From: Phyllobates terribilis
Lineage: Eukaryota
Assembly: GCF_046119375.1 (NCBI RefSeq)
Contig: NW_027362762.1
Coordinates: 857,832,001 to 857,896,000 of the forward strand
Length of the DNA: 64,000 nt
Direction of reading: 5' to 3'
Below are positions 1-64,000 of the stretch, one piece after another (the first letter of the stretch is position 1; every line of letters starts with the position of its first letter). The notes under the pieces are model-generated. The model made no database searches, was not told the origin of the DNA, and was given only the letters and a program-made list of their open reading frames with translations. The position numbers and the translations under genes were made by a program.

Positions 1-743
1 CAGGAATTTCCACAAGGGATATCAGCACAGCATCCCACTGCCTTGAACGACTGGTACATGCTGGCCCTAGCAGCCCACTGCACCTGAACTTGACCTTGTC
101 ACTGTACTTCTCTATCTGAGTTACTACCAGGAAGTGCCTGCTTTTTACTAGCATTAATCCCCTCCCACTGTGGGCTGCCCCCAAACATTAACTGTATCTG
201 ATCCTATACCAGTACATACTAAATATATTGTCCTTATCTTATGCCTTAAGTCCTAATCTATGTCTTACCCTATGCTGTACACTACCAACATTATACATTG
301 CTACACAGCATGCATATTATTCTTCACATTACCATATTAACAATACTTATACTACACCATATCAAATTACACGCTAGATGCATAGAGACACATGACGCAA
401 TTCACATTACGCAATTGTTGTCTTCAGGGACTGGAACAGGGCAATACAGTCCACACCCTTACACTAGGACTGCTCTGAAGCTGGCTAGATCAATGGTCCA
501 GATGACTTCCGTGCCCCTGCGCTCCACTGCTGCAGCAGAGGCAAAGCTGCTTCAGCTTGTGGTATTGAAGAGTACACAGATTGGACTAGCTGCACAATCA
601 TGCCACTGGTCCAATCTATCAATCACTCAGGAGCATACAGGAAGCTGGGAGATGGGAGCAGTGCGCTCCTTAAGATTGATGTTGAGAAAATTCCTTTAAA
701 ACTACCACACCATGAATATCTTAGCCTTACACCAGGCACTCAT

Positions 744-1484
744 CTCTATGTGCCCACAATGCAGAAATGCTCAGGATTTTTTTCCTGAGCGTTTCTGCAT
801 CTCCCTGGCAGAAAAAACGCATGCGGATTGTACATGCAGATTGTACATGCAGATTGTACATGCGTTTTTCCTGCCAGGGACATGCGGATGTGAAGCGTCT
901 TCACATGAATTTCCACATGCGGGTTGTCAAGCGCTTTCCAAGCGATTTTAGCATCACTTGGAAAGTGCTTGACAACTAGGTCACGCTATATAAATCCATG
1001 CAACCGGCATGGATTTATATAGTGTGACCTCAAAGAATGGTTAAAAATAAAAAATAAACCTATACTTACCTTCTGATGGCCTCTGCAGTCTTGCTGCGCT
1101 CCTGTGCTGGCTGCCGGCATATCGCGGTACGCTGTACTGAAAAACCTACTGTCACATGACTGTGACGTCAGCGCAGGTCCTTCAGTCCTGCGCGATCTGC
1201 AGGCAAGCACAGAGAAGGAGTCCGGGGGCCGTCAGAAGGTGAATATAATCTTTATTTTTTATTTTATTCTTTTTTTTACAGCTTTTAATGGTACCTGGGT
1301 CCGGAGGAGAGTCTCCTGTCCTCCACACCCGGGTACCATCCGCACATTAGAACGCGCCAATTACGCAAGTACAGATGCAGGTCAATGGCGGCGAAAACGC
1401 AGCACTTCCGCAAAATTAATGGACATGCTGTGGATTTTTGAGCGCAGCATAAACGCTTGAAAAACGCATCGTGGGCACACAGCC
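744..1484. mobile_element. Harbinger-like MITE, family A, copy 1
   Basis: TIRs (gg)ctatgtgcccac ... gtgggcacacagcc, followed by TAA; internal palindromes (gcggaaatttccgc type); homologous to four other copies in the window. Confidence 0.85.
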
Positions 1485-1670
1485 TAAAGGTTACTTCCCA
1501 AAATGCAAATCATCTGACCAGATGATGATATAGCATGAAACACTGAGATATTTCAGCTCTGAGAATTGCAGATATGAATGCACTTCTGAACTATAATTCA
1601 GATTAATCTATGTGTAAATTTTTACTACTCTTTATTTACAGTGAGGCTCAGGGTGATTTGCGGTAAAGTA

Positions 1671-3992
1671 CAACCCCAATTCCAAATAGTGTTGGGATAC
1701 TATGTAAAATGTTAAGAAAACAAGAATGCAATCATTTGGAAATCTGTTGCATCCATATTTTATTCACAACAGGGCATAGACGACAGATCAGCTCAGAAGG
1801 TGAACGTTGGACATTTTTCAATTTCATTTATATAAAAAAAATCTCATTTAGAAATTGATGGCAGTAAGATATCTCAAAAAAGATGGGACAGTGCCGTGTG
1901 TACTATTGGGTACCATCCCCTCTTTTTACAATGGTCTGTAAACAATTGAGAAGTGAGGAGACAATTGCTGAGTTTTGGGAGAGGAATGTTGACCCATTCT
2001 TGTCTGGGATTCTCGCTTCTCAACAGTCCTGGTTCTTCTTTGCCGGATTTTTAGTTTCATAATGCGTCAAATGTTTTCTTTTGGTCTGGACTGCAGGTGA
2101 CCGGTTCATCACCTGAACTGTTCTCCTGCAAAGCCATGCTATTGTGATGGATGCAGTATGTGCATTGTCTTGCTAAAATATGCAACACCTTCCCTGAAAT
2201 AGATGTTGCCTAGCTGGGTCATGTGTTGCTCTAAAACCTCTATATAATACTATGCCTTGATAGTGTCATTCAATATGTGTAAGTTGCCTGTAAAATAGGA
2301 ACTAATGCAATAATACAACCCCATACCATCATAGATGCAGGAACTGTGCATTGATAAACTGAAAGGTCCTTTTCCTCTTGAGTCCACAGGACACGGCGTC
2401 AGAAGTTAAAATTTTGATTCTTCTGACTTAAGAACAATTTCCATTTTTAATTAGTTTTGGCCCAGAAAAGACGGCAGCATTTTTGGATTGTGTTGATATA
2501 TGGACCCTTATTTGCATGATAGAGCTTTCACTTGCATTTGTGGATTGCATGGCAGACAATGATTTATGGAAGGTTTCCAAGCCAATGTAGTGCTCTGCAT
2601 GACAGAACCATTCCTGTTATTAATGCATTACTGCCTGAAGGCCCATAGATCTTGAGCATTCAATATTGTCCCTTTTTCATATGGATTTTTCCACAAACTC
2701 TGAATCTTTTGATTTTATGTACTGTAGATAATGGGATGTTAAGGCTGTGTGCCCACTATGCGTTTTCCAAGCGTTCATGCTGCGGAATTTCCGCAGCGTA
2801 AACGCTTGGGAAACGCTTGGTAATCCTTCCCCCGTGGTCCTCAATGACAAGCCGCAATGTCAATGCCCATGCTGCAGATTTTTCCGCAGCGTTTATGCTG
2901 CGCTCAAAAATCCACAGCATGTCCATTAATTTTGCGGACACGCAGCGTAGTCGCCGCCATTGACTTGCATTGGAACGCGTGACATCCGCATCACTGCATC
3001 TGTATATGCAGAATCCATGTGCGGATGGTACCCGGGTGTGGAGGACAGGAGACTCTCCTCCGGACCCAGGTACCATAGTACCTGTAAAAAAAGAATAAAA
3101 TAAAAAATAAATAATATACTTACCTTCCGACTCCTTCTCTGTGCTTGCCGGCAGATCGCGGTGGACTGTAGGACCTGCGCTGACATCACAGTCATGTGAC
3201 GGCAGGTCCTAGTGCAGTGTACCGCAATCTGCCGACAGCCGGGACAGAGGGAAGCAAGACTCCGGGGGCCATCAGAAGGTAAGTATATATTTATTTTTTT
3301 ATTTTTAACAATTCTTTACGGTCACACTATATAAATCCATGCCGGTTGCATGGATTTATATAGTGTGACCAAGTTGTCAAGCACTTTCCAAGTGCTGCTA
3401 AAATCGCTTGGAAAGCGCTTGACAACCCGCATGCGGAAATGCATGTGAAGAACGCTTCATATCCGCATGTCCCTGGCAGGAAAAACGCATGTACAATCCG
3501 CATGTGTTTTTTCTGCCAGGGGAGATGCAGAAACACTCAGGAAAAAATCCGGAGCATTTCTGCATCGTGGGCACATAGCCTCAAAGTCTTTGCAGTTTTA
3601 TGGTGAAGAACATTTTCCTGAAATTGTTCCACAATTTAAGACACAGTTGTTAACAGATTAGTCAATCTTTGACCATCTTTGCTTCTGAGAGACTCTGCCT
3701 CTCTCACATGCTCTTTTATACAAAGTAATGTTACTTAGTTGAAAATTTACCATTTTTCATTAGCACCACTGACTTTTCCAGTCATTTGTTAACCCTGTTC
3801 CAACATTTTAGAGATGTGTTGCTGCTGTAAATTTCTAAATGATTTTTTTAAATGAAACAGAAAAATGTCTAAATTTCACCTTCTGATATATGCTCTATAT
3901 TTTGTTGTGAATAAAATATGGGTTTAATAGATTTCTAAACTTGTTATCTGTACATTTTACACAACGTCTGAACTTTTTTGAAACTGGGGTCG
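1671..3992 (-). mobile_element. Degenerate Tc1/mariner element interrupted by a MITE
   Basis: TA|caaccccaattcc ... aaactggggtcg|TA termini; decayed transposase-like sequence on the minus strand; MITE inserted at 2743-3580. Confidence 0.75.
2743..3580. mobile_element. Harbinger-like MITE, family A, copy 2 (inverted relative to copy 1)
   Basis: TIRs ggctgtgtgcccac / gtgggcacatagcc; flanks taa/tca; its 3' end is the reverse complement of the 5' end of copy 1. Confidence 0.85.
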
Positions 3993-4519
3993 TACATGGG
4001 GCTGATCTACAGTACCAGGCACAGTACGAGTCCCAGGAGTTTGGCTATTTATGAAACCATAGCTAGAGAGTGAATCAGAAATATTATCTGTTTTTACATC
4101 ATGTATACAAAAGTTAATGCCTACAAGTATACACCAGGTATGGCATATGTGGGAGCTGTATAGTCTTTGATTTAAATATGCTAATTTAGACAAATAGCCC
4201 CCCTAACATGTTTCACCACATTGTGCGACTTTTTCAGGGGCTGATGTGGCTATAACGTGTACGCCACACTGTTAGAGGGTGCCTGTACAGTATAAAGAAC
4301 TCCTATGTACAATCATTCAATTACTAATTTTCCTAACACTCCCCTAACAATCATAAAAATGACACTAGAGGAAACTAATCAATACTTTATATTGATGGAT
4401 GTAAAACTCGGCACTCAAAAAGAATGTGAAGAACAGAAGAATTCTATTCAAACAATCCAACAGATCCAGAATAATTTTAACTTTTCGATCCTATACCTGC
4501 ACCTTCATCAGAAGGGGAA

Positions 4520-4646
4520 GAATCAACAACAAGTGGGACACAATCGTGAAGTGGAACGAAATTTATTGGATATTTTAAACTTTTTTAACAAATTCAAAAC
4601 TGAAAAGTGGGGCGTGCAATATTATTCGGCCCCCTTGAGTTAATAC
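4520..4646. mobile_element. Tc1 inverted-repeat fragment
   Basis: Tc1 IR/DR-type sequence ending tattattcggcccccttgag, truncated by the L2 fragment. Confidence 0.5.
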
Positions 4647-4647
4647 T

Positions 4648-5626
4648 CTTCTTGCCAGATTTCTAAAACTTAACATGGATAAAACAGAATTCATCATCTT
4701 TCCGCCATCTCACTCAACCCCCCAATTGACCTATCTATTAACGTGAATGGCTGTCCACTCTCCCCAGTCCCGCAAACTCGCTGCCTTGGGGTAACCCTGG
4801 ACTCTGACCTCTCCTTCAAACCACATATCCAAGCCCTTTTTACTTCCTGCCGACTCCAACTTAAAAATATCAACCGGATCCGCATATTCCTCAACCATGA
4901 ATCTGCAAAAACACTAGTGCATGCCCTCATCATCTCCCGCCTCGACTACTGCAACCTCCTGCTCTGTGGCCTCCCTTCCAACACTCTTGCACCCCTCCAA
5001 TCTATCCTAAACTCCGCTGCCCGACTAATCCACCTGTCCCCCCGCTATTCCCCGGCTTCTCCTCTCTGTCAATCTCTTCACTGGCTCCCCATTACCCAGA
5101 TACTCCAGTTCAAAATCCTAACCATGGCATACAAAGCCATCCACAACCTGTCTCCCCCATACATCTGTGACCTGGTCTCCCGGTACTTACCTGCACGCAA
5201 CCTCTGATCCTCACAAGATCTCCTTCTCTACTCCCCTCTTATCTCCTCTTCCCACAATCGCATACAAGATTTCTCCCGTGCATCCCCCCTACTCTGGAAC
5301 GCTCTACCCCAACTTATCAGACTCTCACCTACTGTGGAAACCTTCAAAAGGAACATGAAGACCCACCTCTTCCGACAAGCGTACAACCTACAGTAACCAC
5401 CGCTCCACCATACCACTCCACTACCAGCCCTACCCTCACTTACTGTATCCTCACCCATCCCTTGTAGACTGTGAGCCCTCGCGGGCAGAGTCCTCGCTCC
5501 TCCTGTACCAGTCGCCGTCACGTTTTGTTCAAGATTATTGTAATTGTTTTCGCTATGTATACCCCTTTTTCACATATAAAGCGCCATAGAATAAATGGCG
5601 CTATAATAATAAATAATAATAATAAT
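4648..5626 (+). mobile_element. 5'-truncated L2 (CR1/L2 clade) LINE: RT C-terminus, 3' UTR and (TAA)n tail
   Basis: ORF 4743-5207 has LGVTLDSDLSF, HALIISRLDYCN and LHWLP motifs typical of L2 RT; ends in gcgctataataataaataataat. Confidence 0.9.
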
Positions 5627-5789
5627 TGGCCCATTTTCCTTTTAGTAATAGATTTTTTTTTTTTTTGCCTAAAATGCAAAGGAAATGTGTCATCTTGAAC
5701 TTTAAGCCTTTTAGAGATCATTTCATCTTGCTCATCTATTCACAATAAAAGTAATTTTGACCAGGGGTGCTCAAACTTTTACATGCCGC
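5627..5789. mobile_element. Tc1 3' terminal fragment
   Basis: Ends gaccaggggtgctcaaacttttacatgccgctg|TA. Confidence 0.6.
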
Positions 5790-6165
5790 TGTATGTCCCC
5801 ACACAGCTCCCTTACACAGTATGATGTCTCCACAAAGTCCCTCACACAGTAGAATGTTCCCACAAAGCCCCTCACACAGGATGTCACCACAGAGCCCCCC
5901 AATCAGCATGATGTACCCACACAGCACCTTAGAGTCTCCTTACAGCCCCCTTGCACAGTATTATGTCCCCATACAGTCCCCTTGAAAAGTATCATGTCCA
6001 AACACAGCCCCTTTGCACAGTATTATGTCCCCACACAGCCCCCTAGTGCAGTATTATGTCCTTACACAGCCCCTTTTTATAGTATTATATCCTCACACAG
6101 CCTCCCATGCCGGATGATGGCCCCACACAGCCCCCTTGCACACTATTAAGTTCCCACAGTTACCC
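5790..6165. repeat. ~29-30-bp minisatellite (cccccacacagtatgatgt-like) inside a non-autonomous DNA element
   Basis: Visible degenerate tandem periodicity; explains ORFs 5736-5927 and 5767-5985. Confidence 0.75.
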
Positions 6166-6398
6166 ACAATTGCTGTCGATTAAAAAAAAAAAGAACTACT
6201 CACCTAACCCCGCTCCCCTGCTGCTCCTGTCTGATCAGTAAACCAAGCAATGTGAACTGAGGTCTAAGATGGTAGACATGCAAGAAATAGGAGCATGTTC
6301 ACACTAGCAAAAAGAAGAAAAACCTACAAAAGACAAAAATATATCTCATACCCTACCATCATTATATATAAATGTAAAGCAAAGTTGCATAATAAATA

Positions 6399-6481
6399 TA
6401 GGGTACTTAGTGAACTATTTTTGATCAAAAAAAGTATACAAGCCGTCCCACCAGCGGCAAGGTGACCCTAAATTGGGACGG
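6399..6481 (-). ncRNA. Candidate HDV-like self-cleaving ribozyme, copy 1
   Basis: Minus strand: P1 CCGUCCC/GGGACGG, P2 UAGGGUC/G(U)ACCCUA, P3 ACC/GGU, 8-nt L3 UUGCCGCU, P4 with UUUUUGAUCAAAAA hairpin, J4/2 CUAA; folded manually. Confidence 0.6.
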
Positions 6482-6829
6482 TACCTATACTGTCTATATT
6501 AAAAACCTTACTGTATATCAAAGTTGAAGTAATGCATATAAAAGGGTAGACAAATAGGACCGGGTCCCAACTCCAGACCACCTAGGCCCGTGGTAAGCTA
6601 CATATATACTAATCAGCTCAACAAAGGGGATGCCACACCCTTAAATTGCACAGAATGCAAACAAGACAAAAAACCAAGCAATGTGAACTGAGGTCTAAGA
6701 TGGTAGACATGCAAGAAATAGGAGCATGTTCACACTAGCAAAAAGAAGAAAAACCTACAAAAGACAAAAATATATCTCATACCCTACCATCATTATATAT
6801 AAATGTAAAGCAAAGTTGCATAATAAATA

Positions 6830-6912
6830 TAGGGTACTTAGTGAACTATTTTTGATCAAAAAAAGTATACAAGCCGTCCCACCAGCGGCAAGGTGACCCT
6901 AAATTGGGACGG
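6830..6912 (-). ncRNA. Candidate HDV-like self-cleaving ribozyme, copy 2
   Basis: Same motif as copy 1, 431 bp downstream on the plus strand. Confidence 0.6.
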
Positions 6913-8442
6913 TACCTATACTGCCTATATTAAAAACCTTACTGTATATCAAAGTTGAAGTAATGCATATAAAAGGGTAGACTGTCTGATCAGTGTACTG
7001 AGGCACAGCTGGCGTGATTTAGTGACGTCATCGCTCCTGTTGCACTCTCTTATGCGCAGGCTCAATGATGTTGATTGTTTCCATCATTATTTTCACCAGT
7101 ATCTGCATCCCCAGGATTCAGATACTTGTGAAAGTGAGACGCCGGGCGGGGAGTGACTGCATGGTGCGGGATGCCACTGTATCCAGGCCTTGGCTGTCCC
7201 GGTCTGCAGTGGAACATTCAAAGTGCTGCATGGTTGCCCAGGTCTAGATAGATAGATAGATAGGCAGACGGGCAGTGTGATTTAGGAAAGTGACTAATCT
7301 CAGATTGTTTGACATTGACATTTTTTTGTTCGTCTGGAGAGCAGGAAGGCAACATAGGAGATGTAAAATATCTATTGTGCTGAATCAGGGACTGTGGTTA
7401 CATGGCATCTTTTGGCTAGACTTGTGCTGACTGCAGTTGTATGCAGACCACGTTCACAATCATTCCTTGTTGTGAAGGGATTCCCTGTGGGCAATTGAAT
7501 TTCCGAGTGTGAAAGCTGTAGGCGGTAGCAGCTCATTGCAAGGTACAGTAACACTTTACAGAGAACTAAAACTGCTTGCAAGGAGATGATCACATATTAG
7601 ATGTAGTCTTATTTCTCATACACCCATTATTAAAGGTGTTGTCCACTTTCAGGAAAGAGGACCCCAAACGCTTTAGAAATGATGGGGAGTCCAATAATAT
7701 CAATTTACCTCTTACATCCTGTATCCATTTAATGAAAGTGCTGGCAGCGCATACTTAGTAAGGCTCTGTTCACATTAATGTTAGTGGGGTTTGTTCAGCT
7801 TCCAAGTAATTTGTACTTTAGAAATAAGTAAGTCTGCAGTTCAATTTATGACATTAAATATTCTGTCTGCAATCTGACTTGAATCACCAAGTAAAAAGGT
7901 AATTATATCCTTATTTATTAGCTTGTATTACATTTCCATTTGCAGTCATATTCAATTTTGATCATATATTCTTGACATCCAGCGTACTCACCCATCATCT
8001 ATGCTGTGTAATTTATTTATAATGACAATCACTCTCTTTGTCATTACAGTGAAGGTGAGCTTGCCACTTCTTCATCCCTGTTACTACCATCACTCAGGAA
8101 TAATGTGATCCTAAAAGTCATGACCTGTTACAATGGATGCACAATAAATGCATCTTGCAGGGATCATTCACATTGGCTGGTAGTGATACTGGCATACTTT
8201 TGAGCTTAGCTTGTACAAATCTACAAAAATAAGTCATTAAGGCCTTCACACACACTGTTTTTACAATGGTTTTATACACTTGAAAAACTCACATAATTTT
8301 CAAGCATTTTTATAGCGTTTTTTTTTTTCTTATTTTGTCATTTTGTTACATTTGCATCATGTATTTTTTTGGTGTTGTTGAAACATATGAAAAAACTGCA
8401 GAATAATGACACACAAACTGCATGCTGTGTTTTTTAATACCC

Positions 8443-8821
8443 CCCACCCCCCAGAAAATCGAGATGGTTTGGGGTGAGCTGGACCGCAGAGTGAAGGCAA
8501 AAGGGCCAACAAGTGCTAAGCATCTCTGGGAACTCCTTCAAGATTGTTGGAAGACCATTTCCGGTGACTACCTCTTGAAGCTCATCCAGAGAATGCCAAG
8601 AGTGTGCAAAGCAGTCATCAAAGCAAAAGGTGGCTACTTTGAAGAACCTAGAATATAAGACATATTTTCAGTTGTTTCACACTTTTTTGTTAAGTATATA
8701 ATTCCACATGTGTTAATTAATAGTTTTGATGTCTTCAGTGTGAATGTACAATTTTCATAGTCATGAAAATACAGAAAAATCTTTAAATGAGAAGGTGTGT
8801 CCAAACTTTTGGTCTGTACTG
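8443..8821 (+). mobile_element. Tc1 3' fragment (transposase C-terminus and right TIR)
   Basis: IEMVWGELDRRVK...KAVIKAKGGYFEE; ends ccaaacttttggtctgtactg|TA. Confidence 0.85.
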
Positions 8822-8921
8822 TACCTGATTAGATTGTAGAATAGAAATAATAGCTGTTTAGGTCTTAACGATGTGGAAAGATAGAGATAGATAAATATGA
8901 GGTAAATAGATGATAGATAGA

Positions 8922-9854
8922 TATCACGCATGAAGGTAACACACGTGGTTCGTGGACCCACTGTACCTCGAGCTGAACTTACCCTGGAGGGGCATAACTA
9001 AGCAGTTCCCTTGGTGTTCACTGGAGCCTCTAGGTCAGGCTGGTGCAGAACGTAGCTGCCAGGTGCCCCTCCATGGCAACGTCCAGCAGTAGCAGCTGAC
9101 CCCAAGGGTTAGAGACATTACTTCGGATAGAGTCCTAGACAGAGCAGGGTGGCCACTTGGGACAGGAACAGACTGCAGCTCTGGATAGAAGACAGGATGG
9201 CCACTGGGACAGGCTCTGGATAGCAGACAGGACGGCCTGGTTGACTGTGCAGTTTCTTGATAGCAAATACGATGGCCACTGGGACAGGATCTGACTGTGC
9301 AGCTTCTGGGTAGCAGACAGGACAGACACTTGGGACAGGTACAGACGCAGAGGTCTCGGGGAAACTGTTCAGGTACCGCCAATGCAGCCACAGGGTACAG
9401 ATACCATAGACGCGGCTTCAGGGTAACGTATAACCTACTCAGGACTACAGGGACAGAATAGGATAGGGTATCACTATAATAGACTAATGGGAACACAGGA
9501 TACAGGAATAACTTTAACAGACTAAGAACGGGGGACTCGGCAACATACAGTTACACACACCAAACCATCTAACACTAAACTATAGGGGTTGCTCAGGCAC
9601 CTCCCTATTGGGTAGTGTGCCTTTTATACAAGATGCCTCCCAGCTGTTAGCTGTGGACATTTACCATATGCGTGCGCTGCCCCTTTAAGAGCAGGGGAGT
9701 GTGCACATTAGGTGCGCCGCCAGTAGACAGTGCGACATGCACTGAAGAAGGAGGATCACAAGGACATTTCTGCGGCCGGGGTGGTTAGTACACTGACTTT
9801 CCCGTACAGAGGGCAGAGGGGAGCCATGCGGGGGCGCCGGCCACAGACGTTACA
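8922..9854. mobile_element. Solo LTR (Gypsy-like) with an internal minisatellite, inserted in a (GATA)n tract
   Basis: Ends ...gacgttaca; flanked by gata repeats; internal ggacagg/gatagcagacagg repeats at ~9130-9340; left boundary and TSD uncertain. Confidence 0.6.
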
Positions 9855-10854
9855 ATAGATAGATAGATATGGGCTAGATAGATAGATATGCGGCAGATAG
9901 AAAGCTAGATAGATATATAATTAGTGACTTGCGTGTGTAGTTTACTGTATGTGTATTAAGCTAACAAATAAATAAAATGACATGGTCCCCCCATTTTTGA
10001 TAACCAGCAAAGGTAAAGCAGATAGCTGTGAGTTGATATTATCAGACTGGGAAGGTGCAATTCTGGCGCTTTGCCCGGCTCTTCCCGATTGCACTGGTGG
10101 GTTGGCAATCGGGGTAATGGTAGTTGGGGTGATGTCACCTATGATTTGTCAAAAATCACATCTGACATCAAGCCCTGGTGTTACTAATGGAGAGGTGTCT
10201 ATTAGACAATCCCATTACTAACCCAGCAATAAAAAAAATACCCACACACCAACAAAAAAAATACTTTGTTTGAATAAACACTCCCCCACACTTTCCCTAG
10301 TTCACCAATTTATTAAAAAAAAAAAACATTCAGGTCCGACGTAGTCCAGGGAATCTGACGTAGTCCACCAAATCTGATGTAGTCCACAAATGCATACCTG
10401 GAAAACATAAAACGAGAGAAATAAAAACACTATTCCTTGTTCATCAATTTATTAAAAAAATTGTTTCCACACAGGTCCGTCGTAGTCCAGTGTTCCCCGA
10501 AACTGCAATAATTTATAACATTACATATTCAGATAATGCATTGATAACCATAACTATTCCTACTAATATACACTTGCCTAAATCTATACAATGGAGTCTT
10601 AAAGGAGTATTTCCAGAAGGGAATGTTACCCCCTATCCATAGCTTAGGCAAAATTTGAAAAACGTAGCAGATCATCCACTTATATGTATAAAATCACTTC
10701 TTTATTCCAACAGCATTAACAGTTCTTTCTTGCTGTCCAAACTCTCATCTCTGCTATGGCCACTATGTGGATGACATCCTAATTGTGTGGGCTGGTGACA
10801 AAGCGGCCATACCAGATTTTATAAAATATTTGAATTACAATGATAGCAATTTAA

Positions 10855-11371
10855 AGGGGTTGTCCACTACTTATTATCCCCTCCCCAATGTATCCCCCCG
10901 GGGCCCATAAGTGTCTTTGTAATTACCTTCTGTTGCAGGTTCTGCCTGTGAGCGGCGCTATCGCCGGCCGCTCACAGGCATCACGTGACCCCTGAATGCA
11001 GCCGGCTCTGACATCCGCTGACGTCACGACAAATCCAGGCTGCAGCCGAGGGTCCCTCTTCTGCGTTCCACCGGTGGATGCTGGCTTGTGGGCGGGGTTA
11101 CCCAGCACATCCCACCCGGCATCCACCACACGCTCTCCCTCTCCCCATTCATTGGGAAGACACGCAGTGGATGCTGGGTGTGACGCGAGGACCCCAGCGC
11201 TGAGTCACGCCTCACTTGTCGTGACGTCAGCGGGGGGTCACGTGATGCCTGTGAGCGGCCAGCGATAGCGCCGCTCACAGGCAGTAACTGCAATAGAAGG
11301 TATTTACAAATATACTTATGGGCCACGGGGGAATACATTGGGGGCATAATAAAAAGTTGTGGCCAAATTCT
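10855..11371. mobile_element. T2/Kolobok-like palindromic MITE
   Basis: TTAA TSD at 10851-10854 and 11372-11375; starts aggggttgtcca; arms of about 100 bp are inverted repeats; removing it restores the PLE RT frame. Confidence 0.85.
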
Positions 11372-14288
11372 TTAAGGTTTACTTCTTCCAAACCCGATAA
11401 TATAGCGCAATTTTTGGACATAAATTTGGAAGGTGACTTCTGCTTAAACAAAATGCATACATCAATGTATCGTAAACTTATACATGGCAATACAATATTA
11501 CAGGCTAACAGTTGTCACCCAACACATACCATAAAAGCTACTCCTTATGTTGAATTTTTACTAGCGAAAACAATTTGTTCAGACCAATACAGTTTAAAAA
11601 AAAAAATAGATTAATACATAGAGGGTATAACCCAAATGATATAAATAAATCATATGAAAAAGTAATAAAAAAACACGAACTGAACTTTTATTAAGAAAAA
11701 TAATAACAATAATTCCCAAGATAATACCCATTTACTCACATTCAGCATTCTATATAGTTCCCAATTTAACAAAATAGAACAGATCATTTCTAGATACCGA
11801 TCGATGTCACTTAACAAAATTGTAAAAAATAGATGCAGAATGGTAGCAAAAAAAGGCTTATATTTAGGAAATATGTTATCACCCTGATTATATACTGAAT
11901 AAAGTAAAGACAAAACAACATGGTTATCACAAAAAGTCTTTTTTAATTGTGGGGGAAAAATTTTTAATATATGCCAATATATGAAAAAGCAAAAAAATAG
12001 TGACCTTACCACAAAATAAGGAAAGTAAAATTAATTAATTCATAAACTGTAATGCACATCATATAATATATTGTATAACGTGTACCATATGCAATATAAA
12101 TTATACTGTATGCACAGCAAGAAAGTTTAATAACCACTTCGCACCAGAGCCTGTTTTTGCCTTCGTGACCGGGCCAATTTTTTCAATTCTGACCACTGTC
12201 ACTTTATGAAGTAATTACTCTGGAACGCTTCAACGGATTCCCCTGATTCTGAGATTGTTTTTTCGTGACATATTGTACTTCATGATAGTGGTAAAATTTC
12301 TTTGATATCACTTGCGTTTATTTGTGAAAAAATCGGAAATTTGGCAAAAATTTAGAAAATTTTGCAATTTTCAAACTTTGAATTTTCATGCCCTTAAATC
12401 AGAGAGATATGTCACACAAAATAGTTAATAAATAACATTTCCCACATGTCTACTTTACATCAGCACAATTTTAGAACCAACATTTTTTTTGTTAGGGAGC
12501 TATAAGGGTTAAAAGTTGACCAGCGATTTCTCATTTTTCCAACAAAATTTACAAAAACATTTTTTTAGGGACCACATCATATTTGAAGTCACTTTGAGGG
12601 GTCTTTATGACAGAAAATACCCAAAAGTGACACCATTCTAAAAACTGCACCCCTCAAGGTGCTCAAAACCACATTCAAGAACTTTATTAACCCTTCAGGT
12701 GCTTCACAGGAATTTTTGGAATGTGGAAGAAAAAAATTAACATTTAACTTTTTTCACAAAAATGTTACTTTAGACCCAATTTTTTTTATTTTCACAGGGG
12801 TAACAGGAAAAAATGGACCCCAAAATTTTTTGTGCAATTTCTCTTGAGCGCGCTGATACCCCATATGTGATGGAAAACCACTGTTTGGGCGCACTGCAGG
12901 GTTCGGAAGGGAAGGAGCGCCATTAGACTTTTTGAATGTAAAATTTGTCTGAATAATTAGCAGACGCCATGTTGCGTTTGGAGAGCCCCTGATGTTCCTA
13001 AACAGTGGAAACCCCCCAGAAGTGACACCATTTTGGAAACTAGACCCCTTAGGGAACATATCTAGATGTGTGGTGAGCACCTTGAACCCCAAGGTGCTTC
13101 ACAGCAGTTTATAATATTGAGCTGTAAAAATAAAATTTTCACATTTTTCCCACAAAAACGTTTTTCATCCCTTAATTTTGCATTATCATAAGGGTAATAG
13201 GATAAATTGCACCATGAAATTTGTTGTGCAATTTCTCCTGAACACGCCGATACCCCATATGTGGAGGCAAACCACTGTTTGGGTGCACGGCAGGGTTTGA
13301 AAGGGAAGGAGTGCCATTTGACTTTTTGAATGTAAAATTTGTTTGAATAATTAGTGGACACCATGTTGCATTTGGGGAGCCCCTGATGTGCCTAAACAGT
13401 GGAAACCCCCCACAAGTGACAACATTTTGGAAACTAGACCCCTTAGGGAACTTATCTAGATGTGTGGTGAGCACCTTGCACCCCCAGCTGCTTCACAGAA
13501 GTTTATAATATTGAGCCATAAAAATAAAATTTTCACATTTTTCCCACAAAAAATGTTTTTCATTCCCTAATTTTGCATTATCATAAGGGTAACAGGATAA
13601 ATTGCACCATGAAATTTGTTGTACAATTTCTCCTGATACCCCATATGTGGGGGAAAACCACTGCTTTGGTGTACGGCAGGGTTCGGAAGAGAAAGGAGCG
13701 CTATGTTGGCTGGGATAGGCAGCAGACACCATGTCACATTTGAAGAGTCGCTGACATGCCGAAACAGCAGAAACCCCCACAAGTGACCCCATTTTGTAAA
13801 CTATACCTCTCAAGGAATTCATCTAGGGAAGTAGTGAGTATTTTTTAATTTCTAAATTTATACCATTGGGCAGTGAAAAAAGCATAATTATATTTTTACC
13901 ACAAAAAAATGTTTTACCCTCAGATTTTACATTTTCACACAGGGCAATGGGTAAAAATGGTGCCGAAATGTGTCACACAATTTCTTCTAAAAGTGTCAAT
14001 ACCCCATATGTGGCTGTATCGTACCACTCAGCCATACGGCGAGATCTGGGGGGGACGGAGCGCTATTTGACAATTGGAGAACAAATTATTGTAGAATAGG
14101 CATTTGGATTTGGGAGCACAACATTTTCTGAATTTCTTTTGGGGGGCAAGGGCCATTTTGCTTTTCCAGAGCCTTTCTGCTACCAGTAACTTGGAAGTCC
14201 CTTATATTTTTAACAGATGAGGGACCTGAGTGGGGACTAGCTTTTTTTGAGGACTGAGTTGAAGCTTTTATTGGGAACATTTTACGTA

Positions 14289-14673
14289 ACATTTATCCGG
14301 CGCTCTAGGCTGAGCACTTACATCGGGGTTTCCATCTAAATTTCCAAGTGATGTAATTCAGATGAAACCCCTGCGGGATCCATTCACTGTAATGAGGTAG
14401 CAGAGTTACTCTGGACTCCATCTGGCCTCTGTTTAGCGGTGTCCTTTTTTTCAGAAGTGCACAAAACTGTGGCCAACCGCACTTTTATGCACGCCTAAAA
14501 TAAATGACACCGTGGGATCACAGGCCAGACGGCATCCACAGTGGCCTATATCTGCCTCATTACAGGGAATCTTCCGTCATGGGTTCCGGCTGAATCACAT
14601 ATTTCAGAGATTTACACGGAAACTCTGGCATAAGTGCTCAGCGCAGAGCGCAGGATAAATGTGTGCCGAGCCA
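14289..14673. mobile_element. MITE nested in the piggyBac-like element
   Basis: acatttatccggcgctctaggctgagcactta is inverted relative to taagtgctcagcgcagagcgcaggataaatgt. Confidence 0.75.
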
Positions 14674-14858
14674 TACTGCGATCTTTGGGAGACATAATAA
14701 ACAAATCAGTAGCAGGTGAAGAATTGGTTTTATTTATTTTTTTACGCCGTTCCTAGTGTGATATAACTGATTAGATTACTTTATTCTTCGGGTCGGTGCG
14801 ATTACAGAGATACCAGATTTATATCGGGCTTTTATGACTGACAGCTGTCATAGACTAA

Positions 14859-15246
14859 GGCTATGTGCCCACGTTGCATTTATGAAGCAGAAAATTTCTG
14901 CTGCATAAATGCAAGTCCTCTCCCGGAAAAACGCATGCGGAATTCCGCACGCGTTTATCGCGCTTTTTTCGTGCGTTTATCACGCGTTTTCCACATGCGG
15001 AATTGCCTTGCGTTTTTTATGCATTGGACAAAGGCAATTCCGCTTGCGGAAACGCAAAATTAAATGACATGCTGCGGATTTTTGAACGCGGCATAAACGC
15101 TGCGGAAAAATCCGCAGCATGTGCATAGAAGTTGCGGAAACCCATTGGGGATCATGGGGTGCGGGTTACCAAGCATTTTACAAGCGTTTCCGCTGCGGAA
15201 ATTCCGCATCAAAAACGCTTGTAAAACGCTACGTGGGCACACAGCT
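14859..15246. mobile_element. Harbinger-like MITE, family A, short deletion derivative
   Basis: TIRs ggctatgtgcccac / gtgggcacacagct; the empty site is visible in the sister element near 56131. Confidence 0.8.
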
Positions 15247-18200
15247 TTTGAGACGCTTTTTTTTTGCAAAATCTAGTTTTTGCATCGCCATATTTTGAGA
15301 GCTATAATTTTTCCATATTTCAGCCGACAGAGTCATGTGACGGCTTGTTTTTTGCGGGACGAGTTGACATTTTTATTGGTACCATTTTTGGGTACAGGAC
15401 ATTTTTTGATCGCTTTCTATTCCGTTTTTTGGGAGGTAAAATTAACAAAAACCAACAATTCAGGAATTGTTTTTTGAGGGTTTTTTTTATGCCGTTCTGC
15501 GTGTGGTAAAAGTGATCAGGCAGCATTATTCTTCGGGTCAGTATGTTTACAGCGATACTACACTTACTGTATATTTTTTTATGTTTTGACGCTTTTACAC
15601 AATAAAACAATTTTATATAAAAAATATTTTTTTTGCATTGCTTTATTCTGAGCGCTATAACTTTTTTATTTTTCGGCTGATTGAGCTGTATGGCGGCTTT
15701 TTTTTTGCGGAACAAGATGACATTTTCAGCAGTACCATTTTTATTTCCATTTTGCTTTTTGATCGCATTTTTTTCCACTTTTTGTTTGGCGATATGAGGA
15801 AAAAGCATAGTTTTTGCTCCGTTTTTTAATTTATTTTTATTACGGTGTGCACAGAAGGAGTTAATTAGTGTGACAGTTTTATAGCTCGGGTTGTTTCGGA
15901 CGCGGCAATACCAAATATGTGTACTTTTTTTATTTTTGCATAAATATACGGATTTATCGGTGTAATATTTTATTTATTTATTTTAATTTATTTTGTATTT
16001 TTTTTTTTTAACAGTTTCAAAACAGCTTTTTTTTACTTTTTTTTACATTTTTACTTAGTCCCTGTATGGGACATTAATTTTTATTTTTCTGATCCCTGAT
16101 CTCATGTAATGTAATAGACATATATTACATTACATGAGATCTTTACTGACTGTTTCACAGTCAGAGTCTCCTGCTGGCTTCAGCTGCAGGCTGAGCCAGG
16201 CAGGACACCATATATGGCAGAGCTGGAGGCGGTCATGTGACCTCCAACTGCCATAGCAACCCAAGGTTCTGGAAGGTATCAGGGGTCGTCGGAGAGGTAA
16301 GTGGACGACCCCCTCTCCTCCTGCTGTCTTCTATATGCCGCGATCACTATAGATCGCGGCATATAGAAGACAGCAAAGGGTTAACATCACTGGGACCTGA
16401 TCCAATCAGGTCCCGATGATGTTCCCTGTCAGAGCTATCGCTCTGCACCGCTCCTGTAGCGCTTGCCGGACCCTGGGGGTCCTGAGCGCTGCGGGACCAC
16501 CCACCGTTTTTAAACGTCCGCGCTGCACAGAGCCCAGGCAGCGCGGACGTTTATCTACAGTGGGCGGTCAGGAAGCTGTTAAGAAGCGTAGATCAGAACA
16601 CATTTACAATATTAACAAGAGTAACGGCACATATTCTGGAGCAACAAAGCACTTTGTCGAGGTACACAATAATAGTTTATCTAATTTTGCATGCCACGGG
16701 ATTGAAAAGGTTACGTTTCCCAAACGAGGAGGTAATGGGCGGAAAAAATTGCTTTTAAGAGAAATTTACTGTATTTTATTGATGAACACAAAACAGCCAA
16801 ATGGTATGAACGATAGAAAGGATACTATATATTTATATTGAAATATTATTTACAAATTTGTCTAACAATTGTGATGTACGGTTAGAAACATTATTAACTT
16901 CTGTTTTTGAAGTTTGCATCTTATTTTTGCACAACATATGGGATTGGCTGTCATGATTTTAAATAGTCTATTCAGTATACTGACGTAATCTCTATGACTA
17001 AGGGCCGTATTTGTGCCGAAAATGTGTAGAGATGAGAGTTTACATAGCAAGAAAGAACTTTTAATGAGGTTGGAATAAAGAAGTGATTTAATACGTACAA
17101 GTAGATGATCTGCTACATTTTTCAAATTCTGCCCATGCTTCTGTTGGTCAGCTGTGAAATCAGCAACCACATCGATATATGACGGAGTCATCTATATACA
17201 CGTGGTGTGTTCAGGAACTTCGTCTAATGTTTCACTATATTCATAGTTTACTGATATTTGGGGATCCGACCATTTAGACCCCAGTGATTCCAAGAATGAG
17301 GCTCTGCATCAATAAAGAAAAGGCCGTACTCGGCCCCTGGCATTAGAGGGAGGCCTGCATGACAGGGATAATGCAGGAGTACAGGGAGAAGTTGATTTGG
17401 GGAGTCAGCGGTTAAACTGGGTTAGAGGTGGGGATCACTGATAGGGGGTGGTGTAGGGTTTATAAGGGATGGCCATTTGCCATGAGGTAGCCATTTTAGG
17501 TGAACACCAAGCCCTCGGGACAATCTGTAGCCATGGATGTAATTGACACCATGCTATAGCAACTTAGACGTGCTGCCGGTCTGCATGGTGCTGAGTGGCT
17601 GCAGGCCTCAGTACAGAGCTAGGTGGTGCTGGGGCCCAACTGAGTCATCCGCCCCAAGCAGGATGCCGGCCGCAGAGGACTAGGCCTCCGGCGCACCTAA
17701 GTCCGGACTTGACCCCTTGAGTTCGGTGCCGTATCAGGAGTCCCTCTCGGGACCCTCTGGTCATGATCTCGGGCCCCAGCTCCAGGGCCCGGCGGTCCTG
17801 TGCCGAGAGGAATCCTACCACCCGGTGGGACTCGCATCAGGGTGAGGTGTCGGCCTCCCCTCCAACCTTTACCTCATCTGCGGTTGCCGGAGCTGGAGCA
17901 GCAGATCCCCCTGCCGGTCAGGGACCCGCTCAGCGCACGGATGCCAGGAGAGCCAGAGGACGGGGACCTAACCAAGAGGCCCCTCTGTGGGATATCCACA
18001 CTGGGCGGCAGTCAGCTTTCCCCGCCCACATCGCGGCGGTGAGGGCCGCAAGTCACGAGAGGCCCTCTGCTCACAGGCAGCAGGGAGCTGGCCCCGCCCC
18101 CAACGTGATATTAACAACAGAAAGTACGGAGATGGATTAACTCCACGGGCAGCCGTCAGCTGGCCCAGCCCACAACTCGGCCATTATAAGGCCTGCTTCA

Positions 18201-18454
18201 TACCCCCCCCCCAAGCCATCAGGTGGCTGCTCCTTCCCCCAGCACAGTTATAACGACTGTTAACCATATGAGTCCTGCCTTCCCCCTCAACCAGCAGAGG
18301 GCCACTGGGGGGTAGCCTGTCATTTGACGGAGAGCAAGGTCCTGGGGTCATTTGACGGACGGCAAGGTCTATGGCGCCTAGTAGAATGGGTCAGGGCAGT
18401 CAGTCGTTTCCAGGGAGCGCCGGGGTCTTGGGCAGTCGGGGGACTCGGTGGCCA

Positions 18455-18570
18455 TGCAGAACGGACTGTGTTTCCTCTGCAATGAGGAGGCTTGCAAATT
18501 CGGGAGCAAATGTAAATTCAAACATGATTGTTCCGCCTGCGGCAGCAGCCACAGTGCGTTGAAATGTTTC
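18455..18570 (+). pseudogene. Ngaro Gag zinc finger
   Basis: Translates LCFLCNEEACKFGSKCKFKHDCSACGSSHSALKCF. Confidence 0.75.
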
Positions 18571-18609
18571 AAAGGAGGTAAACAGTGAGGGGGAGAGGGT
18601 AGTGAAAAA

Positions 18610-19900
18610 AGGGGAGACTCTGATGCATTTAGCAGAGATGGCCCCCTTTCTAAATAGGTATCCTGATAGAGCGGCTGCTTTGTTACTCAGGGAAGGTTTT
18701 GATATTGGTTTTAAGATACCGTTAATTTAAAATAAGGTTGGCCTAGCCACAAAAAATTCGGCAATTCAGTTCCCCGAGATTGTTGATGAAAAATGAAAAA
18801 AGGAGGTAGAATTGGTAGGATAGCAGGGCCTTTTGATTACCCCCCCCCCCCATAGGGCTTCCCGGTGAACGACGGTATCGACCCGGAGTTATGTTCAGTG
18901 CTTGACACGTCGTTTCATGCAGCCATTAAATGGGTATGGTTTTTTGAAAAAGGCGCATTACTAGCAAAAACGGATATCAAAGCAGCTTTCAGGTTGCTAC
19001 CGGTTCATCCAGATAGCATACATTTGTTGGGATGTTTTTGGAACGCAGGTTTTTTTGTGGACTGCTGCCTCCCTATGGGCTGTTTGTTGTCTTGCGCATA
19101 TTTCGAGACATTTAGCACTTTTTTGGAATGGGTGGTTAAGGATGTTTCAGGCTTAAATTCTTGCATCCATTATTTGGATGATTTTTTGTATGTCGGCCCA
19201 GCGGTTTCAAACGTTTGTTCTATGTTGTTGCACACGATAGAGAGTGTAGCTATGAAATTTGGGGTTCCATTGGTGGCAGAAAAAAACATGGGCCCTGTGA
19301 CATCCCTTAGTTTTCTTGGGATTCTGATTGATACAGAGGAGATGGAGTGCAGGCTACTGGCAGAAAAATTGTTGATCTGATGGGAGGCGTGTCCAGGGCT
19401 TGGAGGTTACAAAAAATTACCTGGATGGAATTGAAATCCCTCCTGGGTAAGCTGAACTTTGCGTGCAGTATTATGCCAATAGGCAGGGCTTTTTGCAGAC
19501 GGCTATCATTAGCGACAGCAGATGTAAAGGCCCCACCATCATTTTGTCAGGTTATATAAGGAATTGCATGATGATCTGGGGGTCTGGGCAGATTTTTTAC
19601 AAGCATATAACGGCAGATCTCTCTGGATCGAACCAGTGGTGAATGCCAGTGATTTAGAGCTGTTCATTGATGTAGCGGGCCAACAAGGTTTCGGTATCTA
19701 TTTTCAAGGTAGCTGGTTGGCCGAAAAATGGCCTACGGATTGGATAATACAGAGTTTTCTAAGTAATTTGGTGTAAATCAATTTATTCCCTATTGTGGTA
19801 GCATTGGTAGTTTTGGGTGAGAGCATTCGCAATAAAAAGATCCGTTTTCATTAACAGTTAACTCATTATCAGCCTCATCCCCACCCGTGGTGAAGGTGCT
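18610..19900 (+). pseudogene. Ngaro RT / RNase H (frameshifted)
   Basis: KTDIKAAFRLLPVHP, LPMG, HYLDDF; RNase H LFIDVAGQQGFG. Confidence 0.9.
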
Positions 19901-20079
19901 ACAAAGGCTGGTGTTACTACTGTAGGTTTATCGCTGAACATATGGGTGGTGGCGGAATTCAAACCAGGTTACAAAAATCTTATTGCCGATTGTATTTCTC
20001 ATTCACAGTGGGAACGCTTTTGGAGCTTGGTGCCTCAGGCGAAAACAGAAGGCTTGAATTGCCCTTCAGAATTGTGGAA

Positions 20080-20950
20080 TCTTCCCTTCGGTCAGTAAGG
20101 GATTTGATTTCTTTGTCCTTGGCGGACAGAACTTGGTCGTCTTACGAGCGCGCCTGGAAATTGTGAAAGGAGTGGAAATTATCTTTAGGCCCTCTAGTTA
20201 AGGAAGAAAGTTTGTTACTACTATTGGTAGGCCCTTGTTGGGAAAAAGGGTTGTCAGTTTCTTAGATTAACAGTTTTATGGCAGGGTTAGCCTTCGGATT
20301 TAAAGCACAGGGGCTTCGGGACGAAACAAAAACATTTTTAGTCCTTCAATTGCTGAAAGGGTGGCAAAAAGGTTTGAAGGTGAGAGATTGGAGGCGGCCG
20401 GTATTGTACGAACTATTATTGTTAGTAGGTAGTGGTTTGGTTTTGGTCTGTAAGTCGTCATGGGAAATTGGCTTGTTCAAATTGGCATTTTCTTTAGCTT
20501 TTTTCGGAGCCTTAAGATTAGGAGAATCAGTCAGCCCGTGTAGAGTTAAAAAGGGAGGTCTCTTGAGAGAGGATGTGGATCTATATAGGGACAGGATCGA
20601 GGTATTTATTTGGTCTTCAAAAACTGATCAGACAAGAAAAGGTTGCAAAATCGTGCTCTTTGCGGTGGCGGGGTCCAAAATGTATCCAGTGCGATGGCTT
20701 AGGGAGTTCACAATTCCCCATGGTTGGTACACGAAGACGGTTCATTCTTAACCTGTTTTCAGTTTTTAGCATTTTTTCAACACTTCTTGGTTTTAGGAGG
20801 GATTTCGGCAAAAATTATAGTGGTCATTCCTTCAGGATTAGGGCCGCCACGGTGGTAGCCAGAAGGGGTTTAGGTGATGAGCTAGTAAAAAGAATTGGTC
20901 GGTGGAAATCTGCAAGGTTTAGGTCCTACATCCGCCCGGCATGGTTGTAA
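20080..20950 (+). pseudogene. Tyrosine recombinase (frameshifted)
   Basis: AFFGALRLGE, SKTDQ, HSFRIRAAT...GRWKSARFRSYIRP. Confidence 0.9.
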
Positions 20951-21019
20951 TTGGGTGTTTGTTTTTTCGGTTCTTAACGTACTGTGTTATATCGTTTTAT
21001 TTCAGCAGACGGGAGTCAA

Positions 21020-21560
21020 CTGCTGGTGTGGATTATGGGCCACTCATTCGTTTTTGTGGGTAGCTTTAAAGGCAGCGGTGCAGCTGGCCGGGTGACAAAT
21101 GGGATTCTCGAGGGGGCATGGCGTGGAGTCAGCTCCTCACGGAGTTCCATCAGTTTGTCAGGCTCAACCGGGCACCAGAGATACTAGTACTGCATTTGGG
21201 GGGTAACGACTTAGGTAAGAGACCGTGTAGTGAGTTAATTAAGGACATCAAATTTGATATGCTGAGGCTCTGGGCAATGTTCCCTAAAGTTCTAACAATT
21301 TGGTCCAATATAGTTCCTCGGAAGTATTGGCGCGGAGCTCGCTCTAAAGAAGGAATGAATAAAGCGAGAATCAAAGTAAATAGAGCAGTGACTCGCTTTA
21401 CGGTGAGGAATGGGGCGATAGCGGTCCGGCACATGGAGTTGGAGTCAAGCGAAGGCGAGTTTTGGCGTTCAGATGGTATCCATTTAAACGCAGTGGCCAT
21501 TGACATGTGGTGCCTGGCAATACAGAAAGGTATTGAAAAGGGATTGAAGGTTGCACAAAA
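21020..21560 (+). pseudogene. SGNH/GDSL hydrolase ORF of the Ngaro element
   Basis: WIMGHS (block I), LHLGGND (block III), SDGIHL (block V); frameshift between blocks I and III. Confidence 0.85.
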
Positions 21561-23004
21561 TTTGTGTTTATGGCATGGGGGAGGTCCTCAAAGTCGGTGT
21601 TTATGGTTAATGGCAGTGTGGCGGAAGGGGGGGGGGAGCGGAAGGCTCTGGAACCCCTTAGGTGATATTAAGGTGACGGGTGTTAACCACGGGCCCTCCA
21701 ATCCCTTCCCCGGGATTTATGTTTTCAAGTTTATTAGCCAGCTTGTTTACTTGGTGCCTCCGAGCTGGTGCATAACAGCTGGAGGTAAGATGCGAGCTGA
21801 GCTTAGTTGGTCAAAAAAATCCAGACCTGGGTTTTTGGTTTAATTATGGGGCTTCAAGGACCATTTCTCGGGAAGGATGTTATAATTGTTAATTGTATTT
21901 TGTTAATAAAAGGCTGCTGTGGCCATTTAAATCCAACCTTCAGATGTTGCGTGGTTATTGGCCTAATGTAACAGGGTGTTGGGTTGGGTTAGGTTGAGGC
22001 TAACACGACTTGCATATGCCCGTTGTCATGCCGGTTTATTCTTTTCTTCAACATCCGCTAGAATAGGCAGATATAGAGGAGATACAATTGTTATTTTGTG
22101 GTTAAGAGATAAATGTGTGGTATGTGGGATTTTTAGCAAACACGGAGCAAGATCAAAGAAAGAGAAATAATTAAAATGTATTCATTGCTAAGCGAAGTAT
22201 AAGACCAAGAGCAAACAATATAATCTCGGGAAATAAGTTGGGTGTTGCACTATTACTAAGCTAAAGAAAAAAACTGCGAAACTACTAACTGGAAGAAACA
22301 GAAGCAATGTTGGTTACATGCAGCCAGTCAGTCTATGAGACAGATGTGATTTTTTTTATATCAGGTATTACAATGTCTAATAAGGGATGTAGAACTCAAG
22401 CGTTCTACTATAGAGAAACTAGGCTGGACACAGCACCAGAACTTGATGAGTTTTCTCTGTACAGGATGTTTTGGTGCCACATTTTCCTCAAGCAAGTGGA
22501 TATCAGGTATCATATGACACCCTCTGAGCTCATATGGCAGTAATTGGTAACGTGGGTAAATATCCATTAATAATTCACCATGATCATACAGGAGTCCAGG
22601 GACAATACCATTAGTGCAATAAATGTGATACAATCACACAAACTCAAAAACTTTTTTTACAGAGTCCTATGGCTCTTTTCTAAGGTAACATGACGTAATC
22701 TACGATTGGACACTACAACGCTCTTGTGGATTTTGACCCTGCTCTCTCCCCCAACTGCAAGTTGTCACTGATGGGACAAGTCAAGGGTGTTCTGTTTCTT
22801 TAATGATATTTTTTCAGCCAACCCACATATAATAGGGATTAAGATCGTAAAGGAAATCATAAACCTGTCACTGTGGGTGATTTATTGTTTTGTTTTTTTA
22901 CAAATCCAGTGGTGATTTGCTGGCAGAATTTAAGCATTTTTATTTTTTTTATATGAAGAAAAGTAATGGGATACACAATAATAACTGAATTCAGCGTTTC
23001 ATTT

Positions 23005-25136
23005 AGTCCCATTGCCACAGGTGTATGAAATCTTTACAAACATTTGTGAAAGAATGGCTCATTCTAGAGATCTGACTGATACCAGGGTGGTCCTGTAATA
23101 AGGACAAATTAGTCAGTTCATGAAATTTCTTCACTCCTAACAATTTGGGGAAGGCCCTTTTCTGTTCCAGCATGATTGTGCCACTAGTACACAAATCAAG
23201 GTCCATCCAGGCATGATTGAGTGAGATTGGCGCGAAACCACTGGACCTCAACCCAATCCAAGACCTTTGGTTGGAAGTAGAGCAGAAATGATGATCTAGG
23301 CCATCTCATACAACATCGGTATCTTACCTCATAAATGCTCCTCTGGATGAAGGAGCAAAAATTCTCACAGACAGTGATCAACTGATAGTGATATTATTGA
23401 AAAGTGGAATTGTTTAGGAACCACAGCAACTCAGCCAACTCAGCCATGTAACATTACAGAGCGGGATCACCTAGAGCATAGTACATAAAAGTCGCCTACG
23501 CTCTGCTAACTTCATCAGTGCAAACCTCCTAGGGAATTAACATCAGAAAAAAACTTTATCCTGGGAACTTCCTTGTTTTCCATGACAGAGCACTTACATC
23601 GTCAAGCATAATGCCAACTTTCAGATGAACTGGTGCAAAGCACACTGCGACTGGACTCATTGGGAATGCTTTCTGTGGAGTGGTGAATCATGCTTCTCCA
23701 TTTGGCAGTCTGATCAGAGATTCTGGGTTTGGTGAATGCCCGGAAAACTATCTGCCTGATAGCATTGTGCCAACGGTAAAGTTTAGTGGTGGAAGAATAA
23801 TGTTATGAAGTGTTTTTCAGTGTTGGCCTAGGCCCCTTAGTTTCAGGGAAGGGACATCTTAATACTTCAGCATACCAAGATATTTTGGACAATTGTAGCT
23901 TACAGCTTTGTGATAAAAGTTTGTGTGGAAACCGTCTTTGCGTTCCAGCATGGCTGTGCCTCAGTGCATAAAGAGAGCACCATAAGGCTATGTGCCCACT
24001 ATGCAGAAATGAAGCAGAAAATTTCTGCAGCATTTCTGCATCTCCCTGGCAGAAAAAACGCATGCAGATTGTGCATGCGTTTTTCCTGCAGAATACATGC
24101 GGATTCACATGCGTTTCCGCATGCAGATTGACAAGCGCTTTCCAGGCGATTAGCATCACTTGGAAAGTGCTTGACAACTAGGTCACACTATATAAATCCA
24201 TGCAAACATGCAAACGTAAAAATAAAAAAAATAAAGCTATACTCACCCCCGATTCCCCGGCGTGTGCTGCAGCGCTCCTTCCTGTCTGGTTCCCGGCTGC
24301 CGGCATATCGCGAGACACAGCGGTGAAGGGCCTGCGGTCACATGACTGTGACGTCACCGAAGGTCCTTCAGCGCTGCCGGCATGCAGAGAGAGCCGTCGG
24401 AGAGGTGAATATAACTTTATTTATTATTTTATTCTTTTTTTTTACAGGTACAATGGTACCCAGCTCTGGATGAGAGTCTTCTCTCCTCCAGAACTGGGTA
24501 CCATCCGCACATAGAGACGCATAGAATCCGCTTGTACAAATGTACAGACACGCATTCTATACGTATCAATGCAAGTCAATGGCGGCGCTTCCACTGCGCT
24601 TCCGCAAAATTAATGAACATGCTGCGGATTTATGAGCGCTGCAGAAACGCTGGGGAAAAATCCGCAGCATGTGCATTGACATTGCGGAATGCCATTGGGG
24701 ACCATGGGGTGCGGATTACCATGCGTTTTTGATGCGTTTCCGCTGTGGAAATTCCGCAGCATAAACGCATGAAAAACGCATCGTGTGCACGCAGCCTAAA
24801 GACATGGCTGTGTGATTTTGGTTTGGAAGAACTTGACTGACCACACAAAGCCCTGACCTCAACCTTATCCAACACCCTTGGGATAAACTAGAACAGAGAT
24901 TAAAAGCCAGGCCGTCTCATCCAGGACCATTGTCTGACCCCACAAATGCTCTTCTAGATGAATGGACAAAAATTCCTATAGACCATCTCCAAAATCTCAT
25001 AGAAGCCTTCCCAAGCGGGTGAATGCTGTTATTGCTGCAAAGGGACTGACTCCATATTGTCTTTGGATTTAGATTGTTATAACAGCTCCTGTAAGTGTAA
25101 TGTGTAGGTGTCCCATTACTTTTGTTCACATAGTGT
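23005..25136 (+). mobile_element. Degenerate Tc1-like element interrupted by a MITE
   Basis: Decayed transposase (PTVKF.GG, FQHG, PDLNLIQH); right TIR gtgtcccattacttttgttcacatagtg|TA. Confidence 0.7.
23986..24796. mobile_element. Harbinger-like MITE, family A, copy 4
   Basis: TIRs ggctatgtgcccac / gtgtgcacgcagcc; TAA TSD on both sides. Confidence 0.85.
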
Positions 25137-25239
25137 ACAGGTATATCAAGTAAGGAAAACCTGACAATATTTATGGAGAAAAGGTTTCACTCTCACTCAA
25201 GCTCAAGTATTGAGTCCCCTGTCATCTCTGCTGAGGACA

Positions 25240-25710
25240 TACAGTATAATGACCTCCACACAATGTAACGGCCTCCATAAAGTATGATGACCCACAGTTT
25301 CATGGTGTCTACACAGAATAATTATTCCCACACAGCCATCCACAAAGTTTTTTGCTCCCACACAGCGTTCCACACAGTATAATGCCCCCCCCCCACAGCC
25401 CTCCACACAGTATGGTGTCCTCCACACATTTTAATGCCAAACACAGCCCTCCACACTGTATATTGGCTCTTACACAGTATAATGATCCCCAAAGAGCCCT
25501 CCCACACCGTATGATCTCCTCTACAATATATCCTCCCACTCACACAGTTTGAAGGTCCCCAAAACCCCAAACACAACTCGTCCCCTCATATACAGTTGAT
25601 GGCCCCTAAAGCTCTTCACATTTTATGATGGCTCCACATCCCCCTACACAAAGTACTATTGCCCCAAAGTATATTCCCCACATACAGTATATCCTCATAC
25701 AATGTACTCA
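25240..25710. repeat. Degenerate cacacagtataatg-type minisatellite
   Basis: Repeated cacacag/tataatg motifs. Confidence 0.6.
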
Positions 25711-25769
25711 CTGATATAACAAAAAAAAAAGAAAAATTCATGGTGCTTATACTATTCATGTGTTTTATA

Positions 25770-25809
25770 TCCCTTTGAGAAAGCACTGTGTGCGAAACGT
25801 GCATCGGGG
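25770..25809 (+). ncRNA. Decayed minimal hammerhead variant (U3-A8)
   Basis: ccct UUGAGAA a gcac-tgt-gtgc GAAAC gtgcatc gggg; stem III looks CpG-deaminated from gcgcgtc. Confidence 0.5.
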
Positions 25810-26205
25810 TGGTCGTGGTGGTCTCCACATTATATTATCAGTAAGCAGCAATACATTTGAGAACAAAATTTCTGAGTATGTCTACAATTCATTATTATAT
25901 GCACTAGCATAATACTGTTAATAGACATGTGAGTTTTTTCCTTGGCTCTCTTAAAATTTATATGATTCTGACATCTATGTAGGTTTTTTCATGTTTCTAA
26001 TAGCACTTTATTACATGTATACAAAATGGGATTATATATCTCAGGATGTTTAGAATCAGACTAAATATGATTATGCCCATAACATATAGCAGCCTCAGAT
26101 TGGATATATATGAAATTCATCATCTGCTATTTTTGTGACTGCTGATTTACAGTATGTGTGGGTCCGCCACCTTTGTTTACTTGAATCCCTCTGAAACCTT
26201 ATATA

Positions 26206-27934
26206 CAGGTGCAGCTCACTAAATTAGAATATCATCAAAAAGTTAATTTATTTCAGTTCTTCAATACAAAAAGTGAAACTCATATTATATAGAGTCATTA
26301 CAAACAGAGTGACGACTAGGGGGTTTGAATATGGTGAACCCCGTGGTGTTCCTAGAGAACACCTTCTTGAAAGTGAACGTGGCAAACCTCTGGAAAGAGA
26401 GGGCTCCTCCGTGGGTATTCTCCTGCAAGGGATTGTTTCAGCCTTTCTTCCAGGTATGGGAGACAGGGGGAAGATTGAAGGATCTTCGCACACCACATGG
26501 GCATCTCCCGGCTTACGTTATCCCGGTTCTGAAAATGATTCGCCGGTGGGGTCTGGGAATGTGGGAGGTGAGATCCCTCCTGAGTAAACTCCTCGAAATG
26601 AGGGTCTTGCTTTCTCATTTTCAAAGTCCATTGGTCCTCAAGGACTACCAAAGTCGGGATCTTGAGGTTGGGTTGAGTTTGTTAAATTCTAGTAGGATTC
26701 CCAAGAAGTACCTGGACTTGACTTGGCGCTGCTTCCAAGGTAAGTTGTATGTGAGAAACAATTTGAAGTACAGGAGCTCCGAGGACAGGAATTGCCCTGT
26801 GAGGCTTGTGCTAACGTGCTGGAAAGCATGGAGCACTTCCTGCTTCATTGTCCCTTTAATACAGAGGTATACAACAGGGTGGGGGCTTCCATTGGTTGGC
26901 CGCAGCTGGCTACTCTGTCCTATGTCGGGTGGGCCTATGGAGCATTCAGAGACCTTGGGAGAAGGGACCGAGCCACTTTATTCATAGTAAGCGCAGTGGT
27001 CAGGTATTTCACGTGGAATGCACAAGTTTTAGTTTCGACGCAGAGTAAAATCCTCCATGTAGATGAAGTTTGAAGGAACATCCTAGCTGACCTGGTGAAG
27101 GAACGTTCTCTTGAGTATGAAAGACTGGGTGCCCGGAGGTCGGCCCGTCTCTGCAGGGGCTTTTCCTTCAGGGTGCCTTAGTCCGGTAGTACTCCTATAT
27201 CCTGGTGGTGGGCTGATGTCTTTCCACCCTAGATTTTTGTTTTGTATTTCTGTCTCCTGAATAGAAGGTTTGCAGGCATCGAACTTGAGCCTTGGATGGT
27301 GAGTATGTAGGTTGTGTTCTGTCACGTTGGTTTCTGTATACAGTATATTGTATATAATGTATAATAGGGGGTTTTAGTTAGGTTGGGTGGGGGATTTGGG
27401 GGTTTTCATCAGTGGTGATAAAAGGACTGATCTGGCCTGGTCCAGGCCCCACCTGGGGAAAAACTTTGGGGCCTGATCCTAGCTCGGAGTAATCCTGAAC
27501 TTTGTGGCCAGAGCTGGATCAGGGGTGGCGGGATAGTTAGGTAGGTGTGTGTTTTATATATATATATATATATATACATGAAAATTGGAACTCTGGGACC
27601 TTGTGGAGTGTGTCAATGACTGCCTTCTGGACATCTGTCAAGTCAGCAGTCTCCCCCATGATTGTGGAGCCTACTGAAACAGACTAAGGAACCTTTTAAA
27701 ATGCTTACGAAGCCTTTGCAGGTGTTTTTTGTTAATTATTTTAATTTACTGAGATAATGACTTTTGTGTTTTCATTGGCTGTAAGCCATAATCATCAACA
27801 TTAACAGAAATAAACACTTGAAATAGATCACTGTTTGTAATGACTCTATATAATATAGGAGTTTCACTTTTTGTATTGAAGAACTGAAATAAATTAACTT
27901 TTTGATGATATTCTAATTTAGTGAGATGCATCTG
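26206..27934. mobile_element. Tc1 element whose interior is replaced by a Tx1/L1 fragment
   Basis: TIR caggtgcagctcactaaattagaatatcatc is inverted relative to gatgatattctaatttagtgagatgcatctg. Confidence 0.8.
26314..27560 (+). mobile_element. Tx1/L1-clade LINE 3' fragment (ORF2 C-terminus and 3' UTR)
   Basis: DLTWRCFQGKLYV, then CP-CEAC...ESMEHFLLHC zinc knuckle; followed by (TA)n. Confidence 0.75.
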
Positions 27935-28379
27935 AACCTTTTTCTACAATTTTTTTCAACTATGTTCAATAAAATTGATTTGCATTTTATTTTCATGTGA
28001 GTGCTTTTGTGAATACTTTAATATTCCAACATAGACATTATCATGTGTGCCAACAGGTTACATAAGTAAAGCCAAAAGGAGAGTGTGAAAAATTCCTTTG
28101 TTTTGTTCTTTTTTTTCCTGTTGGTTTCCTTTGCTTTTTAATTTTCCAGCATGAAGATCAGAAGATGAACAATAGCCATTAGATAAATATAGATAAGGAG
28201 ATGAGTATTCGTGGAAGTATTACACAATTGGTGAAATGTGTACATACAATGTCTTTATTGTTTTTTTTATTTTATTTATGGATAATGTTTTATACCGCTG
28301 ATTTTGACTAAATGTTGCTTATGTCTTATTTCCTTTGATTAAATAAAAGAAAAGCCACTAATTATTCCTTGCTCCACAG

Positions 28380-28493
28380 GATAAACTTGCACACTTAGCC
28401 AAGCCAAATATGAGTGATAATGGAGGAACTGAACGTTTCAAGTGTCAGCTGAAAGATCATTTAGCAGACATCAAGCAGAAGAGTAAAAATTGA
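28380..28493 (+). other. Possible host exon (unidentified)
   Basis: Branch-like ctaat, pyrimidine tract and cag at 28358-28379; only phase 0 is open (DKLAHLAKPNMSDNGGTERFKCQLKDHLADIKQK); no protein recognised. Confidence 0.25.
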
Positions 28494-28739
28494 TCAAGGT
28501 CACTAAGTAAAATAATAGTGCCTAGATCACAAAGCCAGCTTCTCATGAGTAAATAATAGCTAGCTGTGGAGGGAACGTGCATTAACTGAGGTACATATTA
28601 AAGATGCTTAGAGGGCATGAGCATAAATGCACACTCCTACAAGTTTGGGTACAATGCATTACAAATTTGGTGGCTGATACATGGGTGATTTTCTGCAGCA
28701 TTCATATACCGTACATAACCAAATTGTTGCTAGTCTTCT

Positions 28740-30328
28740 ATTAAAGTAAGAAAAACCCTCAATGGTCATTGATATAATTTGAAACTGACAAAAATAATTT
28801 TCAATTTAAATTTACTGAATATTATCTAATGAAAAATAGACATTGCTTTTGAATTGTAGTTCAACAGAAAAAAAAATAATGAAAATGTCCTGGACAAATA
28901 TGATGAGAACCCTAGAAAAGATTAAAAATAATTTGACCATAGGGACATGTTAAACTAAGAAGTGTCCTGTAATTAACCTCACTGGTGTCTACAAACTTGT
29001 AATCAGTCAGTCTGCCTATTTAAGGGGTGAAAAAAGTAGTCACTGTGCTATTTGGCATCATGCTGTGTACCACACTGAACATGGACCAGAGAAAACTAAT
29101 AAGAAAGAGTTATCTAAGGAGATTAGAAAGAAAATGATAAACAAACATGTTAAAGGTAAAGGTTATAAGACCATCTTCAAACAGCTTGGAGTTCCTGGTA
29201 CTACAGTTGCACATATTATTCAGAAGTTTAAGGTTTATGGGACTGTAGTTAACCTCCTTGGATGTGACCACAAGAGGAAAGTTGATGACAAACTGAAGAT
29301 GTGGATAATACGAATGGTAACCAAAAAGGTCAGAACAACTTTGAAGAAGATTAGAGGTGAACTCCAAGGTTAATGTACATCAATGTCATATGAAACCATT
29401 GGTTGCTGTCCTGGCCAAAGTTGACTTCATGGAAGACGACCGAGGAGGAAACTAATGTTGAAAGCAAATCATAAAAAACCGAGACTGGAATTTGCCAAAA
29501 TGTTTTTTGACAAACCACAAAACTTCCGGGAGAATGTCCTTTGGACAGGTGAGACAAAAGTGGAGCTTTTTGGCAACTCACAGCAGCTCTATGTTCACAG
29601 ACATAAAATGGAGCAAACAAAGAAAAGAACATTGTAGTTGCTGTGAAACATGGAGGAGGCTCGGTTATGTTTTTGAGGTTCTTTGCTGCATCATACACAG
29701 GGTATCTTAAATTTGTGCAGAATACAATGAAATCTCAAGACTATGAAGGCATTCTGGAGTAAAATGTGCTTCCCAGTATTAGAAAGCTTGATCTGAGTCG
29801 CAGGTCATGGGTCCTCCAATAGGATGATGACCCAAAAGATACAGCTAAAAACATCCACGAATGGCTAAGAGGAAAACATTGGGCTGTTTTGAAGTGATTT
29901 CTATAAGCCCTGATCTAAATCCTATGAACATCTGTGGAAGGAGCTGAATCCTGCAGTCTGGAGAAGGCGTCTTCATACCTGAGACAACTAGAGCAGATAG
30001 CTCATGAGGAGAGGGCCAAAATACTTGTGGATGGGTACAGACGTCTCATTAAGAGTTACAGAAATCATTTGTTTGCAGTAATTGCCTCAAAATTTTGTGC
30101 AACAAAATATTAAGTTAAGGGCACCATCATTTTTGTCCAGGAATCTTTTCATTAATTTGTTTTTTTAAATGTTTTTGTAGAACCACAATTCAGAAGCAAT
30201 GTCTGATTCTCATTAGTTGATATTCAGGAAATTTAAATAGAAAATTACTTCTGTCAGTTTGAAGTTATTACAGTGACCGTTGTCCGTTTTTCTTACTTTA
30301 ACAGAAGATACTATTTTTTCCATGTCTG
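28740..30328 (+). mobile_element. Degenerate Tc1 element
   Basis: KELSKEIRKK...GKGYKTI, WTGETKVELFG and QDDDPK-like motifs with stops and frameshifts; ends catgtctg|TA. Confidence 0.85.
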
Positions 30329-30797
30329 TATATAGCTATTTAAAACAGGTCTGGTAGAGAATGACAGACCCCACAACACGATGGAGGACAGTTAGAGAAT
30401 GACAGACCCACAATACACATGGAGGGCAGGGGAACAGTGACAGATCCCACTCTACACATGTGTGACAGGTAGAGAGTGACAAATAGACATGGAAGAGCGC
30501 CGCATGAGAAGCATCTGATGGTCTAGGGGGATATTCCAATAAAGGTGGGGTTTTTTTGCCTTTCACCTGGAAGGGTTGTGCACGCCCTGCACAACCTCGG
30601 TGATGGGCGTCTCCATACACTCCTGCTGTGTTGCTCCGGGACCGCTCCTGTGCTTCCTGGTCTGGTCACATGGGCACAAGATCTGGTCACGTGATACCAC
30701 TAAACAGGATGGGACGTCGCTGCAGGTCCTGATGTCTGGAGATGCTCTCTAGAGCCCCAAGCTGCTCCAGCCACAATCCCTCAAGGGGAATATCAAA

Positions 30798-30975
30798 GTT
30801 TTAAAGAAAAATATTTGTGGTCAATTGAAGGAGCGCTATGGCTAGAGAATACACTGTAATGGATAGATAATAACGAACCTTTTATTGAACCACTACGTGT
30901 TTCGGCAGCGGGCCGCTGCCTTCCTCAGGTGAAATCCTGACCACAGGATTGACCACAAATATTTTTCTTTAAAAC
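30798..30975 (-). mobile_element. Small Penelope-type pLTR remnant bounded by a 28-bp perfect inverted repeat
   Basis: gttttaaagaaaaatatttgtggtcaat (30798-30825) is the reverse complement of 30948-30975; contains a hammerhead. Confidence 0.7.
30891..30931 (-). ncRNA. Minimal type I hammerhead ribozyme with canonical core
   Basis: Minus strand: CAC CUGAGGA A GGCAGCG-gcc-CGCUGCC GAAAC ac GUA GUG. Confidence 0.8.
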
Positions 30976-32045
30976 TTAGGTAGAGAGTGCTTGACCCCAC
31001 AATAGACATGTAGGGCAGGTAGAGAGTGTTAGACCCCATACTACACATGGAGGACATGTAGAGAGTAATAGACTTTGCACATCACAAAGAGGACAGGTAG
31101 AGAATGACAGACCCCACCCTATACATAGAAAGCAGGTAGAGAGTGACAGACGCAGCACTACACATGGAGGGCAGGTAGAAAATGACAGATCTGGCACTAG
31201 ACATGGAGGACAGGTAGAGAGTGACAGACCCTGCACTACACATGTAGAACAGGTAGCGTGGGACAGACCCTGTACTACACATGTAAGACATGTAGAGAGT
31301 AATAGACCCCCCACTATACATGAAGGACAGGTAGAGAGTGACAGACTCTACACACCTCATGAAGGGCAGGTAGAAAGTGACAGACCTCGCACTACGTATG
31401 GAAGACAGGTAGAGAGTGATAGATACTGCACTAGACATGGAGAAAAGGTAGAGAGTGACAAACCCCACACTGCACATGGAGGACAGGTAGAGAGTGACAG
31501 ACCCTGCACTAAACATAGAAGACAGATAGAGTGGGACAGACCCCGCACTACACATGGAGGACAAGTAGAGAGTGACAGACCCTGCACTGAACATAGAAGA
31601 CAGAGTGGGACAGACCCCGCACTACACATGGAGGACAAGTAGAGAGTGACAGACCCCACAATACACATGGAGGACAGGTAGAGAGTGACAGACCCCACAC
31701 TACACATGGAGGGCAGGTACAGTGTGGCAAACCCCACACTACACACTGAAGACAGATACAGTGGGACAGACCCCGCACTACACATGGAGGGCAGGTAGAG
31801 AGTGACAATCCCTGAACTACACATGGAGGACAGGTAGAGAGTGACAAACCCTGCACTACACATGGAAGACAGGTAGAAAGTCACAGACCCCACACTACAC
31901 ATGGAGGGTAAGTAGAGAGTGACAGACCCCACACTACACATGGAGGGTAGGTAGAGAGTGACAGACCCTGCACTACACATGGAGGGTAGGTAGAGAGTGA
32001 CAGACCCTGCACTAAGCGTAGAAGACAGGTAGAGTGGGACAGATC
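30976..32045. repeat. 39-bp minisatellite (ggacaggtagagagtgacagaccccacactacacatgga), ~27 units, with further units at 30350-30490
   Basis: Direct periodicity; explains the LSLSTCPPCVV-type repetitive ORFs. Confidence 0.95.
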
Positions 32046-33322
32046 CCAGCTGGAATTATGAGTATCATAAAGATCAAATAACAAAGACATTTTTAAAAAA
32101 GTGATAAAATGTGGAGAAGATTAAAAAAATGGTGAGGAAGTAGGTAAAAAAAAATAGGAGCAAGATAAAAAAAAGTGTAAAAATTTACACTAAAATGGGA
32201 AATAATAATTTGGTCCACATGCAGGCATGATTAAATATGTTCTTAAACACGGGAAAATATTTAAAAAAAGACACCAAATTTTGGGTTCTATTTAAAGATA
32301 ACACATTTTGTCTATAAGAAGGGGATATCATTGTGTAACAAATTAATTCAGTAAGATTTTATTGAAACAAAACTACTCAACACAGATGCGGTTTAAAACT
32401 GAGAAGAGGGGGCAATACCCATGTTTATCTTGTCAGAATTGTATGGCTATCGTGAAAGGTTATTATGTAGTACATTTAATCCCAGGGCATACAATTCCAG
32501 TGAGAAGTTTTTATACCTGTGCTAGTGAAAATGTAATTTATGTCTTAAAATGCCCTTGTGGAAAAGCGTATGTGGGCCAAACGTCACGTCCAATTAAAAT
32601 CCGCTTGACAGAACATCGCTCAGCGATTTGTTTGTTTGAGAAGAAAAGAAATGAGAAAGAGAATGAAAAACAAAAGAAGGATGAGAATACAATTAATAAG
32701 AATAAGAAAATGCTTTGGGAAACAATGGTAGCGCAACACTTTCATGAAGCTGGACATAGAGTGTGTGATCCAAGGCGGTTAGTTGTAGAAAAAATTATTG
32801 GGAAAAATCCAAAACAAATAAAGAAGTAACTTCTCCAATATAGAAACCTTTTGGATTTATACGTAGGACACAGTAAATCCAAAGGATATGAAGGAGAATT
32901 GTAATTTTAATGACTTTAATGTGTTTTTGTAAAAAAGAAAATTCCTCATATGTGGATATGTATGTTATATGTCTTTAATGTGCATGTATTTGTTGTTTTT
33001 AAGAATTGATCACATGATATATTCTATTTAACCCCTTAACAACCGCCAATTAAATGCATTAAAACAGCAGCCGCTAAGGGGCATTATTTCCTCATCACCA
33101 TTTTAAAACAACGATCGGGAATAAGCCTATAGTGGCCCCAGAGTCCGAAAATCTCCAGAGTCTCAACTAGAGGGGGTAGCTAAGACCCTGGAGAACATGA
33201 TCAGGGTTGGATTTTCCATCCCCGATCACATAATTTCCGTTATTCAATGAATAACAACAATCACGTAAGAAGAAAAGTGTGCCCATTGTTAAAATCATTT
33301 CTCTGTCTTCTGACATGATATA

Positions 33323-33504
33323 CAGTGGGGAAAATAAGTATTTGATTACACTGCCGATTTTGCAAGTTTTTCTACAAAGAATGGAGAGGTCTGTAATTTT
33401 TATCATAGGTACACTTCACCTGTGAGAGACAGAACCTAAAAATAAAAAACAGATATAAAAACTTGCCAAATCGGCAGTGTATCAAATATTTATTTTTCCC
33501 ACTT
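33323..33504. mobile_element. 182-bp Tc1-derived MITE
   Basis: TA TSD; TIR cagtggggaaaataagtatttga...ctgccgattttgcaag mirrored at 33461-33504. Confidence 0.85.
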
Positions 33505-33821
33505 TACATGTCAGAGGAGAGAGAAATGATGTTCCCCAAGCCTCCCCTAGTCCCCCGGACCCTCCTGCTCCATCCCCCGGCCCTCTGTCTCCTCTTCCAG
33601 AAAAAAAATGGTGGGCGCATGCACACGTTTAGATCTGCCGGCCAGCACACGGCAACAGCAGAGATTTTTCTTATTGGTTCCATTTGATCACTGTGATAGA
33701 CCCTATCACAGTGATCAAAAGCCAATAATTGGCATGTCACCCCCCCCCCCCGAGTGCCATCCCCTTAGTCAGATAAATTTTTTTGTTATTTTATAATTTT
33801 TATTTCTTTCATTATTTGCAG

Positions 33822-34066
33822 TTAGGGTTAGGGTTGAGCTTGGGGTTATGGTTTGGCTTATGGTTAGGGTTGGACTTAGGGTTAGAGTTGGGCTTAGGGT
33901 TACGGTTGGGCTTAGAGTTGAGGTTGACTTTGGGTTACGGTTGGGCTTAGGTTAGGGTTGGGCTTAGATTTGGGTTGGGCTTATGGTTAGGGTTCACCTT
34001 TAGGTTAGGGTTGGGCTTGGGGTTAGGGTTAGGGTTGGGGTTAGGGTTGGGTTTAGGGTTAGGGTT
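33822..34066 (+). repeat. Interstitial telomere-like array (TTAGGG variants; ~18-bp higher-order unit TTAGGG TTAGGG TTGGGC)
   Basis: Read directly from the sequence. Confidence 0.9.
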
Positions 34067-34506
34067 TTTTCAAAAGTTAAAAAAAAATGATGAGGATATG
34101 ACAACTAGTGTTGAGCGCATGTGCTCACTACTGTCACACACAGTGTAGGAAAGACAAAATGCCACACAAAGGGATGAGGGGAAGGGAGCCCAGACACTAA
34201 GGAAAGAGGGGGTGGAGACCTCCTAAGCTGATCTGATATCACCCTGTCTTCCCTACTGTCTCTATATTAGTTTCTCACCAATCAGGAACTGTGAAGAAAT
34301 GGGAGCAGAGAGACCCCGCAGAATCCCACCGCTACCACCAATGTGAAGAAATGGCAGTAGGGAAACCTTTGCAGAATCCCACCGCTGCCACCACTTATGA
34401 TGGATCCACCACCTGCCTGATGTCACTTATACGTCAGACGGATCACGTGATATGGATCTGCCTTTTGCACCAATGTGTTTTTCCGCACCCCCTCGAGGAC
34501 GCGTAT

Positions 34507-35327
34507 TGTCAGATTGGTACAGTTCTACATAGACATCCCCTGTCCACACAAGTACAGGAAGGCACCAGGGAGTGAGAAGAGGTGGCCCACTCAGTCACTG
34601 ACGTGGCACAACACTCGCTCACTCCCCTGACAGGCTCCTTTAATATCTCCAGTGAAGCAGTACCTTGCCGGCCTGGGAGAGCTGCCACCAGTTTCTATTA
34701 GATATAATGAGACTTATATCGGGCTAGAAACCAGCCCGGTAGCGTGTTCGTTGGACCGAACAATGGACGTGAGAGTTTGTGGATTGAGATAAAAGAGCAG
34801 CCCAAGGTTAAATTATATATTTATTCGCTGTAAGGGCACACTAGACATTACACTATATACATAAGGGTTATACATAGAGATGCAAACACAATAGTAGTGG
34901 TACAACACAATGTATTCTCTAAACCTCCCAGGGACAAAGACATTGGGCTCTATCTGCAGGGGCTCTTAACCTCTCTATGTCACTCCTCTTACTGCCCCCT
35001 GGTTGAGCCTAAGTCTCCACCCCTGGCCTCTCTCGGCTAAAAACTCCAAAAACTAGAATGGGCCATGCTTCCTTAATGGATGGTCCTAGGGAGCCGGTTC
35101 TGGTGTCATCGGATCCAGCCGGGCCCCTGCTATGCGTAGATACCAAGCCCCAGGGCCCTAAGGGCACCCGCAAGACTGTGCCTTGTATTTCCCTTTCCCT
35201 ACAAACTGGACTGTGCTGAAAGCCATGGTGACATTCACCATTCTCTTGGGTTTACAAAACTCTATTTGGTGTATCACTGGGATGTATCATATTCCCATAA
35301 CTCAGTGTTGAATTATAATATCTGACA
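34507..35327. mobile_element. LTR-like sequence (TGTCAGA...TCTGACA)
   Basis: Short terminal inverted repeats; homologous in inverted orientation to 35655-36333; no TSD found. Confidence 0.6.
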
Positions 35328-35654
35328 CAAAGAACATGCCTCATGGCTTGGAAGTCACAGGGGGTCTTCCTGTGGCAGCTCCACAGCTGAGGGTGGGGGG
35401 TTTGTCACTCACTGTGTCTCTCAGCCCCTTCCCTTCTTGCTGCTGAAGTGTCAGGTTTCAGTTTTTCATTTGTAGCCCTCTATAATCCCCCGCCAAACAG
35501 AGCACAATGATAGACATGGGATTATCTTGAATATTCTTCACAGTAACCTAAAACCCTATATCTCCCTAGATCTAGGCCCTGGCTAGGGAAGGGGAGATGA
35601 GCGCTAGTCAGTCCCCACTAACAACTAAAGATGACAAGGGGAGACAGACACGGA

Positions 35655-36333
35655 TATGTGCCACTTTAGTTCTTGGAGTCTATTAGCTAGGAAGGAACAG
35701 GGGTGGAGACTTGGGGTTGAGCCGGGGGGCGGGAGTGGGAGTTCCCAGAGAGCTTGAAGATCTCTGTAGCCAAAAGTATATTGTCTTTTCCTGGGGAAGC
35801 TTGTGACATCAAGAAGTGTGGGAGAACTCCAGCAACCAAGCAGGGCCCTCAACCTTCCCCATGTGGCCTCCCATCCCCTGAGCCATGCTTTCCATTTACA
35901 GGTATCTGACTTTAAGATCTGTTATGCCTGATGTACCATGCTTTTGTATTTGTAACTCTGACCACTGTATATGTATCACCTTGTGTATATAGTAGATTGT
36001 TTAGTGAGCCCTTATGGCGATTAAATGTATAATTTAATCTTGGGCTGTTCTTGTATCTAGATCCACGAATCCTACGTCTGTTGTTCGGTCCAACTAACAT
36101 ACTACCGGGCTGGTTTCGCCCGATATAAGTCTGTTATATCAAATAGAAACTGGTGGCAGCTCTATCCAGGCTGACAAGGCTCTGCTTCACTGGAGTAGTG
36201 AAAGAGCCTCTCAGCCTGTCAGGAGTATGGGAGAGTGTGGGGCCACATCAGCGTCTGAGTGGACCACCTTGTCCCACTGTCTCTTTGTACCCGTGTGGAC
36301 AGGAGGTGACGGTGTAGAACTGTGCCGATCTGA
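35655..36333. mobile_element. Second LTR-like copy of the same family, in opposite orientation
   Basis: For example, 36071-36160 matches the reverse complement of 34681-34770. Confidence 0.6.
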
Positions 36334-36954
36334 CCTTATGCATTATATTTAAAAAATGATGCAGATGTAAAGTATTCATATTGGAAATGTTATTTATTAA
36401 TTATTTTGTGTGGTATAACTATCTGATTTAAGGGTATAAAAATTTAAAGGTATGTAAAGTTAGAAAATTGCAACATTTTCAAATTTTGTGTCACATTTTT
36501 GATATTTTCATTAATAAACGCAAATCATATTGATTACATTTTACCACTAACATGAAGCAAAATATGTCATGAAAAAACATTCTCAGAATCACTGGGATAC
36601 GTTGAAACATTCCAGAATTATTACCACATAAATTGACACTGATCAGAATTATAAAATTTGGCCTCGTCATTAAGGTCAAAATTAAGGGCTTACTAAGGGG
36701 TTAAACGGGATCTGGGATACATTGCACATGCTTTGAGAAGGGAGAGTTTACCCTTGAAACGACAGGTATTCCTCTCGGCAGTGTCTCAGCATATAGAAGT
36801 TCCTCCTTTGGATCTTGAGCAATATCTGTTTAAGGTAGCAGTATACTCTGACAGTGAACTACTTTTTTGTACATATTCTTGCTGAACTGTATTTTTTCAC
36901 TTATCATATAAAATATTTCTATTCTGAAGAATAAATTTGTCAGGTGTTTCAATT

Positions 36955-37453
36955 TATATGAGTTCCACAATTGGATGTGTTTAAATTAAATGTTCCTGTG
37001 CTGAGATAATCTTATAAATGTGCCCCTGCTGTGTACTGTGTAATGGCTGTGTCTGACCGTACAGGAACATGGTCTGATCATACCACAGCTCCTGGCCAGG
37101 GGGGAGGAAAAAAGTATACAGATATTAGAGCAGGTCAAATTATTCTTTCTTTGAAGTAAAACATTGTTAAAAAACAGGAAGTGAAATGTTTTACCTTACA
37201 GAAAGAATCAGCTGAGATCCAGTGCTGCAATGTATGCATCCTCTCTTTTGCTTCCCCCCATGCCCAGGAGATGTGGTATGATCAGATTATTCCCCTATAC
37301 GGTCAGACACAGCCATTACACAGTACACAGCAGGGCACATTTATAAGATTATCTCAGCACAGGAACATTTTATTTAAACACATCCAATTGTGGAAATTAT
37401 TATTATTCCAAGATCTATTGATTAAAATTAGCTTTTTTTGTGGGAAAACCCCT
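36955..37453. mobile_element. T2/Kolobok-like MITE with ~130-bp inverted arms
   Basis: 36962-37095 is inverted relative to 37262-37395; right end aaaacccct|TTAA. Confidence 0.75.
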
Positions 37454-37559
37454 TTAACGTTAATGACCATACAATACCACACAAAGAATGTGAACAGTTT
37501 TGGGGGTGTTTTAGAAACAAAGCAGTCATGTATTTCTAGCCTGGTACAACACCTTTAGA

Positions 37560-37908
37560 GAGGACCTGTCATTTGCGATAAATATAAACTTTAACTGGTG
37601 TAGATAGATGCCACTCTTCTTCTGAATCTGTTTATTTTTTTGTTCCTGTGCCTCAATGTTCTTGAGATATGATCCATTCTTCCCTGAATGTAAATTTAGT
37701 CTTGTTAGCCAACTGGCCGTGGTCCTCTAAAAACGCCACAGAGAAGAATTGAAGTCCGTGTCCACTTGGCTGAAAAGACTAGATTTACATTTAGGAAAGA
37801 GCGAACCATGGAGAAATGTAGGAACAAAAGAAAAGCGATGACAGATTCAGGAGAACTGCATTTATACCGAGTTAAAATTACACATTTATGGCAAGTGACA
37901 GATCCTTT
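37560..37908. mobile_element. T2-like MITE
   Basis: TIR aggacctgtca / tgacagatcct with internal inverted sequence. Confidence 0.65.
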
Positions 37909-37957
37909 TTAAAGGATTATTCCCAAAATCACAATGTGGTCTTACAATATTGTATAC

Positions 37958-38428
37958 TGTAAGGGATCAGCTCTCTGGTAGATGCTAGTGCATACACAAG
38001 GATCCGGTTCTTTGGTTCAAAACAAATGAGCGGTTGATTAAATGTCCGTAAACCATGCAGTTTAACAAAACAAAACAGCCTTTTCCAGGACAAAGGGATA
38101 ACATAAAAGTAAATAGTCCATTTAGAGGTAAGGGCTCACCCGTTCAGACACACTGCTTGTCAGGATCTCACTAACACCAACAGAGGTGTTTCCACCTCTA
38201 TTTCCAGACACTGAATGAGGCAGCTCAATTGGATGTAAGGAAGAATGGCCAGTCCCATCCAGCTCTATAGCCATTCCTAAAACCTGGACCCAAAATCTGG
38301 GCCCATTAAAAAACACCTCTCAGCACTATACATGCTGAAGCCTACTTCTCCCGGTCCTACATCACCAAGGCTTGGCACCTCGGTAACGCACACTTCCCAT
38401 CCAGGACCTGTCCAGCTGCCACCTTACA
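37958..38428. mobile_element. Solo LTR, 471 bp, 4-bp TSD
   Basis: TGTAAGG...CCTTACA flanked by ATAC on both sides. Confidence 0.85.
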
Positions 38429-38621
38429 ATACATATATTTAAATCTGCCCCATTTTGCACTTATCACTTGCGATGGTATCTCCTCTAGGGTCTGTGTACT
38501 CTCTAGTTGGTATTAGATTACCTTGATAATAATTCAGAGGTGAAGCTAGTCAAGAGCTCACAGGAGAGGGGGGAGGTATCAGCAGCACTGAGGAGAAGTA
38601 AGCTTCTGGGAAATACAGTTA

Positions 38622-40199
<1,578 letters not shown>

Positions 40200-40206
40200 T
40201 ATATTA

Positions 40207-40581
40207 GGGCAGGTGCAGACGAGCATATTTTTGGTCTAAGTTTGTTCCAACAAAACATCGGATGGCACCCTGATTGTGTCTGTCCAAGGAAAAAATTTCT
40301 GCACGCCCGAGTTTGATCCGATATTCCGATCGTGCTCAGTCATGTAAGTCATTGAGTGTGTGGGAAACATCAGACTGCATTCTAATGACATCTGAGTGCA
40401 GTCCGATTTCTGCGGCCTCACAGAATGGAGAAGATGGAAAAAAATGTCTCCACCTGCTCCTCATCTGAGAGAATTGGATCACACTATGTTGACAATCCAA
40501 TCAAATGCTAATCATAGTGTCATTTGCATAATAGTCCCTATTTTCTTGGATGAGATAATCGATGGCTGTCTTCACCTGCCC
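40207..40581. mobile_element. Harbinger-like MITE
   Basis: TIR gggcaggtgcagac / gtcttcacctgccc; flanks tta/taa. Confidence 0.75.
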
Positions 40582-40675
40582 TAAGAATAGGACCATCCAT
40601 TCAGTTATTTGAAGCTGGAGGCACAGAGAGGCAAATGCAAATGAAAAAAGACACAGGTACAATAAACAATGTTAT

Positions 40676-41367
40676 TGTCATGGCTCAGTTTTGGGACTCA
40701 ATTCGGTGACCTATTGCTGTGTGGCCTGTTTCCCTCTCTGTTGAACCACAGCCCAATTAGTCTCTGTCCAAATTCTAATGGTTCTTTTGTCCTTGCTTTG
40801 ATTTTCTTGGTTTGCTTCACTTTAGTTTTTTTCCCTTTTGTCTTTTGGTTCTGTTACATTTTGGGATGGGCTTTATATATCACCTCTCACTGACTTTCTT
40901 TGCTGGCTATACTTCTAAGTAGATTAGTGCTAATGAGTTTCTACCTCTGCAGTGAAGGGATTTTTCCTTGCTAGGCTAGCACTGCTGGTATTTCTGCTGT
41001 GTGTTTGTCTTTCTTCCCAGCAATTTTCCTTTCTCCTCAGTTAGGTTGGTGGGAGATTATTCTTATTTCATTTACTTTTTTCTTTATGCATGTGCTTTAA
41101 GTTTCCTCACTCTGGGTCCTCCAATCCTTCTGCACACTTTTGCTGTCCTGGTTAGCTGTGTGCAGCAGCCTCTCCTTTGGTCCCTTAGTAGGTATGAGAA
41201 ACCCCTCATCAGCCTTTTAGGGAGCCAGGTCTGAGTTGGTGTTGTTAGTTGTGTGGTTAGGGATTAACTAGTATTTACAGAGTCCAGCAGGGTGTAGGTT
41301 TGGCTTCTTTGTGTTGAAGGCTTTATTATACCTGTTACCCATGTATGAGTGAGTTACGTGCATAACA
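40676..41367. mobile_element. Solo LTR, 5-bp TSD GTTAT
   Basis: TGTCATG...CATAACA; left TSD 40671-40675; right TSD is split by the Tc1 inserted at its TA (41368-41371 plus 51145). Confidence 0.8.
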
Positions 41368-43708
41368 GTTACAGTGGGTATGGAAAGTATTCAGACCCCT
41401 TTAAATTTTTCACTCTTTGTTTCATTGCAGCCATTTGGTAAATTCTAAAAAGTTCATTTTTTTCTCATTAAAGTACACTCTGCACCCCATCTTGACTGAA
41501 AAAAAAAAACAGAACAGAAATGTAGAAATTTTTGCAAATTTATTAAAAAAGAAAAACTGAAATATCACATGGTCATAAGTATTCAGACCCTTTGCTCAGA
41601 CACTCATATTTAAGTCACATGCTGTCCATTTCCTTGTGATCCTCCTTGAGATGGTTCTACTCCTTCATTGGAGTCCAGCTGTGTTTAATTAAACTGATAG
41701 GACTTGATTTGGAAAGGCACACACCTGTCTATATAAGACCCCACAGCTCACAGTGCATGTCAGACCAAATGAGAATCATGAGCTCAAAGGAACTGCCCAA
41801 GGAGCTCAGAGACAGAATTGTGGCAAGGCACAGATCTGGCCAAGGTTACAAAAGAAATTCTGCATTACTCAAGGTTCCTAAGAGCATAGTGGCCTACATA
41901 ATCCTTAAATGGAAGAAGTTTGGGACTACCAGAAGTCTTCCTAGACCTGGCCATCCAGCCAAACTGAGCAATCGTGGGAGAAGAGCCTTGGTGAGAGAGG
42001 TAAAGAAGAACCCCAAGATCACTGTGGCTGAGCTCCAGAGATGAAGTAGGGAGATGGGAGAAAGTTCCACAAAGTCAACTATCACTGCAGCCCTCCACCA
42101 GTTGGGCCGTTATGGCAGAGTGGCTTGACGGAAGCCTCTCCTCAGTGCAAGACATATGAAAGCCTGCATAGAGTTTGCTCAAAAACACATGAAGGACTCT
42201 CAGACTATGAGAAATAAGATTCTCTGGTCTAATGATACGAAGATTGAACTTTTTGGTGATAATTCTAAGCGGTATGTGTGGAGAAAACCAGGCACTGCTC
42301 ATCACCTGCCCAATACAATCACAACAGTGAAACATGGTAAGAAAAGAATTTTGGTGAGTCCCAAAAATAACTAAAATCCTCAATTTATTTCGAAATAATT
42401 TAAAAGATCATACAGGTTGGGAATACATCTCAACGCATTTCTGGCAAAAAGCCAGAGTCACGGCAGGACAAACTACAAGAAGTATTCGGTGATTCAGAAA
42501 GGAACACTGACCCGAGCCTGAAAGAATTAATGCATAAGCTGGAAAAAATCTCTCATCAAGAGTTGAGAACATGGTGGGATCGCAATACCTTGAGTACGTA
42601 TGTGGAAAAATTGATGATACCAAGAGGACTCAGAATTAAAAAGGTACCCACTTATATTTTCTCTGATATATTTCTAAAACAATGGAATGACATTTTATCA
42701 CAATGCTCAATTGACCTCATGAAGTTGATCATCTCTGAGGAAGAGAAAAAATTACAACAAATTAATTTGGACATTGCACAGATAAAATCCTCACTTGTGA
42801 GTTTCAATAAAACTCAGGAGTATGAATTGTTACATCTTAAAATGAAAGAAAATTTGGGCAAATTGAAAATAACATCATGATAATAAAAAAGAAAAAGTTT
42901 CAAAGAGATTGTTTGGATTATAAACATGATAAATTTTATGATAGGAAGAGGAATATAAGATCTATTTCCCCAAATCCAAAAAAACTGAGGGATAAAACTG
43001 ACTTAAAATCTATCCTGAAGAATAATATAGATGACAAAACTCCATCCAGAAATGTAACTTTTTCATCTGTGGAAGGTTTTTCAGATATCATTGCAGAGAG
43101 CTCTGAATCCTCAAAAGATGGAATAGGAGGAGATTGTGGTAATCCTGCTTCAAAAAACGACAGGAGAAGCGACCGAGGAGGAGGAAGAAATCCAGATCCC
43201 CCAAGTTTCAATACGAGGGGCAAGAAAAAGTAGACAACCCATGGTCCAGTGTTATCGTGCTTACCTCTACAATTCTTTCTGAACATGAGATTAATATCTT
43301 AAATAAAGGGACTAATTTTGTTCCTAATCAGGATTTTGATTTATTTCAAACGAATCTAGATGTATATAAACTAGCCAGATTATTGACAGTAAAAAAGCAT
43401 TTTTATAATGATCTCAATGTCCCTGGGGAATTGTATAAGGAGGAGGATAATTGTGAAACCTTTGCACAATTGATGTTTGATGAACGATGTGTGCGGCTTA
43501 CTTTGGAGGATTTAAAATGTGAATCAGGTGAAGTCGATCTAATGAGGGGCGGACCTACCGCCCGTGCAGCCCGTTCATTGAACGGGGGCCCCTCCAGCCT
43601 CCAGCAGGGCCCCCATCAGGGCATGACTATCCTGACTCCAGTATGGGGCCCGGCTGTTCGGGGCCCCCTCGGAACCCCCCTGTTGTGCGTCTCCTCATGG
43701 GGCCCCCG

Positions 43709-45439
43709 CAGGGCCGGCATCAGCACTCAGGCAAATGCCGAGGCCCTGAGCAGGTGGGGGGGGCCCTCACCGTCGGGCACCCTGCGCGCTATGGGACCCG
43801 TGTCAGCGCCCGCTCCCCCCCGCTTGCTCAGGACCCCGGCACCCGGCACAATACTTACCTCTCCCCATGCCTCCGCAGCAGCTCCTGCATTCACCGTGGC
43901 TGCTGCACTGTGACGTGTCAGGTCAGAGGGCGCAGTGACGTCATTACACCGCGCTCTCTCCTGAGCCGTCACAGCGCAGAGCGGGAAGACACCGGCGACG
44001 CTGGAGTTCGGAGCAGAGGCAGCAGGTGAGACGTGAGGTGAGTATTGGATTGTTTTTTTATTGTATGGAGGCATGGGGCAGTATAAGGGAGGGTGGTGAG
44101 GTGGGGGTGTGTGACATCCTGCATGGAGCATTATAAGGGAGGGGGTGTGTGACATCCTGCATGGGGCATTATAAGGGAGGAGGGGTGTAACATCCTGCAT
44201 GGGGCATTATAAGGGGGGTGACATCCTGCATGGGGCATTATAAGGGAGGGGGGTGTGTGTGACATCCTGCATGGGGCATTATGAGGGGGGGGTGTGACAT
44301 CCTGCATGGGGCATTATAAGAGAGGGGGGGTGACATCCTGCATGGGGCATTATAAGGGGGGTGGGTGTGACATCCTGCATGGGGCACTATAAGGGAGGAG
44401 GGGTGTGACATCCTGCATGGGGCATTATAAGGGGGTGTGTGTGACATCCTGCATGGGGCATTATAAGGGAGGGGGGGTGTGACATCCTGCATGGGGCATT
44501 ATAAGGAAGGGGGAGTGTCATCCTGCATGGGGCATTATAAGGGGGGGTGACATCCTATATGGGGGGGGACAGCCTGCATGGGGCATTATGTGGGGGGGGA
44601 CAGCCTGCATGGGGCATTATGTGGGGGGAACAGCCTGCGAGTGGGGCATTATGTTGGGGGAACAGCCTGTGTGGGGCATTATGTGTGGGGAACAGCCTGC
44701 ATGGAGCGTTATATGGGGGCCAGTATCCTGCATGGAGCGTTATATGGGGGCCAGTATCCTGCATGGAGCGTTATATGGGGGTCAGTATTCTGTATGGAGC
44801 ATTTTATGGGGGCCAGTATTCTGTATGGAGCATTATATGGGGGCCAGTATCCTGTATGGAGCATTATATGGGGGCCAGTATCCTGTATGGAGTGTTATAT
44901 GGGGGTCAGTATTCCATATGGAGCGTTATATGGGGGCCAGGATTCTGTATGGAGCATTTTATGGGGGCCAGTATTCTGTATGGAGCATTATATGGGGTCC
45001 AGTATCCTGTATGGAGCATTATATGGGGGCCAGTATCCTGTATGGAGTGTTATATGGGGGTCAGTATTCCGTATGGAGCATTATATGGGGGCCAGTATTC
45101 TGTATGGAGCACTATATGGGGGCCAGTATTCTGTATGGAGCGTTATATGGGGGCCAGTATTCTATATGAAGCATTATATGGGGGCCAGTATCCTGTATGG
45201 AGCGTTATATGGGAGCCAGTATTCTGTATGGAGCGTTATATGGGAGCCAGTATTCTGTATGGAGCGTTATATGGGGACCAGTATTCTGTATGGAGCATTT
45301 TATGGGGGCCAGTCTCCTGTATGGAGCATTTTATGGGGGCCAGTTCCTGTATGGAGCATTTTATGGGGGCCAGTATACTGTATTGTGGAATTTACAATAG
45401 ATATCACTCATGTAATGTAAGAAGTGAAATCTTCGCATT

Positions 45440-45488
<49 letters not shown>

Positions 45489-45585
45489 CTCTTCGGTATC
45501 TGTGCATCATGAATCGTGGTATGTGTTAAACGGGCCCACTGAGACTCTTTCGCCCGGGGCCCACAAAAACCTGGAGCCGGCCCTG
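43709..45585. mobile_element. hAT-like non-autonomous element with internal minisatellites
   Basis: TIR cagggccggc / gccggccctg; exact 8-bp TSD ggcccccg (43701-43708 and 45586-45593). Confidence 0.9.
44100..45375. repeat. Two adjacent related minisatellites (gacatcctgcatggggcattataaggg-type, then 31-bp atggagcgttatatgggggccagtatcctgc)
   Basis: Direct periodicity; (TA)n follows at 45443-45485. Confidence 0.92.
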
Positions 45586-45849
45586 GGCCCCCGGCCCCAT
45601 GCTGAGTGCTAAGTGCCGGGACATCTCAGCCCTGCTTCCTCTGTGTAGCAGTGCAGCGCTGCTGCGGTAGCGCCTTCATGATTCCCCTGACTTCCGGTCA
45701 TGTGACGGCGCCGTCACATGGCCGGAAGTCAGGAGAACCTGGTGGCAGCGACGTGGACGAGCACCAGGATTCTGCAGGGATCGTATGGGGTAAGTATAAC
45801 AAGTTTTATTTTTTTTTAAATACAATTAATTAACTAGGAGTGGGGGGAA

Positions 45850-46085
45850 TCAGAGATGCACGGGGGGTGAGATGCACATGGAGGGGGATGAGAGATGCAC
45901 GGGGGGATGAGATGCACGGGGGAGGACGATGAGATGCACGGGGGGGAGGATGAGATGCACGGGGGGGTGAGATGCACGGGGGGGATGAGATGCACGGGGG
46001 GGGATGAGAGATGCACATGGGGGGGATGAGAGATGCACATGGGGGGGATGAGAGTTGCACATGGGTGGTGAGAGATGCTGGGGGG
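45850..46085. repeat. ~20-bp minisatellite (gagatgcacgggggggat) in a truncated hAT-like host element (43540-46085)
   Basis: Direct periodicity. Confidence 0.8.
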
Positions 46086-46129
46086 GTTATGTTTACATAA
46101 CTTTGTTGCCCATGTTTCTCTCATCTTTA

Positions 46130-46831
46130 GGCTGTGTGCCCACGTAGCGTTTTTCAAGCGTATATGCTGCGGAATTTCCGCAGCGTAAACGCTTGAAAAA
46201 CGCATGTAGATCCGCACCCCATGGTCCCCAATGGCATTCCGCAATGTCAATGCCCATGCTGCGGATTTTTCCGCAGCGTATATGCTGCAGTCAAAAATCC
46301 GCAGCATGTTCATTAATTTTGCGGAAGCGCTGCGGAATCAATGTGCGGATGGTACCCAAGTCTGGAGGAGAGGAGACTCTCATCCAGACCTGGGTACCAA
46401 AGAACCTGTAAAAAAAAGAATAAAATAAAGTTTATACTTATCTTCTGATGTTTTCCCTCCGTCGCGCTGTTGTCTGAAGGACCTGCCACGTCATTGAGTC
46501 ATGTGACCCACCACATGACTCAATGACGTCACCGCAGGTCCTGCACACAACAGCGTGAGCCGCTCAAGCCTCCGGACGGGGCAGAGAATGCATCAGAAGG
46601 TGAGTATAAAGTTTATTTTTTTATTTTTTACCATTCTGAACAAGTTGTCAAGCACTTTTCCAAGTGATGCTTGGAGAAGTGCTTGATAACCCGCATGCGG
46701 AAATGCATGCAAAGACGCCTCACAAACGCTTCTACCTGGCGGGAAAACCGCATGTAATATCCGCATGCGATTTTCCCGCCAGGGAGAAGCGTAAAAAATA
46801 TGCTTCAGGTCCGCAACGTGGGCACATAGCC
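46130..46831. mobile_element. Harbinger-like MITE, family A, copy 5, inserted in the PLE RT
   Basis: TIRs ggctgtgtgcccac / gtgggcacatagcc; TTA TSD on both sides. Confidence 0.88.
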
Positions 46832-47136
46832 TTAGCCGTACTTTTTGTATGGTGGGAAGAAAGCACTATTTTCACAGATGACAATCCTTTTAAAAATTAC
46901 ATTGAACTATATGTTAGATATTTGGATGATGTTTTACTAATATGGGTAGGAGAAGTGGAAAAAAATCCCATATTTTTTACCCTATATCAATGCTAATGAT
47001 GTAAATTTAAAATTTACTTATACTGAACCGCAAGATAAAATCAGCTTTTTGGACTTGTATCTCATGGGGGATGTAAAGCAACAAAAGATTAGATATCGCA
47101 ACTATAGAAAATCTATTAGTGGGAACACTACACTAA

Positions 47137-47522
47137 AATCCCCCGTCACAGTAAGCGAGATCGCTAGCGAGATCGCTGCTGAGTCACAAGTTCTGTGACG
47201 CAACAGCGACCTCAGCAGCGATCTCACTACGTTTGACACGTAGCAGCGACCAGGTCCCCGCTGTGAGATCGCTGATCGTGTTGAAATGGCCTGGACCATT
47301 TTTTGATCATTGAGGTCCCGCTGGGTAGCATGTATCGCTGTGTTTGACACCTTACCAATGACCTTGTTGGCGACTATACGGGTCGCCATATCGTTGCTGC
47401 ATCGTTGGTAAGATCTGACTGTTTGACATCTCACCAGCGACCACACAGCGACGCAGCAACGATCCCTGACAGGTCGTATCGTTGTCGGGATCGCTGTAGC
47501 GTCGCTAAGTGTGACGGTACCC
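47137..47522. mobile_element. MITE (gatcgct-rich) inserted in the PLE thumb region
   Basis: Imperfect TIR cccgtcacagtaagcga / tcgctaagtgtgacggtaccc; removing it restores GNTTL-ADSCHP. Confidence 0.8.
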
Positions 47523-47821
47523 ATAGAGCAGACAGCTGCCACCCCGCCCATACTGTGAATTCAATCCCCTATGGGGAATTAAATAGAATTTATAGAAATA
47601 GCTCTGATATCACACTATTCAATGAACAAGCAAAGGTAGCAACATGTACATTAATGGAAAGGGGGTATAAGAAAAAACATATTGATTCAGCATTAAAAAA
47701 AGTTCTTGTAAGAAATACTCATTTAAACAACAGAGATGATGGTATTAATAACAACAAGAAACCAATAATAATAAAATCTAATAATATGGACAAAAAAAAA
47801 ACATTTTCAGTACCACATATA

Positions 47822-49403
<1,582 letters not shown>

Positions 49404-50220
49404 TAGTTGCCAATTTCAGGAAATAAAAAATATTATAAACAGATATATCCCTGTATTATTCCAAGATCGGGGCTTAAATAAAATCCTGAAAAATGGATTA
49501 GTATGTGTGCCGAGAAAAGGGAGAACAATAGGTGCTACTCTTTCCCTAAGTCTATACATGCCACAAAAAAGTGATAAAAAAAACCTGGTTAAGTTGTAAA
49601 GTTAAGTTTTTTTAAATGTGCATGTTCCAAATGTACGATGTGCCAGTATACATTGCAAACTCAAAAAATTGATGTGCCTAATAATATTAAAAGATTTATC
49701 AATTGAAATACAAATTATGTTGTGTATTGTATATTTTGCAAAGAATGTAAAATAAAATACATTGGCTGCACAATACGTAAATGAAAGAAAAGGATGGCAG
49801 AACATATTACCAACATCAAAAATAAAAACGCATCCTATTCAGGAGCATGCAAGCATTTTGTAGAGAGACATAAAGAGGAATTAAACAATTTTTCATTCTA
49901 TGGGATAGAAAAAGTGAATATTCCTATTAGAGGAGGGGATGGGAGGAAAAAACTCCTCCTAATTATTTTGGATCATTAAACTTGATACAAAATACCCCAA
50001 CGTCATGAACCATAGGAATGATACTCTTTACCTATATTAAATTTTTAAATTTTAGGGATTTGAATGCAGGTTTTCTTTTTTCTCCTTCTGGTTTCCCTTG
50101 TGATTTAGCCTTGTGATTATGCTAATTATTCTCAAATGTGATCGATTGTTAACATATTTGCTTCTTGATCAACGGTTAGTTACCATTTGTTTTTATGCCA
50201 TGTATCATAAGGAATCTGTA

Positions 50221-50262
50221 TCTCAGTGAATAAGGGCTTTTTGCCAGAAACGCGTTGAGATG
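50221..50262 (+). ncRNA. Hammerhead-like variant in the PLE 3' pLTR
   Basis: atctc a GUGAAUA a gggc-ttttt-gcc a GAAAC gc GUU gagat; non-canonical core. Confidence 0.45.
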
Positions 50263-52451
50263 TATTCCCAACCTGTATGATCTTTTAAATTATTTTGAAA
50301 TAAATTGAGGATTTTAATTAATTTTGGGACTCACCAAAATTCTTTTATTATGTCAAGCCGTAAGTCACGGCTACTGGTTGGAGACCCATTACATTGTAAG
50401 ACGGACTGAGTCATATAAATAGGACACGGTGAGGCTGCTTTTTTGTTTATTTACCTAGTGAAACATGGTGGTGGCAGCATCATGCTATGGGGGTGTTTTT
50501 CAGCTGCAGGGTCAGGACGACTGGTTGCAATTGAAGGGAACATGATTGTGGCCAAGTACAGAGATATCCTGGATGAAAACCTCTTCCAGAGTGCTCTGGA
50601 CCTCAGACTTGACCGAAGGTTCACCTTCCAACAAGACAATGACCCCAAGCACACAGCTAAAATAACAAAGGAGTGGCTTCAGAACAAATCTCTGACCATT
50701 CTTGACTGGTCCAACCAGAGCCCTGACCTAAACCCCATTGAGCATCTCTGGAGAGACCTGAAAATGGCTGTCCACCAACGTTCACCATCCAACCTGACGG
50801 AACTGGAGAGGATCTGCAAGGAAGAATGGCAGAGGATCCCCAAATCCAGGTGTGAAAAACTTGTTGCATCATTCCCAAGAAGACTCATGGCTGTACTAGC
50901 TCAAAAGGGGGTTTCTACTCAATACTGAGCAAAGGGTCTGAATACTTATGACCATGTGATATTTCAGTTTTTCTTTTTTAATAAATTTGCAAAAATTTCT
51001 ACATTTCTGTTTTTTTCAGTCAAGATGGGGTGCAGAGTGTACTTCAATGAGAAAAGAAAAACTTTTTAGAATTTACCAAATGGCTGCAATGAAACAAAGC
51101 GTGAAAAATTTAAAGGCGACTGAATACTTTGCGTACCCACTGTATGTTCGATTAATTCTATATATTTACAATAAGTATGCATTTACCGTGCTTAGTGAAA
51201 AATAATGGATCGCTGTATTTACAGTTTAGTCCTTGGCCTTTAGTGATAGGTTCATATGGCTCTATTCTCACATTTATGAAGAATGATGGGAGGGATCAAT
51301 AGTTCATAGCATGATGGCATATGTAGTGCATGTCACAGTTACTATATTTTAGTACAGGTGATGCACTCAAAATGAGATAGCAAATATTGATCTTCAGTTT
51401 AAGCACTTGACCAGATTGCATTTTCCAGCTACTCAGTGACTTAATACTTTTACTGTTTTGCTGCGTTATTACAGTATAATGCACTTCGAACAGGGTAGCC
51501 ATGAAAAACAAATATGTTCCTGTCCTGTGCTGGATAAGTGGATGATGCTTGGATGGAGGAAGGAGAACCAAGTGCCATTTCCCACCCATGTATTATTTAT
51601 CAGCACATCAGGCTGCTGTATTAATTATTCATCAAGTCAAAGCTCTGGCTGCTTCTTTCCCTTTCCTACACAAAATGGGGAAATAGTGCCACTTGCAATG
51701 TTTGCCACGCTTGTACTTTGGGCAGCCCCAGTTTTCCCGTAGTTGAAGCTACAAAAATTTCATCATGTGCTATTTCTCAGTTAATAACTTGTCTGGAGCC
51801 AACCCCTATTGTTAGAATTAATACTACTGCACAGTTATACCAATGATCCGTAGATTAAACATGAATAAGTAATGGATATTTCCCACTACCACTTTCCAAT
51901 AATTAGTTGTACCATGGCCTTATCCTTTGCTTGCTTACATGTACACGGATAACAGATATATGGGAAATGTCTCATTAACTTGGGGTAATTTAGGTATTTA
52001 AACTCAAGAATATACCTATTAGCCTATTATTAAAAAAAAATCACTTTTAGTCTCTAAATAAAGCAATAACCAGTCAATCTAAAACATATTGGAAGGGTTT
52101 ATTCACATATCAACCTATGGTTGTTGCAATGATTTTCTAAAATTGTGGTAAAACTAATATGCAAATTGCCTTTTCAGAGAAAAAGAGGACTTGAATTCTA
52201 TAGCGCCACCTTTTGGAAGTGCTATAGGGCTTGTAGGATTGCTGCTTCCAATAAGTGGCGCTATGGAGTTCAAGTCCTCTTTTTTTCTGAAAAGGCAATT
52301 TGCATATTAAATTTCCCAGAGGAGCATTGCATGGCAAGTAAGCCTCCTTACCTCAACATGCCAGTGCTGGTATGTCACTCTCCACAAGAAGAAACATTAC
52401 CCCTTAGACCTCAGTCCAGAGCCTCTCATCTAGCCAAATCAGTTCTCATAC

Positions 52452-52496
52452 TTTGCACTGATGAGGACCAACAGCCTGAAACATCGTGTTTGCAAA
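52452..52496 (+). ncRNA. Type I hammerhead ribozyme
   Basis: UUUGCA CUGAUGA ggac-caaca-gccu GAAACA ucg UGU U UGCAAA. Confidence 0.8.
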
Positions 52497-53129
52497 TTGA
52501 TATTCTGAATTGGCTTTTATCCTAAGTCATATTGCACGACTTGTTAAAGGGTTGATTGTGACTTGTAGGATTGCTTCTTCCAATAGGTGGCGCTATAGAG
52601 TTCAAATCCTCTTTTTGTCTGAAGAGGCAATTTGCATATTAACCCCTTTACCCACCAGGGTGGTTTGCATGTTAATGACCAGGCCAATTTTTACAATTCT
52701 GACCACTGTCACTTTATGAGGTAATTTACTCTGAAACGCTTCAACGGATCCCGCTGATTCTGAGAATGTTTTTTCGTGACATATTGTACTTCATGATAGT
52801 GGTAAAATGTCTTCGATATCACTTGCGTTTATTTGTGAAAAAATTGGAAATTTGGCAAAAATTTTTAAAATTTCACAATTTTCAAAATTTGAATTTTTAT
52901 TCCGTTAAATCAGAGAGCTATGTTACACAAAATAGTTAATAAATAACATTTCCCACATGTCTACTTTACATCAGCACAATTTTGGAACCAAAATTTTTTT
53001 TTATTAGTGCACTATAAGGGTTAAAAGTTGATCAGCGATTTCTCATTTTTACAACAAAATTTACAAAACCATTTTTTTAGGGACCACATCACATTTGGAA
53101 TGACTTTGAGGGGCCTTTATGACAGAAAA

Positions 53130-55570
53130 TACCCAAAAATGACACCATTCTAAAAACTGCACCCCTCAAGGTGCTCAAAACCACATTCAAGAAGTTTATT
53201 AACCCTTCACGTGCTTCACAGGAATTTTTGGAATGGGGAAGAAAAAAATGAACATTTAACTTTTTTCACAAAAATGTTACTTTAGACACCAATTTTTTAT
53301 TTTTAAGGGGTAACAGGAAAAAATGAACCCCAAAATTTGTTGTGCAATTACCCCTGAGTACGCAGATACCCCATATGTGGGGAAAAAACCTTGGGCGCAC
53401 ATCAGGGCTCAGAAGGGAAGGAGCGCCATTTAACTTTTTGAATGTAAAATTTGCTTGAGTAATTAGCGGACGCCATGTTGCGTTTGGAGAGCCCCTGATG
53501 TGCCTAAACAGTGGAAACCCCCCACAAGTGACACCATTTTGGAAACTAGACCCCTCAGGGAACTTATCTAGATGTGTGGTGAGCATCTTGAACCCCCAGG
53601 TGCTTCACAGAAGTTTATAACATGGAGCCGTGAAAATAAAATTTTCACATTTTTCCCACAAAAATGTTTTTCAGCCCCGAGTTGTGCATTTTCATAAGGG
53701 TAACAGGAGAAATTGCACCATGAAACTTGTTGTGCAATCTCTCCTGAGTAAGCCGATACCCCATATGTGGGGAAAAACCACTGTTTGGACGCACAGTAGG
53801 GTTCGGAAGGGAAGGAGCGCTATTTGACTTTTTGAATGTAAAATTTGCTTGAATAATTAGTGGACGCCATATTGCGTTTGGAGAGCCCCTGATGTGCCTA
53901 AACAGTGGAAACCCCCCACAAGTGACACCATTTTGGAAACTAGACCCCTCAGGGAACTTATCTAGATGTGTGGTGAGCATCTTGAACCCTCAGGTGCTTC
54001 ACAGAAGTTTATAACATGGAGCCGTGAAAATAAAATTTTCACATTTTTCCCACAAAAATGTTTTTCAGCCCCCAGTTGTGCATTTTCATAAGGGTAACAG
54101 GAGAAATTGCACCATGCAACTTGTTGTGCAATCTCTGCTGAGTAAGCCGATACTCCATATGTGGGGGAAAACCACTGTTTGGGCGCACGGCAGGGTTCGG
54201 AAGGGAAGGAGCGCCATTTGACTTTTTGAATCTAAAATTTGCTTGAATAATTAGCAGACGCCATGTTGCGTTTGGAGAGCCCCTGATGTGCCTAAACAGT
54301 GGAAGCCCCCCACAAGTGACACCATTTTGGAAACTAGACCCCTCAGGGAACTTATCTAGATGTGTGGTGAGCATCTTTAACCCCCAGGTGCTTCACAGAA
54401 GTTTATAACATGGAGCCGTGAAAATAAAATTTTCAAATTTTTCCCACAAAAATGTTTTTCAGCCCCCAGTTGTGCATTTTCATAAGGGTAACAGGAGAAA
54501 TTGCACCATGCAACTTGTGCAATCTCTCCTGAGTAAGCTGATACCCCATATGTGGGAGAAAACCACTGTTTGGGTGCACGGCAGGGTTCGGAAAGGAAGG
54601 AGCACCATTTGACTTTTTGAATCTAAAATTTGCTTGAATAATTAGCGGACGCCATGTTGCGTTTGGAGAGCCCCTGATGTGCCTAAACAGTGGAAACCCC
54701 CCACAAGTGACACCATTTTGGAAACTAGACCCCTCAGGGAACTTATCTAGATGTGTGGTGAGCATCTTTAACCCCCAGGTGCTTCACAGAAGTTTATAAC
54801 ATGGAGCCGTGAAAATAAAATTTTCAAATTTTTCCCACAAAAATGTTTTTCAGCCCCCAGTTTTGCATTTTCATAAGGGTAACGGGAGAAATTGCATCAT
54901 GCAACTTGTTGTGCAATCTCTCCTGAGTAAGCCGATACCCCATATGTGGGGGAAAACCACTGTTTGGGCGCACGGCAGGATTGGGAAGGGAAGGAGCGCC
55001 ATTTGACTTTTTGAATGTAAAATTTGCTTGAATAATTAGCGGATGTGCCCATGATGTGCCTAAACAGTGGAAAACCCCCACAAGTTACACCATTTTGGAA
55101 ACTAGACCCCTGAGGAAAGTTATCTAGATGTGTCGTGAGCACCCTTAACCCCCAGGTGCTTCACAGAAGTTTAGAAAATGAAGCCATGAAAATAAAAAAA
55201 TCTAACTTTTTCCACAAAAATGATCTTTTTGCCCCAATTTTTTTAGTTTCACAAGGGTAAGAGGAGAAAATGGAACCTAAAAACTGTTGTGCAATTTCTC
55301 CTGAGTACACCAATACTGCATATGTGGGGAAAATACACTGTTTGGGCGCACGTCAGGGTTCAGAAGGGAAGGAGCACTGTGTGACTTTTTGAACGCAAAA
55401 TTGCCTGGAATCAAGAGAGGACACCATGTCGCAATTCGGGAGCCCCTGATGTGCCGAAATAGTGGAAACCCCCCACAAGTGACCCCATTTTGGAAACTAG
55501 ACCCCTCAAGAATTTTATCAAGGGGTATAGTGTACATTTTGAACCCAAAGGTACGACAGAATTTGATAAC
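53130..55570. repeat. ~394-bp tandem array, ~6-7 units, inside the piggyBac-like element
   Basis: cacaagtgacaccattttggaaactagacccc recurs at ~53523, 53917, 54311, 54702, 55080 and 55474; explains the repeated MLTTHLDKFP ORFs. Confidence 0.92.
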
Positions 55571-55600
55571 ATTAGGTCAACATATTGAATAAGTTGTCAT

Positions 55601-55900
55601 TAGTCTTGAGCGCAAGTGCTCGCTACTTGAGTTTGCATCGGGTACTCGGGTATGCACCAAGAATCGCGGGTGCTCGAATGACATGCTCGAGTCCCCACCC
55701 CGCATGTTTCACGGTTGTTAGACACCCCAAAAAAAAAAAAGGGGATCACTCGTGCATGGCAGGCGATCCCAGCAACTTTTTTTTGGCTGCGAAGCATATG
55801 GGGCAGAGACTCGAGCATGTCACTCGAGCACCTGCGATATTCAGTGCATACCCGAGTACCCGATGCAAACTCAAGTAGCGAGCACTTGCACTCAACACTG
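55601..55900. mobile_element. MITE (tagtgttgagcg-type TIR) followed by CCCTAA-variant repeats to ~56007
   Basis: agtgctcgctacttgagtttgcatcgggtactcgggtatgc is inverted at 55846-55885. Confidence 0.8.
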
Positions 55901-58344
55901 GTCGCCATATTGTCATCATTTTTTTTTTCTTTACTTTTGAAAAACCCCAACCCTAGCCCCAACCCTAATACAACCCCAACCCTAACCATAGCCCAACCGT
56001 AACCCTAGAGTTTATTTTTTTACACCATTCCTCGCGTGGTATAAGTGATTAGACTACTTTATTCTTCGGGTCGGTGCGACTACAGAGATTCCAGAATCAT
56101 ATGGAGTTTTTAGGACTGACAGCTGTCACACACTAAAAGACGCTTTTTTTGCAAAGACTAGTGTTTGCATTACAATATTTTGAAAGCTATAATTTTTCCA
56201 TATTTTGGCCGACAGAGTTATGTGATGGCTTGTTTTTTTGCGGGACAAGTTGACGTTTTTATTGGTACCATTTTTGGGCGCATGACGTTTTTTGATCGCT
56301 TTCTATTCTGATTTTTGGGAGGCAGAATAAACAAAAATCAACAATTCAGGAATTGTTTTTTTGCGTTTTTTTTTATGCCGTTCCACATGTGGTAAAATTG
56401 ATAATGCAGCGTTATTCTTCGGGTCAGTGCATTTACAGCGGTATCGCATTTATATAGTTTTTTTTATGTTTTGCTGCTTTTACACAATAAAAACGATTTT
56501 CTAGAAAAAATAATTTTTTTGTATCGCTTTATTCTGAGAGCTATAACTTTTTTTTTTCCCGGACAATGGAGCTGTATGGTGGCTTGTTTTTTGCAGGACA
56601 AGATGACGTTTTTAGCGGTACCATTTTTATTTACATTCGTCTTTTTCATCGCGTGTTATTCCATTTTTAGTTTGGCGGTATGATGGTAAAGCATTGTTTT
56701 TTGCTTCTTCTTTTTTTTTTTTTTACCGTGTTCACTAAAGGGGTTAACTAGTGGGACAGTTTATAGGTCAGGTCGTTCCGGACACGGCGATACCAAATAT
56801 GTGTACTTTTATTGTTTTTGTTTTTTTTCATAATAAATAAATATTATGGGCTCAATATATTTTTATTTTTGGGGGATTATTTTTTTCTTTTCTTTTTTTA
56901 TATTTTTACAATTTTTTTTTAATATTTTTTTTCACTTTTCTACTTTTTTTTTTACATTTACACATTGTCGCACTATGGGACTTTCACTTTTTGCAGCCTG
57001 ATTGGCTGCATGGCATAGAGAGCAGCAGCTCTCTTTGGCATGCAGCCTGTCAGCGCTGCACACAGGGGAAACATTACTTTGGTCGCGCACTGCGCATGAC
57101 CAAAGGAACGTCCTGCCTCCTGGTGACCCGGATGTTGTCATGACGACATTGGGTCATCATGGCAACATCCGGAAGCCGCCGCAGACATCGCTGGACGCCG
57201 GCAGGAGAGGTGAGTATACCGATCACCTCCCCCCTTGCCATAACAATGCCGCGATCGACCTCGATCGCAGCATTGCGGGGGTTAATGTGCCGGGAGCGGT
57301 GCGAGACCGCTCGCAGCACATAGCACTGGGTGTCAGCTTTGACAATCAGCTGACACCCGGTGGCCATCACCCCGCACCGCTTGTGTGCGGGTGCGATCGC
57401 AGCGCGCGTAATAATACGTAGCTGGTCCATAAGTCCCAGGGCACAGCTACGTACTATTACTGACAAAGTCAGAAAGGGGTTCAATTTCCCAGAGGAGCAT
57501 TGCACGGCGAATAAGCCTCCTTACCTCAACATTCCAGAGCTGGTATGTCACTCTCCACAAGGAGAAACGTTACCCCTTAGACCTGGCAAAACTAAAGCAT
57601 TTTTCCCACAATTTCTAAAAATCACATAAAAAACACCACATGACCACAATATATGAATAAACCCTAAGTGAATGTCCACTTATTAACATACTATTTTTGT
57701 ATAAAATATTTTATGGCAATTAATAGTATAAAATATCTTCAAATCTGCACCACATCTGCATGTAAAACAAGTGGATTTGCAACTCAGTTCTGTTTCACCA
57801 GTTATGCTTTGATAACTTTCCTACATTGCCAAATCCACTTTGCTCTGCTTCACCGACTCCACAATGCTGAGTCTCCTCTGCTCCGTTGTGAATTACAACT
57901 ATGTTACTCCTGTTGCCATAATCTCAATTCTGCTTCATTAGTTCCTGCTTGCTCCTTCTATTTCTGTTCTGCTTGATGACCAAGTGCTATTCCACTTGGA
58001 TCTCTCTGCTGCACAAACGTCATTTGTCCGTGCTGCATAACTACTGCACATCTTAACCAAGGATTTAAAAGATCCACCTCACTAGTGAGACATAACATTA
58101 GCAAAATCTGATTCACAACCTTGATACTGTAATATGCAACAGATATTCCACAAGCAAATCTGTTGCATATTCACAAATGGGAACCTACTTTTAGAATTAA
58201 ATCTTGGAGACTTATCAATAAAATTCCATCTATTTCTACCAACTTGTCCTTTCCACTGGATGATCTTGCACTTACACATCTTTGGAGTAGTTTGAGGGGT
58301 ACTACTTACAAATCCCTTCATGTCTTGATACTCCTAACTGGTAT

Positions 58345-58566
58345 TGGTCCTGGATTCAAATCCCACCAAGGACAACATCTGCAAGGAGTTTGTATGTTCT
58401 CCCCGTGTTTGTGGGGGTTTCCTCTAGGTTCTCCGGTTTCCTCCCACACTTCAAAAGACATACTGATAGGGAATGTAGATTGTGAGCCCCAAAGGGGACA
58501 GTGATGATAATGTCTGTAAAGCGCTGAGGAATTAATGGCGCTATATAAGTGAGTAAAATAAATAAA
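58345..58566 (+). mobile_element. V-SINE-like tRNA-derived SINE, 5'-truncated
   Basis: B-box ggattcaaatccc; V-domain ttctccccgtgtttg...ccggtttcctcccacac; L2-like tail tgtaaagcgctg...gcgctatataa. Confidence 0.8.
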
Positions 58567-58905
58567 AGTATTGTCCCACACAGCTGAAGAGTAAGGAGAG
58601 CAGGAGGATTTCCATCCCAATGAGTACCTACATAGTTGATATGCCCACTCTTTCATAACCACACTTGGTGAGCTTCCTTTTAAGACTTCTTTGCTTCCCT
58701 TTTCTGAACGAACTCACACTATTTGCGCACATTTTTGTCTAGTTTCTTATATGTCCTTCAACTAAGCATCTACTGTATACAGACATTAAATAATGTCTAA
58801 GCTCCATGGATTTAGATTTGATATCATAACACAAATATCTTATGAAGAGGGGAGATTTATTGTATCGTTTGGGTAATGTTTAGTGTGGGGGGAGATTTAT
58901 TGTAT

Positions 58906-59713
58906 TTTCTAACATACAATGTGACACCTCCTCCTCGTTTATCAAGTCTGTTTCTTGCAAATAAGTTGTATCCTTTTAGCCTTTTATTCCAATCATGTGT
59001 ATCGTCCCACCAAGTTTCAGTGATTCCAATGACATCATATTTCTTTTCCTGCATTAGTAGTTCGAATTCTCCTTGTTTGTTGCCCATGCTTTGTGCATTT
59101 GTATAAAAACATTTTAGTTTGTGATTGGTTTCTCTTCCTCCCATATTTTTATTATTTAAATTGTTTTGTCTTTGTTCTTCCTTTCCACTTCCAGTAGCAG
59201 AGATCTCAATAGTATTTGTCAGCTGTATGGCTTTTTCTGGCCTTTTGCTTCCCTTCCCACATTGTTCTAGTTTAAAGCTCTCCTGATGAGTGTAGCAAGG
59301 CGACTTCCAAATACATGTTTTCCAGTCTTTGTAAGGTGCACCCCATCTCTAGCAAGTAGTCCATCGTATAGGTAATTCATTCCGTGATCCAGAAATCCAA
59401 ATCCTTGTTGACGGCACCATCGACGTAGCCAGTTGTTCACCTGTAGAATCTTATTCCACATCATTGTTCCATGGCCATCCACTGGGAGGATGGATGAGAA
59501 GACCACCTGCGCTCCCAATTCTTTCACTTTCTTGCCTAAGTCTTCAAAGTCACTGCAGATGGTTCCCAGGTCCTTTCTTGCGGTGTCATTTGTCCCCACA
59601 TGTATTAGCAGGAATGGGTAGTGATCTGTAGGTCTGAAGAGTCTTGATATCCTGTCAGACACATCTTTAATTTTTGCTCCTGGAAGACAGCACATTTCTC
59701 TTGAGGTTATGTC
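58906..59713 (-). mobile_element. Internal CR1 LINE fragment: ORF1 esterase plus ORF2 APE N-terminus
   Basis: CLPGAKIKD, IHVGTND, RDGVHL (SGNH esterase); KCFYTNAQSMGNKQ...IGITETWW (APE). Confidence 0.9.
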
Positions 59714-59896
59714 TTAGTGTGGGGGAGATTTATTGTATGGCTGGGGTAATATTTAGTGTGTGGGCAGATGTATTGTATGGATGGTGTAATATTTAGTGTG
59801 GGGGAGATTTATTGTATGGTTGGGGAAATATTTAGTATGGGGGACATTTATTGTATGGTTGAGGTAATATTTACTGTGGGGGCAGATTTATTGTAT

Positions 59897-60456
59897 TGAG
59901 AAAGCAAGCAAAGATGTCTCCAGCAGGACCAGGGTTGTATATATCTTGTTAAAACTTCACTTTTAATTTCAAATTATAAAAGCCAAGGATGAGTTACAGA
60001 ATGAGCAATATAGCGGCTCTTAGGTACAGCACATTCCAACGCGTTTCGGCTAAACCTTATTCATGGAATAATGTGAGAACTAAGCCTACTAGCTGAAGTT
60101 AAATAAAAAACACTTCTTGGTGATTGCTTCAGGTGTTGGACCACAGCCCAGAGGAGAATTAACCCATTATTGGCAGCTAAAATTAACTACAGCAAAAAAG
60201 CACAAAAACTACATAAAATTGGACATGAGATAGAATGGAATACAAAATTAGTGGAAATACAAAATGAGTGAGAGATACATGCAGAAACAAAAACAAAAAG
60301 ATCTTTATGCCGTGGAGCAGTAAAACACATAATAATGATCATAATAATCACTAAGCATCCTTTATGTCTGGTGAGCATGACTGTTTAAACACCATTAGAG
60401 TATGAATATAGTTAGTATATGTAGTCCCATTAAAAAAAAAATAAAATATCTTTGAG

Positions 60457-60488
<32 letters not shown>

Positions 60489-60620
60489 TCTTTTTTTCTT
60501 TCCCTTTTATGGAAAAAAGATGCAAAAGTCATAAATATAAGCATTGAACAATAAAGCAGTTAAACAGTTAGACATGGTGAGCTGACATACGTTTTCCCTT
60601 TCCCTTTCCCCTTGTTTTTT
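59897..60620 (-). mobile_element. Penelope-type pLTR/3' UTR fragment inserted in the minisatellite
   Basis: Hammerhead variant at 60034-60068 (minus: UUCC AUGAAUA a gg-uuuag-cc GAAAC gc GUU GGAA); poly(A) tracts. Confidence 0.55.
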
Positions 60621-62060
60621 CAGATTTATTGTATGGCTGGGGTAATATTTAGTGTGTGGGCAGATGTATTGTATGGATGGTGTAATATTTAGTGTGGGGG
60701 AGATTTATTGTATGGTTGGGGAAATATTTAGTGTGGGGGAGATTTATTGTATGGTTGGGGAAATATTTAGTGTGGGGGAGATTTATTGTATCGTTGAGGT
60801 AATATTTACTGTGGGGGCAGATTTATTGTATGGTTGGGGTAATGTTTAGTGTGGGGGGAGATTTATTGTATGGTTGGGGTAATGTTTAGTGTGGGGGGAG
60901 ATTTATTGTATGGTTGGGGTAATATTTAGTGTGGGGGAGATTTATAGTATGGTTGGGGTAATGTTTAGTGTGGGGGGAGATTTATTGTGTGGTTGCGGTA
61001 ATATTTAGTGTGGGGGAGATTTATTGTATGGTTGGGGAAATATTTAGTATGGGGGACATTTATTGTATGGTTGAGGTAATATTTACTGTGGGGGCAGATT
61101 TATTGTATGGTTGGGGTAATATTTAGTGTGGGGGAGATTTATAGTATGGTTGGGGTAATGTTTAGTGTGGGGGGAGATTTATTGTGTGGTTGCGGTAATA
61201 TTTAGTGTGAGGGAGATTTATTGTATGGTTGGGGTAATATTTAGTGTGGAGGGAGATTTATTGTATTATTGAGGTAACATTTAGTGTGGGGGAGATTTAT
61301 TGTATGGTTGAGGTAATATTTAGTGTAGGGGAAGATTTATTGTATGGTTGGGGTTATATTTAGTGCTGGGGCTGATTTATTGTATGGTTTAGGTAATATT
61401 TAGTGTGGAGGTTGATTTATTGTATGGTTGGGGTAATATTTAGTGTGGGGGAGATTTATTGTATGGATGGTGTAATATTTTGTGTGGGGCAGATTTATTG
61501 TATGGTTTAGGTAATATTTAGTGTGGAGGGAGTTTTATTGTATGGCTGGGGTAATGTTTAATGTGGAGGGAGATTTATTGTATGGTTGGGGTAATATTTA
61601 GTGTGGGGGCAGATTTATTGTATGGTTGGGGTAAAATTTAGTCTGGGGGCAGATTTATTGTATGGTTGGAGTAACATTTAGTGTGGGGGAACATTTATTG
61701 TATGGATGGTGTAATATTTTGTGTGGGGCAGATTTATTGTATGGTTTAGGTAATATTTAGTGTGGAGGGAGTTTTATTGTATGGCTGGGGTAATGTTTAA
61801 TGTGGAGGGAGATTTATTGTATGGTTGGGGTAATATTTAGTGTGGGGGCAGATTTATTGTATGGTTGGGGTAAAATTTAGTCTGGGGGCAGATTTATTGT
61901 ATGGTTGGAGTAACATTTAGTGTGGGGGCAGATTTATTGTATGGTTGGGGTGATATTTAGTGTGGGGGAAGATATATTGTATGGTTGGGGGAATATTTAG
62001 TGTGGGGGAGATTTATTGTATGAGGGCAGATTTATTGTATTGCTGGGGGGAGATTTAGCG
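60621..62060. repeat. 39-bp minisatellite (atttagtgtgggggagatttattgtatggttggggtaat), ~37 units, with further units at 58842-58905 and 59714-59896
   Basis: Direct periodicity. Confidence 0.95.
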
Positions 62061-63386
62061 TGTGGACAGATTTATTGTGTGGTTGGGGGGAGATCTAATG
62101 TGGGGAGAGAGGTGGGGGAGATTAAGTGTGGGCGGATGGCTGCAGATACAGCATGGTCTGTGGGGGATTGGTGTGGACACAAAATGGGAACGATAGAGGA
62201 GCATACACAATGTGGGGAGCGAAGCAGGGGAATGTATGCAGACAGAGTATGGTGAGTGGGGGAAAGGGTGCAGACCCAGTATGAGGAATTGGGGGAATGT
62301 TTGAGGGGTTAAATATATGAGGAGACAGTATGGTTCACAGGGGGGATGTGAGAGGAGACAGTATGAGGAGGAAGGGGGACTATTGAGGGGAATAGTATGG
62401 GGAGAAAAGTGTGAGTGGACACAGAATAGAGACTGAGTAGTGTTGGGAGGTAGCATGGGGGGACAGTATAATGGCACAGCCAGGAGGGGACAGTAAGCCA
62501 AAGAGGGGGAGTGTGATGAGGGGGTACAGTATAGAGACTGGGCCCTAAAGGGGACACAGTGTGAGAAGACAGTGTGTAGAGGGGGCCCAGTTTGGAAAGG
62601 AGGGGGTAGTGTGAAGAGCATGTACCATAAGAGGGAAGGTGGTCATATTTTGTGAGGGAGTATAGTGAGGGGCAATTATTTATTCAGGGCCTCAGCATAG
62701 GGCAGATATTTTTATTCAGGAGCATTATAATGACACTGCTATCTTTCAGGGCATCGTGTCGGGATGAGCTGCAGAAGACCGGAGAAGATGGAAGTCTGTA
62801 GAGACGAGCTGTGGATGAGAAAAGTCATCATGGCGTCTTGACAAGATGGAGATGAAAAGAAAGAGAACGATTTGAGAGACAATGTAATTTACAAGGTAAT
62901 AAACCAACCAAGAACACAACAGAGTGTGGGATTAAAAATATGTGATTTTTATTAAATATATATTAAACAAATAACAGCAAATCTATCATATAATCATTAA
63001 TAGCAAATCTATAGACAAAGTAACAGAAACAGTAAACACATGGCTAGAATCCTCCCCGCTCACCGGAATAAATATATATTAAGCCACTGATTACAATACC
63101 AAAAAGTAAGAATATCACAGCCTGTAATATACTCACGGTCAGGATTCAGCTCTGCTTGCAGGTTCCAGCAGTCATCACATGGCCACTTACTTCACTCATA
63201 CGATTTTCATACTTACGGTCATGTGACGAGTTTTTCTTCCTGCTTCTCTCAGTTTTTCACTGAACACAGAATTAGGGAGAGTAGCTCGTCAGCATGTGAC
63301 TAAGTGCGCAAATCGCATATGTGCTTGGGAGTGGGGTGCCAAATTGAAATCTTGCCCCGGATGCCAGAAAACCTAGATACACCTCT
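62060..63386. mobile_element. Right part of a hAT-like non-autonomous element that hosts the 39-bp array
   Basis: G-rich degenerate repeats ending ...cctagatacacctctg, resembling a cagagg-type TIR; left end not found. Confidence 0.45.
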
Positions 63387-64000
63387 GCTTTCAAGTAAAT
63401 TCAGAATAAGCCATCATATGTGTGTACATGAGGAATAACACTATTTCTGAACAATATATGACTTGTATCCTGCATTTTTCATCAGTTTTCCCCTTGGCAG
63501 GCTAAATCTTTAATTTGCAATTGCCTTTGAGCTAGTTGGGGGAGACTTTCTGCTATGATGCTTTCTGCACACACAGAACAGGATCCCTGCTTTTCTTTCC
63601 TTGGGTAGCACACAGACAGAAGCAACAAAGACATGGAGGAAATTACATGGTAGTATGGATCAGTGTAGCTGTGAATCCAGCTCTGGCATAATCTAATATA
63701 CTTATTAGAATGATGCAGAGCTATGCTTATATCTTGCTCTGCTTCCTTTTCCATAGACTTTAGTATGCTGTGTAACTTGACACCTCATTGTTCTGATAGT
63801 CCTTCTTGGATTGAACTATTTTTTCAGAGTAAAAATTATGGTTTCAAGAGAAGGAAGAAGGGAGAAGTAGCTCATAAATGGAGAAAGATACAAATATAAA
63901 TGATAGACACTATTGCAAAGATTATTTTATTTGCTTGTACTGTTCACTCATGCAAAGTTTGATGAAACTATAGTGCTTATTAGATTGTTCCACAGCAAGA

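Follow-up and report, generated by a model that had tools for sequence, protein, structure and literature searches.

A tandem non-coding element with a predicted HDV-type ribozyme and a Penelope-like insertion footprint in Phyllobates terribilis

The 64-kb stretch of Phyllobates terribilis DNA that we analyzed (hereafter, the window) hosts a short insertion belonging to a large, young family of retrozyme-like tandem elements, each unit of which contains a predicted HDV-type ribozyme on the minus strand. On balance, we narrowly favor the whole chain of a retrozyme-like tandem element that carries a predicted HDV-type ribozyme, is mobilized by a Penelope-like element (PLE), and is probably copied from a circular RNA template. 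What is new here is that a predicted HDV-type ribozyme takes the place of the hammerhead, which is present in every comparable repeat that we found described.

The insertion in the window and its family

The initial annotation had described a 742-bp non-coding insertion composed of 1.7 units of 431 bp and bounded by an exact 13-bp target-site duplication (TSD), and our analysis reproduced both the coordinates and the near-identity of the units (Table 1). More specifically, the insertion consists of one 431-bp unit and 311 bp of a second (1.72 units), which differ once over these 311 bp (6493 versus 6924), and its GC content is 37.6%. Unit positions are numbered from the predicted cleavage site (+1 = window position 6481 or 6912). 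The longest stop-free stretch, found on the circularized unit, is 65 aa, i.e., there is no meaningful ORF, and 5 degenerate ORFs of the window had no match in Pfam. Inspection by eye against consensus sequences identified no convincing snRNA-type or Pol III promoter motifs in the insertion. Its 3' end (+242) falls within one of two end zones that recur across the family, as detailed below. The 5' ends differ from copy to copy across the family.

Table 1. Coordinates of the insertion and its predicted parts, in positions of the window
Feature	Position	Strand	Remark
TSD, left copy, 13 bp, exact	6227-6239	.	direct repeat
TSD, right copy, 13 bp, exact	6982-6994	.	direct repeat
Whole insertion, 742 bp	6240-6981	-	5' end at about unit position +363; 3' end = +242
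Predicted ribozyme-to-ribozyme monomer, 431 nt, +1 to +431	6482-6912	-	cut sites deduced from the HDV fold
Predicted HDV-like ribozyme, downstream copy	6399-6481	-	predicted cut between 6482 and 6481, 5' of C+1
Predicted HDV-like ribozyme, upstream copy	6830-6912	-	predicted cut between 6913 and 6912
P1, 7 bp	6481-6475 with 6449-6443	-	two P1 pairs vary on both sides
P2	6470-6464 with 6406-6399	-	
P3, 3 bp	6463-6461 with 6452-6450	-	
L3	6460-6453	-	
P1.1, one pair	G(6458)-C(6442)	-	
J1/4	6442-6441	-	C6442 is the P1.1 partner
P4 hairpin	6440-6411	-	
J4/2	6410-6407	-	predicted catalytic C6410
First family-wide 3'-end zone (+152 to +174), inferred RT start 1	6308-6330; other unit 6739-6761	-	
Second family-wide 3'-end zone (+234 to +256), inferred RT start 2	6240-6248	-	insertion stops at +242
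Hairpin between the end zones (+182-207)	6275-6300; other unit 6706-6731	-	also in older subfamilies

A genome-wide search for the unit, as the initial annotation had suggested, was performed on the 10.6-Gb genome with a 25-base stretch of the ribozyme core. It returned 26,998 exact matches (reversed control, 0). This figure is a lower bound for the number of units, because 58 of the 107 sampled units have another base at +25. Scattered over many contigs, the copies lie head to tail in arrays that have a period of 421, 431, or 438-439 bp and contain from fewer than 2 to more than 20 units. Dispersed, present in high copy, and flanked by TSDs, these arrays bear out the earlier proposal of a non-autonomous tandem retroelement; the competing idea that the unit is the UTR of a LINE duplicated by chance is excluded.

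In addition, the complete unit is present in sequencing runs of two other organisms, in each case with 2 differences, and a diverged relative occurs in a third organism. Older subfamilies within the genome were recovered with degenerate patterns (663, 65, and 246 matches); the pattern with another third base in L3 gave 65 matches, all of which were variants of the same superfamily. Like the young family, these older subfamilies form tandems; their units measure ~350-460 bp and show homology to the young units over their full length (roughly 40-80% per bin).

Structure of the predicted ribozyme and selection on its fold

On the minus strand, all helices of the nested double pseudoknot lie at the places and in the order first proposed, and the second ribozyme copy has the same helices at coordinates shifted by +431. 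An HDV descriptor of our own, composed after the motif had been seen, matched only these two copies in the 64 kb, as well as none of 60 shuffled windows and none of 3000 shuffled units. The curated HDV, CPEB3, and HDV-like models to which the initial annotation had pointed did not recover the motif: an Rfam scan gave no HDV, CPEB3, or drz match in the window (E up to 10) and no HDV-family match in 6 older-subfamily loci (E up to 5). Nested folding predicted P1 (p 0.92-1.0) and favored alternatives over P2 and P3, the nested program being unable to form a pseudoknot. An A(-1).C wobble that would lengthen P1 to 8 bp was dropped, as we preferred the G-C pair of P1.1. The U and the CG of L3, together with the catalytic C of J4/2 and the A that follows it, are what we take to be the counterparts of HDV residues, following HDV numbering.

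The P2 of the young family is one base shorter than that of older families, which leaves a bulge or an unpaired C, and its L3 has one extra base. The short-P2 form is also present among old copies (L094, L099, L106, L115, and L118). C+1 is paired with G in 106 of 107 young-family units and 22 of 26 old-family copies, and the purine-pyrimidine pair of the general consensus is absent from the cleavage site; by analogy with active C-G variants, this would rule out only the classical HDV-like subtype. The weak points conceded from the outset (C at +1, a one-pair P1.1, and a bulge in P2) are present, yet they have active precedents. L1TcRz is reported to cleave 5' of C1 with a single-pair P1.1, and one construct was cut without P2 (PMC3185411); fungal HDV-like variants are reported to cleave with C-G at the site and with P2 and P3 separated by an additional C (Li and Breaker 2017, PMC5640933).

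We aligned 31 ribozymes (29 distinct) and found that 95.7% of the alignment cells pair, versus 38-55% in slid controls. Changes on both sides were observed in 3 of the 17 pairs among these 31 sequences, representing approximately three evolutionary events. One P2 pair is swapped between subfamilies, with 16 of 30 loci having A-U, 14 having U-A, and all 30 being paired; a count by eye of this pair in the 100 matches listed in one pattern search gave 63, 31, and 6, the last being unpaired. In P1, pair 2 changes from C-G to U-A between subfamilies and pair 3 occurs as G-C, G-U, A-U, or U-A (with a U-U mismatch in three neighboring copies, L141-L143), some of the apparent P1 changes being generated or mimicked by CpG decay. 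Covariation across copies, which the initial annotation had named as a check on the helices, is found in P1 and P2, and P3 and P1.1 have no two-sided variation and hence no covariation support. The search pattern had fixed most of P2, all of P3, and L3, such that the identity of L3 is not independent evidence.

Conservation was therefore read at sites that the pattern had not forced, using 26 of 30 loci (one young-family junction, one unrelated match, and two second arms were dropped). When the majority base of the old copies is compared with the young unit, 28 of 31 such core sites are conserved, versus 76 of 141 sites elsewhere, i.e., at flanking, J1/2, and P4 positions (Fisher p = 7e-5). 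The four unforced sites of J4/2 are all identical between old and young families, and the predicted catalytic C is kept in 19 of 26 decayed old copies. Among 21 young arrays, 1 of 48 core sites carries a fixed difference, compared with 35 of the 346 remaining sites (p = 0.048), and post-insertion mutation rates are alike (0.62% versus 0.58%). Since the core is spared among fixed differences and mutation after insertion is equal, the fold was under selection in the propagating lineage. With two-sided changes in P1 and P2 and selective conservation of the core, the HDV-type fold first claimed for this element is, we are strongly confident, real and selected. We also think it likely that the predicted ribozyme actively cleaves in this family.

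Mobilization and the RNA that is copied

We examined 34 loci, of which 5 extended past the retrieved sequence and one (L184) duplicates another (L183), leaving a non-random sample of 28 independent, complete insertions that were top matches, first places on one contig, or loci with a junction at +1. Head-to-head inversions occur in 18 of these 28 insertions, and in all 18 one arm ends at +152-173 while its partner stops at +215-256 (at +234-256 in 17 cases). In the 10 direct insertions, the end lies at +242-251 (n = 8) or +156-157 (n = 2). A flanking repeat of at least 10 bp was found in 22 of the 28 (14 bp long in 11 insertions, within the range of 12-15 bp in 18, and 59 bp long in one), and no poly(A) or simple-repeat tail was seen at the insertion ends. 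Old subfamilies share both end zones.

Intact ORFs with RT and GIY-YIG, of several families and 804-856 aa in length, are present in the same genome. Among 46 such loci scanned, 8 have inverted arms and are covered to both ends, and a 14-15-bp TSD together with a tail of 58-70 nt is present in 5 of the 8; the tail of the unit itself is longer (~80-95 nt) than that of these sampled PLEs. Two internal RT starts are a published PLE signature (PMC11167929, PMC8557442). The architecture reported for Penelope combines partial tandems with a tail and with an arm that is inverted and truncated (PMC8557442, PMC3846280), and it is reported to arise in vitro from two internal RT starts and the cutting of both strands (PMC11167929). 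Given that the fixed end zones, inverted arms, and TSD length match PLEs, the class of the mobilizer is well supported; a PLE rather than R2, RTE, or L1 is the most likely mobilizer, and we regard Penelope-type mobilization of the family as very probable. Across 80 loci with Penelope-like ORFs, we found no credible HDV motif (one loose AT-rich match, in L194) and no real homology to the unit (37,926 initial candidates, 150 scored). The best match to the unit in these loci, a T-rich stretch of 25 nt, was regarded as chance.

Across the genome, 23 junctions lie exactly at +1, compared with 14 at a control site (p = 0.19). Fold-backs and small indels make up most of these 23, and ~6 are plain starts; fold-back junctions at P1 are ambiguous within its 7 nt of self-complementarity. 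As there is no excess of starts at +1, the cleaved linear RNA is not the usual template, and run-off at the cleavage site was rejected as the main route. The copies read through the cleavage site, which leaves two candidates for the template, namely a circle and an uncleaved multimer. In favor of a circle, units differ little within short young arrays (5/5 units are identical in L184; L178 and L185 are identical), and private variants are fixed in all units of 3 of 21 arrays. Linked minority variants common to different arrays numbered 0, against 0.7 expected, in a low-power comparison of 17 arrays. Long arrays (L175, L186, L189, L190, and L192) show period-3 or period-4 patterns and mosaics, which a monomer circle alone cannot produce. 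We nevertheless lean toward a circular template, because it explains both the selection on the catalytic core and the upkeep of long arrays.

According to the model we propose, an array would be transcribed by read-through from the window's minus strand, and cuts 5' of C+1 in consecutive units would release 431-nt monomers bearing 5'-OH as well as 2',3'-cyclic phosphate termini, which a host RtcB-type ligase may then circularize. Ligation of hammerhead retrozymes by an enzyme of this type has been reported in vitro (PMC7229834). A Penelope-like protein would cut both target strands ~14 bp apart, cDNA would begin at internal sites near +160 and +245, and rolling copying around the circle would yield 1 to >5 units per arm. 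Certain arrays may expand later through local duplication.

A possible, though less probable, course is that the same element is mobilized in the same Penelope-type manner from an uncleaved linear multimer. The ribozyme would then be slow or protein-assisted and kept for some other step, such as trimming the upstream host transcript or an event late in the cycle, and long arrays would be rebuilt via template jumps and unequal crossing-over. Reading through +1 in all copies and the presence of higher-order and mosaic arrays are consistent with such a template, as is the anole PLE studied in vitro, in which uncleaved RNA is reported to be the dominant template, unprocessed RNA the main substrate, and insertion unaffected by hammerhead mutants (PMC11167929); a 2026 preprint likewise prefers local amplification (bioRxiv 10.64898/2026.07.22.740005). 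On the other hand, arrays are uniform by subfamily, some with private fixed variants, and no multi-unit heterogeneity is common to loci. Repeated 5' truncation would presumably shorten arrays absent a re-amplifying step, and selection on the catalytic core implies that cleavage counts for propagation.

We find it improbable that the ribozyme was active in older subfamilies and is dead in the young 421-439-bp family, which would make the latter a ribozyme-independent Penelope parasite. The loss of one P2 base, the extra L3 base, and the competing folds could be read in that way, but the short P2 already exists in old copies, and an unpaired C between P2 and P3 combined with C-G at +1 is reported as an active fungal variant (PMC5640933). 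Moreover, the core is spared among young subfamilies (1/48 versus 35/346), and P1 has G-C in the young family where old families have G-U.

Even less probable is a SINE-like element derived from a LINE of the L1/Tx1, RTE, or Ingi/Vingi type, with tandem duplication of the LINE's 5' ribozyme module and with inversions produced by L1-type twin priming. HDV-like ribozymes are known at the 5' ends of R2, RTE, and L1Tc/ingi (PMC6765202, PMC7936874), and L1Tc is described with C+1, a one-pair P1.1, and TSDs of ~12 bp. Yet our insertions have no poly(A) or simple-repeat tail and two end zones instead of a single 3' end, and the 5' end of the element is not at the ribozyme (23 junctions at +1 versus 14 at the control). 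The second arm ends in one fixed zone in 18 of 18 cases; L1 twin priming is expected at variable internal sites. The ribozyme itself may possibly be descended from such a LINE. Finally, a chance pseudoknot in an ordinary satellite or once-duplicated UTR, for which the lack of an Rfam match could speak, is extremely unlikely in view of the shuffles (0/60 and 0/3000), the covariation, the core conservation, and the TSD-flanked copies on many contigs.

Relation to known elements and biological significance

Both the definition and the detection of metazoan non-LTR retrozymes rely on a type I hammerhead (Cervera and de la Pena 2020, PMC7229834; Li, Clavereau and Pollet 2026, bioRxiv 10.64898/2026.07.22.740005). 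Similar to those described in these sources, the present family has non-coding tandem units of a few hundred bp (~150-450 bp), a GC content below 50%, and no LTR, and it also shares with them one ribozyme per unit, TSDs of >4 bp (here in 22/28, with a mode of 14 bp), an amphibian-scale copy number, and a proposed Penelope-like mobilization. It differs in that its unit is devoid of the CUGANGA core on both strands and has an HDV-type fold instead, and no pLTR homology was found in the 80 Penelope-like loci compared. The element works as a non-LTR retrozyme but lacks the type I hammerhead by which that class is defined, and so it is not classed as a member.

In common with endonuclease-positive PLEs and their non-autonomous derivatives, the family displays partial tandems, an inverted 5'-truncated arm, one tailed arm, and two internal RT starts (PMC8557442, PMC11167929, PMC3846280), and its TSDs are equal in length to those of the PLEs in this genome. 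Unlike PLEs, the unit has no ORF, its ribozyme is of HDV rather than hammerhead type, and its tail measures ~80-95 nt, versus the 30-40 nt given in the literature on PLEs.

The predicted ribozyme resembles L1TcRz (PMC3185411, PMC4035085) in its nested double pseudoknot, C at +1, and one-pair P1.1. It also resembles the fungal variants (PMC5640933) in the pseudoknot and C at +1, and the young family can be read in one way that agrees with their additional C between these two helices. As described, L1Tc has its ribozyme once, at the LINE 5' end, whereas here each unit of a mobile tandem has one; the fungal variants are described from varied gene contexts, and the loop E of their P4 is not evident in our element, for which activity is only predicted.

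R2 SIDE is reportedly a non-autonomous, non-coding retroelement with an HDV-like ribozyme. The same type of ribozyme is reported for the non-coding retroelements SIDER2 and NARTc, with SIDER2 having two adjacent signatures (PMC4035085). In contrast to our family, all three are described as single-unit LINE derivatives that begin at the ribozyme, as opposed to arrays of several units with inverted arms. More generally, the sources cited here assign HDV-like ribozymes to the 5' ends of LINEs, and hammerheads to PLEs and retrozymes (PMC7229834, PMC7761336, PMC6765202, PMC7936874, PMC11721086, PMC4035085, and the 2026 preprint). In the open literature, we found no HDV-type ribozyme reported for an element that is tandem or linked to Penelope, in line with the unfamiliarity of this combination noted in the initial annotation; the repeat may be catalogued in Dfam or Repbase without its ribozyme.

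The hairpin at +182-207, in one old subfamily, resembles the 3' half of a hammerhead (GAAA, a 7-bp stem, and a cleavage-type triplet), with CUGA 15 nt upstream and the rest of the hammerhead core absent; this half pattern, which was chosen post hoc, also occurs in 29 of 3000 shuffles. Located between the end zones, the hairpin is possibly a remnant of hammerhead stem III, a weak and post hoc reading, and a hammerhead-to-HDV swap in this lineage is a lead, not a result. Tentatively, the family might be a genome-encoded circular-RNA replicon with a delta-type ribozyme, i.e., a Penelope-dependent retrozyme that lost its hammerhead, captured an HDV-like ribozyme, and undergoes rolling RT from two fixed starts. 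If true, this would be the first case of an HDV ribozyme processing a cellular circRNA element, as well as a direct model for delta-like circles arising from animal genomes.

The family breaks the reported pairing of HDV-like ribozymes with LINE 5' ends and of hammerheads with Penelope and retrozymes (PMC7936874, PMC7761336). Its existence suggests that retrozymes can exchange their ribozyme as a module. It also suggests that screens restricted to hammerheads, the 2026 vertebrate survey among them, overlook entire families of tens of thousands of units. If circles are made, the family would represent the genome-encoded stage of "HDV ribozyme plus circular RNA" that is assumed in cellular-origin proposals for delta-like agents (PMC7761336). 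With its young near-identical copies, two fixed RT starts, and 14-bp TSDs, it makes the question of circle versus uncleaved multimer directly testable for Penelope-mobilized RNAs.

Penelope-like elements in the genome and in the window

Among a set of loci from the P. terribilis genome (L224-L243), four or more Penelope-like families are both young and intact, with proteins of 804-856 aa. Hammerhead cores are present in the terminal repeats of the intact elements that were listed, and five inverted Penelope-like insertions from the same loci have TSDs of 14-15 bp and tails of 58-70 nt. In the window itself, the Penelope-like remnants are degenerate ORF fragments that were assigned either by tblastn against the intact families or, in two cases, by a by-eye judgement of open frames lying outside the tblastn matches (see table). 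In addition, the window hosts two near-identical, oppositely oriented 336-aa frames. The HDV descriptor, a pattern for the double pseudoknot written after the motif had been seen, found no match in the 394-bp tandem repeat.

Transposon-like and tandemly repeated features of the window
Feature	Window position	Strand	Basis or remark
Degenerate Penelope-like ORF fragment	11360-11584		tblastn match
Degenerate Penelope-like ORF fragment	16545-16823		tblastn match
Degenerate Penelope-like ORF fragment	32347-32829		tblastn match at 32383-32911
Degenerate Penelope-like ORF fragment	42404-43913		by eye
Degenerate Penelope-like ORF fragment	47348-47860		by eye
Degenerate Penelope-like ORF fragment	49578-49955		tblastn match
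336-aa frame, Tc1-type transposase-like	38930-39940	+	named by inspection
336-aa frame, Tc1-type transposase-like	48081-49091	-	named by inspection
RT-, tyrosine-recombinase- and hydrolase-like ORF fragments, presumably a DIRS-type element	18856-21843		by inspection
31-bp minisatellite	5793-6158		~70 bp from the 742-bp insertion
394-bp tandem repeat, 5.6 copies	53308-55508

Unusual insertions and junctions of the family with the predicted ribozyme

Two inverted insertions located ~120 kb apart on genome contig G000:C1 (L183 and L184) have a 15-bp TSD and an inversion junction in common, with the central segment flipped, which suggests a duplication, after which the inverted arms recombined with each other. 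Another pair on this contig (L179 and L180, ~30 kb apart) has an identical inversion junction (+170/+404, counted from the predicted cleavage site) despite differing TSDs and subfamilies, and one 421-type unit sits within a 439-type array. The insertion at L006:682-3233 is flanked by a target duplication of 59 bp, versus the usual ~14 bp. On contig G000:C8 (313.9-315.1 Mb; L025-L030), a single insertion hitchhikes with a ~45-kb segmental repeat and is present in 17 or more of its copies. Fold-back junctions across P1, the first helix of the predicted ribozyme, recur at five loci (L153, L154, L155, L166, and L168, near 1503), and they look as if a cDNA end had re-primed on its own P1 complement.
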